From positions 30,859,587 to 30,923,586 of the forward strand of contig NC_058134.1 in the NCBI RefSeq assembly GCF_016433145.1: a DNA stretch of 64,000 nucleotides. Reading direction: 5' to 3'. Of the stretch, positions 1-64,000 are shown one piece after another. The DNA comes from Gracilinanus agilis. Lineage: Eukaryota. Each line of letters opens with the position of its first letter. Position 1 is the stretch's first letter. The position numbers were made by a program, and so were the translations under genes. The notes beneath the pieces were generated by a model, which had not been told where the DNA came from, did no database searches, and saw only the letters and a program-made list of their open reading frames with translations.

Positions 1-370
1 CTCCACGGTTTCCTTCTTTCCCTTCCCCCTACTCCTAACTCCTCTCCTTTTCTCCCCTTCCTTCTTTTCCTCTTTTTTCCTTCTCTCCTCTTTCCTCATC
101 TCCTTTCCTTCCTTTTTTTCTTCTCCTTACCTCTCCCTCTCTCTTCTCTCCCCCTCTTCCCCTTTTTCCTGCTTCTTTCTTCTCCTCTTCCTCCTCTCCT
201 CTCCCCATCTCTTCTCCCACCCTTCCTTCCCTGCTCTCTCTCTTCTCTCCCTTTCCTCTTCACCCACTCCTGACCTGTTCCTTTTTCTCCCATGCTCTCT
301 CTTTCCCCCTTTCTTCCCTCTCTTGCTCCCTCCAACCTCAATCCTCCTCCCCTTTTCTAACCCTCTCCTA
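1..370 (+). repeat. Low-complexity polypyrimidine (CT-rich) tract
   Basis: Almost only C/T on the plus strand; the ORFs here are E/K/R/G artefacts. Confidence 0.9.
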
Positions 371-1706
371 TAGCTAGTCAAGTGGATAAATAGAGCATTG
401 AGCATCTCTGGCAGTTATTTATAACCTTGGGATCATACCCACCCTCACCTCGCCCAAGTCACTTAACCTCTCCAGGTCTCTTTTTCCTCGTCCACAAAAC
501 CTGGGGCTTGACTTCTAAGCTCCCTTACAGTTCTCAATCTCTGATCCTGCCATCTTCCTCCAGGCCTCTTCCAAGCCCCTTATTCCTACTTATCCCTTCT
601 CTCTTTCTTCCTCCCCTTTAAAACCCTTTTCCCTCCTTTTACTCTTCTCTTCTTCCTCTTTCCACTACCCCCAACCCATGGCTTCATAGTGGAATCATCA
701 AATTGTCCATTTAGAGCTGAAATGAACTTTAGAGGTCATATAGTCCAACCCCTTGGATGCCACAGGAGGAAACTGGCCTAGAAAGACTGTTGCTTGCAAA
801 GAGTAACAGCTCAGCTTCTAACTCAGGTCCTCAACCTCCAAAATTTGTTCCAGAGATGACCCTAGAATAGTTTGCCACTAGTTCCCCAGGACTTTCTACC
901 TGGTAGAGGGACATGGGAGGACTGGTTATGTTTCTTGCCCATGAGTTGAGAATGTTTGGGATTCCAGAAGTAAGTTTTTATTTCAGACCAATGATGAAAA
1001 CAGTGCAGCCTTTTGAGGATCTAGTCTAGCTCTGAGCTGATTTTTAATCTTGCTATAGGAGTTATTCAAGTATTTCTTGAATAAATAAATGGCTTTTTCT
1101 AGGTTTCCCATTTTTTTTTTCCAAGTGGTAAAACACTAGACCAATTGTCCAAAGGTATCCTTGAAGCTTATCAAAATCATTTGATGACGGGTGTCCAGAA
1201 GCAACCTGCCCTGCCCATTCAAGAGACTTTTAGATTTTGTAACTCGTCCCAAACTGGAATAAAAAATCCTCCAAACGACTGCAGCAAGAGCTTTGGACCA
1301 CTTCTATGCAAACCTAGATCTCTATAGCTATAAACATCACATTAGGAGTTGAAGATGTATGTACAACAGTCATCAAGCAGGGGTGACTATCTTGCACATC
1401 ATAAGCACTAAAGTTTGGCCAAGTACCTTTCTAGACCTTGGCACCCTACTTGAGGGCCCTTTATCCATGTGACAGGAAGTAATTTTCCCTGACAAATGAC
1501 AACTTGTAGAAACCCCCCCCCCGCCCAACAACATATAAGAAAATCACCTCCATATAAGGATACTTCTAAGAAAGAGGTCAGGTTGGGAAAGGCAACTAAA
1601 CAAAGAATGTCTGAGAGGCATTCTAAGAAAATATTTAATCAAATTAGAAGTATTCAAATTAAGACCAGTTTTTTCTTGAAAATGGTAAAAATGTTCCAAG
1701 TATAAA

Positions 1707-1750
1707 ATCAGTTATATTCATTAACATATCAGTTATATTCATTAACATAT
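1707..1750. repeat. Perfect 21-bp tandem duplication ATCAGTTATATTCATTAACAT x2
   Basis: Two identical copies read directly, plus a 2-nt partial third. Confidence 0.95.
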
Positions 1751-4229
1751 GAACTGTGATAATTAGATTACTACATTAAATACCATCAAATTCAAAGATA
1801 TTATCAACAATGATTATTATTTGTAGATGCAGGCAAGAAATGAAAAGAAAATCCAACCAATGATTTTTCCATGATGCATGTCCTTTGATTTGTGGCTGCA
1901 GTGTTCTTTGGCCAAGTTTAATCAGTCTGCTTAGATTGACCCTTGACTCAGAATCCCCTATCCCTCTGTATAGCCACATGAATATTTGTTTGACAGATAG
2001 ACATAGGCACCTGTACCATATACCATTGAGTACTCTGATATTTAAAATAACTCACTTATTAAAGTGATCAAGAAACTAAATATTCTCTCTGTGGTATGTG
2101 TGTAAGTCACATGGGAAATTAGGCTCTGACCCTTCAGTCTAATATGGAGCTTAATACCACAGTGACTTTAGGCTTGGCCTACTGAGATTCCAAAAAGCTC
2201 ATCATCCTTTTTTGACAAATTTTCCCTTTGTGTGTCATTAGACAGTACTGCCTACATTGTAGAATTCAGTGATGGTGTTCATCCTGTGTTGCCAGAGAAA
2301 ATCTTATGTCACATGTAAATAGGTCTTCCTTGATGCAAGCATTCTTTAATTCATTCAAGATTTATTGAGCCTTTTCTTTGAGCAAGATATTGTGTATGAA
2401 ATGGTTACAAGGCCCAAGCCCTGCACTCCAGGAGCCTCTTAAGCTCTAGGATTATTGCCAGTCTCTAATTTTTAAACAACCCTGTAAAGTAGTCCACAGG
2501 TAGTCATATCTTGCTTGGCATGTGCTTTCAAGTTCTGGCACCAGCCTTATCAGTTCCTGGATGACTCTCCATGTGACATTGATTATGTTCATAGGCTATT
2601 CAGATGAAGTTTATTAGATGACCCAATTTTAATAGCAGACATCAATATACTTAATTTTGCATTGGCTGAATAATATTCCTCCTCTCTTTCAACCCTACTT
2701 AATTCTATCAATTCACTACAAGAAGCATGGTGCTGCAAATGAGTCACAAAGAGCAGATACTCCAACCAGACTGTGATGGAGAAATCTTTAGATGTTCCTC
2801 TTCTCTAGGCACCCAGGCATTTTTCTCTCATCTTCCTCTTAGCATTTCACTGAGAGTGAAGAGAAGACAAGGAGGGTGGGGGGAAGCCATGCTGGAGAAA
2901 AAGGAACCTTCAAATAAATATGAAGAACAGGAAGATTACCACCCTACAGAAAGTCCCATTTCCTTCTTCTATCTCACTCTGTGCAGTAGGCAGAAAGATA
3001 GTGTTCTCATTTAGCTGCTGTCTTAACATTTTGCTTCATTCAGTCTGTTGCCCTCTCAGAGTTCCTTCCTCCACCAGTCCCAACACAGGAAGTGAATTTT
3101 GCCTTTTATGCCTCACCACCCACTCATAGATAAATTCTTGAGGGGAAAATGTCAAGTTATATCTAATGAGTATAATCTATATAACATTAAGGAAAATCAA
3201 AGACAATCCACGATGAAAACCATCTGGCCAAGATGGTCCAGTAAGTAGTGAAAAAATATGTGATTCCATCTGGTGGCTCAAATTGAATCCTTAAAGTTGC
3301 ATAGGTTTAACAGCATACTTCAACTGAAAGAGCATAAAAAAGGAGAAGAAAGTGATGACTCATCTATGTAAAAAATAGAAATACTTTTAGAGCTATCCAA
3401 TTGAATACTCTGGTATTTTTTTCTAACAAGTTTCACGATGCAAGTAATAACTTCCTAGAAGCAAATCATCATTAAAAAAAAAAGGCAAACTTAGCTTGAA
3501 AACAAAACCAAAAAAGGATTGCATGCATCTTACCAAAAGAACACCAGGGGGAAAATTGTATTTCCAGTGAAAATTTCTTAAAAAGCTATAATTTTATGAG
3601 ACTTGAATTCAATGGATCAGACCAATTTTAAGTGGTCAGTCAGCTCTGATTTTTCTGGTTGTGGCTCAGTTATTTATGTATCAGCTTTTTGACAATTGTT
3701 GTAAAAGCCAAAGGAAAATTATTTCCTTAACAAATACTGAAAAATAAGTTAAATATCCTTAAACACTACAATATTTAGGTATGGGAGGGAAAGAAATGTT
3801 AGTAGTTAAATTAGCAGGATTGGAAATTTTGTGACTGTTAATCAATTACTTTCTTTCCTTTTAAGAAACAACTCAGTATACAGATGATTCTGGGACTTTT
3901 TTATTCAAAGTTAATTTTAAATTAATTTTTACACATAAAAGACATATCTATCAACAACATAATGCTCATTTATATTATTTATAAAAGTTTTTAATATCCA
4001 GTCATTGCACCCACAAAAACAATAATTGTTTAGGGAATGGGAGGAGGGAAAAGAGTAAACATAAGAAATGGCCTGCAAATACCAAATACCATAATTAGCT
4101 GAGAAGCTGGTTTTCAAAATTCTTCAACTTTTTTCACTGACCCTTGTCCTCACCCCAACTAGACTGTTTTTCTTTGTTACGAGGAAGGGTTCAATTCCAG
4201 AACAGAATTATTATAATTGTTAATGATAA

Positions 4230-4463
4230 TAGCTAGCAATTATATAATATTTTAAGGCTTGCAAAATACTTTAAAATTCTCATTTGATCCTTCTACCAAG
4301 AAATAGATGCTATTATTACCTCCATTTTACAAGGGAGGAAACTGGGAGGGACAGAGGGTAAGTGATTTGTCCAGAGTCACACAGCTAGTAAGTGTCTGAG
4401 TCTGAATTTGAACTCAGATCTTCCTCACTCTAGGCCCAGTATTTTATCTACTGCACCACCTAG
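4230..4463 (-). mobile_element. MIR/MAR1 CORE-SINE
   Basis: CCATTTTACAAGGGAGGAAACTG...AAGTGATTTGTCCAGAGTCACACAGCTAG...ATTTGAACTCAG. Other MIR relics at ~420-530, 690-830, 8150-8280, 11720-11880, 12040-12430, 27020-27190 and 35990-36120. Confidence 0.8.
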
Positions 4464-4964
4464 TCATGTTAGAAAAACCAAAACCATCAATAAAACTTCT
4501 TTTAATTTAATATTGTGATTATTACTCTTGGAATGTTCAAAGGCCTGTATTAGAGAAAACGTGAAACTCTTCTTCATACAGTATCTTGGATTACATAAAA
4601 TAAAGAGGTGTAAAGTCACCTTGGATCTATAAAAGTGGATGATTAGAATTAAATACCATATTAACAAAGATAACAAAATTTTACCCCCAGAATTCAGCAA
4701 CTTGCATTTTGTCAGGGTCAGTAGAAGACTTTGTTCTCCCAAATTCTGTTCTTTTGAGCAGGATGTTGCCAACCCAAGTTAATTTGAATAGCTCTGCCCA
4801 GGGAGAGAAGGCATGACACTGTGTGATTCACCTGGACCTAACCTGTTGGTGAGATGGAGATGAATTTGGAAGGTCAGAAGAAACATGTTCCTGATCATTG
4901 GAGAGACTTCCAAAGCTTTTTAGAGTTGAGGGGATTAAGACACAGGAAGGAAAAATGACTCCAG

Positions 4965-5649
4965 TGTAAGGAATTAAATTAATGGGTTTGATTAAATATG
5001 TTAGAATTCTAAATTAATATTGTTGCCAATTTTAAAAATAGTATAGCTCAAGTCAAAATGACTTTTAATAGCTTTTATTTACAAAGAGAAATACAAAAAG
5101 AGGATGGAGAAGATATTTAACCTATTACACTAAATATTGCTCCGGTGCTCACTCAGCCTAGAAGGGCTTGTTAAGCCTCTACCAAAGTTAATCTCTCTCC
5201 ATAAGTCAGGAAAGGAAAGCCAGCTATTCACTCACCTAAGAGCCAGTCCAAGTCCCAAGTTACCTCCAAGAAGGAGATGAAGATGACGACCTGTCAAGGA
5301 CGACTCCTGAAGCCAACCTCTAACCCCAGAAATTCAGGGCTTTTATGTGACTTCTTGTCTCTTCCCCTCTTCACAAGGGCCAATCACAGCTTTCAAGTTG
5401 TCTAGCACTGCCCAGGGGTTATCTTATCAAAAGGATTCACAATTTCCTGACTGATTAAGTTGTTAACCACTTTAGCAAATGACTTGGGAACACTCTTACT
5501 TAGTGTCTGGTGAGGTACTTTGTAAGGGTACTAAAAAAGTCTGATTCACACTTCACAGTCTGGTGAGGTATTAAGTAGGGGTACTTAAGTTAGTGTTAAC
5601 CAAGTGTTAACTCAAAATAGACAAAGAGAATAAAGAATTCCCCTTCACA
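4965..5649 (-). mobile_element. Solo ERV LTR (ERV1-like, 685 bp)
   Basis: TG...CA termini; 4-bp TSD CCAG (4961-4964, 5650-5653). On the minus strand: AATAAAAGC at 5074-5079 and TATA-like CATAAAA at ~5341; CCAAT motif at ~5380; internal repeat GTCTGGTGAGGTA twice. Confidence 0.85.
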
Positions 5650-6574
5650 CCAGCCCAGTGACACTAAGTTGAAGTGTAACCCCTACCTGGTGTGCATCTG
5701 CACAAGTGAGAGGCTCTCCCATGACACTGGGGGTCCAAGGAGACTTCAAAGGATTTCTTCCCTTTCTGGCTCATCCTCCTCACCTAAACAATCTAGAAAC
5801 TCTACTGGTGGTGCACACCATCCCAGGAGTTATCCCTAACTCTCAGTGAGAGCACCCAGGTTACAAAACACAAAGGATGAAAAGATACATTTACTTGGAT
5901 GTTTCTGTGGGGTCTCCTGCTGTGTGACTTTTACCCATTTCTCCTGTAAATTACATCAGGACATGCTAGGATTTTGCTTCTTCAATGAGGGCAGGTATGA
6001 GGTAGGAGGAACTGGGAAGTAGAGAAGGTGAAATTTCATTCATTTTTTAAAAATCAAAAAGCATAGAACAAAAATAATGATAAGATTTGCCAGCAAATGT
6101 AGAAACAGAATAAATTGAACATAAAAGGACCATGTGCTAACCTCATACAGATGCCAGTGAAACACGCAAGCTGGCTATTGGTTTGGCCTCCTTAGTCTTG
6201 TTACATGCTAACCCACCTTTTCCTGGCCATGTTATCTCTTTTTGGTTTGGTCTAAAACCCTTACCTTCTGTCTTAGAATCAGGGCAGAAAAGAAGTAAGG
6301 GCTAGATAATTGAAGTTAAATGATTTGCCCAGTGTCACACAGCCAGGAGGTGGCTGAGATTGGATCATATTATCTCTAATGAATATTTCACACTGCTTCT
6401 CTACAATTTATTATGATTATTGTTTTGGTAACATGTTGCAATCAATTCAGTCCCACCATGCATCTTTCTGTTGCTCTTTGGGTGACCTGTCATGTTAATC
6501 CCTTGCTGACTGTGGCATTTCATGTCTGGCAGCTAGATGAAATCACTGGAAGAATATGAATATCAAAAAATATG

Positions 6575-6698
6575 AACCCGGCCTCAGCCACTTCCCAGCT
6601 GTGTGACCCTGGGCAAGTCACTTGACCCCCATTGCCCACCCTTACCAATCTTCCACCTATGAGACAATACACCGAAGTGCAAGGGTTTAAAAAAAAAA
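6575..6698 (+). mobile_element. 5'-truncated SINE1_Mdo-type SINE
   Basis: Core sequence and A tail; TSD AAAAAATATG on both sides. Confidence 0.8.
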
Positions 6699-9600
6699 TA
6701 TGGATCCCATTTCAGTGAAAAGCTTAAAGATCATTAAAACCACTACAAACTTTTCCCTAAAGTAATCCTGCCTGGTTTTTTGATGGGCTTCTGGGCATGC
6801 ATTCAAAAGATATTGTCCAAAACAAAGGGTTCCTCTTTTTTCTTTCTGATCTGACTGCTTTCAAGTGAGGGAAGCAAAGACTGCTGTAAGCCTCTGTGTA
6901 GGACAAAGCTTATGGTGGTGGCTTACTCTTCCCAGCTGAGTGATATAAAGCCATGAGCACAGGGCCCAGCAGTTGCTTCTGTCCCTTTTGCATACATTTT
7001 CTGGTTTAGGTGGAGTGTTGGAAATAGACTGAACTAGGCTGTGACCTTGTGAGCTTCAAAAGGTTAGAAGGATGAATTGCCAGAGGTCCAGTAGCAGAAG
7101 TCCATGCTAAAATTCAACAGACAAATTCAGTAAGGAGTGATGCCCTAAGGAACCAAGAAAGAACAATTGACCACTAGCTATGCTGGATTGTGGGTGCTGA
7201 ATACTTTGTAGAAACTGCATTAAATTTCAGTTTAAACCCACTCTCCCTAGGGACTGAGGAAGAATAGGAAAGAGTCCCCTCTGGTGCTAGGGGGAATGGT
7301 TTATGCTTCTGTTCACTGTAAAATTCCTAAAAAAAAAAATGGCTAAAAGCTAATTGATGTTAATTAAGCAATACTGAAGTGCTAATGACTTTAACAATAA
7401 ATGGTATAATGACATGGAAGAGATATTCATTGGTTAGTAATGCTGGTGGACCACATCATCATGGGAGCCTGAAACAGTAGCAATAGAAAAATAACCCCAA
7501 CCCCTCAGAGTATTCCTAAGGCCCTCAAGGTAAAATGTAGCTAGCTAGACTTGCTTTGGGTAGATCTGACTTGCCAGTGAGAGTGGGAATTGGAATAAGG
7601 AACTTCAGAGTTATAGATGAGTACTATCTTTTCAGCCCTTGCAACAGGCAATCTTTTTGCGAATTTTTAACCAGGATTCTATAATACAAGAAAATAAACA
7701 TGGTGCCATATTTCTGTTTTGCCTTTGGACATATGGTAAAACCAACTTTGCAAACTCCTTTACTTACCTTTTCAAGGAGAAATTCTGAATCATTCTTCTA
7801 TTTAACTTGAACTTCCATTTGCTATTTGTTTTCATGATAACAAGAATATCAAAAGAGATATGATTCCATTCCTCCAATGATCTGTCATTGAACAGTCTAC
7901 AAGGAATTCAATTTTAGAATGCCAGCAGCTTAGTTAATGCTTGTAAATGATTTAAAATTTCAGTGATCCTTAAATCTTTTGACTCTTCCCATCACTGCCA
8001 TTTTCACTGTAGAAATAAAGAGTATGGATGAGATTGTAGTCCATTTTGTATTCTTCATTTCATAGGTTTCCATGACTAAAGAAAGGATTCATCACTAAAT
8101 CTATTTGTACTCAGAAAATAAGTATCTATTTCTAGGACTGTACTCAAAGCCTTTCCAGCATTTTTTTTAAAAAAGGTGAATTAATTTGCCCAAGGTCAAA
8201 TAGGCAAGAAGTAATAGAGTGAGAATTTGAACCTAGACCTCCTGAATCAGAAGCTAATACATTGTCCAAGTTATTATACAAAATAATAATGCTGATCTAT
8301 GAGCAATCTTCCCTTAATGGCCAGTAGGGTCTCAGTCACTTAAAATCATACTCTAGATACGGGTCCCAAGAGAGGTGTTGCCCTAGGGAAGTTGCTCTAG
8401 TACAACTCCAACAGAGAAAACTCATGGTCAAGTCTCATCTGGTTTTCTAGTTGTGGTTCTTCCAATAACTGAAATATCATCACTCTCCCATCCTCTTCTA
8501 CAACTTTTGGCCAGTAGTTATCACACAACAAATCACGGTTCTAATAAATCTATCTTCCCTCAAAGGTTCATCCCAAAGGTATGGGAGGATTCTTCAGAGC
8601 TCCTTTCCTTGGCCAGAAATACCTAAACTCCCTATATCCAGCTCTTATCACAGTGCCAAGCACAGACCCCCACTTTGGGTTTCCCTCTATGCTCCAGCCT
8701 CTGACAACATCTCGCTTCAAAGAATGCCTGATGATGACAAAAATATACTATCTTTCTCATTTTCCAAACTCTTCTTTATCCCCCAAACTAAGACTGGGGC
8801 ACTGAATTATACAGCTATCCTCTCTACTTGTCTCTCAGCATGGCCCCCTTGTAGGTCTGGGAGCTCTTTTGAGCATATTCCCCTTACTGCTAGTTCTTGA
8901 GCTCCACAGAACTTCTTCCCACAATATGGGGGAGGCAAGAAGGATACATTTTTATAGCCCCTGCTACACATATTAGCCATAGTGAACAAGGACCCCTTTT
9001 CAATCACGTCATTCTTTTAGATTTGAAAACCATTTATAATGCCCTTCTCTTAAGCATCCCTTTAAAGACTGTAAAAAAATTCTGTAGGGCAATGAGTCTC
9101 TTGAGATTGCTGAGACATTTTTAATGCTTCATAGAGCATGAAGGAAGGAAACTAGATGCTTATAGGTCCCCTCAATTTTTAAGACACTGAAGGATTTGTT
9201 TTATTTCCCCACACCCTTAGAACACAGGCAAGCTGTGAATAATCATCATTGTAGTTATCCTTAATTCTTGCACAGTTAGTCCTTGTAGGTCAACCAGCTC
9301 TTTTTCTTATAGTTTATAAATTACACTGAAATAGTTCCTGCTGACCTGCTCATGCTGGCAGTATTCCCAGAAGTACCAACCCTGAAGGCATTGTTGAAAT
9401 GAGCAAATCCAGAAAGTTGATCTCAGCATAAATAAAATTTCAAGCTGAGATTTAAATTTTTAACACATTTGCAGTACTAAAACAAAATAGCCAGAGGAAC
9501 TTCGGCAAAATGACATCATTCAAATAACCAAATAATCATTTAAAGAGCTTAATATCAGAAAAGACATGTAATTGCAGCATAATGTTACTTGCGATTTCTC

Positions 9601-10154
9601 TCAAAACTGCTTTAAGGGTCACTATGTACTTCATATAATTATATATATGCCTTGGTAAAACATATGGATCCAATCAATGGAATGCTTCTTCATTTTTTAA
9701 ATGAGTTTTTCCATATGTGGAAATAAAAAGAGGAGATAATCAAAAACCTCTGAATTTCTCCTTGATTGATCAAAAGTACACACAGAATATCTGACTCATT
9801 AATATACCATTTTGTATATTTAAAAATGATATACCATAGTAAAAAAGCATCTTTAAAGTTTAAAATGTGGAACACACAAATGAAGTTTTAAAAAAATCTC
9901 ATATAAATATATCAAGGCTGAATGAACTTATAGAGACCATTCCAGTGAGCATATTCCCCTAGAAACATCCAGGGAGTCCAAGGACAAGGGTGACTCACTG
10001 ATCAGCCTTTGGGGATGATAAATTTCCTGACTACCACCAGCAAGGGTGGCCTACAATGAAAATAATTTTAGTACTTTAGAATGATGTGATAAGCCCTGAA
10101 TGGTCTCCTTAGTCACCGACCCCTAACCCCATAACATCAGAAGATGCTACATTG

Positions 10155-10548
10155 ACATTATGCACAGAGACTGATACACTGTGGTACAATCGAACATAAG
10201 GGACTTCTCTACTAGCAGCAATGCAAGGATCCAGAGCAAGGCTGAGGGACTGATGAGAAAGAAAACTAGCCACATTCAGAGGAAGAACTGTGGGAGGAGA
10301 AACACAGGAGAAAAACAATTGCTTGAACACATGGGCTGATGAGGATATTGGGGATGTAGACACGAAACAATAACTCTAATCCAGCTATTGATAATATGGA
10401 ATTAGGTCTTAATCAATGATACATGTAAAACCCAGTGGAACTGTGCATCAGCTAAGGGGGTATTGGGGGGCTTGGGAGAGAGGGAAAGAACATGAAACAT
10501 GTAACTAAGGGAAAATATTCAAAATTTAAATTAAAAAAAAAAAAAAAA
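10155..10548 (+). mobile_element. L1 3' end (opossum-type, 5'-truncated) with poly(A)
   Basis: Marsupial L1 3'UTR-like sequence and A-tail; 15-bp TSD GAAGATGCTACATTG / GAATATGCTACATTG (10140-10154, 10549-10563). Confidence 0.8.
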
Positions 10549-10665
10549 GAATATGCTACATTGGATAAAAGAAGAGGCTCCTGGCTGGTGACTCTCTTTG
10601 GCAGAGGTTTTACTACTCAAGAAGAAAGGATGCCATTGACTTCCTTATGCCAAGGTCATGGAGGT

Positions 10666-10937
10666 TGTAAGAATAAGAGCCAGAAACCAATGTTATGATA
10701 GAAGGGGGAGATAGAGTCGGATTGGGGTACCACATACCTCATCTTATAGGGAAGCCTCACCCCCAACTCCTGTGGGGCAGCACAACCATCCAGGTCACCC
10801 AGTTTAGGGGTGACACCCCCTCGAGGTCTCCCAGTGTATATTTGGCAAGAGGGGAGAACTAGAAGAGAGTCTCACCTCATAGACTCTATCTCCACCTTCT
10901 ATCATAACATTGGTTTCTGGCTCTTATTATTCTGACA
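10666..10937. mobile_element. Unclassified 272-bp TIR element (TGT...ACA, 4-bp TSD AGGT)
   Basis: Arms 10672-10718 and 10882-10928 are 46/47 reverse-complementary and extend to both termini with one more mismatch and a 3-nt indel. AGGT at 10662-10665 and 10938-10941. Confidence 0.85.
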
Positions 10938-12494
10938 AGGTTTCACCAACCTGCCAATCATCTAGGGCTGGGGAAATTCATCAGGCAAGCCTGAGCCGGG
11001 GAATATTTTTTGCCTTCTTTTAGTGTTTTTTTTTTTCTTTTTTAGTAGATCTGCAGTGGCAATGGGAGCAAAATGGTGTCCAGGGCAAAGGCTTCCAAAA
11101 CAGTTGTGATTGCAACAATGGCACAAATGAATTGAGTGGAAGGAAAGAATCAGCATCAGAGAGAAAAAAAAGGCCACCAGAAAGAAAATTTGATTAGTGC
11201 TTGAGCAGACTATACTCAGTAAAGGTAAAATATAAACTAATTATTGGCCTTGCAAAAACTATTTCAGTTTAAATGAGACATGAATATGAATCTCCCCACT
11301 GATTGTACTAGGAGTGATGTTACTAAGACTATCTTCAAATCATTCTGTGATGCACACCATGACATCTCATGCTTAGTATTCCCTTTTTTGAGTGGGATTA
11401 AACACATTCCATACCTAACTCACATTTGAACATTGAGCACCTTTTTACATACTCTGCACCTTTGAAAAAACCCTACACTAGGAGCAAAGGCAACATTACC
11501 ATAATTAAGAATTTTTCTCAGGAAGTTGACCTGAAAATGATGCACCAATAAAAGTGAGAATTGACGGCCTTACTTTCTCTTTGGAGAAGTCAGTCTTTTC
11601 CAGCCATGAGCCAAAGCCCCTTTGAACCCCAATGCTAGGAAACATAGCCATTCAGTAAATTCATGGATCTGTATCATCAGGACTTCCCCCAAAAGTGCAT
11701 ACAGCAGCTCATTCATGTTGGTGCCATAGAAGGAGCTCTGGGTTTAGGTTAAGATTCCACCACTACAGTGCCTGCCTTGCCTTAGGAAAGCCTCTCAGGG
11801 TCTCTCTAGGACTCAGTTTCCTCGTCTATAAAATGAGGGATTGGAGTAGATGACTTCTACGTTTCATTCCAGCTCTCAGTCTGAGACCTCATGCAGTGTG
11901 CCTTTCGTCCACAGAGGACCTAAGTAGCAAGCTAATACACTTCAGGAGGGGGATGTTTCCTCTCTCTATCTTTAATGTTATAGAAGTACCAATGCAAAGT
12001 AGAGCCTGTCCGTTACCCCTCATTTTTGTTAGAAAATAATAGCTAACATTATAGTAGGTATTGTACTAAATACTTTGAAATCATTATCTCATTTGGTTCT
12101 CACCATATCCCAGGGGAAATAGATGCTATTATTATCCCCATTTTATGGATGTAGAAACAGCAGAGTTTAATTGACTTGCCTAGGGTCACATAAATCTAGC
12201 CCAAAACACCTGCTAGCTGTGTGACCCTGGGCAAGTCACTTAACCTCTTTCTTTCTTCTTTTCTTCACCTGTAAAACAGGGATATAATAGAGTATATAAA
12301 AGGGGATATAAATGGGAATATAATAGCAACTATCTCCCATGGTAGTTATGAAAATAAAATGAGATAATATTTGTGAAAAAAATTTAACACAGTGGCTGGC
12401 ACAGAGTAAGTGCTAAATAAATACTTATTTCCTTTCTTTTCTTTCTTTTTTCCTATAAATTTTCCCTGCAAAGAAATGAATGAGCATTGTGAGT

Positions 12495-12735
12495 GGCTCA
12501 ACTGAAAAAAAGGAGTCATTAATGGTTTCATGCTAACTTGAAAGAAGGTTTCTAATGGAGTGTCATACTATGCTTTGCCCTGTGCCAATAGCATTTTCTT
12601 TATTGACTTGGATGCTTTGCTTATCAAATCTACACATAATGCAAAATCATTACAACTTGACACATTAAATATCAGTCAGGATCCAAAAAATTCTAGACAG
12701 GGCAGACTATGAGGATGAATTTATCAAGAGTAAAT
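12495..12735 (+). mobile_element. CR1/L3 reverse-transcriptase relic
   Basis: GTCATTAATGGTTTCATG...GTTTCTAATGGAGTG resembles the CR1 RT motif VINGS.S.W..V.SGVP; a downstream LIK(F) remnant follows. Confidence 0.6.
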
Positions 12736-12741
12736 AAAATG

Positions 12742-12903
12742 GGGGCAGCTGGGCAGCTCAGTGAATTGAGAGTCAGGCCCAGAGTTTAGGAGATGGGAGG
12801 TCCTGGGTTCAAATCTAACCTCAGACTCTTCCTATCTGTGTGACCCTGGGCAAATCACTTAACCTCCATTGCCTTGGAACCAATACATAGTATTGATTCC
12901 AAG
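12742..12903 (+). mobile_element. SINE1_Mdo-type SINE running into the gap
   Basis: GGGGCAGCTGGG...GGTTCAAATC (B-box)...TATTGATTCCAAG, then Ns. Confidence 0.8.
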
Positions 12904-13086
12904 NNNNNNNNNNNNNNNNNNNNNNNNNNNNNNNNNNNNNNNNNNNNNNNNNNNNNNNNNNNNNNNNNNNNNNNNNNNNNNNNNNNNNNNNNNNNNNNNN
13001 NNNNNNNNNNNNNNNNNNNNNNNNNNNNNNNNNNNNNNNNNNNNNNNNNNNNNNNNNNNNNNNNNNNNNNNNNNNNNNNNNNNNNN
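12904..13086. other. Assembly gap (183 N)
   Basis: Run of n characters. Confidence 1.
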
Positions 13087-13214
13087 ATAAAGGTAAAATG
13101 TCACATTTCCGTTAAGAAAAAGTAATTTTACGAGTATGAGATTCAGGAGGCATTTCATGCCTTAAAGATGTGTTTTTTTTTTAAATGGAAATTTTAAAAA
13201 ATATATTTAATCAA

Positions 13215-13805
13215 CTGTGTGACCCTGGGCAAATCACTTGACCCCCATTGCCTACCCTTACAACTCTTCTGCCTTGGAGCCAATACACAGTATTGACTCT
13301 GACATGGGAATTGTGCAGAGATAGCAGGGACCCTGCACCCCTTAACTCAGACAGGCTGTGAACAGGGAAATTCCCTTCCCCCTTCCTGCCCTTGTGACTC
13401 CCAAGGCAAAGACCATTGTCCTTGGAATTCCTTTAAGTTGAGATAGAGAAAGAGATACACCTCCAGAATGTCCCTGAGGGTCTGGGACAGACCCTGCACC
13501 CACAGAATGCCTGAGTGCAAGGAGTCATGTGCACACTACGGAAAAGGATACAAAAGGGGGAGAACTGGGGTACTCGGGGGAGCCTCCCATGGCTGCTCCA
13601 CTCATGCTGTCTTGCTGGCCATTAATCCTATCTTACTTAACGAATCTTTCTTTTTACTTTTAAGCTAAGCTTGGAGTCCTCTCATTCTTGAGAATGGTTT
13701 CCTTCTGGAACCCAGGGGTTCACCAATTTGCACCCCTATAACAACTCCAAGATGGAAGGTAAGGGTTTCAAAAAAAAATATATATATATATATGTACATA
13801 TATAT
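13215..13805 (+). mobile_element. 5'-truncated SINE1_Mdo-type SINE (host of the LTR) with (TA)n tail
   Basis: Core TGTGTGACCCTGGGCAAATCACTTGACCCCCATTGCC; 14-bp TSD ATATATTTAATCAA at 13201-13214 and 13806-13819. Confidence 0.85.
13300..13743 (+). mobile_element. Solo ERV LTR (444 bp) nested in a SINE
   Basis: TG...CA termini; 4-bp TSD ACTC (13296-13299, 13744-13747). It splits the SINE word TATTGACTCCAAGATGGAAGG. TATA-like GATACAAAAG; degenerate polyA signal AACGAA at 13639-13644. Confidence 0.85.
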
Positions 13806-15182
13806 ATATATTTAATCAAGAGCTCGTGTCTTTCCACTTTATTTAGTACCTTAATCTAAATTCTAGTTTCAACCTTCCCATGTTGCAAAGAGAAACAATT
13901 AAGCAAAAACCATCAATCATGGAGACTTTGTCTCATAACATATACAATATTCTGTCCTAGGAGTCCCCAAACCTCTATGCTATATGGGAGACAGAAAATG
14001 GAATTACATTGAACTCTTAAGTTTTATATGGCTGTGAAATTAATGAATGCAGTGTTATAGGAATTTTGTTTTCCTTTTATTCAATTTTATTATGCTATTC
14101 CTTCTGGAACATTTGGCTACCTGAAACCTGTTTCCTGTTAATATTAACCTCATATGATTAAAATGTGACTCATGGAATAATAATAGTGAGGGAAGACTTT
14201 TGACATTCTTTAGATAAGAAGCGGAAGGAGAGAAAGAAGGGAATTTGGCATAAGAATTTTCCTGATGCCAAACCTTTGGTTGTCTTTGTGACATATAAAT
14301 CACTTCCCATCATTTAGCCTTCAGTGACTTCTTTAAAATGTAGGTTGGTAGTTTTCTATAACTTCTCAGTGCTTAAATCTGTGACATACGATTTACTAAA
14401 ATATGCTAACAATTCATACAACTTTAATTGAAGGAAGCATAAGATAACGAATGTGTTTGATTAGACCTTGTGACCTTTATAACTTTAGATCATAAAGATT
14501 GTTACATGTTAAAAAAATTATTTCTCTGTCACTGACATAATTTTCTCTATAAAGGCTTTGTCAGAAATTTTAGTCTTGGTTCAGGGTTATCTTTCTACTT
14601 CCTAACCCTAGAGTGAAGTATCATAAAACCTAGGTTTTCCCCTTAATAATATCTGTGTTGTGATAAGTTTATTTGGCAGTAGAAGTCTCCTTACTATATG
14701 GTTGCAAAGAGGAGATATTTTCCCATAATAGCAATACTGAGCTGAGTTAAGAGCAGTGTGGCTTTCTGTAATCAGAATGTGCCAGTCAGCCCTACTGACC
14801 CCTGCCCTGGTCAGCTCAAATCAGAAGTGAAATTTTCAGACTGAGGAAACAAGATTTAGGAAGAACATTGATGGGAGAGCAGTCCAGAGGGGAAAGGGCC
14901 TCACATGTATACTGATTAAAGACCAATTAATAATAGTAATAGCATTTATATACCTCTTTAAGGTTTGAAAAGTACATTATCTCATTTTGTTTGTCAGCTG
15001 CAGTATATTAATGATTCCTTCTCTACACTCCTGCGTCCCATCCCATTTTCTACTAACATTGTCACTCTTACATTTCTGACCCTTCTTCCCTCTTGCCTAA
15101 CCTATTTTAAAGGTCTAATTAGGTTTCTTCTGCTTTTAGTCATGGACCTCTTCAATTAATTTTTTACATCTCTGCTTTAAAA

Positions 15183-18100
15183 ATATTTTTTCTGTTTTTA
15201 AAAATTATTTTTATTTATTCCATTAAATATTTCATAATTACATGTAAAACACTTTTTAACAGATTTAAAATTTTTGAGTCCCAAATTCTCTCTTTCCCTC
15301 CTGCCTCTCTCCCCTCTTTGAGAAGGCAAAAATTTGACTTAAATTTTACATGTAAGGTCATGTAAAACATATTTCCATATTGATCATGTTGCAAAAGAAA
15401 ACACAAACAAAACAAAACAAAAATTTGGATAAAGACATTTTAAAAAGTATGTTTCAATCTACATTCAGAGTCCATCGGTTTCCCCTCTGGAAGTGAATAG
15501 CTTTTTCCACCATGGATCCTTTGGAATTATCTTGGAACATTGTTTTGGTCAGAGTAGTTAAGTCTTTCACAATTAATCATCCTTATGATGTGACTGTTAC
15601 TATGTACATTCTACTGGTTTTGCTCCCTTCACTTTGCATGAGCTCATAGAAGTCTTCCCAGGTTTTTCTGAAACTATCTTGTTCATCATTTCTAATAGTA
15701 CAATAATATTCCATCACAGTCAGAGAGCACAGCTTCTTCAGCCAATCCACGATTGATGGGCATCTTCTCAATGACCAATTCTTTGCCACCGCAAAAATAA
15801 CTGTTATAAATCATTTTGTGTATCTGTCCCCTTTTCCTTTGCTTTCTTTGGGAAACAAACCTAATAGCATTACTACTGGATCAAAGGGTATGCACAGTTT
15901 TAGAGACCTTTGGGTATAGTTCCAAATTCTCCTCCCAAATGGTTGCCACCTGGTGTCTCATTTCTTGTAATTTTCATTTCTCTAACAGTAATAATTTAGA
16001 GCATTTTTCTATTGGTGACTATTGATAGCTTGGATTTCTTTTTTGAAAACTGTTCATATCCTTTGATAATTTATTAAGTGGGGAATAGCTCTCATCTTTA
16101 TAAGTTTGGCTCAATTCCCTATATATTTAAAAAATGAGACTTTTATCAGAGAAACTTACAGCAAAATTATCTTGCCAATATCCTGTTTTCCTTCTAATTT
16201 GGTGCATTAGTTTTGTTTGTGCAAAAGTTTTTTAATTTTGTGTAATCAAAATGATCTATTTTAATTCCTGTGATCCTCTTTATCTCTTGTTTGGTAATAA
16301 ACTTTTCCCTTATCAATAGATATGACAGGTATATTTTTCCATACTCCTTTAATTTACTTATTTGATCATTTACATCTAAATCATTTATCCATTTTGACCT
16401 TATTTTGGTATATGATGTGAAATATCTATGCCTCATTTTTGTCATACTGCTTTCCAGGATTTTTTCAAATGATGAATTCTTTCCCCAAAAGTTTAGATCT
16501 CTGGGTTTATCAGACACTAGATTATTATGGTCATTTACTACTATGTATTGTGAACCTAATCTATTCCACTAATGTACTACTCTATTTCTTAGCCAATACC
16601 AGATTGTTTTGGTGATTACTGTTTTTAATATAGTTTGAAATCTGGAACTGTTAGTCTGTCTTCCTTCATATTTTTTTCCATCGATTCCCTTGATGTTCAT
16701 GACCTTTTGTTCTTCCAGATGAATTTTATTACTATTTTTTCTAACTCTATAAAATAATTCCATGGTAGTTTGATTAGTATAGCACCAAGTTAACTTAAAT
16801 ATAATTGTTATTTTTATTATATTGGTTCTGCCCACCCATTAGCAATTAACATTTCTCTAATTGGATCTGCATTTATGTGAAAAGTGATATGTAATTGTGT
16901 TCATAGAAAGTAGAAGGTTTGTCTTGGCAGCTAGACTCCCAAGTGTTTTATATTGTTTGTAGTTATTTTCAATAGAATTTCTCTTTCTGTCTCTTCCTGC
17001 TGGGTTTTGTTGGTATGAAAAAGAAACGATGATTCATGTGGATTTGTTTTATATCCTTCAACATTGCTGAAGTTGATCATTGTTTCACTTAGTTTTTTAG
17101 TTGATTCTCTAAGTATATCATCATATCATCTGCAAAAAAAAAATGATAGCTTTGTTTCCTTATCTATTTTTATTTCTTCAAAAAATTTTTTCTCATCTTT
17201 TTGCTATTGCTGGCATTCTTGGTACAATATTGATTGCTAGGGTGTAACCTCCATGCATGCTACAATAAACCGTCTTGGCAAATGGGCTAAACCAGGCTGC
17301 GGGGTACTGAAAGCCTGCAAACTTGTCAATGAGTTAGGAGAATGTCCACCCAAAGCACGCGAAGGCTTTCCTTGGAATAAGCAGATAAGAATGGCTTGTT
17401 CCAGGAGCCATGAAGGTAACTAAAGCAGGCACTGGAGAGTTTTTAAGCTTAGTCAAACATCAAAGCTGCCAAGATCACCCACTGCTTCCTCCGTCACTGC
17501 CAGTCACCCTAACTTTTGTCTTGCCACCAGACTTGAATGACTCTGGAAGAGAAAGTGAAGTTGACAACTTTGTGCAATTCTGCCTCACTTAAATTCAATT
17601 TATTCACAAGTCATGACATCACCTGTGATGTAATTGATCCTATTTAAAAATAAAGGACAAACAACAACAGTAGCAGAGTGAATAATAGTGGCCATAATGT
17701 TTATCCTTGCTTCACTCCTGATTTTATTGGGAAGGCTTCAAGTTCATCTCTGTTACAAATAATGCTTGCTCTTGGCTTCAGATGTATACTACTTATTTTT
17801 AAGAAAGGCTCCATTGATTTCTATTATTTCTAGTGTTTTTCATAGAAATGGGTGTTATAATTTGTCAAAGGCTTTTTTTGCATCTACTAATATAATAATA
17901 TGATTTTGACTGGTTTTGTTACTGATATGGTCAATTATGCTGATAGTTTTCCTAAAATTGAACCAGCCTTGAACTCCTGGTATAAATCTTACCTAGTCAT
18001 AGTGTATTGTATGTATGATCTTTGTGATTTATTGCTGCAATTTCCTTGCTAGTGTTTTATTTAATGTTTTTGTATCGACGTCCATTAAAGAAATTGGTTC

Positions 18101-19890
18101 ATATTTTCCTCTGCTTTTGTTCTTCCTGGTTTAGGTATCAAAACCATATTTGTGTCATTAATGGAATTGGATAGGACTCCTGGTTTGCTTATTTTTCCAG
18201 ATAATTTATATAGTTTTGTGACTGATTATTCCTTAAATGTTTGGTAGAAATCACTTGTGAATCCATCTGATATTGGGGCTTTTTTTCTTAGGGAGCTCAA
18301 TGATGACTTAATTTTTTCCTAAGACATAATATTATATTCTCTTTCCTCTTCTGTTAATCACAGAAATTTACATTTTTAAAAATATTCATCCTTTTCACTC
18401 AGATTGTCAGTTTTACTGGCATATCATTGGGCAAAATGACTCCTAAAAATTCTTTAATTTCATCTTCATGGTTGGTGCATCATTTTTGATACTAGTAATT
18501 TGGTTTTCTTTTTTTTAATCAAATTAAACAATGGTTTAATCTATTTTATTGGTTTCTTTTTCATAAAACCAACTCCTACTTTGACTTATTAGTCCAATGG
18601 ATTTTTTTTACTTTCAATTTTATTTAATTTTTTAAATCTCTTATTTTGTTTTCAGGATTTCCATTTCAGTGTTTAATTGGGGATTAAAAAAAATTTTTTT
18701 TAAGTTTCATGCTCAGTTCATTGATCTGCTCTTTCCCTCTTATTAATGTATACATTTAGAGATATACATTTTCCCAAAAGTACTGCTTTGGCTGCATTTC
18801 ACAAATTTTGGAATACTGTCTCACTGCTGTCATTCTCTTTAATGAAATTATTGTTTCTATGATTTCTCTTTGACCCATTGATGCCTTAGGATTAGATCAT
18901 TTAGTATCCCATTAGCTTTTAATCTATGCTTCCATGTCCATTTATTAAATGAAATTTTTATTGCATTATGGTCTGGAAAAGGTGAATTTAATATTTCTGC
19001 TTTTTTTTGCATTTGGTTGTGAGGTTCTTATGCCCTAATAAGTGGTCAGTTTTTGTGAAAGTTCCATGTACAGCTGAGAAAAATGTATACTACTTTTTTT
19101 CCCATTCACTTTTCTCCATAGATTTATCATTTACTAACCTTTTCTAAAATTCTATTGATCTCCTTGATTTCTTCCTTATTTGTTTTATGTTTACATTTAT
19201 CTAGTTCTGAGAGGGGTAAATTGAAGTCTCCCACTAGTATAGCTTTACTTTCTATTTTCTCCTGTAATTCAACTAACTTTTCTTTGGAAAAAAAAAAGAA
19301 TTCTAAGCTATTTGGTGCATATATGATTAGTACTAATATTATTTCATCGTCTATGGTTCCTTTTTGTAAGATGTGGTTTTTCTTCTTATCCTTTTAAATT
19401 AGAACTCTATTAATTTTTTGATCATAATTGCCATGCTTGCTTTTTAAATTTCAGGTGAAGCATAATATATTCTGCTCCAGCCCCTCATCTTAACTCTGTG
19501 TGTGTACATATTGTTGGATTCTGGTTTAGAATCTATTCTTCTATCCATGTCCATTTTATAGGTAAGTTCATCCTATACATATTCAGTTATGATTACTAAC
19601 TGTACATTTCCCTCTATCCTATTTCCTTCTGTTTATCCTTCTGTTTTTCTTCTGACTACTGTCTTCTTTTATTACCCTCCCTTTTATCACCACCTCCTTT
19701 TTTCTGATACTCTTTCCCTCCTATTTCCCTGATGAGTGAGATAGATTTCTGTTACCACTTGAATACATACACATGCACATATATATCTATATTTTTCCCT
19801 CTTAAAAATTAATTTAGATGTAAGATTTAAGCATTGCTTATCTCTATCATTTTCTCCTTCCACTATAAAAGCTCTTCCTTATATGCCTTA
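15183..19890 (-). mobile_element. Old marsupial L1 (3'UTR plus degraded ORF2)
   Basis: ORF remnants YFTSYTKIRSKWINDLDV (16194-16517), MGRTNIIKITI...KTVITKTIWYW (16569-16835) and AKNWSLRRCPSIVDWL...MEYY (15583-15789) match L1 ORF2 C-terminal motifs. Boundaries approximate. Confidence 0.85.
17240..17669 (+). mobile_element. RTE-related SINE (RTESINE/WALLSI-like) inserted in the L1
   Basis: Interrupts L1 ORF2; ends AAAGGACAAACAACAAC, the (CAA)n tail of RTE-mobilised marsupial SINEs. Family name from memory. Confidence 0.65.
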
Positions 19891-20426
19891 AAAATTTTTT
19901 TACTTTTTTTTCTCCAATAAAGTGTAAAAACAATAGTTAAATTCTCTCCTTCCTTTCAATCTCACTCCCTCCTACCCCTTTCTGAGATGGCAAGCAATCT
20001 GATATAGATTTTACATGTAAAACATTTTTCTATATTAGTCATTTTGTGGATGAGATCTTACATAGTAAAAAAGGACATATAGAAAGAAAATGAAAGATAG
20101 CATATTTCAGTTCACATTTATATTTCATCAGTTCTTTCTCAGAAGGCAGATAGCATTTTTCATAATGAGTTTCTGGGATTGTCAGTTCACTGCACTGCTG
20201 AGAATAACTAGGTCACAGACAGTTGTTCATCAAAAAACTATTGCTATCTTTGTGTGTGGTGTTCTTCTGGTTCTAGTCACTTCATTTTGCATCAATTCAT
20301 ATATTTCCAGATTTTCTCAAAATCATCCAGCTTGTCATTTCTTATAGCACAATGCTATTCCATCATAATCATATACAACGTGTTCAGTCATTCCCCAATT
20401 GATGGACAGATGTCTCTCTCTCTCTC

Positions 20427-20637
20427 TTTCTTTTTTTTTTTTTTAATCCTTACCTTCCATCTTAGAATCAATATTGGGTATTGTTACTAAAGCAGAAGAG
20501 CGGTAAGAACTAGGCAATGGGGGTGAAGTGACTTGCCCAGGGTCACCCAGCTGGGAAGTGTCTGAATCCAGATTTGAACCCAGGACCTCCTTTCTCTGGA
20601 CCTGGCTCTCAATCCACTGAGCCAACCTAGCTGTCCC
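20427..20637 (-). mobile_element. SINE1_Mdo-type SINE
   Basis: Poly-T followed by the full reverse-complement SINE consensus. Confidence 0.85.
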
Positions 20638-20899
20638 ACATGCCTCATTCAAGTAAGGTAATTTCCTCTATTCTTCTCCAACCCCCTTGCTCCCTGGACA
20701 TTCCTCCTTTTCACCTATCCATTTTCTAGTATCATTTCATCATAATTGATTTAATCCTGCAACTTCTTTCTTTCATTTTTGTATTAAAAAAAAAAGATTT
20801 AATTTTTTTCCCTGTGCAAGTTTTCAGTGAAATTTATCCAAGGATATCTTTGAGGATCCATAGAACCCAGTTTGAGAACTGCTGATCTATAGGAAAATT

Positions 20900-23800
20900 T
20901 TTTTCTCTTTTTAATTAAATTTTATTTTCCCCAATTACATGTAACAACAGTTTTCAACATTTTTCGAAAAATATTGTATCTTGAATTCTCTCCCACCCTT
21001 CCTTCCCTCCCCACCTGCCACCCATGTTGAGATGGTAAACAATCTTATATAGATTTTACTTATGCAATCATGTAAGACATTTCCCTCTTTTGTGGAAGGA
21101 GATACAAACAAAAACTTTAAGAATGAAAGTGAAAAAGTTTGCTTTGGTTTGGATTTAGACTGTCAATTCTTTTTCTCTGAAAACAGATGGCATTTTTCCC
21201 CACAAGTTCTTTGGGATAGTTTTGGATCATTGTATAGCTGAGAATAGCTGTTATTCATAGTTGTTCATTGTACAATATTCCTGTCTCTGTGTCCAATGTT
21301 CTCCTGGTTCTGCTGGTTTCACTCTGCTTCAGTTCACGGAAGACTTTCCATTTTTTTCTGAGCTCCTCCTGCTGGTCATTTCTTATAGCATAATAGTATT
21401 CCATTACAATCCTATACTATAAGTTATTCAGCCATTCCCCAATTGATTTTCTTTTTTTAATATAAATATTTTTCCATGGTTACATGATTCATGGACTCTC
21501 CCTCCCCGCCTTTCTCTCCCTTCCCTGAGTTGACAAGCAATTCTACTGGGCTCTACATGTATTATCACTCAAATCCTATTTCCATGTTATTCATTTTTGT
21601 AATAGAGTAATCTTTTAAAACCAAAACCCCAAATCATACACCCATATAAACAAGTGATAAATCATGTTTTCTCCTGCATTTCTACTCTCACAGTTCTTTC
21701 TCTCCATGTGGAGAGCATTCTTTCTCTTGGGATTGTCCTGGATCACTGCATTCCTATTAGCAGCAAAGTCGATCACATTTGATCATCCCATCATGTTTTA
21801 GTTACTGTGTACAAACTTCTCCTGGTTTTGCTCATTTCACTCCTCATCAGTTCTTGGAGGGTTTTCCAGTTCACATGGAATCCCTCCAGTTCATCATTCC
21901 TTACAGCACAATAGTATTCCATCATCATCAGATACCATGATGTGTTCAGCCATTCCCCAGTTGAGGGACACCCCCTCATTTTCCAATTTTTTGCCACTTC
22001 AAAAAGCACAGCTATAAATATTTTTGTACAAATAGGTCTATCTACATTTTTTTTATTCCATTTGGGGTACAAACTGAACAGTGGCATGGCTGGATCAAAG
22101 GGCAGGCAGTCTTTTAAAGCCCTTTGGGCATAGTTCCAAATTGCCTTCCAGAATGGTTGGATCAATTCATTAACTCCACCAGCAGTGTTATTAGTGTCCC
22201 AATTTTGCCACATTCTCTCTAACATTTATCATTCTCTTTTACTGTCCTATTGGCCAATCTGCTGGGTGTGAGGTGGTACCTCAGTTATTTTGATTTGCAT
22301 TTCTCTAATCAGTGGGGATTATCCTTTCACTTTCTAATTCTTTGCCCACCCCCACCCCCAAAAGAGCTGCTTTAAATATTTTTGCATATACAGGTCTTTC
22401 CCCTTCTTGTTTTTCATCTCTTTGGGATAAAAACCTAGTAAGGGTATTGCTGGGTTAAAGGGTATGTACTATTAATAACCCTTTGGGCATAAGTCCAAAT
22501 TGTTCTCCAGAATGGTTGAATCAGTTCACAGCTCCCCCAACAGGGCATTAGTGTCTCAACTTTCCCATATCCCTTCCAAGTATTGTCATTTTCCGTTTTT
22601 GTCATAATAGCCAATCTTAGAGGTGTGGGGTGGCATCTCAAAGTTGTTTTAATTTGCATTTCTCTAATTAATAATGATGTAGAGCATTTTTTGCATGACT
22701 AGAGAGAGCTTTAATTACTTTGTTTGAGAACTGCCTGTTTGTATACTTTAGCCATTTAACAATTGGGGAATGACTTGTATTCTTATATATTCAACTCATT
22801 TCTCTATGTATTTTGAAAAATGAGGCCTTTATTTGAGATTTGTAAAAAAAAAAATGCACCATTAGGATTACTGTGTATTCCTCTCCATACTATTTGCCCT
22901 GCTTGGTTTCTGACCTCCATCTCCTCCAATTTGTCCTCTTTTCTACCAGCTCTACTCCCCTTCTCTTATCCCCTTGCCCTCCTGCGTTCCTATAGGGTAA
23001 GATAGCTTTCTATACCCAATTTACTGTGTATGTTCTTTCCTGATTGAACTAATTCCAATGAGAGTAAGGTTCATGTATTCCCCTCTTCATTTCCCCCATC
23101 TTTCCCTCCACTGTAAAAGCTCTTTCTTCCGTCTTTTATGTGCAATTATTTAGCCCATTTTATTTTTCTTTCCTTCCTCCTCCTCCTCTTTCTCATGACT
23201 TAATTTAATTTAATATGATCCCATTATATTCAACTCACACCCTTGCCCTCTGGCTATGTATACTCCTTCTAACTACCCTAATAATGATAAAGTTTTTTTG
23301 TGTTACAAGAATCACCTCCCCATGTAGGGACATACACAGTTTAACTTTATTGAATGCTTTTTGATTTCTCTTTCCTGCTTACCTTTTCATGCTTCTCTTG
23401 AGTTTTATGTTTGAGTGTCACATTTTTCCATTCAGCTCTTATCTTTTCATAAGGAATGTTTGAAAATCTTCAATTTCATTGAATACCCATTTTTTCCTCC
23501 TGAAAGACTGTGTTCAGTTTTGCTGGGGGAAGTGATTTCTTAGTTGAAGTCCTAATTCCTTTGTCCTCTGGAGTATCACATTTCAGGCTGTCCAATCCTT
23601 TAAAGTAGAAGCTATTATGTTTTGTATTATCCCGACTGTGGCTCCATAATATTTTAATTGTTTCTTCTGGGCTACTCCCAATATTTTCTCCTTGACCTAG
23701 GAGTTCTGGAATTAGGCTATTCTATTCCTAGCAGTTATTTTTGGGGTATCTTTTTTAGGAAGTTATTGCTGGATTCTTTCCATTTCTATTTTCCTCTCTG

Positions 23801-26080
23801 GTTCTAGATTATTAGAACAATTTTCCTTTATAATTTCTTGAAAGATAATGTCTAAGGTCTTTTTTCCTTATATAATTCTTAAGATCCTTTGCTAGATTTA
23901 TTTTCCCAGGCAGTTTTTTCCCCCCAATAAGATATTTCACATTTCCTCTATTTTTTCATTCTTTTGACTTTGTTTGATTGTTTCTTGGTGTCTCATGTCA
24001 TTAGCTTGCTCAATTCTACTTTTTAAGACATGATTTTCTTGAGTGAGCTTTTTTACCTCCTTTTTCATTTGACCAGTTCTACTCTATAAAAAAGTTCTTT
24101 TCCTCAGTGAATTTTTGTACCTCTTTTTTCCATAGGATTAATTCTGTCTTTCAAGAAGTTCTTCTCTTAGTACATTTTTGACAATTCTGCTTTTAAAATA
24201 GTTCTTTTCTTTGGATTTTTTTGTTTCTCTTTTAACAGTTGGCCTATTTTGGTTTTTAAGGTATTAATTTATTCAGTATTTTTCTTTGCCAAGCTGTTCT
24301 CTTCATTTTTTTATGATTGTCCTGTATCATTTTTATTTCTTTTCCCAATTTTTCTTCTACCTCTCATATTTTATTTTTATTATTTTTTTAGCTCCTCCAT
24401 TAATTCTTTGTGGGCTTGAGAGCAATTCATATTTTTCTTACAGGTTTTGGATGCAGGAGTATTGGTTTTGTTGTCTTCTGAGTTTGCATTTTGGTCTTTT
24501 CTGTCACCAAAATAACTTTCTATGTTGAGTTTCTTTTTCTGTTGTTTCCTCATTTTCTAGCCATTTTCTTTTATTTTTATTTTAAAAAACTGTTAAATTT
24601 GTCCTTTGTACTTGTGGTGGAGAGAGTTCCAAGTGTCAGGTTCTTTGTGCAGCTGTCTTCAGAGCTGGCTCTGGGGATCTCTCTGCTTTCACGTCTTCAG
24701 AAATGGAATGATATAAGGAGAGCTGTGTTTAATACTCTCCTAGCCTGTGCTCTGGTCTGTGAGTAACCTCCAGAACTCTTTTCCCCTTTGGAACTGTTAC
24801 CAGGGACCCCTGTTCCCCTGTAGCTGTAAGCAGTGGTGTCTTCTAGTGATCCTCCTTGCCCGGAGATCATTCTCGTAGGCTGCAGCCTGGGTCTGCATTT
24901 GTGCAATATGACAAGAGTCTTGCACCCAGAGCCAGCGATGGGACCCCTATAATTTCCTTATGAACAACTGTCTGACCCCCTCCCCTTAGCGAATATGATT
25001 ATGAGCTCCAGAAGTCTTTGCTGCTGTTTCAGCTGTGCCCAAGGCCTGATGCTGTTGTGGGACATGCCCTGGCACACTGTGTTCCACCTCCACCCTGGTG
25101 CACTACATCAGTCATTCTGGCATTCCAAGTTGTTTTGTGCTAGAAAATTACCTCACCTTCTTTTGGTGGGTTAATACACCTAGCTGCCCTTGTTTTTTGC
25201 CCCTGTCTTTTCACATTTTTCTTCCTTTGCTTTCGATTTTTTACCTATTTTTTCTCTATCTTCTTTCATTTTGAAAATAATTTTTTAGCTTTTCTAGGAA
25301 TTCTTTTGGGCTTGTGTCTAATTCCCATCCTTTCTTGGAGGCTTTGCATGAAGCTGTTTTGGCTTGATTGTCTCCCAAGTTTATGTTATGATCTTCCTTG
25401 TTACCACCACATAGCCAGCTTTTGGTTGTTTGCTCATTTTTCCAGTTTTTTGATTTGGAACTTTATGATAACATTATACTCAGTTCCTGGCATGGGGTAG
25501 GGGTGGAGACTCTGTCCCAAACTTCAGACTTTTGCATACAGTTGTTTTCAGAGATAGTTCTGGGGTCATGGAAGTTTTTGGTCCTTCCAAGGTGGTGTGA
25601 TCTGGGGATAGGTGTGATCACTGTTCTCGTCTGCAGTCTGGTGCTCCCTAGGAAGGGCTCCTGATCCCTTGGGATTGCAATCGATACTGCTCCTTGGGGC
25701 CCCTTCTCCCTTGGCATGGGAGACAGACAGTGATACTGCTCCTCAGTTTCCACTCCCTCTTGACCAAAAGTGCTCCTATTTGTCCTTATGTTTTGACCCA
25801 GAAGTGGTTATAAGCAATAGAGAGGCCAATCTTGTCTAGTCCCACATCCAGTGCTAGCACCAAGGCTAGCACCTGGTCCCCTTTACTATCTCTTGGCTGC
25901 TGTTCCATCCAGGTGGGCTCCATGTTGGTCTCCCACTCTGTGCTACAGATCTTTCTTTTGGAAGCAGGTCTCACTCTGACCTTTTGTTGGGTCTGTTACT
26001 CCAGAATTTCATTGGAGGCATGATTTTAAAGTTGTTTGGAGGGGAATGTTGGGGGAGCTCAACTTTCTCTGCTCCCCCAT
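20900..26080 (-). mobile_element. Older L1 complex (3'UTR, ORF2 end, ORF1/5' region fragments)
   Basis: MQIKTTLRCHPTPLRLA...QPFWRTIW remnant (22435-22659), followed by T-rich ORF1-like antisense and a GC-richer 5'UTR-like segment. Boundaries approximate. Confidence 0.7.
21447..22315 (-). mobile_element. Younger L1 3' fragment nested in an older L1
   Basis: ORF 21791-22225 retains the L1 ORF2 C-terminus (QPFWKAIW...PFDPAMPL...CTKIFIAVLF..AKNW...MEYYCAV). The older L1 breaks at CCCCAATTGA (21446) and resumes at ~22320. Confidence 0.85.
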
Positions 26081-26148
26081 CTTGGCTTCACCCCAACAAG
26101 TCCCTTAAGAATCTTTTTTAATGCGTGGGTCTAAACATGTCATTAATA

Positions 26149-26219
26149 CAAGGTGTTCCCAAGTCTTAGCTATTAAACTATTGGAGCTTAAAAGTGCACC
26201 AGGACTTGAGGACACCCTG
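26149..26219. mobile_element. Tc1/mariner-type palindromic MITE (71 bp)
   Basis: TA at both sides (26147-48, 26220-21); TIRs CAAGGTGTTCCCAAGTC / CAGGGTGTCCTCAAGTC. Confidence 0.75.
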
Positions 26220-26509
26220 TACTAATGAAATGTAAATCTCTTAAGAGCAGGAACTATTTCAATATTTCTAAAAAAGGTACCTCTAGCACCCAGCCTAGAT
26301 CCTGGCACAAAGATGGCAGGAATTACTTAATAAATGATATTTGAATTAATGAACATCATTTCCCTGCTCTAAAAACCTGCAGGGGCTCCTTGTTGCCTCG
26401 AGAATAAAATGTGAACTCCTTAGCCTGGCACTGAGGGCTTCCAGAATTGGGCTCTGCCTGAACTTAACCTGACTTGACATTCCTACTCTTCCTGTACTCT
26501 GCTCCAGAC

Positions 26510-26699
26510 CAGAGGTGTCAAATGTGTTCTGAGTGCCGACAAAGCCAGATTAAAATGTAATCAGGAAATAATTGAATAAATGAAAATACAACAAAACATA
26601 GATCATATTACATTTTAAAGTTAAGTCAATATGTGGCAGGCAGAGAACCTCAAGTGCAGTTTTTTGAACCCCCATTTCAGTCTGTGTTTGATACCACTG
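26510..26699. mobile_element. hAT-Charlie-type MITE
   Basis: TIRs CAGAGGTGTCAAA / CAGTGGTATCAAA; degenerate 8-bp flanks CTCCAGAC / CACTAGCC resemble the NTCTAGAN target. Confidence 0.65.
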
Positions 26700-26711
26700 C
26701 ACTAGCCTGGA

Positions 26712-26893
26712 ACATCAAACTATTTGGTCTCAGGACCCCTTTACACTCTGAAAAGTCATTAAGAACTGCCCTCCCCCAAAGTTTTATCAATATTTACTGC
26801 ATTCGAAATGAAAATTTCTTAATATTTTATGAAAATTTTGACCTCACAGCCCCCATGTCTTAGAGGCCACACTTTTGAGAATGGTCCTAGATA
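26712..26893. mobile_element. Second hAT-Charlie-type MITE relic
   Basis: GGTCTCAGGACCCCTTTACACTC...TTTGAGAA resembles therian Charlie non-autonomous elements. Confidence 0.55.
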
Positions 26894-27380
26894 CAATGGA
26901 TGATTATCGCCTCTGTTCAATATGGTTTGCCCAAGGTGTTCCTCCATCCCTGGAATGCTTGAATTTCCTTGTTTTTGCCTTTGAGAGAGATCTCACCTTC
27001 CTTCAACATCCAGCTTAGGTATAATCAGAACGATAGCTGACATATATAGCATTTTAAGGTTTGCAAAACACTGTCTATATCAGCTCATTTGAGCCTCATG
27101 CATTCGTGAAATAGCTACTACTAAGGGCATTATTATTCCCACTTTATAGATGAAGAAACTGAAGCTCAGAGAAGTTCAATTTGTTTTCCTTTGATATAGT
27201 TACATATCCCATGAAGGCTGGTGACAGGCTTTCTTCTTGATTTTCAAATCCAGAGTTCTTTTTTGTTCCACTGCACCAAATGGTTTAAAAGTTATTTTCT
27301 CAGAGTATTTTGTCTGTCTCATTTTTGCTGTTCGTATACCTGCTTAGTACTACACATATATAAATAAGTAAAAAGCTGTT

Positions 27381-27579
27381 GGGGCAGGTAGGTGGCTCCG
27401 TAGAGAGAGAGGAGCCTAGAGATGTGAAGTTCTGAGTTCAAATGTGGCCTCAGGTACTTCCTAGTTGTGTGATCCTAGGCAAGTTGCTTGACTCAAATTG
27501 CCTAGTCCTTACCACTCTTCTGCCATGGAACCAATACTCGGTATTGATTCTAGGATAGAAAGTAAAGGTTAAAAAAAAA
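27381..27579 (+). mobile_element. SINE1_Mdo-type SINE
   Basis: Full head, core and A tail. Confidence 0.75.
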
Positions 27580-30137
27580 CTGTTGTATATAGAAGCACGG
27601 AATTTGGAGTCAGGAAAATCTGGGTTCATGTTCAGTCTCAGACCCTACAGTTGGGGGAGCCTGTTTCCTCATAGATAATAATAGCATCTACTTCACAGGG
27701 TTATTGAAAAATGAAATATAAAGTCCTTAACTTGTACACAGGTGATGTATCCTCCACACTGAGTATAGAGGTTGTCATTTTTTCTTATTGTATTCCCAGA
27801 ATTTAGCAATTCTACACATATATTAGGTACCTAATGTTTTTTGCACTGAATTTAAGGTCCATTTGCTTCCTTAATTGCTTTGTCATTTGTCTCTTTTAAT
27901 GAATCTTTTCAATATAAAATTAAGATATAAGGCCCCATTAAGAAAAGATATTTTGGGGTAGTAGGGAGATGATTATCAAATTCAATTTGTAAAATTGATA
28001 AATTTAGATCAAATTTTCTAATAAGTATGAATTGATCCATTGCTTAATGAAACAACAAAGAACGTGAGATTGAGGGAAGCAACCAATCACAAAACCCTAT
28101 ATTGTAAAAGGGGTTCTGGGCTGTATACCCCAAGAAAACACCCATTTGGTATATCCTTGTTGGGGTCATCTGACTTCTGCAAAGTCCTCATATTCTCAGT
28201 CAAGACCGCTGTTTGTACACTGTGGAGAGCCACCTTGTGAAAAGATTAAAAACAGGGTTGGCTGTACTGAATACTGAAATCTGCCATCTCTGCAACCCAA
28301 AAGGTGGCAGCCAAGTGTGGCCAATCAATACACAAGCAGTAAAGGATGCCAGCCCAAGGTCCTGCAGCAGTGTGAAGGTCAAGCCTGACTGCAGCACTAA
28401 GGGGAACCCTGCAAGATCCTTGGGAACGCCAATTGTTACACACATTTGATGCTTCTATATGCTTTAAGAACTCCTTTTCCTTCTGTCATTGCCAGTGTTA
28501 GGTGAAAGGAAGTTATTTGTAGGATGATGGACAGTTTTGTACTTCTCTTTTCAAGATGAACCATCGCCCAGTCAAAAAAAAAAAAAAAATCAACCAATTG
28601 GCCAGTGACCAGTCACTAGTCTAGGCTGGTCTTTAGCCTGTTGAGAATGTGTGCTTGAAACCTTTTCAACTTGAAGAACCTTGAGTTCTGCTGTCAAGCT
28701 TTGGAAAACCTAGGCTCATCTCTGACAGGATAAAACATTAGGGTGACCATCTTTTTCATGGAGTTCTCAAAGGAATGCCCTTAAAAGAAATAATCTAAGA
28801 TTCAGAATTAGAACACCTTTCATCTCCTAAACAAATAACCTACAGCTTCCTAAGCTAGCTGAAGTGGGATTCCATTGTTGCTTCTGGCTAATTTGCCACA
28901 AAGCCAAGGTTGGTATCTCAAAAAGTAGTAGTGAGGAAACTACACATTTTGGGGTAGGTTGAGTCCTGGAGTCTTTCATTTAAAATTGTGATCCAAAGAC
29001 CAAAAAGGCAAATGCTAAACTCTGGAGAGGCTGAGGAGAAAAAGGCACATTACTGGATTGTTCATGGTGCTATGAATGCATCCATTCATTTGAGTAAATA
29101 ATGGAACTATGTCCAGTTACTAAATTGTGCCAGCTCTGACCCAGGAACATCATTAGGAAACATCCCAAAGACATCAGAGTAAAAACTCATATACAAAAAT
29201 ATTTATGGATTTTTTTTTGTGATAGCAAAGAATTGGAAAATAAGGTGCCTACAAACTGGGGAATGGTGAACAAATTATGAATGTAAATAAATTAATTTTA
29301 TGCCTTACTTAGCATGGAATAGATGGTATAAAAGGAACCAAGGAAAACATGTATGATATGCTGAGTTTAGTGAGCAGAATCCAAATAACTCTTAACATTG
29401 TAAAAAGTTGGAAAACTTAATACTGATCAACTCAGAGGGACCAACTATCATTCTAGAATATGCAAGAATGCTATGTTGCAGGGTGACAAGACAGGCATGG
29501 GTATGTTGATCATGCAGGTTTCTTTTCCATTTTCAGCAGACAATAAGGCCAACAAGCTTTTAGAATTTTGGTAACATTTTTACATTGTTCATAAGCTACA
29601 AATTTTTCTATCTTGTATCTTTCTGACTTGTACTACCAATAAATATTATTAATCATTATTTATAATTATTAATAATTAATAAAAATTATTAAATAACCAA
29701 GGCCTTTGCTTGTCCTTCAGTACTTGTGTTTCCTTCCAACTATCTAGGAAAATTAATCTAGACAGAAAACTTGAATTTGCATCTATGGGTTTTGTCCCGA
29801 CTAGACTCAAGTACATAAAACATTTTATATTCAGTACCTGTGATTTCTAAGCAACATGCATTCCAGAAGCATATTTGCTATTCATGAATGAAATCTTTTC
29901 ATTCTCTTGGTTGGCTTATCATTCCTGCAAGGTGTAAGATATAGGAAATCACCATTAAAACAGCTTGGCAGTTGGTAGCACAATAGATAGAATACTGGAC
30001 TTGAAATTAGGAAGACTAAACACAAAAGTTAAACCTGGCCTTAGATACTAGCTATGTAACCCTGTTTGCCTCAGTTTTCTCATTTGTAAAATGAGCTGGA
30101 GAATGCAAACTCTTCCAGTATCTTTGCTAAGAAAACC

Positions 30138-30327
30138 TAGGTGGCTCAGTGGATTGAGCCTGGGCCAGAGATGGGAAGTCCTGGGTTCAAATATGGCCTT
30201 AGACACTTCCCAGCTATGTAACCCTGGACAAGTCAGTTGACCCCCATTGCCCAGCCCTTACCACTCTTCTGTCTTGGACCCAATACACAGTATTGATTCC
30301 AAGAAGGAAGGGTTAAAAACAAAAAAC
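30138..30327 (+). mobile_element. SINE1_Mdo-type SINE (inside an older MAR1/MIR)
   Basis: Head, core and tail recognisable; MIR-like sequence at ~29965-30135 precedes it. Confidence 0.75.
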
Positions 30328-31107
30328 CTCAATTGAGGTCACTAGGCCAGATGTGACTCAATAACAACTTTACCATATGAATCGTAATATTACACTTAAA
30401 TCTCTTGGAACTCTTAAATTTCAATGTAAGCCTATCAAAATGAAAAGCTCCTACCATCATGAAATCTCTACAGCTTGAGAACTTGAACTCAGGCCTTTTA
30501 TTCCAAGGCCAGCTCTTTACATTATACATAGTTAACAAATCTGATGAACAACTCTGAATGACTTCACTATTCTTAGTAATACAATGATCCAAGACAACTC
30601 TTAAAAGGCTTGTAAAAAATGCTCTCCACCTCCAGAGAACTGATGGGAGCCGGAATGCTGATTGAAGGCTACTCTTTTTCACTTTTTCTTTGTGGGTTTT
30701 GTTTCTAAAATGTCTTCTTCCACATGACTAACATGGAAATTTTTTGTAGGATAGCACATGTAATTGCTCAAGTGTCCTAGTTTGGAACTCAAAATTGTAG
30801 GGGGAAAAAGTTTAAATGTTTTTTACATGTAATTGGGAAAATGATTTTTAAAAAAATCAGACAGAACAGGAATACTTCATTTTATATTCCCTTCTACATT
30901 ACATTTTGGATGATTTCCTTTTACCCTTTGGTGGGATCACACATTACAAAATCAGTCTCAACTTGAGTTATTTGATCCCAAGACTTTTATTAAAACCCCT
31001 TATATTCTATCTTGAACAAGTGCTACACCATTAACCTTATTTGGTACTCCCTTTATGATACTTACATTTTAGACACTAAAGACAACATAACACTGTCTTA
31101 AATTTTG

Positions 31108-31113
31108 TTTATT
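31108..31113 (-). terminator. RPL15: RPL15 proximal polyadenylation signal AATAAA
   Basis: tttatt on the plus strand ~33 nt past the stop codon; a second AATAAA lies at 30986-30991. Confidence 0.8.
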
Positions 31114-31145
31114 AAACAATTAGTTTACAAATTAATGCGCACAAA

Positions 31146-31451
<306 letters not shown>

Positions 31452-33239
31452 CTAGAATGGAGGGAGAAAGTGTGGATGTTAAAAACCCAATCTCTCTTAT
31501 TTTTACTTGGGATATTTACAAATACAAGGCTCAGTGCTGACACTGCAGTCTAATTCCTATAAAAAGTAACCACCAACAAACAGCCAGATCAAAACAAACC
31601 AAAGAACACTTGCCTGCTAAATGTGTAATCAGTAAAATAACAGTCTATAAGAAGAGGCTGTTTGTTCTGTATCAGTCCTTGGCAGCAACACCTACTGAAA
31701 GTAACTAGAAGTGTACTCAAGGAGGTGGGGCATGTTTTACACTATATTTCTGTAAGAAATTCTAATGTCAAATGTGCTGTTTCTCTGCAATCCTATGGAG
31801 CAGAGATGTACACCAAGACACCAAAAATAGTTTAAAGAACCATCCCCCATCAGAAAAAATGTCAGGGACAGAAGTAAGAGTTGGAAATGGCTTTAGGAAG
31901 CAATCTAATGCAACTCCTGGGAGACCCACCCTTTCCCCTTATCTCTCCTTTAAGATTCTACAGATTAGATCTGGCAGGCAGTCTAGTCCCCAGGTCTCAA
32001 TTAGGTGGTGAAGTTGTCCTAGAGGAGGGATTATTTGTCTCTCCCAGCAGGCTAACATAAAAGCATTAAGTTGCTAGTAATCTGCTGAATCCTAGGTCAC
32101 CTGACCACTCCAAGTGCTCTTTCACAGAAAATACTCCCAAATTTGTGACAATAGTGTAAAGGAAACAAACCTATTTCTATATGCCACATCTCATCTGGAA
32201 GGTGTGCGCTATTAGTATTCTTATACTAGAGTTGAAGAAATATTAGGCAGAGGAAAACTAAATGAATTGCCCAGGATCATAGTGACTGTTTCTAAACTCT
32301 GATCTTCTCAACTCCAGACCCAGAGTTCTATTACCTGTATCAGCTAGCTGCCTCTAAGCCCAGGTTAGAAAACCCTACTTCAAATCACAAAATTCCTGAG
32401 CTTGTTTCTAGCATCAATGAAACTTAGCCTTGGTACAGGTGAAAATCCTATTTTCTTGCCATCAGCAACCCTTTCAGGTAGGGAAAATCAAATCAATCCA
32501 CCATCTTTGCTTCCTGGGGGAAGGGAGTTCCATTTGGCTCCATGGCACCACTCACAATGCAAAAATCCTATTCCTGGCTCCCAATTCCCTTTAAACTCAT
32601 TTCCTTCAGGGCAGGGATTGATTTTTTTGTGCTAGCCCCTGGGCTTAGGCTACCAGCTTCATCAGATGCTTATAATCACTTTAGGGGCTTTCTGATTTGA
32701 TTCAAATAGACAAAAACAGATCTTATAGGAAATATTAACGAAGCTATTATTAACAGTATGGATGGTGAGTGTGAGGGGATAAGTTGACTAGTGGGTTCCC
32801 ACCTCCATCTACCAAAGTATAACAAAACCAATATGGACCTAGAACAAATGCCTACTGGTAATGAATCCAACACTTGCCAACCTAAAATGAAAAGAATTTG
32901 AACACCATTTGTTTTTAATTCCTAGCAGTCAATAAACTACAGTAAAAAACCATTTAATAAATTCCTACCATATGCCAAGTACTGTGCTAAGTGTCAAGAT
33001 ATGAAGACAGTTCATGACCTTAAGTAGTTTATGGGGTATTTTAACAGTGTGGTCAGAATTATGTTCTTTTGGTCATACCACCAAATTAATTTGAGAAGAA
33101 ATAACATCAGATTTCTTGTTGGTTTGGAAAAGTTCTGTTCAAATCTCAAATTAAAAGCACATTATATTTAATAAGTTCAATTACTCCTGGGCTTATCAAT
33201 AAATTATAAAATGCCTTTAAAACTCTAAGTTCCAATCTT

Positions 33240-33450
33240 GGGGCAGCTGGGTAGCTCAGTGGATTGAGAGCCAGGCCTAGAGATGGGAGGTCCTAGGTTC
33301 AAATCTGGCCTCAGACACTCCCCAGCTGTGTGACCCTGGGCAAGTCACTTGACCCCCATTGCCTACCCTTACCACTCTTCCACCTACAAGTCAATACACA
33401 GAAGTTAAGGGTTTAAAATAAAACAAACAAACAAAAACCAAAAAAAAAAA
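33240..33450 (+). mobile_element. Young SINE1_Mdo-type SINE in RPL15 intron 3
   Basis: Near-consensus copy; TSD CTCTAAGTTCCA at 33223-33234 and 33452-33463. Confidence 0.9.
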
Positions 33451-33744
33451 CCTCTAAGTTCCACACTAGCATTTATGCCAATTAGTCAGATTTATGTCAA
33501 TTTTTACTTTCATATAAAAGACATGAGTTCATCTTTTCTCAACAGTCAAGCATTATTAAGCATCTCCTTCATGCTAAACACTAGGGATTGTCAGGAAAAA
33601 TCTCCCTTCCCACTTTCACATCTGAGATAAACTAAACTATTCATAAGATAAACTGATAGCAGGACACTAGCACACCTCCTTTTCTGTGACATATAGTCTA
33701 GTGAAGTGTTCAGATACCTTCTCAGAATGTTTTATTTTCTACAT

Positions 33745-33917
33745 TCAAACAAACAAAACCCCTTAATAGTTCCAAGGCATTAAGAAGGCTAAGGGCTAGG
33801 CAATGGGGGTTGTGACTTGCCAAGGGTCACAAAACATGCCAAGTGTCTTGAGGCCAGATTTGAACCCAGAATCCCTCTCTAGGCCTGGCTCTCAATCCTC
33901 TGAGAAACTTGGCTGCA
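33745..33917 (-). mobile_element. Diverged SINE1-type SINE in RPL15 intron 3
   Basis: Reverse-complement core GGCAATGGGGGTTGTGACTTGCCAAGGGTCAC...GATTTGAACCC. Confidence 0.7.
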
Positions 33918-34257
33918 TTCTATGGCCTCATTTCATGGAAGGAAATTTAAGCCAGAAGTTAATGATAATGATTTTATTTCCCCCTCATCCAAGTAAATAG
34001 GCCCAAAGTTAAGTACTCTTGCCTTTACCAGTGACACCTAAGATGTTTTAATGGCAACGTTGGTTCAAGTTTGTTAAATTTGCCCCATAAAAAAGTCAAC
34101 CTCTTGAGGATCAGAGAGATTATCAGGGCCACACAGCTCATACTTAAGACAGATGCCTAAATCCAGGTTCCCTGCCTCAATTGAACAGGACTATCCCATT
34201 CCATCACAATGTTTCTATCTCTAACAGAAATACCATTAGAAAAAACAAGTAAATCTT

Positions 34258-34400
34258 GGGGGTAGCTGGGTGGCCCCGTGGATAGTCAGAACGGTCTGAG
34301 TTCAAATTTGGCCTCAGGGCACTTCCTAGCTGTGACCCTGGGCAAGTCACTTAATCCCCACTGCCTAGTCCATATTACTCTTCTGCTTTGGAACCAATAC
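34258..34400 (+). mobile_element. Diverged SINE1-type SINE in RPL15 intron 3
   Basis: GGGGTAGCTGGGTGG...GTTCAAAT...GACCCTGGGCAAGTCACTT. Confidence 0.7.
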
Positions 34401-34473
34401 CCACTAGTTTTCTTTTCCCTAATTTTTAATGATTATTATTCCAAATGTTTATAAAACCCATTATCTATTCTTA

Positions 34474-34809
<336 letters not shown>

Positions 34810-34945
34810 TCACTGCCCTCCCCCCGCCTGCATGGAAGCCCTGAGCTCCCGTCTCAAGAACTCCATGCTGCCCGCCGCGGCCTTCACCACCTTCGTGCAG
34901 AGGCAGGCGCAGGTGAGCGGCGCCCCCGTCTCCGCCACGGCCTAC

Positions 34946-35117
34946 CTTGCTTGGCCTTGTAGCCCAGACGCCTGGCCTTGTCGGGTCTGGTGGGCCGCGG
35001 GGCGCGGTGCAGGGAAGACAGCTGGCGGTACTGCCAGCAGCGCACCCGCAGCAGGAAGCGCATCACGTCCGACTGCTTCTTCCTCCACAGCTCCTGGATA
35101 TACTTGTAGGCCCCCAT
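34946..35117 (-). CDS. RPL15: 60S ribosomal protein L15, coding exon 1 (gene exon 2)
   Basis: Translates [58 protein letters not shown]. Acceptor ttgcag|gtgccaacATG (exon starts 35125); donor CAAG|gtaggc at 34945; 172 nt of CDS. Confidence 0.98.
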
Positions 35118-35383
35118 GTTGGCACCTGCAACACAGCAAGCACTCTACTCAACCACCCTCGGGAAGCTCCGCGGCCTGCGAACCGCTCCCGTGGCCTCTT
35201 CCCTTCCCGAGCCGCCTCGGCCTGTGGCTCCCCGCACGGCTTCCGCGGCCTTCCCTCCCCGCTACGGTCCGCGCCGCACACTACACGGGTCCAGGTCCCC
35301 GGCTGTGTGGGACTCGGGCTCGGATGGCCAAAGCCAAGGGCTGATTACCAGTGGATGGGCCGAACGTAGAGAACTCTGCCTAC

Positions 35384-35418
35384 CTGCCTGATGGCTGCCA
35401 CCGACCGGAAAGGAAGAG
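35384..35418 (-). other. RPL15: RPL15 non-coding exon 1 with 5'TOP/TCT pyrimidine start
   Basis: Minus strand reads CTCTTCCTTTCCGGTCGGTGGCAGCCATCAGGCAG|gtaggc: the oligopyrimidine start typical of ribosomal-protein genes, a YY1-like GCCAT core and a GT donor at 35383. Confidence 0.85.
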
Positions 35419-35599
35419 TCCGCCTTCCCACAATCCTTTATGGGCTCTTCCTCTCCACCGAGTCTCTTTCCGGCTCAGGTCCTCGGTGGGCGCACGGCCT
35501 CATGGGAATCGTAGTCCTTCCGGCCGGCATTCGGGAGGCCGTGGAGGGGGCGGGGCGCTGCTCTAAGTGGGCTGTCCCGAGCCTAAGCTACGGATCCCA

Positions 35600-35668
35600 C
35601 GGGGCGGGGGAGGGGCTGGCGAGTACGCGTGCGCGGCTTCCGCAGTAGCTCCGCCCCTCTCTCGGAAG
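35600..35668 (+). other. NKIRAS1: Candidate NKIRAS1 non-coding first exon (start uncertain)
   Basis: Donor-like GGAAG|gtaaca at 35669 just inside the CpG island. The ATG exon at 38413 begins with an acceptor, so an upstream exon must exist. No transcript evidence available. Confidence 0.35.
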
Positions 35669-37200
35669 GTAACACAGGGAGTTGTGGGGGCCGTAAGCGA
35701 GCCACGCTTCTAGTTACCTCCTTAGTACCTTCTCAGGCACCCCGGGGATGGGGGCGGTAAAGGGTTGGGGTAGGGAGTGGGGAAAGGGAGATGCAAAGAG
35801 TTCTGATAAAATTTGATCCTGCCAGGCCACCGTCCCTTAACCCCCTCCCCCCCCAGTCGGAGGGGCCTTCCTCGTTCCCCTTCCCCTTCCCCTCCTGGGG
35901 ATACCCAGCCGGCTTGGAGTCTCGGGCTCCGCCTCCTGGCTCTGAGAGAGCTCTGTCCCTGGTGGAGCCCCTTCCAGAGGACCTGGGCTGGTCACTTCCC
36001 CCATCTATACAATGGGATGATCACAACCTCCGCCTCGCAGGGCTGCTGGGAGAATCCCATGAGGGAGTCTTTGCGAAGCGCTTCTTGGAGGACCTGCCCC
36101 AGGAGGTTCTCCGCTACTTGTGCTAGTGTCGTCATCTCGGTTAAAACTACCCCTTGAAATAACGGTGCTAGTTCACCCTGTCAGAGTCGGGCTGTTTCCT
36201 TTCCTTCTAAGAAACCTCACTTGAGGCGTCAGGACCTTCTGGCCTCGGGAAGCCCAGTGCCCCATGGGGTGCTCACCGAGGCTCATGGAGGACCTTCTTG
36301 GCCCCTAGGCATTGCCCAGCGGGTACAGCATCAGCTCGTCCATGAAGATGTTGGTTACATTGGAGGATGAGAATGGGAGCAGATCCAGCTTTGTTGGTCA
36401 TCATCTTGTTTATTTAAACCCCTACCCTCTGTCCTAGAACTTATACTAAATATCAGTTCCAAGGCTGGAAAGTGGTAAGGATTACCACTTAGCAGTGGGG
36501 GCTAAGTGACTTGCCCAGGATCACACAGCTAGGAAGTGTCTGAGGCCAGATTTGAACTCAAGATCTCCCATCTCTAACCACCCAGCCTTCTTAAGTCTTT
36601 GAGAGTTGTCTTTATTTACAGTTGTTGTTATTGTAACATTGTATGAATTTAGGTTGTTATTTTTTGTTTTCTTTTACTCTCTGCTCAGTTCCTATAATCC
36701 TGAAACTGTCCCTTTTGTCATTTCCTAGGGCATGGTACTCTAAGACACTCATATATCTTAATTTTATTATTTAAAATTTAAAAGCGATTACATAAACAAA
36801 CTAGTGTAAATAAAAACTGAGAAACAACTGGAGAAAAAAATCTAAGCAGTTAATTTCTCCAAAGATGTCATTTCTAAGATATATAAGAAATTGATAGAAA
36901 TGGATGGATTAGAGCCATTCCTCACAGTGGTCAAATGATATAAACAGGCAATTCTCAAAGGAAGAAATGTAAGCCATCTATGGCTATATGGAAAAAAAAA
37001 GCCCACAAATCACTAAAATTTAGAGAAATACAAACTAAAGCAAGCCTGAGGTTCTGCTTCATGCCCATTCTATTGGCAAAGGTCAAACAAAGGGACATAA
37101 TGGAAAGAGAGATTGCCCTTCAGCAGTCTGACTTAAAGATAAATGGTCTATATGGAAAACAGCAAGAAAATTAAGAGGAGAAAATAACCCTAATTTTCTT

Positions 37201-37410
37201 CTTTCTTTTTTTTTTAAAAGAACCCTTACCTTCCATCTTAAAATCAATACTTAATCTAAGGCAGAAGAGTGGTAAGGGCTAGGCAATGGGGGTCAAGTGA
37301 CTTGCCCAGGGTCACACAGCTAGGAAGTATGTGAGGTCAGATTTGAACCCAAGACCTCCCATCTCTGGGCCTGGCTCTCAATCTACTGAGCCACCCAGCT
37401 GCCCCCCCCC
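37201..37410 (-). mobile_element. SINE1_Mdo-type SINE in NKIRAS1 intron
   Basis: Poly-T plus reverse consensus; TAATTTTCT repeated on both flanks. A similar copy lies at ~36415-36590. Confidence 0.85.
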
Positions 37411-38427
37411 CCCTTAATTTTCTAAAAGCCAAGGCTGATGGAAAAATACACAGACTACTTTTCTACTTTTCCTTATAAATGATAGGCACTTGAGAGCTGG
37501 TATTTTTAGGGGTACACAAAAATGGAAACATGAGCAGAGATAGCCTGAGCTTTACTTCTTGGAATATTTGTTTGAACATTTGTGTTTCTCCAGGGTTTCT
37601 GTTAGCAGAGGCATTTAACCAGAAATAGGTCAAGCACCTACTCTGTGTCAGGCACACAGAAAGCCAAAACAAAAGACAGTTTCAAGTGGGAGACAACTGA
37701 CAATTGAACAGACGATTGAACAACCAAATGGACTCGGGCTAGATGGGAGATCATTGATGAAGGGAATGCACTAGTTTTAAGAGTGATCCCCAAAAGGCTT
37801 CTGGCCTTGAGCTAAGGAAGGGCAGTGGCTTTGTTCTTCATAGCCTTCCACCCATCCCCAAGTAAGGGCATTTTGAGTGGGCAGTGGAAGAAAGAAATGT
37901 GGAGATCTGTTTCATTTCCCCTTCTTGGGTGAAGATTTTTTCTATTCCCACCACTTGTCTTTGGCTTCTAGTAACTAGGGGGGAAAAGGACTTCTGAAAG
38001 GTAAAGTCTAGGTAAATTTAAGTCCTTCCCCCAACTTCCCTTGCAGTTCAAAGGCCTAAGCAGTTTTCTGGAACCTTGGTTTTAGAACCCAGCTGAAGGA
38101 GAGTTAAATGGTACCACATCACTCATTACTTAGCTATTGAGGCTTTGCCAGACTGTTCTCTTCATTTTTTAGCTATAATTTTTATTTTCTTTGGGAAAAG
38201 TTTCCAAGCATCTGTGGCGAGTAGACAAACTATCTTTTCTGTGTTCAGTTTAATCTATAACTGGAGAAGGAATTCTTCAGAATAAAGGTAGCAACCATGC
38301 CCATAAGTAAAACGACCAAATTTAGCTTTAATCGAATAAAATTTTAACTAATGGTATTATTCTTTCTTTATAATGTTTTCTAATGAAGACAAATGCACTT
38401 TTGTCTCTCTAGACTACCACAGATAAG

Positions 38428-38521
38428 ATGGGAAAAGGTTTCAAGGTCGTGGTTTGTGGAGCTGTATCTGTGGGGAAAACTGCAATACTGGAGCAGCTTC
38501 TTTATGGAAATCACGTTATTG
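38428..38521 (+). CDS. NKIRAS1: NF-kappaB inhibitor-interacting Ras-like protein 1 (kappaB-Ras1), coding exon 1
   Basis: Read manually. [32 protein letters not shown] (P-loop); acceptor ctctctag| at 38412, with an alternative cacag| at 38422; donor G|gtaagg; 94 nt. Confidence 0.95.
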
Positions 38522-38899
38522 GTAAGGCTGATTTTCTTAAGTAGTTCCTTTAGGGGGACCTGGGCATTACTTGGGGGTAGTTGGGAATCCTTCATAAAAC
38601 ATGTTATCTGGGTGAAAAGATAGAAGTTGGGCTCACAAGGCTCAAATCCTTGAGAGAAACCTGGATTAGTTCTAGCACCTGCAAGGTCCACACAATATTT
38701 GCTTCATCCCTGAAGTCATCTTAGGTTCTCTTGGACCTCCTTTAGCCACTATTTAATGGCTTCTGGTTATCCATGTCTACAAATGGCAGACACTTTGTTT
38801 ATAGCACATAATTTTGGGGGAGGGAAAGGTGCTCAGTGCATTGAGGTCAGTGAGGATGGCTCATTAGCAAAAGCATTTAAGCCTGAATTTGGAGCTGTA

Positions 38900-39900
38900 C
38901 CCCAGAACAATCTATCTGAGCACCAGCACACATTTATTAAGGGCCCTCTAGAGGCCAGACACTGTGTTGGATGCTAAAGGTATAGTTATAAAAATGAAAT
39001 AATCCTTCCTTTCTGGAGATGATCCACATATGTTTATAAATATAAGACAAATAAATAAAACTATGGACAAATCCAAGGGAGTCTGGAGTGGGGGAAAGCA
39101 TCGGGAGTTGAGAGGAACCAGTAATGACTGTGCATTATTGATGCTTGATTACATGAGGGACTCTGAGGTGGAAGGAGGGAGAAGGCCTGGAGATGGGAGA
39201 CATGTAGCTCCAGAGGGGGTGAGTGTGTCTGAGTTTGGCAGAAGTATTGTAGGGTGGGCTGGAGTGGGGAGACCACTGGGAAGGCACCCGCTTCTGTCAT
39301 CTCCAGGCGAGGTCAGGAGGGCCCAGATTAGGGTAGCGGCTGTTTGGGTTGGCTTTGAGAAATGTGATGAAGACCAAAACCAGATCTGGCCGCTGACTGG
39401 GTATGTGGAGTAAGGAGGCCCTGTGAACATGAGGGGATGAACCCAGGGCACTGGAAGGATGCTAGAAGAGTTTGGAAGGGGGAAGGCAATGGGTGAGCTC
39501 CATTTGGGACATGAGTTTGATGCTGGCCTGAAGCTTAAAGGAGAGAAGCCTTCATAGAAGTGATGGAGAAATCCAGGGCTGATGAGGCTCCCCAGTGAAA
39601 GTGTGGAGGAAATGCCCATGGTTAGCTTGCAGCCTATGAACGTAGGACCACAAGGACACAAAATGGTCAGGGGGTAGGAGGTAGGCTAGGAGAGAAGAGA
39701 AGAGGCGGGTAGCAGCATCAGATGCTGTAGGTCCTCAGGAAAGCAAATCCAGGGCCAAAAATGGTTCTTGGAGGCAGCAACCAACTGGGAGGAGAATTGA
39801 GTTATCGGGTGGTTTTGATTCACTTTTATTGCAGGGCAGTGGAGGAGGGCAGAGGTGAGGTGGTGGCCATCAGAGAGGAAAGATGGGTTCATACAAGTGT
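38900..39900 (-). mobile_element. L2 relic in NKIRAS1 intron
   Basis: ACATTTATTAAGGGCC...CACTGTG L2-tail motif followed by purine-rich L2-like body; boundaries rough. Confidence 0.5.
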
Positions 39901-40386
39901 TATTTCCTTCCATCCATTTTTGCTTTTTGTGCCTATGACTTCATTTCCATACTTAGTTTTATTCTAGTTTAGTTCTTGCTATCATTAACATCAATCATGA
40001 AAATAGTTATTTTGTGTATAATTGCAATCCTGATAGGAATTCCCAGGATTTTTGTTTCCCTCTTGACAGAGTAGGAACATCTAAAAAAGAATGCTTTTGT
40101 GTTCTTCAGCAGCAGAAACACTTGTGGGTTCATCAGTGTGGGTACAAACACTTTGTCCTGGCGCAGATTGCAATCTTTCATATTACAATAATGGGTTTCA
40201 GGAATTGCTGTGGACCAAACATTTACCTTATAGGGCTCTTCTGGTGACCTAGAAGCCACTGGCCTTTGGTCAGTGCACACTGGAAGCCCTTCTGACTTGG
40301 TAGGATTTGCACATGTGGCTTTGAATCCTTCATGTTTTACACATGATGGGTGATGATAGCAAAAGAGAAATGGGATGACTGATGGT

Positions 40387-40388
<2 letters not shown>

Positions 40389-40436
<48 letters not shown>
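40389..40436 (+). repeat. (GT)24 microsatellite at the NKIRAS1 3' splice site
   Basis: Perfect dinucleotide run ending 17 nt before the exon start at 40454. Confidence 0.98.
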
Positions 40437-40440
<4 letters not shown>

Positions 40441-40453
40441 CTTGAAACATCAG

Positions 40454-40695
40454 GTTTGGAAGACAACCACACCATGGAAGATGTCTACGTGGCATCCGTT
40501 GAAACCGATCGAGGGGTAAAGGAACAGCTGCGCCTTTATGACACCCGGGGCGTGCAGGAAGGGATGGACCTGCCAAGGCACTACATGGCTTTTGCTGATG
40601 GGTTTGTGATGGTCTACAGTGTGACTGATATGGAGTCCTTCCGGAGAGTAGAGATCATTAAAAAGGAAATCGATAAGGTCAAAGACAAAAAAGAG
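40454..40695 (+). CDS. NKIRAS1: NKIRAS1 coding exon 2
   Basis: catcag|GTTTGGAA...AAAGAG|gtcagt gives [37 protein letters not shown]...KDKKE (DTRG G3 variant); 242 nt. Confidence 0.97.
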
Positions 40696-42236
40696 GTCAG
40701 TAAGCAGCTTTGCTAGAGATACTGTTTTTAATCCAGATGGCAGACTGAATTGGTAGAGGAAAACTGGACTTGATTATATTTTTAGTAATCTTGACATGAA
40801 AACAAAAATCTGTTTTTCTTGTTAGACAGTAAAAGCTGGTAGAGCCCATTTAGCCTCATCACTCAGAAGCTAGCTGGATTTTTTGCCTTCATCCTTCATT
40901 TAGTTGTGAGAGTGAAGATGGATTTTTTCTGTTTCATTTAATGGATGAACTTGAATGACAGACAAGGCACTGTAAGCTAAGCCACTTGGGCCGGCCCCTA
41001 CATAAGACACCCAGAAAAGGTATTGCATATGCCCTGGCTTTACCAAGACATGGACATTGACTCTAAAAACCCCACATATTATCATTTCAGCCCCTTGTAT
41101 GGCAGGGTTTGAGGGGGAGGACAGACTATACTTGGAATGATCTTTCTCCATTCCCCAGAAAAGTATATTCTGAGAAAGTAGCAACGTAGGAGAAGAGATA
41201 GGAGCTGAAGAGTGAAATGAAATTTGCACACTTTAGAAGAGTCGGAATTCCATTCTCCTGTCTTTTCTGAAGCTGAAAATATTGAAAATAGCCACGACTT
41301 TTTGGCCTTTTTTTCTTGGTTTAATTTCTGGCTTCCAAACAGCTTTTAATCCTTAAAAAACAAAAAAACAAAACCAACCAACATATCAACTAGATTCCAA
41401 GCTTTTCTTCATTGCTGCCAGCAAGTTAGTAATCTTATGCCATCCAAGAAAAATTTGAGGAATTCAAAGTACATGAAGTGTTTGCCATTGTTACTGCTGT
41501 CTAAAATGTTATTTAGAAGGAGGATTTTGAAGGTACAGCCTAAACTTAGTTGGGTTGAGGGAATTACAGTGAATTAAGTTATATGATAGAAAATAACAGT
41601 GGCAAATTGTGTTCTCTCCAATTGTTTTTTTGGTGACCTCACCACCTCCACTTAAAAACTCTTTTCATGGGGTCACCCCTATTGACTTCTCATTATTGTC
41701 CCCTGCATGTAAGAGAAGGAAGGATAGGGTACATCCTTGGGCCTGGGCACAGGATCTGCCTTGATGGTGTGTTGAGCTGGAGCTTTATTCTTTTGTTTTG
41801 AATTATCAGTTCCCCAAATACCAGGCATATCCATACTAAACTGTGCTATTTCAGCCAGGTATTAATATTGTGATTCTCTGCCTGAAGGTTTCCTTCTGTT
41901 ACCAAGAATAATCAATAGCTGGCTGTGGCCACAGACTTAAATTATTTATTCTTTTCTTCCATTAATACCTGTACAGACATAAATGGGTTATGTATGTGTG
42001 GATGGCCACAAGCAGCAGCAGCAGCATCTTACTGATCTTGGGGGCTGCGAGACGTTCCCTCTACCTTGTCAGACTCGGAATGAGGCGTAGCCTTGCTCAG
42101 AGTAGGTTCTGGACAGCAGGAAGGGAGGCCCAAGAGCATCCCACTTTGGATTGCTGGACCAGAGCTGCTTCACTTTTACTGGGGACTGCCATGGCCACAA
42201 ATGTTAAACTTCTTTAACTGTTTTCTTCCCTTTAAG

Positions 42237-42473
42237 GTAACAATTGTGATCTTGGGAAACAAAAGTGACTTATCTGAGCAAAGGCAAGTAGATGCCGACA
42301 TGGCCCAGTACTGGGCGAAGGTTGAGAAAGTGAGGCTGTGGGAGGTGACTGTCACTGATCGGAAAACACTGATGGAACCCTTCATTTTTTTAGCCAGTAA
42401 GCTCACCCAGCCCCCCAGCAAATCCTTCCCCCTCCCCGGAAGGAAGAAAGGGAATATTCTCCCAGAGAATTAG
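42237..42473 (+). CDS. NKIRAS1: NKIRAS1 coding exon 3 (terminal)
   Basis: cccttttaag|GTAACA gives [21 protein letters not shown]...[18 protein letters not shown] (NKxD motif, no CAAX). Total CDS 94+242+237 = 573 nt = 190 aa. Confidence 0.97.
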
Positions 42474-42790
42474 ACAATATCACAGTAAATGTCAACTAGG
42501 AAAACCACCTGCTGGGTTGTGATATTTGCCTTATTCTAGACTTTCTGGATTCAAAATAATAAGCTATTACCTAGAACATCTAGAACTTTTTTCCCTTAGG
42601 AAAGAGGTCTCTAAAAGCACTTTATGTCCTTCAAGTTATCATCTATCAGGTTGGGTTGGGGAGGATAAAGGGGAAGAGATTGCCCATGGTCTTATGTGAA
42701 ATCGTTATATATTTATATGTGCTGTAAATACCCTTTTCATTTGAAAAGCAGAGGTTTTTAATGATATTGTAACTTGTGTCAAAGACTAAA

Positions 42791-42796
42791 AATAAA
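42791..42796 (+). terminator. NKIRAS1: Probable NKIRAS1 polyadenylation signal AATAAA
   Basis: First canonical AATAAA noticed after the stop codon, followed by GT/T-rich sequence (ttgggtgg...ttttggttttg). Confidence 0.55.
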
Positions 42797-43796
42797 ATTT
42801 GGGTGGCATCGATGCAGCTATGTAGACTTTTGGTTTTGCTCTTTACCCTAAACAAAGGTCCCCTGAGGTGACGGAGAACCCCCCCCCCCTTTCACTGAGA
42901 AGATTTTAAAGGAAATCTTCACATGCAGTAACATGGTTAACCTGAGGACTAAAATGAGTTCAATTCTAAAGTGCTTTGTTGCTCTGATGCAAAAACGACC
43001 ACCTTTCCCCAGTGTGTGTAACAAAACACTAGCTCGGGGGCCCAAGTTCTGGGTTTTAATCCGGGCTCTGCCGCACACATAGTAGCTTCTCTGCAGTGGC
43101 CGTCCGCTGCTCCGGGCAGCAATGAATGCCCTTTTTGGGCTAAAGGGTCAAAATGGCTGCTTGGACATCAGGCAGAGCTGGGATAAGGGGGGAGGCGTGT
43201 GCGTGTCCACACACACAGGTCACACACGGCTCCCTTTGTGGGGCAGCCTGAGCATTACTGGACTGTGGGGCCTCGAGGGGCAGCGTTCGGCATTAGAGCG
43301 GCCCCCACAACCTGGGGGGGCTGTTCTGACGTGCCAACCTAACCAGCGATATTCCTGATGCTGAGCCTCCCTTCTCCCTCCTGGTTAGAGTGCTGCTAAG
43401 CGCCTCGCTTATTCTGCTCTTTTATCTTCTGCAAACAGCTCATTCCCGTCCCTAAAAGCGCCGCCTGTGGCCATCCTGGCACCCGGACTCCAGGGAAGAT
43501 TCAGCCGTTTGGTCCTGGGGAGGCTGGGGGTGGGGGCGGCGCAGTGACCTGCATGGGGGAGGGGAGAGAAGGCCTAACAGGGCCCATGAGGGGGATTTCA
43601 TGAGTAAAATGAAGATTCAAAGAATACTTTTAACTTTCCCACTACGTGTATTTTGGACAGAAGGGGGGGGATCCTGCTTGGCGGCAGCATCCCTGCGGCC
43701 ACGTGAGTCCGGGGAGGCGAGGAGCCCGCGTGGCCGGCATGGCAGGCGCCGCGGAAGAAAGCGACACGACGTCCTCGGCCCGAGGGTGCAGCCTTT

Positions 43797-43812
43797 TTTA
43801 ATAGCTTTTATT
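43797..43812 (-). terminator. UBE2E1: UBE2E1 polyadenylation signals (AATAAA 43807-43812, ATTAAA 43797-43802)
   Basis: Tandem hexamers ending a ~650-nt AT-richer 3'UTR-like stretch. Confidence 0.7.
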
Positions 43813-44459
43813 AGCACAGTAACAAATGCAGACTCAAGTAGCCCACAACATAGAACCAACCAATCCACCGAGCGACTCCTAGTCCACGCCTTACAGTAAC
43901 AGCTTAAGGTATTTCACTACAGGCTCCTCTTGCGCCGACGCAGCTCGGCCAGAAAATGAAACACGGCCTCGACGGCCGTCCTTGATGGCGTCGGGCTTCA
44001 CACGTCCACGTTATACAGCATGAGATGACGGTCTAAAAAGGAATTGTTAAATAGCAACGTCCCCTCTCGGGGGAAAACCAACATCTTTTTACAAAAAAAG
44101 AAAGCAAAGCAAAGGAAAGAAGGCAGTCTGGGAAGGACGCGGCGTGCACGGCGGGCGCCCTGGACAGAGGAAGCTGTTGGTCTCCATCTTGGCGCCACGA
44201 GCCCCGGCCCAGCGTGCGCTTCCGTCCTCTGAGCTAAGACCGCAGGACTACGACAGTCTCCCAAGATGCTATTCCCAATTCTAACTGTCTACCGTAGCAA
44301 GATACCTTAAGTGACAACAACAAAATCTTAGGAAGAAATAAAAGACTGAATAAAATCTGTTATAGAAATACCCTCCTCTTTCTCACTCCCGCCCCCCCCT
44401 CAAAATCATCAGCAGCTCTTTCCATCAGACAGAACGTCCGGCCGGCCGCGGAGCCCCGT

Positions 44460-44606
<147 letters not shown>

Positions 44607-45606
44607 TCATGCCTCCCCCCCCCCCCCGACCGTCGGCCGACTGCAGACCCGGGACATTTCCTGAGAATGCAACACCGGGCGGTGGTCTGGGGGCCAAGAG
44701 GATGCTGTCCAAGCCCACTGACACCCTCTGTCTGCCTCAGTCTCCTCAGCTGTCAAATGGTCCATATCTGTGAGCACTTAGCACTGTCCTGGCACACGGG
44801 GGGGTGAATGAACACTTGCTCCCTTCCACGTCTACCATCCTTACAAGAGGGTTCTGGGGAGCCGTTTGGCTCAGGGAACCCAAGGCCAGGCCTCCGGCCC
44901 TTCCTGCGCTTCTGCCTGGGCCCTGACACACAGTGCAGATTCCAAGCCGGAAGGTGCGGACTTTCACCCAGAACAAAACCACTAAGCCGGGTTCTCCGAG
45001 GCCTGTAAGCCCCGCTACTGGGGAGATGGAATCCGGGCCGGGCCAGGGCCGGAGCCGGCAGGCTCCCAAGTGGCCGCTCCCTGCCTTCCTGGACACACAC
45101 AAGTCGGGTCTTCATCATTAAGGACATGGACCGTGCCGCGAGGGGCCTTCGGGCTCCCTCGGCCATCCCTGCCGCCTCCAGGCCCTTTGGCTCAGCTTGT
45201 GCTCCCGGGGAAAAGCGGATCATTGATGACGGGTTTGATTAAGTTTGGCTGAACCAGACCTGCAAAGCGAGCGGCTAAAAGCTCCGAGGTTCTGCCTCTG
45301 CCCCAGCACAGGGACGGCGCGCCAGGCCGTGGCCGTGGAGCGGAGCTCCGGCGCCTCCTCAGGCCCCTTCCCAGGCTCTTCCTCCCTCTTGGCGGCCCCG
45401 GGGCAGGCCTCCGAGGTCCAGGTGGGCTTCTTCCTCTAAGGTCCAGCGGGCAGCCCCCCTCACTGACCCCCCCAAGTCCTCTCTTCTGCCATCTAGGCTT
45501 CCCCTGGCTGGCAGCTAGACCCCAAGGAGGCTGGACAGAACAAACTGCCATGCTAGAAGGGGTCCAAGGGCCGGGGGCTGACCCACCAGGGGAGAGATGG
45601 GTGTCA

Positions 45607-46440
<834 letters not shown>

Positions 46441-49400
46441 TCACAAAGTGCGTCTGAATAGCTAATGATAAAGCAGGAAAAACGGGATGAGGCTGAAAAT
46501 GCTAGGAAAAATGCTTAGAAAGGAAAACCCTCCATTTTTCACACTGAATCTCCGGAGCTGGTTATCTGCTGACCTCTTGTGTTGGTCGGCAATATTGCAT
46601 TCCTCCATCTAAAGATCATTTGTCCAAAACCGGCTGCTGCGGGCTCAAGCCCCAGCCGGGATACGCGGTAAAAGGCTTAAGAAAAAGTCAAAATGGAACA
46701 TGGTAGCCAAAGGTCTCTGCCTGCCTTTGAGCTCCAACATTCCCCCTGAGGGGCTGCTCTAGCCGGGCCTCCCCAAGACTTGTTTCCCAGGAAATGGGCA
46801 ATTCTGTGCTGCCCAGCAGGCTGACTTAGGAGGCAAACAGAGGCAGACAGATCAGAAAGAGAAGGGCACCTGGATGCCAAAGAAGGGACAGAAAACAGAA
46901 AGGAATGGTGACCTTTCTAGGGACTCAGCTGTTGGACTTTCTAGTAAAGGTATTTTGCTTGAAATACTAAATACTTTCTCTTTAAAAATCTGAATTCTCC
47001 AACAACCACTTTCCACAAAAACTACTCGAGTGAGTTGGGCTTTCTCTGAATTCATAAGTAAATTACTTCAAATGTTTCTTGACAACATGGGGTGCTGTGC
47101 AAAGTTCAGAGGAAGAAAGTATGAGGTCAGGAGAGCCTTTGTGGCAGGGCCAAGAACCAGAGGGTGGCCACAAGAGAAAAAGAGGGCTGCACGATGGCCT
47201 CCTCAGAGGCCTCTGCAGAGAGAGAAGGCAGGAGGGGGGTCCCCAGGGCTCCGGGAGAGAAGGGGAAGACGATGTTTATCAAGTTGGAGAGGTTGAAACT
47301 CTCCATGGTGCACTTCATTTGCCATTTTTTTGCCTGCTACAAAACAAAACATTTTCTTTCCTTTTTTGGCTCACCAACACATTAGAAATAGTTTGTTAGT
47401 GTTAATGCTAAGAGGGTGACTTCCAGCTCCTGAGATATGATGGAGCAGCCAGTGTGAGCCTGGACAAGGCAGCCGCTCTGGGCCAGCCTCAGTTTCCCCC
47501 TCCACAGGAATTCAACCAAACGGGGGCAGGAGACTAACAGAGCTCCCATTTCTTTACTGCCCAGAGATGCTGGAAGAGGATGCCTGAGGAGGAACCAGAA
47601 GGTCTCCTTCCGTGGTCTGATGTCACAGCCTGGAGGGGAAGAGCTTCGGACAAGCCTCTCGCAATGTCCAAGCGTTCCCTGGGTTGGGTCCTTGGATGTT
47701 CAATTTTAAACAAAAACATCCCATTTTGGAAAGCTGATGCGTGGCAAGTACCTCAAAATGACCCAAATAGCTTAAATTCAAGAGACAAGGGAAGCCCCAT
47801 CTTGTCATCGAGCAGCAACCCTGAGGGTTTGACAGAACAAACTGGATGTTTTGGGGGGCCCTGGGGCCTGGGGTCCGGCCTGCTGCTGGGCGCAGATTCC
47901 CCGAGTCCTCAGCTGGATCGTCATCCTTGTGGCCTCGCACCGGTGCAGCTCGCAGGGCTGGCCGAGAGCCGGTGTCCGACTGTCTGAAAACCTTACAGTG
48001 CCGTCGGGCTGTCCCTCGTCTGGAGAAGATCAAACCAGGCCTCCCTCCCCACCCCCGCCTGGGGGAGAAGTGAGCAGGAGGAGAGACGGACAGCACTCAG
48101 AGCCGGTCCGTGGGCCTCGTGGCCGTCTTTGTGGAGCAGCTCTTACACCAGCTCTGCAGAAAGCAGCCCCGGCGGGGCCCAGGGCCGGCCGCCTCTGGGG
48201 GGGGTGTCTGTCCTGACCCACCCGTGAAGGATGCCGAATCTGGACGAGGCTGGCCAGGCAGAGAAGGGCAGACACGGGCCGACTCCGCGGGCTGAGTGGG
48301 AGCCGGGCCGGAGGTGTCTGAAGGAACGGGGAGAGCCAGTGTGGACGGCTGGCCGTCAGCAGAGGACAAGTGAGGAGAGGAAACGAGCATCTATTAAGCA
48401 GCTACTGTGTGCTGTCCGGAGAGGATCTCTGGGAGGGAGGGAGATGCTCTGGGGATTCCCGTCTTACAGAGGACGACAGAGGCAAGGAGAGGTTAAGTGA
48501 CTTGCTCAGGGTCACAAACATGTCTGAGGCTGCCCCCCATAGAGGTCAAGAAGGACGAGGATGGGAAAAGGCCGTGCGGTCTGGAGCAGTCGCTGGTGTG
48601 TGGGCAGTCTGGGGGCCCGGCAGGGATGGCCGCTCTCGAGCAGCGAGGCCCGGCCTTTTGTTCTTTGAGCCCTCGGGTCTGGGTTCTGGGCAAGGGGTGG
48701 AGGCAGGGCGGCTGTGGGAGGCTGGAAGAAGCTGAGGAGGCTCAGAGCAGGGTGACGGCCCAATGTGAGGCCGTGGAAGAAGCTGCACTGGTCAAGGGGT
48801 CAAGGCTCAACCCCCAGCTCGGTTCCAGCTGCCTGGCACCACCGTCCCTCGGCCTCTTGGCCTGTGACGTCCTGTGTTGGCAGGCCCGAGGGACAGAGGA
48901 CCACGGACGTCTCAAGGCTCCGCTCCAGAGGTCGCCGTCCCTCCAGCCCTGCAGTCCCCCAGAGGGGCTGTTTCCCCATTTCTCTTCCAGGTCAGTGGTT
49001 GGTCAGCGGTCAGCCAGTGGCCTCTAGGCGCTCTCCTTAGGCTCATGGCATGGGTCCTTCGTCCATTCGAGGGCCCTCTCTGCCCCGACCGCCTGGGGTG
49101 GCCCTAATTTGGGGCTGGCCGCAGGGTTGGGCCGGAGTCCTCGGGGGGCCCTGGGCTCTCCCCAAGTCCAGGCAGGCTGTCCCCGGGCTGCACTTCCACT
49201 TCAGCTCTCCCTCAGAGGCCTCAGGCCGGGCACAGCGGCCGTCCAGGACGGCAGGAGCCTGGCGGCCTTACAACGTGCCCAGGGGAGGCACAGGACACGG
49301 AGGCCTCAGAGGTGAAGTGACCGGAGCATCCGAGGCCGCTGGACCTCAGAGAGGAGCCATCCGGCCACTTCCAGGCTGGGATCCTGTCCCGGGGGGCTGC

Positions 49401-49471
49401 CGCTCCACCCCCCGCCTCACTGCACCCACCTGTCTGTGGCCAGACGGGGCCGGCCTCGCACGCAGCCTTAC

Positions 49472-49604
49472 CTTGGGAGGCTTGAAGGGGTATTCGGGCG
49501 TAAAGGTGATGTCCAGGAAGAACACGCCGCCCTCATAGACCGACCCCGGAGGCCCCAGAATCGTCGACCTCCATTCGTAGATGTTGTCGCCTTTGGGCCC
49601 GGCA
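49472..49604 (-). CDS. UBE2E1: Ubiquitin-conjugating enzyme E2 E1, internal coding exon
   Basis: cttcctccgcag|TGCCGGG...CCCAAG|gtaagg gives [45 protein letters not shown]; 133 nt. TPEY marks E1 (E2E2 has SPDY). Confidence 0.95.
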
Positions 49605-52600
49605 CTGCGGAGGAAGCACAGACAAGGCGGCGGCGATTAGAGGCTCCCCCGCCCGGCTCCCCAATCTGTCGGCACAGACTCGGGCCTCTCAGCTTACTAA
49701 AGCGCCTGCCCTGCCCCCCATTTTCCCCAAAGCGTCCCCCAGAGGGACGAGGCTGGTTGGGAGCCTCCAGAGCGTGGCGCCTCTGTGTCCACACAAGGCC
49801 AGGGGAGGCCCCTGGGAGGCCGGGGCTGACCGCGGCCGCCCACGTCTTCGGTTGTGCTTCTACGAGCCCTCGAATGGCAAACCCCATCCTGGCTGTGGCG
49901 CGTCCCATGGAGGGGAGGCCGAGGCGGGCCGAGAGCCTGCAGGGATGTGGCGGCGAACAAGAGGGCGCGTCAGAGGCGGTGGCGGACGGACAGAAAGACA
50001 AGGGGGAAAGCTTGAGAGGCCGCAGGTTGGGTCCAACACGGGGAACCCCAGACTGCGGGTCAGGAACCGCCGAGGTGGGGGCGGTGACTGACAGGTGGGG
50101 GAGAGGATGGGAGCTCCAGCCGAGCCCCAGGCCCCCCAGCCCCTTCTGGGGCCCCGTCATTCAGATGTGGTGAAGATTCGTGGCCAAGGCTTCCCCTCAC
50201 TTGCTGGGGCTCCGGACATCATTCCCATCCACGGGAACCCCCCCAATCCTCTCCCAAGTTGGGTGCTATTCCCTGTGTTTGAGATTTGGGGTGGAGGAAA
50301 CTTAGGGAGAGTTTCTTTTTTAAAATGTTCAATTTAAAAGGCATTTTATCCTAGTCAGGAAGAGGCCCCTGTGATGAGGGGGGCCGCAGGGGCCCCCACA
50401 TCCCGGCTAGGACTTCCCACAGCATGGCTCCTGCCTCAAGGTTCGCTGCAGGCCTCTCACAGCTTCTCTCCAGCCTTGGCCATCAGTGACTACAAGAACC
50501 CCAGAAGCCCGGGCCGGGGCGGAGGGGAGGAGGGGGGGAAGCGGGGTCTTCAGGGCTCCCCCCGGTGGCCGCCCCCTTCAGATGGCAGGCTGGGCTCTAA
50601 GCAGGGAAGGGGTGATGTGCGGTGGTCGCTCCCATCAGAGCTCCTGGGACAAACCCCTGCCGAGTGGGCGCCAGGCCTGCCATCCCTCTGGGCCTCAAGC
50701 TCAGAACGCTTTAGGGGCGCCTTTTGCTCGGAGCCCTGTTGGTTTCAGTGGCAAGCTCCCCTGTTCCCCCTGAAGGATGAGGCTCCTTTTCTCAAGCATT
50801 GACTGGGAGGCAGACACAACTGCGTCTGATGCTCTCTCCATCTGGTTTGGTGGCTGACTTTTTTCCCTTCAAATGATGTGGATTTTTAGGGCTATTCTTT
50901 GTATCCACCATGACCTAAGCTAGATTCCCAGTAGAGCCCCCCATCCCCATCTCCTCCCTCAAACCTCCCCCAAAGCAGAGCCAGGGACCTTGGGAAACCT
51001 GGGGGTGTAGACCACAAAACGACCCAGTGGGCCTGAACCACATTAAAATGTCCAGGGAAACCTCTAACAAAAGATAAAAATACTAACAATGTGAATTTGT
51101 GGCTTTCCGAGTCAATGGGTGGCCTGCAGGGATCCACGGCTAGTTGAGTTTGGCTCCAGGTCTAATAAAATCAAGACTCGAAGAAAGGCCTTTGGGGGGC
51201 TCCGGGGACGCCCCCTGCTCCCCGCTTCTCACTGTCCCTGGATAGGCAGAGCTAAGGCTCTTTCTGGTTAGGGGCAACCCCCCCCCCCCGGCCTTCTGGC
51301 CATGGAGGTGGCCACCAGCCACCGCTCCTGCCTTCAGGACGGCCTCTTCTCCCAAAGCTGCTGGGAGGGAGTCGGGGCCCGAGGGGCCGTGGGAAGGGGC
51401 TAGAAAAGCAGCAGGAGAGGGAAGGCCGAGGCGGGAGACCTCCAGGGCTGCTGGAATCTTTGATTTAACTGGAAACCAAGATATTGGATCCAACAATTAG
51501 GATCCGTTTTTTAAAAGTGCCGATTCTGAATGAGAAGACAACTGGCCAGTGCCCACAGCAGGACGGGGGCCTTTCCCAGGACACGGCCCTTTGGGCTCTC
51601 AGATGAGGGCAGCTGTCGGACAGGAAGTCCAACAAGTCTGTACGGGGGTCTCGGGGCAGAGGAAGGGAAAGAGGGAGGCGGCCGGCAGAGGCCCCAGAGC
51701 GAGTCTGTCACCCTCAACGCCAGGACTAGCTGGGCAGGCCTTGGGGCCTTTCTGCCGGGACCCTGATCAAGGAGAGCAGGGGGTGACGGGGCCAGGTGGA
51801 CGGCTGCAGAGAAGAGGGGTGACTTGCTCCAATGCTCTCAGGGCTGGCACTGGACCTTTCGGGGTGGCAATCCTGGGCTCCAATGGCAGCTGGAAGGATT
51901 TCCTCCTCTGCTGAGGGGCTCCTCATGACCCACCTGGGACAAATTCTACTCACTGACATGAAACCATTTTTCTGATACTAAATTTCGTTCCTTTCTGCTT
52001 CTTTGGCTTGTTCCTAGCTCTGCCTATGGGGGCCGGACAGAACCAGCCCCCTTATCTCCTGCCCAACCCCCCAGCCTCCAACTGTCTGTCTAGGGACACC
52101 AACCCAAAGCCTACAGATATGGCCCACCTTATGCTGGGGCACCAAGAAGGGAGCTCCAGCCAGGTCTGCCCAGGGTCCCTCTAGCCACTCACCTAGAACT
52201 CCGGGTGAGGCCAGGAACCCCCCAGACCTCTTCAGGGTAACACTTGGGGCTCCTTACACCCCCCAATGTACACCCAGTGGGATCACAGCCCACACGCTGC
52301 CTCCAGAGCCCGTCACCAGGGTGCCCCCTCCTCCTGGCAGCCACTCTAAATGTGGCCCAAGAGCGGCCGGAGAAGTTTCGTCCAAGGCTCCAGGGCTGTC
52401 CAGGGGGCTCTGGGCTGAGCACCTTCGGTACTTCTGGCACATCCCCGAATGGCATCTGGGGCCTCCACACCACCCTGGCACTTGCTCATCTTGGAAGGAC
52501 GTAAAAACCTTTCTTCAGTTTTGTCTGCAGCAGATTCACTGAATGATCATGACTCCATTTTGGGGTGGTTTCTCTTTTTTCTATCAGTCACAGCCCCCCG

Positions 52601-55600
52601 GCCCAGAACAGCCGGATCTCACCAGCTTGAGCTCCCTCGGCATCTTCTGAGCCTCCTCAAGGGCTTCCAGAGATGGAGATACCCTCGGGCCATCCGCACG
52701 GGAAAGTTTCCTGTGGTGGGAAGGAATTCCATCCCAGGGAGCCCCCGGACCAACGGTCCTCCGGCATCTCTGGACTCCGGCCCCAGCCCTCGGCAGACCT
52801 TTCTGGTCCCACGGTAAAGCCTGGTGGCTGACCGGCAGTGGCCTGGCCGGTGGGGGCCTCTGAATGGGGATCAGGGGGTGCCGCAGCCTCTCATGCTTCA
52901 TGTGAAGTGAGTTCGGCTCGGGGTTCAGCAGCTCGAGCTCCGAGCTCCGGAGGATCTGTCCAAAGCGCATCTGACAGAACCGGCCCGACAGTCTCGCCTT
53001 GGGCCCGACAGGCGATTCAGGGAATTCTGCCACAAGGAGGTGCGTCTCGACAGTATGGCAAGAGAAAAGGGGAGTCAGGGGTGAACAGGGCGGGGTGCGC
53101 AGGAGAGCGCGAGGATGCTTCGAAAGAAGGCTGCACCCCGTTTCCTGAGACCCGTCCAGAGCTCTCCAAGCCCGTGGGGGCAGCGGGATGGACCGTCCCC
53201 AGAGCCTGGACAGACAGAGCCCACGGATGGCCACAGTCAGCCAAGACCAAGCACGCGGGGAGCGTCTGAGGCGCGGCGCGGCCTGGCTAGATGCCAGTGT
53301 GAGGACACGGCGGACCATCCTCACAGAATCAGTCTGAAGAATGTTAAAGCTGAGGCAGAGCACTTAAAAGGGTCTGAGCCGACACTGAAACTGGGCCCAG
53401 AGGCTGCCACATCCAGAATCATCAAGTCCTCCTTGTGGCCCAGCACCTTCCCAAGTGTCCAGCCTTCGTCCCCTTTGCTCTCCCCCACTTACTGGGACAT
53501 AGAGCTGCTCGGGCCTCCTTTGGGCCTCCTTGGGCTCTCTGGTGCCAGGCATGGCTGCCCCCCAACCGCTTCTCTGTGCCCTCCTCTCAGCCACCCTCAC
53601 TTCCCTGATGTCCACACGTTCCTCCCTATCAGACACGGCCTCCTCAAGGGCGGGGGGCCTGCGCAGGGGAGGGGGGACGATGCCCAGCTTCTGCCAAGGA
53701 GGGGTCACCAAGGCCTTTCTCCCCCTGGCGGAGGGCCCAGAGCTGCCTCCCGGTACATCTGTCTGCCATGTTGAGGCCACTTGGGTGGGGCTCTCGTGCC
53801 TCATTAAAGATGGGGTGCAGCGAGGCTCCCTGACAGAGCTGTTTCCCCTGAAGATGCCGCTCACCATGCCCGCTGCCACAAGGGGCCCTTCCTCCCCGGC
53901 AGGGCCCTTCCACCGGCTGGAGGCGGGGGGGTGGGGGGTGGGGAAAGGGGGCGGGTAGGACAGAGAAGGGAGACGCAGGGAAAGCCCATCAGGATGAGGG
54001 AGGAGGGCGGCCGCCCAGGCCTTCAGAGCCCAACTGACCGGCTCAGCTTTTAAAAATCCACTTTTTAGACACGGAAGTAATCGCACACCTTCCTTCCCGC
54101 CAGGCCGAGTGCGGCACCCCCAGTTTCCCTCCAAGCTCCCTTGGCTCCCATCCCCCCTCCACCTCCCCTCATAGGGACAGCCAGGGTCAGAGGTCACCCA
54201 GAGGGTTCCCGTCCGGCCGAGGCCTTCTCGGTCATTGACGCCATCACTGGACCCAACTGAGGACAGGGCGGGGGCAGTTCTGGCTCCCAACGGCCTCCCC
54301 AAGAAGAGCCTCCTTGGGACGTGGCCCAGCACGGGGCACCTCATGGGCAGAAGCCGGGTCCTTCCTTCCAGTGATGGAGCCCCCACAAGTCTCCCCAAGT
54401 CGTGTTTAGACATAAACGCCCCCATCAGGGGCCTGAATGCGCTCATGATCTGCACTTGGGCCGATGTCCAGAGTCGACAAAAAGAAACTTAAAAAAGCAC
54501 AGGTTGGCCCGCAGGGAGAGTGAGGGGGACAGACGGACTCCAGGCCGCCCCCCCCCCCGCACCCCAGAGCCCAGCGCGCACTTAGGCTCAGGGTCCCCTC
54601 TGATGCCCACCTGGAGCTCAGGAGAGTGGGGGGGCTGTCCTGCCTGGCCACTCCTCTGGGGGAGCCCCATTCTGAGCCCAGCTCGTGCTCTCCAGCGGCC
54701 TCTGAAAAGTCAACATCCAGGTCTGAACTGGACAGCTTTGAGACACTTCCCTGACAGGAGAGACGGCAGCAGAGCCTGGGGGACCCCGAAAGAGGCCACA
54801 GAGCCCTGGCTTCGAGGCGCAGCAAAGAGATAAGGGGGGGCAGAGCTGGAAGCCAGGCGGTGCCCCCCTCATGCCCGCAGGGCTCTCCCAGGGACTTGCC
54901 ATGCATATGGGTGAATGGATTTGCTCCTGGACATGGCAGGCCTTCTGTGGCTGGTGTGGGGGAGACTTGAGGCGGACAGATCCCCCCCCCATTCCAGGAC
55001 TCCCTGGGGAGTGGGGGAAGTGAGCGGCTCAGCGAAGGTCCAGGAGCCAAGACCCGGGGCAACTGACCCTTTGGCACTTAAGACACTGCCCGCTCCCTGC
55101 CTGTGTCTATGAAGCCTCGCCATGGGCGGGCAGCGATGCCCCCTTGGGCAGCAGCGAGCCCCCAAGTGCTCGTAAAAAAGATGGAGTCCTCGGCGCCTCC
55201 TGGGGACAGACACGGAAGGACCTTGTGGGGGCCAAAGCCCAGTGCCCCTGGGCCCAGAGACCTCCAGCTTTCCCTGCTTAGCCAAGTAATCCGACCCAGG
55301 GTTCAAGAGCATTTGTGTGGGTGCCACCCTCCCCACCCAACCCCAGCCTCTTGGGGCTGCTCATCCTCAGAGAAGGTCTGGGGAGGAGCCCGCCTGGGCC
55401 CCCACTGCCACCCCCTCACTTTCTCCAAAGCTTCAAGGCTGATGGCTGGGCCCCCAGGCCTCCCTGGCCCCCCAGCAGGCACACACCTTGGCTGTTACCA
55501 GGAGGAGCCGGGAGTCTGCTCCCTTCTCCCAGACTTGGGGGGGCCTGACGAGGATAGAGGGGTCCTTAGCAGGTGTGGGAGGGGGTGCAGGGCCGCCCCA

Positions 55601-58600
55601 TCACATCCCCAAAGTCTTGCCATCTGAGAGCAAGGGGGGACCCCTGCCCCCCATTTCCTTCTCGCCATCCTCATCTCTTTCTCTTCCCGGTTTCTCCGGC
55701 AGTGGGGAGAAGCCACCCGCAGGGGGTCTGAACGCAGACGTTCTCCCGGTGTCTCCCTCCTTTCAGGATCCCAGCAGAGAGTGGCTCCGGCCCAGCCCAG
55801 CCCACGCACACCCGGGCCTCATGGCCCAAGAGAGCTGCCCGGCCTCCATTACGGGCTCTGGGTGCAAGAGGAGCGGCCCAGGCCGGAGGGACAAGAAGGC
55901 CGGCCCTGGCTCTGCCGTGCCCAGACAGCGGCTCCCCTAGAAGGCGGGTTTTCTGGGAAAACCTAGAAACAGCCGCCCAGGAGGCAGCGGGGCAGGCCCA
56001 GCCCTGCAGTCAGGGAGGCTCTTCTTGGGGTGGCCGCAGACCCCTGGGCCAGGGGCGGAGGAGGCGGCCATGAGGGCTCTGGAGAGGCCCCGCAGGTGCC
56101 GCCCCAATGCCCAAGAAGGGACACACAGCGGCGCGCCTGGTTTTTGCCAGAAGGTTTGGGGTGGGGGCCCCCCTCACCGGACACCCAAGCACGCGGCCTG
56201 GGAAGTGCGGCCCTGGGTGGCGTCACGAGTGCCTGTGGGCTGCCCAGAACAAGAGCCCCCCCCCATCGTCTCCCTGGGCTGCTGCTCGACTGGGGGCTCA
56301 GGGGGGAGCCTGCTGGCCCCTTCCCTGGGGCTCCCCCCCACCCGTCAGGCTTGGAGAGGCCTGAGCAGAGGGGCCGCATGATGGGGGGGGGGATACTGGA
56401 CACTTCACCGGGTCCAGCTGGGGAGGACAGAGACTGAGTCACTTTGGGGAAACTGAGGACAAGTCCGTTTGGAGAGTTCAGACACGGGGGACGAGGCTCT
56501 GAACCAAAGAAAGGCCGGGACTCTGGAGAGAGCAGGAAGGGGTGCGGGTGCAGGAGAAGGAAGCCAGATGATGGGTGGGTTTGGGGGGGAACGTCCCGAG
56601 GTCTGATCTGGACAGGCTGAGCCAGAGCAGCAGCCTTCTTGGGACGTCCAGAAGGCACGTGAAGATGACCGAACCCCAAGGTCTAGGGGTTGCCTGCAGC
56701 AGGTATTGGGGTGTCCATCAGGAAAGCATCAAGGAGGAGATGCCACGGCGTGCGCCCCAAAGAGATGAGGTGGCCAGGCAGGGAGGAGATGTGTGAGAGA
56801 ATGGGGTTCGAAGACAAGAGAAGGGGGGCTCCAGGGAAGGGGCTGGGCAAGGTCTGACCTCCACAGGGGGCTGACAGGGTGGCAGCTTAATAAGGAGGCG
56901 GCAGCCAGGGTCCGAGCCCCGGGGTGGTTCCCTCCTCTCTGTCACTGTCAAAAGCCCGGCCTGTCCCCCACTAGTACACATAATTAGGGGCTGCCTGGGA
57001 TAAAATTTCCTAATCAAGAGCTTTCACAACAGCGTCCTGCGATCCCATCACTGTGACCAGCCCATAACTTCTTGTGATCTTTCAGAATCCACCGCAGTGA
57101 CTGGCGCCATCGCTCAGCCTCCCTCTGGGTGTGGTGGCGATCCAGGGGAGGGTCTCGATCCAGGACGTGCTCCGGAGGGGCCTCTGGGGCAGTGCAGGGC
57201 CCAGGAAGTCTCCGCTGCTCCCCAGAAGCGCCCCGAGGCTGGCTGCACATATCATAGCAGAGCCAGAGCCCAGAAGCAGCCAGAATAGCCTCTTCACAGC
57301 TCAAACTGGGGCCGGGCCATTGGCTGGTCAGGGTCACAAAAAGGGGGATGTTGGGGTCCCCGGGCCGGGGCCTGCAGCCACGGGTGCCCCGAAGGCCTCC
57401 CACGAGCCCCAGGAGCCCAGGGGACCAAAATGAAAACGTGCAGAACCAGCAGCTTTCTGTATCCCCAGGCCGGGGAGCCCTGCACTGGCCTACAGGACAC
57501 CGTCCTGGGCACGGGGTCAGCTCTCCAGCCGCCCGACCAGAACTAGAGAAAGGAGGGAACTGGGCAGAGCCAAGAGGCTGAGACAAGGAGGGGGGCCGGA
57601 TGCCCAACGCGGGCACAAACAAGGCTGCCGGGGAACACACGGGCATCTGCCCATCCCCCCCGATCTCTTCCCACCCCAGGACACTGAACACAAGGCTGTC
57701 CCCAGTGTAGGGGGTCCCTCCGACAGCAGGGAAACTCTACCTCGACACCCCCAAACGTGCCTCCCACCACCTCTAATCTCCCTGTCCTGTCTGGCTGAGA
57801 GCACCGTCCACCTCCAGCAGGGTTCTGAGCTGGGGTCCGAGACCTCTAAAGTGCGGAGGACCCCCAGCCCAGGGGACAAAATGCCTCTTCCTAAGGCGGC
57901 TCTCAAGGACCTCCAGACTCCCCTTCAAGCTGTCACCCCAGCTGGGCTGAGCCAGGTCAGGTCTGCCCGCTTCTGGCCTAGCTCCTTCTCTTCCTTCCAG
58001 CCAGGTCTATGTGGGCTAACTCCCCCTGGGGTGCCCCCGGTCTCTCGGGAGCCTGGGCTTCTCCTGGGGTGCCCGAGGCCAGTTGGGCTGAGGGGCTCCT
58101 CCTCCTCCCTCAAGCCGTCTCTCAGAGGCCAGCGTCCACCAGGACAGAGCAGGTGATGCAGAGCTCCAGAAGGAAGGTCCGGTCACCTCAGCACAGCCAC
58201 CCTGGCCCAGGTTGAGCATTTATGAGGCCTCCTGGGGGCCTGGAATATGGGCGTCCCTCTATGACCCGCCCCCGGTTCTGGCCTGAGGCGCTGGGCCATC
58301 GGGCTTCCCAGGAGGCTGGAGCCCCCATGCTCACACCCCAAACCCCTTGTCTTCTGGGGACCTTGTCAATCCCTGTCCACCATGGCTGCTGGCTCCAGAC
58401 AGGGAAGATCGAAAACAAGGACTCTGTCTTTTCACACAAACGAAAGGCCTTTTCTCACAGAATTTCCCACTGACACCCCAGAAAGGTTTGTTCCTCGCTT
58501 TTCAGGATGTTGGTAGAGTAAATGGGGAGAGGGACAAAGACCTGGCCCAGACCCCAGAGCTAGTAAGAGATGCCTCAGGCAGAGCTTAGCCTCTGCTCCC

Positions 58601-60766
58601 CTCTGCCCCAGCTGGGGGGGAAGGTGGCCAGGATGCTTCTAAGAAAGGGAGAAAGGACTGGACTTCCCATGGTGGGTGGGTCATTTCCAGACCCGGGCTC
58701 TGGTTCTCGACCTTTCTTCTTCTAACTTTCATTTCCCAAAACTTTAAGAATTTCTCTTATGCCTAGGAATCTCCTCTTCCCCAAATTTTGTTCCTGTTTT
58801 CCCATTTCTGCCTATATATTTCCAACGTTCCTAGAGCTGAATTCTCACGCTATAATCTGCCCCAAACTGGCTCCGTCTAGCACAAGGAGTACCCCAGAAT
58901 TCTTTTACATGTGATGCTTTGGGTGAATGAAAATACATTAATTTCCTGCTTCAGCAGATCTCCAAGGGAGACAAACTTCATGAGGAACACATAATATCTC
59001 TTCTAAAAATTCACCGACAGCACGGGCCCACGGGAAGCTAGGCCCTAAAGGCTTAAAAGTAGACCGAAGGCCAGCCTAAGGAATCCATTCCCAAACCCTG
59101 GGTTTGATGCCTTTTAATAAGGCACCACCTAAGCCAAATCGCCCAAATGGGTGCCGCTGCGATGCTGCCAGGGGTTGGGCCTCCCTGGGCTTCCTTGTGT
59201 GCCCGACTAGAACAGCAATACAAAAGGAAGCGCCTGGCTGGGCCTCGGTGACCTCAGTCACTACACGGGCCAGCGCCGACCGCCCAGAGCTCATTTCCCT
59301 CAGCTTCAGACAGGGCCACAACAGAAACAGGCCCAGGCCCGAGCCTCCAGGGTATCCGGCACTCAGAATGCTGGTCCTCATGAACAGGAGACCGCTTCTT
59401 CTGGGGGTGCTGCTGGGCACGAACCAGCACCCACCTTTCCAGGCCAACCACACCATTCAGCCTTGGGCCACAAGGACTCCTGGGGCACCCAGTGGCCCCG
59501 TAGTCCATGCTGAGGCCTCCGAGAGCCCAGACAGGCCCTTCTACCAGAGGCTTGGGGGGGTCTTCAGAAGGCAGCAGCAGGCCCCAGACGGAGCCTCCAC
59601 AGAGAGGCTTCCCTGAGGCGCGATGTGGGAGCAGTCAGGCCCCCATCACCAGGAAAAAGCCAGCTGAGGCCCAAACACGACCCCACTGAAGCTCGTTGTA
59701 ACGCCAGCGCCCCCATGCCCGGTTGGAGTAGCAGGCGGCCAAGTCTCTGGGGGCCGTCTAACGAGTCTGAAAAGATGTAAAGAAACCAGTCCAGAAGGAA
59801 AGATGGACAAAATGGAGCAGGGGGCCATGCTGGCCAAGTGTACCAAAAGCCTCCAGACACGGATCCTCTCCTCAGAATGGAAACATTCTTCCTGAGTCAC
59901 TTGTCAAATTCAGAATTTAAGGGAAAACGCCCTTGGGGGGGCCGAGGAAAGGTCCATCCTGGGGGCGCCCAGGGCATGGCCAAGGGAGATTCTGTGACGT
60001 CTTCCACCAGGGGGGATCTTCTGGGAGAGCTGGGCCAAAGGCAGTCTTGTCACTCCCTCAGGGCCTTCCAGAGGCCTCTCCCACCTTTCAGGCGGAGTTC
60101 CTTCAGGCACAGCCCAGCACCAGTCCTGCTGCCCTCTCTGAAGGCTTCTGCCCCTCCCGCCCAAGGCTGCTGCTGGTGGCAAGGCCTGCTGAGCGGCTCT
60201 TCGGACCAGACTCTGAGCTGCATAAACACTCAGAGGGGCCTTTCCTTCCCCTCCAGACTCCTGGGGCTTCTGGAGCAGCACAGATAATACGTTTCCCTAC
60301 CAAGACTAATAGCGGATGGGGTGCAGGGAGGGGCAGTTTTCCTGGCTCAAACAGGGTGGCAGACACCCAAGAGTCTCCCCCAGAGAGAAGCACCCCGTGC
60401 CCTCCCCTGACTGTTTGGGACCCTTCGAGGACCCCCGGATGCTCTTCCAGCAGAACTTTGCCCCTGTTTTCAGTGAGGATTGTCCAGCTGCTTTTCCAGT
60501 GTGATCCTTTAGAAGTCAGAGCAGTTTCTGAGATAGCTTTCACTTGTTTGAATGCTTCTGTACCCACATCTGTTAAATTACTCCACACATTTGGGCAAAA
60601 TCATGCAGGCCTCGCAGTTTGCCTAAAGCCTGATGGACAGCTTGGAAATGTGCCTTTTCTTTCTGCTTTAATTTTTTTCCTTTGTAAGCGGGTCTCAGTT
60701 GTTTGCCTTACTGGGAGATCTTCACCAACTGAAGGTTTCCCCCCAGTCTAGAAACCCCAGTAATCT

Positions 60767-60967
60767 TGGTTTTTTAAAAATTAATTAATTTTTCTGAGCC
60801 CTTAACTTCTGTGTATTGGCTCCTAGGTGGAATAGTGGTAAGGGTGGGCAATGGGGGTCAAGTGACTTGCCCAGGGTCACACAGCTGGGAAGTGTCTGAG
60901 GCCGGATTTGAACCTAGGACCTCCCGTCTCTAGGCCTCTCAATCCACTGAGCTACCCAGCTGCCCCC
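60767..60967 (-). mobile_element. Young SINE1_Mdo-type SINE in the UBE2E1 intron
   Basis: Perfect 15-bp TSD AAACCCCAGTAATCT at 60752-60766 and 60968-60982. Confidence 0.92.
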
Positions 60968-63900
60968 AAACCCCAGTAATCTGCCCCAAGTACTTAATCC
61001 CTTTTAGAGCCCCTCAAGTGCTCAGAGCTTACCTGACCACCCTGGTTTTGTTTCTTTTCTAACTGTGCCTGCTTGTGTTATTGTGGCAATATCTCAAATT
61101 CTTTTTGGATTGCTGTTACAATAATGGAGATTCATTGGGGAAAATTTGGGGAATTTTCTGTCTGGATCTCCAAGGGGGCTGGAGGTTGCCTAAGAAGAAC
61201 CCCTGGAGAAATATGGGCATGTCCTAGGTGGGAAGGTCCGCTGGAGCCTCTGTCCAGACCTCCAGAGGCTGGATGACACTCTGCACTGAGGGAATCACAG
61301 AGAATTTGTATCCATCTGATTCTCTCTTGTTCTAGAAAGCTCTGCAGGGACCGGATTTGCCTCCTGCCAGAAGAAGCCCAATTTCCTTTTCCTTCTTTTG
61401 GGATAAGGAAACAAGGACCAAGATAGGCCCTTTGTGAGGGCCAGCAAGAAACCCCTTGTGGGGAGCTCTGAGTCTGGGGGCAATTAGAGACTCTGGAGGA
61501 CAAAGCCTGGGAGAAGTACTCTGGAGGAAGGAGGACTGAGCCTCCTGGAGGGAGAACAGGACAATGAGTTCCAAGTGCACCCCATCCAGTTTGCTGAGCT
61601 CAGAAGTGTTAAGAAGGGGAAGATGAGAGAACTGGCTCTGGAGTGCCTGGTCCATACAGCAGCCTGGGACATAGGGAGCAGGGAGGGATGCCCCCCAGTA
61701 CCTTCCAGTCCAATACAGAGATGTGTGGGACTTCCCAGCCAGAGTAAAGGGTCTTCTTGGGAGGGATCCCCCTCTGGGGCTCCCAGGCTTCTCTTCCTTG
61801 GGTGGGAGGGCAGGAGGCCCCACAGCTCCCTCTCACCGGGTGTTGGGGAGCCTGGGCCAGTCCGCTCTGAGGCGCAGCAGTACCCTGGGGCAGAGGGAGT
61901 ACCTGAGCTAAGCAGTACCTCCGGCCTGCAGGGATAGAGCAGCTTCAGTGTCCCTGACTCCTCGAGGCCCAGAAGTGCTGGGGATAGACTAGGGAAAGGC
62001 ACAAGCATCTTCAGTGTCCAGAGAGCTAACCTGGCCAGACTCAGGAAGATTGCACAAAAGAGAAAAAAGGGCTGCTGGGACTCCCTCAAGTCTGAGACCA
62101 CTCTCAGGAAAAAGTATATTCTTTTTATCACCATTCAGTGGATTCTGATTGAGAAAGGAGAGCACACTGGATGGGGGCTCAGGAAGAACATCATCAGAAA
62201 GTTTAGTGACTCTCCTGCCCCCAGCCAGCACCACCCCTAGACCCGAGGAAGGACAGCCAGCCACACTGCAGGACCCAACCTGCCAGGAGAAGTCGGGGCT
62301 CACAGAGCCACTTGTTCCCCGTCCTCAGGGCTGGCACCCTTCTCTGACATCCAGATCTCTAAGAATTCCCACCAATGAAATTCCATTCTCTTTTCTCACC
62401 AACCAAATTGTTTATCTGAGCTGACCAAGGATGGAATGGCCAGATGAGCCTCCCATCTCCAACCTTTTGTGGAAGTGAGCAGTCATTTGCCAGAAGGCAA
62501 AAAGCAAGAAAACGAATGGTAGATCAACCCTCTATAATGGACAATCAACACCTCACGGCTCTGAAATGGAAGCTCGAATGATCGGAGCATGGCCTCTTCT
62601 CACGTGGGGGAGACTCTTCTGGGCAGCCTGTCTCAGGCTGCTTCCTCTCAGGGGCAAAGCGCCCGGCGGACACCTTCTCTACTGGCACCCGGCTCTGCCC
62701 AGGACGTTCTTTAGCCCGCCTTCCGAGGGTGCTCCCGGGTGGACGCCTGCGAGGGTCTCCTGAACGTCCACATTCCGCTGCTGTTCCTGCAGAAGAACGT
62801 CTCTGGCGTCACAGAACCCCAGGATAAAGGTCCGCCTGGCACGTGGAGGCCCAGCGAGGCCGGCCCTGCTGCTCTGCCCTGTGACCCGGCCAAGGGCTGG
62901 GCTGGCTGGCACGACCTCCGTGGGCTGCTCCGGCCATCCGGCCGTCTCACAGGCACAGCTACGAAAGTCATTAAACCGCGACCTGTAAATCTGGCCTCCT
63001 TTTTAAACTTTGTGTCACTTTTGTTTTCAGCATCAATGGTCGCTCATAAAGAGAACACAAACGTGATTTCGGGGGCTTCTGTCTTTCTTTGGGACCCTCA
63101 GAAAGGTGGGCGCAGCCCACCGAAGGAAAGCCTGGGAAGGCCTCTTCACAGACAAAACCCAGGCAAGCGACTGCGTCAGCAGACGAGGCTCAGACAAAGC
63201 GGAGCGACTCTGGGCTGGCGAGCGCGCACCGGGGGCCAGGAGGGGCCTCCTGATTTCAGGCCCAACACGGGGCCGTCTCTAAAGACACCTTCCCTGACAG
63301 CGAATCCGGCATCCCAGAAACCGGAGCCAGGAAAGACCTTCCCGGCCATCCCTGCCAACGTCCCATTCTGATAAGGAAACTCCGAGGGGCCCCGAACCCC
63401 CAGAAACGGCTTTTAATGCCTCATGGAGAAATCGGTCCGAAGGCCGAAAGCCAATTAAGAAAGCCTAACGCGGCCCTTCCATGGTGTTGCTGCTCACAGC
63501 GATGCTTGGGCTTTCTCGGCGTCTCTTTCCTCCGGTCTCAGATGGCGGCCTCTCTGGGTGCGCCCAGCAGAGCTGTGCCCTCATCCGTGCCCCGTGCCAG
63601 CCTTGTCTCGGAGGCAGAGCCCCGGGCAGCACCGAAACCCACCCTAGAACACCCTCCAGCAGGAGGCTCGGAGGAGGGCAGACACGGAGGCCCCGAAGGG
63701 CCGCGGAGGGGCTGGCGTGGAGCCGGCCTGCTCGGCAGAACATTGCTCTGAATCGGAGACAACCCAGACAAGGGCTGTATCTCGGTCCGCTGGCATAATT
63801 GTGAAAATCCATGTCACTACTCAGGCAGAAGAGCAGGGAGGGCTGGCCCAGGCTCACATGGTCAGCAAGCGATCTGCGGCCACATATGAACCCAGGACCT

Positions 63901-64000
63901 TGTGTGTCTAGACCGGGCTCTCCCCCGGCTGCCCCAGGCGTAGAGCACAAAGTCGGTCAAAAGTTTTATAGCCTCTGCTGGGCCTCCCGACAGTCCGAGA

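Follow-up and report, generated by a model that had tools for sequence, protein, structure and literature searches.

The 272-bp insertion at positions 10666–10937 of the window (the whole 64,000-nt stretch of Gracilinanus agilis DNA analysed here) is a remnant of an endogenous retrovirus (ERV) long terminal repeat (LTR), an identity that is near certain, and it carries the same viral end, that of U5, at both sides. It is flanked by a 4-bp target-site duplication (TSD), its inner junction lies at an overlap matching at five of six positions, and its two-arm structure exists once in the genome. It belongs, moreover, to a recurrent class: at least 15 other same-end elements of this ERV family are present in the genome, each with its own junction. 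We consider it somewhat probable that the viral DNA, while still being synthesised, folded back on itself either ahead of integration or in the course of it, and that integrase joined the resulting ends. The single 272-bp element is inert; the class constitutes a germline record of failed retroviral copying or integration that still leaves a clean integrase footprint.

Structure of the element

An earlier note on this DNA had described an AGGT duplication at both flanks, termini TGTAA and TGTCA, a 46/47 inverted repeat, a 163-bp spacer and no obvious AATAAA. All five observations hold (Table 1): both copies of AGGT are in place, the element begins with TGTAA and its reverse complement with TGTCA, the 47-bp core of the arms differs at one site, 163 nt separate the two arms, and no AATAAA is visible within the 272 bp. 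Among the 37 inverted pairs returned by a repeat search of positions 8000–14000, the longest was the 50-nt pair 10669–10718/10882–10931, with 96% complementarity. Aligned in full, the arms (53 bp on the left, 56 bp on the right) differ by two substitutions and one 3-bp (TTA) indel, the left arm being one TTA unit shorter than the U5 end it copies.

Table 1 Features of the insertion and its flanks (positions in the window)
Feature	Positions	Strand	Remark
Left target-site duplication, AGGT	10662..10665	+	TSD of the family is 4 bp
Left arm, inverted copy of the element's own last ~56 bp of U5 end	10666..10718	−	
Inner junction, 6-bp overlap AGAGTC	10713..10718	not applicable	unique in genome
Last 225 bp of U5 from a class I ERV LTR of ~955 bp	10713..10937	+	
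Spacer, 163 bp	10719..10881	+	ordinary U5 sequence
Right arm	10882..10937	+	native U5 terminus
Right target-site duplication, AGGT	10938..10941	+	read from the sequence

Positions 10713–10937 correspond to positions 732–956 of LTR copy L011 at 88% identity, and the left arm to positions 901–956 of the L011-numbered LTR in inverted orientation, the window strand being the sense strand. The overlap at the inner junction reads AGAATC in most family copies and thus matches AGAGTC at five of six positions. The first 6–9 bases of the left arm are also compatible with the family's U3 start. The right arm carries two changes, one of which recurs in a single copy among 101 others and the other in none; the left arm has neither.

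Contigs derived from the reads of one public run, possibly made from the source sample, cover 10560–10701 with zero differences at depth 30, and also span 10899–11600 at depth 26 (among the 8 of 1,626 pieces listed). Both outer junctions lie in such contigs at single-copy depth, and the left one holds 36 bp of the left arm.

Copy number

The inner junction has one match genome-wide, with a gapped pattern as well as with a 28-mer allowing up to 3 mismatches; by comparison, 335 ordinary LTR copies carry the same two exact motifs. The 47-bp arm type, searched genome-wide within 3 mismatches, is confined to the two arms of this element, which indicates that the left arm was copied from the element itself or its virion and from no other locus. 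Genome searches by junction, 28-mer and arm returned no second copy of the two-arm unit. No paralogous empty site was found either, as the left flank is unique in the genome and has no paralogous flank. The mobile family supposed in the earlier note thus did not survive the copy count: the two-arm structure is single-copy in this genome.

The source family

A search of the element against its own genome yielded 4,796 first-look candidates. The 39 other copies scored match only from 48/56 to 256/272 of the query, at 87–91% identity, and all of them lack the left arm at that position. Homology continues leftward for ~700–790 bp in 24 of 29 fetched copies, up to a sharp TG start, and delimits an LTR unit of ~955 bp with TG...CA ends. 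Exact 4-bp TSDs flank 27 of the 49 copies with both ends visible, a set partly selected for TGG adjoining the LTR end, and most of the others show one mismatch. AATAAA lies ~390 bp from the LTR right end in 13 of the 14 copies listed, outside the portion retained here. Family copies thus have the U3–R–U5 order and a poly(A) signal, and the 272-bp element retains U5 only. Dividing the 335 exact two-motif matches by 5/63 gives a family size of roughly 4,200, or about 4,000 in round figures.

At 195 sites the LTR right end is followed by GTTT/ATTT-TGGCAGAGCCAGC, that is, by a conserved TGG-led stretch resembling a primer-binding site (PBS) that starts 4 nt after the LTR; it has a likeness to a tRNA-Arg site and is a putative PBS. 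A PBS search at 0–3 spacer bases had returned solo LTRs only, the site sitting 4 nt out. At 177 sites the LTR left end follows an internal 3′ region that continues from the integrase gene. Internal pieces match RT_RNaseH_2, RNase_H, rve and MLVIN_C above Pfam cut-offs and, judged by the RNase H, rve and MLVIN_C domain matches, pol is gamma-like. Gag_p30 gave one sub-cut-off match, in L076, and none in two pieces of L172. LTR sequence in direct orientation flanks the interior in L196, L206, L207 and L210; one LTR is internally deleted in most such copies. Direct-repeat LTRs, a pol with integrase and RNase H and a PBS-like site together make the family a class I ERV and the window strand its sense strand.

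Directly before the 3′ LTR, where a polypurine tract would be expected, none is recognisable; the junction is a mixed-base stretch conserved in at least 27 of 30 copies. This lowers the status of the family as a canonical member of its class and leaves the LTR identity unaffected. A conserved hairpin accompanies the mixed-base stretch before the 3′ LTR in L082–L111:1380–1509.

The element shares with ordinary class I (gamma-like, ERV1-type) LTRs and solo LTRs its sequence source, the TG...CA ends, the 4-bp TSD and a pol in sister copies. Unlike them, it ends in an outward-facing U5 terminus on both sides and has lost U3, R and the beginning of U5. Its lack of U3, R, PBS and coding sequence would leave it untranscribed, unpackaged and immobile.

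A recurrent class of same-end elements

TSDs could be scored for 16 siblings: 12 small elements with U3 at both ends (U3–U3), the long U3–U3 elements L208 and L211 and the long U5–U5 elements L136 and L077/L080; the window element forms a 17th row. An exact direct 4-bp TSD is present in 13 of the 16 (14 of 17 with the window element), L208, L211, L136 and L077/L080 among them. An inverted copy of the host flank was found in none of the same-end elements, beyond two palindromic TSDs.

The search for small U3–U3 elements returned 13 matches of 50–533 bp (L216–L228), of which 12 are independent, two representing one duplicated locus. Nine of these 12 have exact TSDs, one has a single mismatch and two have two mismatches. 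Several U3–U3 junctions contain insertions, and those of L217 and L222 reuse a native TTTGT/ACAAA inverted repeat. With a search sensitivity of ~10%, the count suggests, as a rough estimate, ~120 small U3–U3 elements among ~4,200 copies. A search for further small U5–U5 elements found none at a sensitivity of only ~6–7%. L198 and L178 were discarded as U3–U3 candidates, the motif being native internal sequence.

The long U5–U5 elements enclose parts of pol. L136 has a 44-bp inverted arm ahead of RNase H and integrase sequence. L077/L080 comprises a complete LTR in inverted orientation, a stretch of 7SL and pol; it is inserted in an L1 reading frame and has an assembly gap inside. Between the inverted LTR and pol, L077:1073–1320 corresponds to 7SL RNA positions 1–267+, from the first base (Rfam RF00017, E 8e-17, just below the gathering score). 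Retrovirions package 7SL, which was also patched into one recombinant (PMC4997597).

Long same-end elements are known from two junction samples only. The 3′-junction sample covers 59 of 177 sites, 100 of which were listed (L162 was dropped, the motif missing at the expected place), and the 5′-junction sample 40 of 195 sites, again with 100 listed and with three already-seen loci skipped. In the former, which is biased to survivors unable to recombine into solo LTRs, elements start with a U3 stub at 21 of 59 sites and with an inverted U5 end at 3 of 59, against 0 of 214 control windows, and a complete direct 5′ LTR was found at none of the 59 within the 8.5–9.9 kb fetched. In the 5′-junction sample, which also supplied L208 and L211, mirror forms that begin with a complete 5′ LTR and, beyond the interior, end in a short U5 stub and the TSD were recognised by script in L175, L200, L209 and L213 and by eye in L176. 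L112 and L113 contain multi-segment inversions.

Kept outside the count of 16 were L161 and L183, which have swapped ends (one U3 and one U5), L199, with a one-mismatch TSD, and L144 and L181, whose TSDs are not scorable. The swapped ends of L161 and L183 consist of an inverted U5 on the left and an inverted U3 on the right, with a 4-bp TSD. At the 5′ ends of L113–L174, many copies retain 3–20 bp of the U3 start followed by pol/gag-region sequence, with the TSD intact; several of these stubs are 12–19 bp long.

Timing of arm formation

Between 5′ U3 remnants and the 3′ LTRs of the same copies, 76 of 850 bases differ (8.9%); for short U3–U3 arms the figure is 33 of 361 unascertained bases (9.1%, one poor alignment included). 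As the two figures agree at ~9%, the short doubled arms were likely formed at about the time of insertion. The arms of L208 differ at 7 of 84 positions and those of L136 at 4 of 44 columns. The arms of the window element, with 1 difference in 47 (P = 0.07) or 2 in 53 (P = 0.14) under the 8.9% expectation, are closer than the class average. Minority states common to both of its arms recur in 6–23% of 101 other copies. The description of the insertion as fairly recent in the earlier note is weakly upheld by the few private changes in this copy, and does not extend to the class, which dates to the family's insertion period.

Long inverted arms behave differently. Those of L112, L144 and L211 are 97.7%, 99.2% and 97.8% alike and are thus younger or homogenised, whereas those of L077 are 84% alike and those of L181 are patchy, at 88% and 96%. 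The patchiness of L181 helps the case that conversion may have occurred between long arms. For L112, L144, L211 and L181, arm conversion, later events and assembly effects are all possible sources of the similarity.

Origin of the doubled ends

If the viral DNA folded back on itself, minus-strand strong-stop DNA would have stalled after ~225 nt and primed on its own 5′ part, or on that of a co-packaged twin, at AGA(A/G)TC. Copy-back would then have run to the viral terminus and halted there, where the template ends, to yield two outward-facing U5 ends; integrase would have created the TSD, and host gap repair would have completed the insertion. The 13 exact TSDs among 16 siblings and the lack of any copied flank signify that copying did not run past the end of the viral sequence, which is what a template terminating at that point would give, and the 7SL sequence captured in L077 points to reverse transcription inside the particle. 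DNA of 50–54 bp is too stiff to be integrated as one duplex, so that elements of this size, at least, need a host joining step; for the 50-bp members such a step is likely in addition to fold-back. The account also leaves the absent polypurine tract before the 3′ LTR unexplained.

Alternatively, a normal provirus or solo LTR may have been inserted first and reshaped later by host double-strand-break repair, through deletion of the first ~730 bp, reverse copying of the U5 end and rejoining at the terminal inverted repeat of the LTR. Such repair would proceed by snap-back synthesis with microhomology joining, an activity of polymerase theta. Such a course of events is, in our estimate, unlikely, although several observations that weigh against fold-back would suit it. 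Microhomology is present at both junctions (TGTAAG at the terminus, five of six positions inside), and the 5–9-bp terminal inverted repeat of the LTR lets host repair keep both the TG and the TSD. The arms of the window element are closer than its insertion age would give; the near-identical long arms of L112, L144 and L211 are far more alike than 9% divergence allows. The symmetry between U3 and U5 ends is explained as easily by host repair as by reverse transcription, and the insertions at several U3–U3 junctions also speak for it. One preprint reports a role of host repair factors in shaping defective HIV-1 proviruses (bioRxiv 10.64898/2026.03.31.715508). Host repair, however, is at odds with the flanks, which no same-end element among the 16 has copied and which retain exact direct TSDs in 13, with the dating of short arms to insertion, and with the private changes of the right arm, absent from the left. 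Breakpoints clustered in the first 10–20 bp of the LTR and the 7SL capture in L077 argue against it as well.

In a further scenario, one virion supplied two U5 ends on separate viral DNA molecules that were broken or incomplete and had been trimmed to 53 and 225 bp. A single integrase complex would have inserted both, and host enzymes would have linked their inner ends at the five-of-six overlap. Only one junction is required, and the exact termini, the TSD, the insertion-age arms and the 50-bp members are all accounted for; the 84% arms of L077 could derive from two genome copies. Taken alone, this scenario gives no account of the 7SL capture or of the multi-segment inversions in L112 and L113, and the reuse of TTTGT/ACAAA in L217 and L222 fits fold-back, though end joining would serve also. 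We hold it to be decidedly improbable.

An assembly chimera, produced by a fold-back read at an ordinary LTR fragment, would agree with the absence of the inner junction from the 8 of 1,626 read pieces listed, and its probability is nevertheless minimal, given arms that differ at two sites and one indel, a read contig that passes from the unique left flank into the left arm for 36 bp with zero differences at single-copy depth, and a TSD, which a chimera would not generate. Deletion through a G-quadruplex was rejected by reasoning only, the retained side being the wrong one.

Relation to Ginger transposons

The earlier note had presented the insertion as a candidate Ginger-like MITE, a non-autonomous DNA transposon moved by cut-and-paste through an integrase-like transposase. 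Ginger elements have terminal inverted repeats (TIRs) of ~40–270 bp, termini TGTNR and 4-bp TSDs, with target preferences CCGG/CCGT for Ginger1 and RTATAY for Ginger2, according to their published description (PMC2836005). Measured against those published values, the 53/56-bp arms lie inside the TIR range, TGTAA and TGTCA both fit TGTNR, a pattern that LTRs share, and the TSD has the same length; AGGT, however, is neither CCGG/CCGT nor within RTATAY, the TSD sequences of the siblings are varied, and the right end reads TGTCA. Against the same description, the element has no copy family and no stand-alone transposase, and every one of its bases derives from the ERV LTR. The integrase linked to these ends is not the stand-alone enzyme expected of an autonomous Ginger partner; it sits within a pol that carries RNase H and MLVIN_C. 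The 12 small siblings, too, all have different junctions. Copies of the LTR family flank a pol-bearing interior as direct repeats, the very arrangement that the note had named as contrary to its headline. The Ginger-type reading is thereby refuted in this genome, and as an origin of the element it is barely conceivable. What the note had offered as its second option, an aberrant ERV product in which integrase inserted two identical LTR ends, finds support here, except that the arms belong to unequal U5 pieces of 53 and 225 bp; the family, moreover, formed such products repeatedly, with either LTR end.

In the same paper, Bao et al. (2010) suggest that a pair of opposed LTRs enclosing an integrase region might have given rise to the Ginger TIRs (PMC2836005). 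L136 and L077 have this layout of opposed LTR ends around the integrase region, and neither shows any sign of ever having moved. These siblings make the proposal testable with real examples, although movement is not shown. Tentatively, and as a possibility more than an expectation, integrase may routinely insert products formed when stalled strong-stop DNA folds back, in which case the family would shed ~100 MITE-shaped same-end elements, ~3% of insertions, by an undescribed LTR-to-TIR route that includes, in the U5–U5 elements around the integrase region (L136, L077), the intermediate proposed for the origin of Ginger. In any case, mammalian TGT...ACA elements with 4-bp TSDs and inverted arms can be LTR debris and not DNA transposons.

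Comparison with known proviral defects

Defects made before integration with retention of the integrase repeat are known from exogenous retroviruses. HTLV-1 proviruses lacking the 5′ LTR have lost internal and LTR sequence and retain the repeat (PMC6950816), and for HIV-1 proviruses with asymmetric LTRs or inversions, misalignment during reverse transcription was proposed and inversions were seen (PMC9278108), as far as the available parts of these papers go. Deletions and internal inversions are described there, whereas in the present class the same LTR end stands at both sides and the elements, 50 bp to 10 kb long, persist as fossils fixed in the germline. In the literature searched, with most subscription journals outside its reach, no report of same-end proviruses was found.

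Snap-back templated insertions arise in microhomology-mediated end joining and likewise combine a deletion with a short inverted copy of nearby sequence at microhomology. In contrast to them, the copy here ends precisely where the viral sequence does, and the class is as old as the insertions.

Additional observations

A common solo-LTR form of the family (L002, L007, L018, L030, L039, L046 and L053) has ~30 extra bases at its right end, consisting of the start of the PBS-like site joined to a repeat of the terminal ~19 bp of U5; the TSD follows. As regards the genomic surroundings, window positions ~10000–10548 hold the 3′ terminal portion of an L1-like element, poly(A) included, ~115 bp left of the insertion. 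Three exons at 44460–49610 on the minus strand presumably belong, from their peptide motifs, to a UBE2E-type ubiquitin-conjugating enzyme gene, and the insertion lies ~33 kb past the 3′ end of this UBE2E-like gene.
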